A stretch of DNA of 20,310 nucleotides. Origin: Selaginella moellendorffii. Its lineage: Eukaryota > Plantae > Lycopodiophyta. Positions 1 through 20,310 of the stretch are shown piece after piece (position 1 is the first letter of the stretch; every line of letters begins with the position of its first letter). Where the stretch lies: assembly GCF_000143415.4 (NCBI RefSeq), contig NW_003314341.1, positions 1 to 20,310 of the forward strand. The letters are read 5' to 3'. Made by a program: the position numbers and the translations under genes. The notes under the pieces were generated by a model. It did no database searches. It had not been told where the DNA came from and saw nothing but the letters and a program-made list of their open reading frames with translations.

Positions 1-485
1 AAGTAATTAAGGGTGGGTGCGGATACTGAGCCTGGTCCACGCAACTTTCGTACGATCATCTACGTCTGCCGGTATGAAGTAGTCTCCATATCGTAGACCC
101 AGTCTTCCAAAACCTGATAGTCCCGCATGCCTCTGAAATTAGGCGGTTTCGGAGGCTTGAACTTTGAAACTCGTGCAACCGGGGGCGGCTGCAGAACTTC
201 ATCGTCCTCAGAACTCGAAGAGGAGTCCGGTTGCTTAGGCTTAGCTGGTTTAGCTGCCTCAGCTTCTTTCTTCCTCTTCTTGTTCTCCTTCTTCAATTTG
301 CGAATCTCCCTTCGCAAATTCTCGATTTCAACTTCCTGAGCCGTACGCTGCAATGCCGCAGCATCTGGCTCTTCCTCCTCTGACTCGGCCTCAGCCCCTT
401 CCGCAGCATCTCTAGCAGGAGTTTCCTCCTCTCGATTCGCCCGTCTAGAGGTTTCGGCGTCATCAGCACGGTTCCTCTTCACCAT
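1..485 (-). pseudogene. gag: 5' part of Ty3/gypsy gag of LTR element 1 (frameshifted near 83, runs off the window)
   Basis: ATG at 485 lies downstream of the PBS. The translation has an acidic/coiled-coil N-terminus, then KPPKPPNFRGMRDYQVLEDWVYDME, which resembles the chromoviral Gag motif (K.PEPK.F.G.R....LE.FLWDME.YF). A 1-nt shift after DME restores xYFIPADVDDRTKVAW. Confidence 0.8.
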
Positions 486-663
486 CCTACTAGCTGCATG
501 CATGCCTCTATCAGTAACTGAACATGCATACAACGTTCTTACCGAATGGTGCAATCCAACTAATCCTACACAGGTCGCTTCGGATCTACTAGAAAAGTCT
601 CTGCGTATGCAACTTGAGTCAGAAAATCCGACAAAAGTTGGATAGAAATCGCTAAGACAATTC

Positions 664-674
664 CTCTGATACCA
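664..674 (-). promoter_or_regulatory. Primer binding site for tRNA-iMet, element 1
   Basis: The reverse complement reads TGGTATCAGAG, 2 nt inside the LTR end (...GCGCTACA-TT-TGGTATCAGAG). Confidence 0.92.
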
Positions 675-676
675 AA

Positions 677-1595
677 TGTAGCGCACCTGAATTTGGAGCC
701 GAACTCCAAGCCCGTTGCGCTACGAAACGAGGGTCCGGTACAATCCCACGAGCACCAGCTCCCCGTATCCAGCACCTGCACGCAAAATGGTGTCAGACGG
801 AGTCTGGCACAATTTTGGCATACCGGTGGCCTAACGCGAGAAGGAGGGTACTCCACCGACTAGAGCAGCGTGGAGCTTGGGCTTAGACCCAAGCCGGACG
901 CAGAACAAGGAGCGACACAGCCCAGCGGGAGCCAAACTAATGTCTCAGGTGGTCGGACATGCATTCCAACCACTATCCCTACTATACATTTGGAACCCCC
1001 CACAGCCCCCCCCCCTTGAGGGACACACGCTTTGGGCTTTCACCCCAAGCCTCCCTTAGTACCAGGAGTTAGTCTCTGGGACAAGTCCGAAACTTACTAA
1101 ATATGGAATGTCCTTAGATTGCCAATTTGGACCTGGGATGAACACCATTGTGTTCAGACCGATCTCTACATTCCGTAGATATGCCAAATGAGCTAATCTA
1201 GACACCTTCCATAAATAGCATTCGGGACTGAAATGAGACCAACACAAAGGGCGTGATAGCGAGGGTGTTTGGCAGACACGGTAAGCTATCATCCGGCGAT
1301 ATTGAGGGACTAGTCTCAATACGCGAGGGTTCTTGCCAAGCCAGTGCAAGACAGAGCAAAAGAGAACTAACAAGCCGGGCCAAGTATGCTTGGCTAAATA
1401 GACACTTAGGAATTCCTTCCTTATGCTCATCCGGCCAAGTACAGATGCTAAGTCCAGTTTACTAACACTTGGACAAGAGGGGCCAATAAAGGGAACCAGC
1501 AGTACCGACCTCCTACCGTCATGGCAGTAAGGAAAGAGTGCCCGTAAGGACTGGTCGACAAGTATCTTTCGATACCCGAAGTCACATTCGCGACA
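677..1595 (-). mobile_element. 5' LTR of element 1 (919 bp)
   Basis: TG...CA termini with an imperfect inverted repeat (TGTAGCG...CGCGACA), adjacent to the PBS. Confidence 0.88.
971..1047 (-). promoter_or_regulatory. Copy of rDNA Pol I promoter inside element 1 LTR (putative +1 at 980)
   Basis: The reverse complement matches 11765-11840 except for about 3 substitutions and 1 indel. Confidence 0.8.
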
Positions 1596-2329
1596 CTAGA
1601 GCAGCGTGGAGCTTGGGCTTAGACCCAAGCCGGACGCAGAACAAGGAGCGACACAGCCCAGCGGGAGCCAAACTAATGTCTCAGGTGGTCGGACATGCAT
1701 TCCAACCACTATCCCTACTATACATTTGGAACCCCCCACAGCCCCCCCCCCCTTGAGGGACACACGCTTTGGGCTTTCACCCCAAGCCTCCCTTAGTACC
1801 AGGAGTTAGTCTCTGGGACAAGTCCGAAACTTACTAAATATGGAATGGCCTTAGATTGCGAATTTGGACACGGAACGAACACCATTGTGTTCAGGCCACT
1901 CTCTACGTTCTGTAGATATGCCAAATGAGCGAATCTAGACACTTTCCATAAATAGTATATGGGACTGAAATGAGACCAACACTAAGGGTATGATAGCGAG
2001 GGTGTTTGGCAGACACGGTAAGCTATCATCCAGCGATATTGAGGGACTAGTCTCAATATGCGAGGGTTCTTGCCAAGCCAGTGCAAGACAGAGCAAAAGA
2101 GAACTAAGAGCCAGGCCGAGAATGCTCAGCTAGAAACACATAGGAGTTCCTACCTTATGTTCATCTGGCTAAGTACAGATGCTAAGCCCAGTAAGCTAAC
2201 ACTTGGACAAGAGGGGCTATTGAAGGGAACCAGCAGTACCGACCTCCTGCCGTCGTGGCAGTAAGGAAAGAGTGCCCGTAAGGACTGGCCGACAAGTATC
2301 TTTCGATACCCGAAGTCACGTTTGCGACA
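1596..2329 (-). mobile_element. Second, partial copy of the element 1 LTR (equivalent to 860-1595)
   Basis: Direct repeat starting CTAGAGCAGCG and ending TTTGCGACA. It lacks the 183 bp PBS-proximal part. Confidence 0.9.
1707..1784 (-). promoter_or_regulatory. Copy of rDNA Pol I promoter inside the partial LTR (putative +1 at 1716)
   Basis: Same as 971-1047 with one more C in the homopolymer. Confidence 0.8.
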
Positions 2330-3347
2330 ATATAAGTGTATGGTCCTTAAATACTACTTACAATTGTCAATGTAAGGTGTGTTTGCCAAATTGTGTCATT
2401 AGTTAGTTATTAACTAGGATATTGTAAGCGACTAATTTTTCCATTCTACTTTAGTCACTTAACCACACCTCCGACCACTTGGAGGAGTCTCATTCACAAC
2501 CTCCATCAGTCCAATTCAGGACTTGGGACTTGCTAGCCCCAAGAATGGCATCCATGCCACTCCACACTTGCACCTGGTCCAAGTGCTCCACGTGTCCGGT
2601 CCTGAGACCGACACCCAAAGGTACCACTGACATCTCGGCCCGTTACGCTAAGGCCATGCCCATTCACCTTTGCTGCACTAGTGGTTCAACACCACTTGCA
2701 TCACCACCCCGTCTCTCCGAGACTGGGCCATGTGTCCACGAGTGGTCATCCTAGATCCACTCCTTAGCATCCTTAGGATGCCCACAGACCTGGGGAATTG
2801 CCTTCCCCAAAGTCCCTTTGTCAGTTCCTACCAAGTCCCTTTCTGCCCCTGGCCGTGTTTGCCAACACTACCACTGGATCGAGGCCCACAGGCCCGACCA
2901 CTAAGTCCCACGGTCCTCTGGGACTTCCTCACCACATGACTGTGTCCTTGGTCACTACCCCAGAGGACTGCTCCTCCTCCTTTCCACAGTCTGGGCCTTT
3001 GGGACAACATTTCGGAACACCGTGGCCTTACGCGAGCCACCTGGGTACTCTCCCCATCTATCGCCTTTAGGTGCTCTAGCCATGGGCTTAGAGCGAGGTT
3101 CCGTTGAGCCACGCCTGGTATCCAAGTAGGTAGTGCCACCCACACTTGGACTGGGAGCATCGGCCAGTCGATCTCCCGGGGGAACTAGAGCCGGCTCTTG
3201 AACACTTCACCAAGCTACCCCGCTTGTCGGTCCGTGTTCACTCTAGTCTTGGACTTCCCAGTGGGCAGCTCATCACCCAACACTGGGTCCGGCCTTCCTG
3301 GGCCAAACTGGCCTTTCCTGGCCAAACTGGCTCCACTGCAGTCCTCC

Positions 3348-3403
3348 CCCTACTATACTTTTGGGGCTCACCAAACCCCCCAGGGTCTGGGAGGCTTTCC
3401 CCT
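3348..3403 (-). promoter_or_regulatory. Pol I promoter-like motif in the 3' LTR of element 2, upstream element partly deleted
   Basis: The reverse complement contains CCAAAAGTATAGTAGGG, identical to 11818-11834. A 13-nt and a 1-nt deletion affect the upstream box relative to the 5' LTR. Confidence 0.65.
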
Positions 3404-3411
3404 CTCAGGCT

Positions 3412-3923
3412 CCGGACTCGGCCTCGGACTCGGACTCGGACTCGGACTCGGATTCGGACTCGGACTCAGGCTCGGGTTCGGGCTCGGTCTTGGCCTCGGC
3501 CTCGGTCTCGGTCTCGGTCCCGATCTCGGTCTCGGTCTCAGTCTCGGTCCCGGTCTCAGTTCCGGTCTCCGTCTCGACTTCGATCTCCATCTCGGGTCCA
3601 TCTCGGCGTCCATCTCGGACTCCATTTCGGGTCCATCTCGGGTCCACCTCGGACTCCATCTCGGACTCCATCTCGGACTCCATCTCGGAATCCATCTCGG
3701 ACTCCATCTCGGACTCCATCTCGGGTCCATCTCGGACTCCATCTCGGACTCCATTTCGGGTCCATCTCGGGTCCACCTCGGACTCCATCTCGGACTCCAT
3801 CTCGGACTCCATCTCGGGTCCATCTCGGACTCCAACTCGGGTTCATCTCGGGTCCACCTCGGACTCCATCTCGGACTCCATCTCGGACTCCATCTCGGGT
3901 CCATCTCGGACTCCATCTCGGAC
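3412..3923. repeat. GC-rich minisatellite in LTR U3: 6-mers (CGGACT/CGGTCT) then 11/12-mers (GGGTCCATCTC/GGACTCCATCTC)
   Basis: Directly visible tandem array. Confidence 0.97.
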
Positions 3924-4154
3924 ACTCCCACGTGTCATGTGTTGGTCCTTTTGGGTCCCTTTTTGGAGCCTTGCCTTTTGCTCGCTTCGTGCTCGTTCCT
4001 CGAGCACTTCGTTGGGAGTTCCACTCCCGCTCTTGACTTTTCAAGTCGGAGCTTTTGGTCCAAACGTGTTACGCTCGTTTGGCTCTCGCTTCGGCCACTA
4101 CCATGTGGCGCCCTTCCGGCTCCACTTTGGGGCCTAGGGATTTTGTGTCTCACA

Positions 4155-4195
4155 ACTCCACCACCCATAGACGAAGTTCGATGTCCTCATCGAAC
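4155..4195 (-). promoter_or_regulatory. Polypurine tract plus pre-PPT hairpin
   Basis: The minus strand reads GGGTGGTGGAGT immediately before the LTR TG. Hairpin GTTCGATG-AGGA-CATCGAAC (4176-4195) contains the GAGGAC motif typical of chromovirus 3' ends. Confidence 0.8.
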
Positions 4196-5630
4196 GGTAA
4201 ACCCTTTCATAAAGTAACACCCACATGTGTTACCATTTCCATCTTTGGCACCTAGCCAATCTTTGTCTATGGTTTGACATCAAAGGCTCACCATGCCTTG
4301 TCCATCCTTTAAGGAGCGTAGTCTCTCCAACTTAGAGATTGATTGGACCACATGTAATGGTTCTCCAATTTTATTGGTTTAGTTCTCGCTAAACCTCTTA
4401 GAGACCCTTCTCTAAGTCAATCCCACTACTCCTCCTTGAGTAGTCTCAATTTCCATTTATTGAATGTTTGCACCTTGGAACTTTCACTCTTTTGACTTTT
4501 TGGGAGTCAATTTCCTAGGTGTCTCCAACACCTTGCATTGCACAGATTGTGCAACTCCACTTCCCTATCCTAGGAAGTTCATTACTTGAGGGCACCATCA
4601 TCCTCTCTTCTATTTCGTGCCACCTTGGGCACTAAGTTCCATTTATCATACCTTGTGCTAGGGCTGTCCATGGCCCTATCATTTGGCTACCTTACCGCTC
4701 CCTCACTTGGAGCCTCTACTTCGCCAAATTGGAGCACTTAGGAATCCGTCCTTGAAAGTCTGCTTCCTTTCCCACAAGCTGTTAGCATCGAACACATTAG
4801 TGTTCCTTGGCTAACTTTGCCATTTGGATCCCTTCCATTAAATTCCATGGCCCAAACTTTGGCCACTAGTCCTTTGCTCCTATCCTTGATTGTTGCACCC
4901 AGCAACATCGGATCACTACCTCCATTTTTGAGGTATCCTTTCGGTTCCATAGCAAAGACTCTTCTTTGCCAAGTCCGGAGGATGTTCACCCCTAGTATGT
5001 CTCTTTAGCATATTCTGCTATGGGCTCTATCCATGGCCCAACTTCGTGACCCTCCCATGGGTCTTTTATAGAGACTACTTTCCTCGGACTCACTATGCCA
5101 TCGCACGGACATAGTTTATTTCCCTTAGGTGCTCTTCCCACTTGGTCATCGCGACCAAGCCACACCATCTTAAACAGTTCAATTTCAACATTTTGAACCA
5201 GGAACTTCATTCCTTAGCCAACCAAGGACCTTGTCCTTATCTAGCCATAAGATCACCTAGTGATCTCACCTTGGCACCTTAACAGAGTTGCCAAGAGGTA
5301 CTTGGTCTTCTAGACCTCCAAGTTGTTGACTATAACCCCGGGGGCATCCCCCACACTTGGCGGTGCACCCAAGCTAGCCCTTACGGCCAAGGGTTCATAG
5401 CAACTGAGATTAGGTGTCCCCATCTCACTCACCACGACCTTGGTGCCACTTGCACCAAAGTGTTCAAGTTAGATATGCTGAGTTTTCACACTAAGCAATC
5501 TAACCGTGCATCACGACTCTGAGGCATCCCTCGCTTGGCGGTGTGCCCAAACCAGTCTCCCCACTGAGAGTCCATGACCACCGAAATATGAGTGTCCTCA
5601 TATTCCAAACCATCACCACGCCCTAGTGAT

Positions 5631-5675
5631 TTGGGACTCGAACCCAAGCACTAGAGGGTCGGGACTCGAACCCAA
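5631..5675 (-). promoter_or_regulatory. Two tandem tRNA T-arm / Pol III B-box motifs
   Basis: The minus strand reads TTGGG-TTCGAGT-CCCGA and TTGGG-TTCGAGT-CCCAA: 5-bp stem, 7-nt loop, matching the consensus GGTTCGANTCC. Confidence 0.55.
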
Positions 5676-8198
5676 CCTCCGTATATGCATCTACGGACGG
5701 CATCACACTAGATGCCTGGCGTGACTCCCCACGCCGGTGCACCAACCTATTTTTAAAGCGCGCTACAGATCACAGCTTAGGAACCTAGTTCCTCCACACT
5801 GCCAAGTCCTCTCACTTGACATGTCTATGATCATGCATGGACTCCTCCATGCTCGGCCCCATGGCCCACCCTTTTTGAAGTTATCACCTTCAACTAGGGT
5901 CTTTGTTCCCCCGACGTGCCAATCTCACTTGGCAAGTTCTCCGACCATTGTAACATGGTTCCTGCATAAGCGTGAAAGTCCTTGACCATCGACTTTCGTT
6001 CAAAGCCCTCTCTTTGAACACTCGGGAACTACTTCCCTAACCTTGATAACCTTGCCTCATGGCAAGCTTCAAGACCACGCTTCTGCTGCGCCACTCTGAT
6101 TTCGCGCGTTCCATGAACCATTTACACTTGGCATTTCTAGGTACTACGCTACCTAGAATCGTCTTTGGGAACCTTGAAAGAACTCTGTCCCTCAACTTGC
6201 TAAGGCCTCCCCTTTCGCAAGCTTTATAGTTGCCATATAGTCTAACATGGACAATTCCATATTTTAGACCCTCTATGGCATCACGGTTGCTAGCAACAAC
6301 ATCCTCGAGCACCCTTTTGATTCTCCACTCCCAGCTGTCATAACCAACCTTGGTTATGCCCTTTGATTCCTATGGTTCGGTTCTATCCCCTTCTTGCTTT
6401 TTGGCTTCACACCTTTCCTTTGGTCATTCTCCTCCAGACCAGGAGGATAGCTTTGCACTTTCTATCATGCCTTAGCAAGTATTCTTAGGGATGAACCTAC
6501 CCAATAGCCTAGGGAGTGGTTCCTCAATCCGGGTATGCTCACCCTATAATCCAACACGCTGGGATTACATTGTTGCTTATGGGCCTTTACATGCCCATCA
6601 CTAGCCTTGCCAAAATTCCATTTTTGGCTTTGTCCAACTCGGGTAGACAGTCCTCTCCTGTCTCCGCAACCTTGGACATTTGGATAGCACCTTCTATCCA
6701 CCATTCGCTAGGGACTTAGTCCCTTGGGCTTTATCCATTGCCCTCGCGACATCAAACACCACCTTCTGGTGTTCTAGAGTGTTCGGGTGTCCCAATGATG
6801 GCTTTCTTGACAATGAGTATTTCCTTTTATGACATTGACTTACTATATCGCAACATAAGCAACTTATCCCCCGTAAGGGTATATCCGACTTCCCTATACT
6901 AGAAGTCTTGGGTAGCTACCTTCTACCCGTTTAACCAGTTATTTTGCACCTCTTGCTTAGTTGCCTCATGGTTGTCAAGTTCTACAACTCATTGCTTGGT
7001 GCTTGCACACCTCCATCACTATCTGGGTCACCACACTCCAACTGCATGCTCTGCAGCTTAGGCTATGCCATTCCCATTTCCATTGGGATTCCTTTGGCAA
7101 GGGGTTCTCATGAACCCACCAACATAGCCTCAAGGTATCACACCTTGGCACATTTGGTGTCTCCACACCATCGGCTCCACGAGCCTACCTGTATGACATT
7201 TCCCTTCGTGTCTAAGTCTTTGCCAAGACCAACACCGCTCTTTCTCATGCCAACCGTCTGTTAGCACTGCCCCATAGAGGTCACACACAACTTTATGTCA
7301 AAGTTGTTTTCTTCTGGGAACACCTTTCCCATAACTTTAGCATGGCACATTTTGCCATCGATGAGATACTCTCTGTTCTCATCCTTGGATCCTATGATCC
7401 CCCCCCCATCCTTTGTGGGGTACAACGCACCTCAGTCCAAATGCTTCATTCAGTCCTTTTAGGACCATTCGTTGACTCTACTTGAGTCATCCAGCAGTTT
7501 TGGACTTGGTTAATCCAGAGACCCGTAAGGTCCTACTTGTGAGGCACTAGTTCACTAGAATACACTTTTTGCATTCCTGTCCTACTCAAAAGGACTATTT
7601 TCACAAGTGTTACTCCGACACTTGATTTTGTTCTCTAGGGGCAACCTTTGCCCCTTAGGACTACTTGTCCATGTGATGAGAACACCAACTCATCCACTTA
7701 ATACACCCCCAACTCCTTGGGTTGTTCCAGCATTTATTAGAGGTAGCCCCGGCCACCATTTCAAGGACTTGAGTCCTCTTCCGTATTTGACCTTCCACGG
7801 TCATTACCTTTGGTCTCACATTCATGAGCACCAACCTCAACTATATGAGGATAATCTTGTGACTCCTTTATTGTTTTGGAGTCTCTATCTTTCCCGTGAT
7901 CCCAACTTTAGTTGTTTACCACAACAACCTAAGCCAATTTGCTGAGACAAATGCTCATCCGGATCACATCCTCAACTCAATGAGGAAAACCTTGCACTGT
8001 TCCCAAGATCCCAAAGTCGTTCCATTATTGGCCCTTTTCTATCCACCACCTCGTCTACAAGTTCACACATGAACTGTAATGGAGAGCCATGTCTTCCAGA
8101 CTTGCTACTCCTCAAGGATAGGCCCACTCCTCGGACCTTCCGATGCCAACACTAGTGGTGATATACTTGAGCACCAATAAAAGTCGGACTAAGGAACA

Positions 8199-8210
8199 GC
8201 TCCGATACCA
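8199..8210 (-). promoter_or_regulatory. Primer binding site for tRNA-iMet, element 2
   Basis: The reverse complement is TGGTATCGGAGC (one change from TGGTATCAGAGC), 3 nt inside the LTR end. Confidence 0.9.
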
Positions 8211-9137
8211 AGTTGTAAGAGACTAATTTTTCCATTCTACTTTAGTCACTTAACCACACCTCCGACCACTTGGAGGAGTCTCATTCACAACCTCCATCAG
8301 TCCAATTCAGGACTTGGGACTTGCTAGCCCCCAGAATGGCATCCATGCCACTCCACACTTGCACCTGGTCCAAGTGCTCCACGTGTCCGGTCCTGAGACC
8401 GACACCCAAAGGTACCACTGACATCTCGGCCCGTTACGCTAAGGCCATGCCCATTCACCTTTGCTGCACTAGTGGTTCAACACCACTTGCATCACCACCT
8501 CGTCTCTCCAAGACTAGGTCATGTGTCCACGAGTGGTCATCCTAGATCCACTCCTTAGCATCCTTAGGATGCCCACAGACCTGGGGAATTGCCTTCCCCA
8601 AAGTCCCTTTGTCAGTTCCTACCAAGTCCCTTTCTGCCCCTGGCCGTGTTTGCCAACACTGCCACTGGATCGAGGCCCACAGGCCCGACCACTAAGTCCC
8701 ACGGTCCTCTGGGACTTCCTCACCACATGACTGTGTCCTTGGTCACCACCCCAGAGGACTGCTCCTCTTCCTTTCCACAGTCTGGGCCTTTGGGACAACA
8801 TTTTGGAACACCGTGGCCTTACGCGAGCCACCTGGGTACTCTCCCCGCCTTTCGCCTTTAGGTGCTCTAGCCATGGGCTTAGAGCGGGTTCCGTTGAGCC
8901 ACGCCTGGTATCCAAGTAGGTAGTGCCACCCACACTTGGACTGGGAGCATCGGCCAGTCGATCTCCCGGGGGAACTAGAGCCGGCTCTTGAACACTTCAC
9001 CAAGCTACCCCGCTTGTCGGTCCGTGTTCACTCTAGTCTTGGACTTCCCAGTGGGCAGCTCATCACCCAACACGCGGTCCGGCCTTCCTGGCCCAAACTG
9101 GCCTTTCCTGGCCAAACTGGCTCCACTGCATGCCTCC

Positions 9138-9206
9138 CCCTACTATACTTTTGGAGCTCACCAAACCCCCCAGCGTCTGGGAGACGAACGCTTAGGGCTT
9201 TCACCC
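9138..9206 (-). promoter_or_regulatory. Pol I promoter-like bipartite motif in the 5' LTR of element 2 (putative +1 at 9141)
   Basis: The reverse complement reads GGGTGAAAGCCCTAAGCGTTCGTCTCCCAG...TCCAAAAGTATAGTAGGG. Both boxes match 11767-11834, with 55 versus 54 nt spacing. Confidence 0.75.
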
Positions 9207-9215
9207 TCTCAGGCT

Positions 9216-20310: not shown

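What the first reader, a model, noticed from the sequence alone, without database searches (positions are those of the whole stretch)
971..1047. Element 1 LTR holds a sharply bounded, ~95% identical copy of the gene promoter (about -66 to +10)
The reverse complement of 971-1047 differs from 11765-11840 only at CTCCCA/CCCTCAA and one A/T, and includes the G10 and G6 runs. Similarity stops abruptly on both sides. Pol I promoters evolve fast and are species-specific, so near identity implies recent capture, ongoing conversion or tracking selection. The boundaries resemble the minimal plant Pol I promoter size, so the element effectively delimits the functional promoter.
Basis: partly seen in the sequence, partly recalled or inferred. 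Interest (0 to 1): 0.8.

Follow-up and report, generated by a model that had tools for sequence, protein, structure and literature searches.

The report
rRNA promoter copy in retrotransposon LTR
A very common jumping gene of the spikemoss Selaginella carries, at the spot in its end repeat where its own RNA should start, a 95%-identical copy of the start signal of the plant's large ribosomal RNA genes; the copy is old, present in all eight family copies examined and unusually well kept, but which RNA polymerase reads it is still unknown.

Summary
The reverse complement of 971-1047 matches 11765-11840 (-66..+10 of the presumed rRNA gene start, A11831) at 73 of 77 positions (E 9e-28). A second copy lies at 1707-1784.

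- **Boundaries.** Homology does not end at -66. It runs about 34 nt further upstream at 61-64% identity. Only the +10 edge is sharp.
- **Age.** The block is not a recent or local capture. It lies in the LTR of an autonomous Ty3/gypsy chromovirus family that is very abundant in the genome.
- **Conversion.** Six copies on a non-rDNA Selaginella moellendorffii scaffold carry the same block. They share the two small departures from the gene promoter, so ongoing conversion by the rDNA is unlikely.
- **Conservation.** The 111-nt spacer-derived segment is the least variable stretch of the LTR in eight copies. It sits 304 nt from the LTR end, where an LTR promoter and start site are expected.

It most likely serves as the element's core promoter. 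The polymerase is unresolved, because two RNA runs gave no reads and had no control.

Cassandra (5S/Pol III) and Pokey (spacer repeats) are the nearest known cases. I found no published Pol I case. This scan has already noted the same phenomenon on other DNA of this genome.

The parts
971..1047 (-). Core promoter copy A in the Element 1 LTR (equivalent of -66..+10; +1 equivalent at 980)
   Evidence: 73/77 identical to 11765-11840, E 8.7e-28
1048..1081 (-). Weaker continuation of the spacer homology (equivalent of about -100..-67)
   Evidence: nhmmer LTR profile aligns to 11730-11840. 20/33 ungapped matches, best of 7,444 registers
1707..1784 (-). Core promoter copy B, in the tandem duplicate of the LTR (+1 equivalent at 1716)
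   Evidence: 93.6% to 11765-11840. It differs from copy A only by one extra G
677..1595 (-). Canonical 5' LTR of Element 1 (919 nt, TGTCGC...CTACA). U3 is about 615 nt and R+U5 304 nt if RNA starts at 980
   Evidence: Termini read. The 5' terminus is confirmed by polypurine tracts next to it in other copies (loose end at 1597)
1596..2329 (-). Tandem duplicate of the first ~734 nt of the LTR
   Evidence: 859-1598 against 1595-2332 at 93%
663..674 (-). Primer-binding site TGGTATCAGAGG, 2 nt after the LTR
   Evidence: Read. The match to the initiator tRNA-Met 3' end is from general knowledge
1..485 (-). gag fragment of Element 1, with a frameshift or stop near 60; runs off the window
   Evidence: Family members encode gag-PR-RT-RNaseH-INT-chromodomain
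11765..11840 (+). Presumed Pol I gene promoter core (-66..+10), with TATAGTAGGG at 11825-11834 and +1 at A11831
   Evidence: 2,050 nt upstream of the 18S gene. Matches the plant start motif (PMC6589552). The same sequence with both flanks is in a public contig from another run
11731..11764 (+). Spacer stretch that matches the LTR at 61-64%
20079..20147 (+). Native spacer promoter-like copy in the 241-nt repeats downstream of 26S (another near 19838-19906)
   Evidence: 74% to the gene promoter (family D17). The alignment spans -88..+38 and further
9138..9206 (-). Promoter-like block in the 5' LTR of Element 2; the 3' LTR mate at 3348-3406 is partly deleted
   Evidence: 82.6% to 11767-11834
2423..10121 (-). 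Element 2: a non-coding LTR element with an ATATC target duplication
   Evidence: LTRs 10121->8214 and 4154->2423, primer-binding site 8210-8199, polypurine tract 4166-4156

Best explanation
The 77-nt block is the high-identity core of a roughly 111-nt piece of rDNA spacer, about -100..+10 around the rRNA gene start.

**What it belongs to.** The piece is an inherited part of the LTR of a very abundant, autonomous Ty3/gypsy chromovirus of Selaginella moellendorffii. It was taken from the gene promoter, or a close paralogue, before the family diversified. It was then carried to many sites, including this rDNA spacer, where the element sits antisense to the rRNA gene.

**What it does (inferred).** The block sits 304 nt from the 3' end of the LTR, at the expected U3/R boundary. 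It is the least variable part of the LTR. It therefore most likely acts as the element's own core promoter and start site.

**Which polymerase (not shown).** The family encodes gag-pol, which must be translated. I therefore favour reading by Pol II through the TATA-like start motif, with Pol I use possible alongside.

**Why identity is high.** Both copies have been held still since the capture. The core is 95% identical and the upstream flank 61-64%. Local conversion does not explain this.
For: - **Identity and position.** LTR anatomy and the position of the block come.
- **Family type.** A family member on locus L001 encodes gag, protease, RT, RNase H, integrase and chromodomain.
- **Abundance.** 27,911 contig pieces of one DNA run lie on 1-1598. 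The block bins are as deep as the neighbouring bins.
- **Spread beyond rDNA.** Six copies lie on a non-rDNA scaffold with PPR genes. All carry the block and the same two departures from the gene promoter.
- **Conservation.** Diversity in 971-1081 is 0.044 against an LTR median of 0.130, rank 1 of 801 windows. It stays lowest without CpG/CHG columns.
- **Identity step.** Core 73/77 against flank 20/33, Fisher p = 2e-5.
- **The spacer as source.**
  - Spacer repeats share -88..+38 with the gene promoter.
  - The start motif is the plant Pol I type.
  - The otherwise unalignable LTR of Element 2 also carries the block.
Against: - No RNA evidence. Two RNA-seq runs laid no read at all and there was no positive control.
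- The rRNA gene start itself is inferred from a motif and is not mapped.
- The conservation test rests on eight copies from two loci.
- A mutational cold spot cannot be fully excluded.
- R and U5 limits are unknown, so 'at the U3/R boundary' is a plausibility argument.
- No LTR homology to the region downstream of 26S was found apart from the block. This says nothing about Pol II, but it does not help a Pol I reading.
Confidence: 0.6

Rival explanations
1. The block recruits RNA polymerase I. The element's genomic RNA is made by Pol I, a Pol I counterpart of Cassandra. Proteins are supplied by rarer Pol II transcripts or by other copies.
For: - The core covers -66..+10 of the gene promoter with only three substitutions and one indel.
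- Its size resembles the Arabidopsis minimal Pol I promoter (general knowledge).
- Two otherwise unalignable LTRs in the window keep the same block.
- Several elements sit in rDNA spacers (notes, untested).
Against: - The family is autonomous and needs a translatable mRNA.
- Copies lie outside the rDNA.
- No Pol I terminator-region homology was found in the LTR.
- There are no RNA data.
Confidence: 0.2
2. The block is a neutral passenger. A spacer fragment was picked up once and spread by hitch-hiking in a successful family. Its likeness to the gene promoter reflects only young age and a slowly changing host promoter.
For: - The block is family-wide with fixed differences, so one capture suffices.
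- The partly deleted copy in one Element 2 LTR shows that single copies decay.
Against: - The segment is the least variable of 801 LTR windows, also without methylatable columns.
- It sits where an LTR promoter is expected.
- A second LTR with no other detectable similarity keeps the same boxes.
Confidence: 0.12
3. Ongoing gene conversion or repeated recapture from the rDNA promoter keeps the LTR copies, at least the rDNA-resident ones, up to date.
For: - There is a sharp step in identity at -66 and at +10.
- Pokey elements show exchange of this kind with the spacer (PMC3849761).
Against: - The rDNA-resident copy carries the family states (CCCTCAA, AAATG), not the gene states (CTCCCA, AAAAG).
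- So do all six dispersed copies.
- An independent contig of the gene promoter keeps the gene states.
Confidence: 0.05
4. The direction is reversed. The rDNA 'promoter' block is a remnant of an LTR that was inserted into the spacer.
For: The family is far more abundant than the rDNA, so it is a plentiful donor.
Against: - Only about 111 nt of the 919-nt LTR match the spacer.
- Diverged native spacer repeats share the promoter and its downstream flank to +38.
- The start motif is the land-plant Pol I type.
- A second, otherwise unalignable LTR also shares only this block.
- The same promoter context stands in an independent contig.
Confidence: 0.04

Closest known systems
Cassandra TRIM retrotransposons, with a 5S rDNA-derived Pol III promoter in the LTRs (PMC10853983, PMC7215508)
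   Same: An LTR element carries a conserved piece of a host ribosomal RNA gene with its promoter inside the LTR. The piece stays close to the host version.
   Different: - Here the piece is the upstream Pol I core promoter of the 45S unit. It is not an internal Pol III promoter inside a 5S-like sequence.
- The carrier family is a long autonomous chromovirus, not a miniature non-coding element.
- No co-evolution across species has been tested.
Helenus and Ajax ('TRIMp3'): LTR elements with tRNA- or 5S-derived LTR parts (PMC10886601)
   Same: A host RNA-gene promoter module is built into an LTR.
   Different: - Those are Pol III modules in non-autonomous TRIMs.
- Rfam finds no tRNA or 5S in 1-2400 of this window.
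Pokey piggyBac transposons of Daphnia, with rDNA spacer-derived repeats upstream of the transposase (PMC3849761)
   Same: A mobile element carries spacer-derived sequence that stays very similar to the rDNA. Its members live both inside and outside the rDNA.
   Different: - Pokey is a DNA transposon.
- Its 200-nt repeats are not shown to be the promoter.
- They appear to exchange with the rDNA regularly. Here the fixed family-specific differences argue against current exchange.
Spacer promoters, that is promoter duplications within plant rDNA spacers (PMC6589552)
   Same: They are duplicated copies of the gene promoter with the start motif. Such native copies exist in this window at about 19838 and 20079.
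   Different: The block at 971-1047 is not a spacer repeat. It is inverted and lies inside an LTR that is followed by a primer-binding site and gag. The LTR also occurs on a non-rDNA scaffold.

Membership tests
LTR retrotransposon, Ty3/gypsy chromovirus | LTR with TG...CA termini, followed by a tRNA primer-binding site | tested here: met
   TGTCGC at 1595 (and 2329), CTACA ending at 677, TGGTATCAGAGG at 674-663
LTR retrotransposon, Ty3/gypsy chromovirus | gag and pol in the order PR-RT-RNaseH-INT, with a chromodomain at the integrase end | tested here: met
   Family member on L001. ORF 17183-20836(-) hits Retrotrans_gag, RVP_2, RVT_1, RT_RNaseH and Integrase_H2C2. ORF 14265-15314(-) hits rve, SH3_Tf2-1 and Chromo. 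The window itself holds only a gag fragment with a frameshift
LTR retrotransposon, Ty3/gypsy chromovirus | Second LTR, polypurine tract and target-site duplication of this very copy | not testable with these tools
   The 3' part of Element 1 lies beyond the window's left end. Polypurine tracts next to the LTR start are seen in other copies
Functional plant Pol I promoter | Start motif of the TATATAGGGG type | tested here: met
   TATAGTAGGG in the gene promoter and in all eight LTR copies. Motif as in PMC6589552
Functional plant Pol I promoter | Initiation by Pol I mapped at the motif | tested here: inconclusive
   Two RNA-seq runs laid 0 reads on 1-1598, without a positive control. No polymerase-specific data are on hand
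Cassandra / TRIMp3 | 5S- or tRNA-derived sequence with an internal Pol III promoter in the LTR | tested here: not met
   Rfam gathering search finds only 18S, 5.8S and 26S in the window and nothing in 1-2400
Cassandra / TRIMp3 | Short non-autonomous element without coding capacity | tested here: not met
   Element 1 has gag, and its family has full gag-pol
Native rDNA spacer promoter repeat | Lies in the spacer in gene orientation, and its flanks are homologous to the gene promoter's flanks | tested here: not met
   The block is inverted and lies inside an LTR. Only about 34 nt of weak upstream flank homology exist. The true spacer copies at 19838 and 20079 do meet the feature

The most novel reading that the evidence does not exclude
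A high-copy autonomous chromovirus, and at least one other LTR family with no other detectable LTR similarity in the same genome, uses the host's Pol I core promoter as its LTR promoter. It is transcribed, at least for its genomic RNA, by RNA polymerase I. That would be the first Pol I-driven LTR retrotransposon and a natural marker of the lycophyte Pol I core promoter.
Probability: 0.15. Interest if true: 0.85.

Novelty: new variant of a known kind. Interest (0 to 1): 0.6.

Why it matters
LTR elements that borrow host RNA-gene promoters are known only for Pol III (Cassandra, Helenus, Ajax). A well-kept Pol I core promoter at the start-site position of an abundant, protein-coding LTR family would be a new kind of promoter borrowing.

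- It raises a testable question: can a plant Pol I core promoter serve Pol II, or both polymerases?
- It gives a natural experiment for mapping the working limits of a lycophyte Pol I promoter, which has not been mapped. The evidence is the identity step at -66/+10 and the block that the two LTR families share.
- It bears on rDNA biology. Thousands of dispersed promoter copies could bind Pol I factors, and copies inside spacers point antisense to the genes.

Tried and rejected
- **RNA evidence.** The two raw-read RNA-seq runs offered (X22, X23) laid no read on 1-1598 and had no positive control. Nothing can be said about expression.
- **Flank homology with stringent scoring.** Local scoring of +2/-3 gave nothing above shuffles. 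Only the LTR profile and the anchored register test showed the upstream continuation. A downstream continuation is only hinted at in the older subfamily: GTAGGTCGGG against GGAGGTCGGG, chosen after the fact, with shuffle p of 0.004-0.08. I do not claim it.
- **More family copies through proteins.**
  - The gag fragment found one chimeric gene model, which gave L001.
  - The 1,217-aa gag-pol found only distant relatives, at most 38% identity.
- **More rDNA units.** Exact look-ups of four spurious ORFs in the promoter/ETS region and at the 26S 3' end found nothing. A homology search with one of them gave one public contig.
- **Literature.** Six searches found no report of a Pol I promoter in an LTR, nor of the Selaginella spacer.

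Full report
**Setting.** The window holds a plant-type 45S rDNA unit: 18S at 13881-15690, 5.8S at 16012-16165 and 26S at 16338-19726. The motif TATAGTAGGG lies at 11825-11834, 2,050 nt upstream of 18S. It is of the plant Pol I start type TATATAGGGG (PMC6589552). I take A11831 as +1. This is an inference, because no start site was mapped. Earlier scan notes name the organism as a spikemoss. My own searches tie the repeats to Selaginella moellendorffii.

**The observation.**
- Self-BLAST gives 971-1047 against 11840-11765 at 94.8%, E 8.7e-28.
- The alignment shows 73 matches, three substitutions and one 1-nt indel. These are confined to the CTCCCA/CCCTCAA patch and an A/T at -8.
- A second copy at 1707-1784 differs from the first by one extra G.

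**Anatomy of Element 1 (minus strand).**
- The LTR starts with TGTCGC at 1595 and ends with CTACA at 677. That makes 919 nt.
- TGGTATCAGAGG at 674-663 follows 2 nt after the LTR. It is a primer-binding site of the initiator tRNA-Met type (general knowledge).
- A gag-like frame follows from 485 downwards and is broken by a frameshift near 60.
- The first ~734 nt of the LTR are duplicated in tandem (2329->1596, 93% identity). This is why there are two promoter copies.
- The +1 equivalent is 980. That leaves about 615 nt upstream (U3) and 304 nt downstream (R+U5), which is where an LTR promoter and start site are expected. This placement is an inference.

**The family.**
- The gag fragment led to a non-rDNA locus. 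L001 is GL377592.1:552085-584700, on a 1.97-Mb scaffold with PPR/DYW genes.
- L001 holds six LTR copies, 74-95% identical to the window's LTR.
- Its ORFs carry gag, protease, RT, RNase H, integrase zinc domain, integrase core, SH3 and chromodomain. The family is therefore an autonomous Ty3/gypsy chromovirus.
- In one DNA run, 27,911 contig pieces lie on 1-1598.
  - The LTR part is several-fold deeper than the gag part.
  - The block bins are as deep as their neighbours.
  - The loose end at 1597 reads as a polypurine tract, which confirms the LTR terminus.
- The family is thus very abundant and not confined to the rDNA.

**Is the block local or family-wide?** All eight LTR copies carry the block: two in the window and six in L001, in two subfamilies. 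Each matches 70-73 of the 76 gene bases. All share the same two departures from the gene promoter: C(C/T)CTCAA instead of CTCCCA, and AAATG instead of AAAAG. A public contig from another run (L002, 1,290 nt) matches 11170-12459 at 99.5%. It shows the gene-type states with both spacer flanks and differs only in having G11 for G10. That run may come from the sample that was assembled. The block was therefore inherited from the family ancestor. A recent capture by this copy and ongoing conversion by the rDNA are both unlikely.

**How far does the homology go?**
- Stringent local scoring of the flanks gave nothing.
- A profile of the eight LTRs aligns to 11730-11840 with high posterior support, E 3e-25.
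- The 33 nt just upstream of the core match 20/33 (this copy) or 21/33 (older subfamily) without gaps in the collinear register. That is the best of 7,444 registers in the spacer.
- The step from 73/77 to 20/33 is significant, Fisher p = 2e-5.
- Downstream of +10 there is no reliable homology in this copy. The older subfamily gives only a hint.
- Many family copies diverge or carry deletions exactly at 970/971.
- The captured piece was therefore at least about 111 nt, and -66 is a step in identity rather than a capture edge.

**Direction of transfer.**
- The 241-nt repeats downstream of 26S hold diverged promoter-like copies (19838, 20079). The clearer one aligns with the gene promoter from -88 to at least +38, with score 41.5 against 13.2 +/- 1.9 for shuffles. 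The promoter sequence is thus old in the spacer.
- Only 111 of the 919 LTR bases match the spacer.
- The neighbouring Element 2 is a non-coding LTR element at 2423-10121 with an ATATC target duplication, a primer-binding site and a polypurine tract.
  - It has no other detectable LTR similarity to Element 1, yet carries the block.
  - The block is 57/69 to the gene and 55/70 to Element 1.
  - It shares GTGAGC with the spacer copies where the gene and Element 1 have the G6 run.
- The spacer is the common source, so spacer to LTR is the likelier direction.

**Conservation.**

| LTR region (window coordinates) | Mean pairwise difference, eight copies |
|---|---|
| Core block, 971-1047 | 0.045 |
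| Upstream flank of the block, 1048-1081 | 0.039 |
| Rest of U3 | 0.09-0.14 |
| Downstream of the block, 911-970 | 0.22 |
| U5 | 0.28 |

- The 111-nt segment is the least diverse of 801 windows, 0.044 against a median of 0.130. Variable columns number 13/111, against 167/513 in the rest of U3 (p = 5e-6).
- The segment stays lowest when CpG and CHG columns are left out, 0.033 against 0.102 and 0.211.
- This is the result expected if replicating lineages need the segment. The sample is small, two loci.

**Mechanism.**
- Shown: the block is a family-wide, spacer-derived and best-kept LTR segment at the expected start-site position.
- Inferred: it is the element's core promoter.
- Unresolved: the polymerase.
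- The family must make translatable gag-pol mRNA. I found no LTR homology to the region downstream of 26S apart from the block.
- I therefore lean towards Pol II reading a TATA-like Pol I start motif. Pol I use remains a live minority reading.
- The RNA runs gave no reads and no control.

**Comparison with known systems.**
- Cassandra, and Helenus and Ajax, carry Pol III promoters of 5S or tRNA origin in the LTRs of miniature non-coding elements (PMC10853983, PMC10886601).
- Pokey carries spacer repeats that evolve in concert with the rDNA (PMC3849761).
- This case works like them in borrowing a host rRNA-gene control region. It is not a member of any of them: there is no Pol III module, the family is autonomous, and the fixed differences argue against current exchange.
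- I found no published Pol I case.
- This scan has already reported the phenomenon several times on other DNA of the same genome.
- This report adds five points for Element 1:
  - its identity as a chromovirus;
  - its presence outside the rDNA;
  - the shared departures from the gene promoter;
  - the extension of homology to about -100;
  - the conservation ranking.

Noticed in passing
window 1596-2329 and 859-1595: The first ~734 nt of the Element 1 LTR are duplicated head to tail (93% identity), with a TAGT microhomology at the junction. This gives two promoter copies 736 nt apart in one LTR.
   Followed up: partly
window 973-1350 (read laying): In two DNA runs the block plus the ~300 nt upstream of it is deeper than the rest of the LTR and far deeper than gag (X4: 165-447 against 9). 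This part may be shared with other families, solo LTRs or tandem arrays.
   Followed up: no
window 895-970: Many family copies diverge or carry ~75-nt deletions that end exactly at 970/971, the +10 edge of the block (joints 893/894->970/971; loose ends at 911 and 970).
   Followed up: partly
window 9210-9304 and 3417-3475 against 11862-11918: (GAGTCC)n-like repeats lie just upstream of the block in Element 2's LTR. They resemble repeats at +32..+88 of the 5' ETS (76-80%). The order is permuted relative to the rDNA, which could mean capture from a tandem promoter array, or only a shared microsatellite.
   Followed up: no
window 2423-10121: Element 2 is a 7.7-kb LTR element with no ORF longer than 112 aa inside. 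It has an ATATC target duplication and LTRs of 1,908 and 1,732 nt at about 92% identity. One LTR's promoter block has lost about 27 nt.
   Followed up: partly
window 10222-11226: The spacer subrepeats upstream of the promoter carry CACGTG-containing units (62-, 16- and 39-45-nt periods). The 16-nt array forms long imperfect palindromes.
   Followed up: no
L002:596-672 against window 11765-11840: The long G run of the gene promoter is G11 in a public contig and G10 in the window. In LTR copies it ranges from about G8 to G23, so the homopolymer is unstable.
   Followed up: partly
L001:8893-21908: A nested cluster of Element 1-family copies lies next to PPR/DYW genes. A public gene model (P0001) fuses a gag piece to a DYW deaminase domain across 12.6 kb and looks like an annotation chimera.
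   Followed up: no
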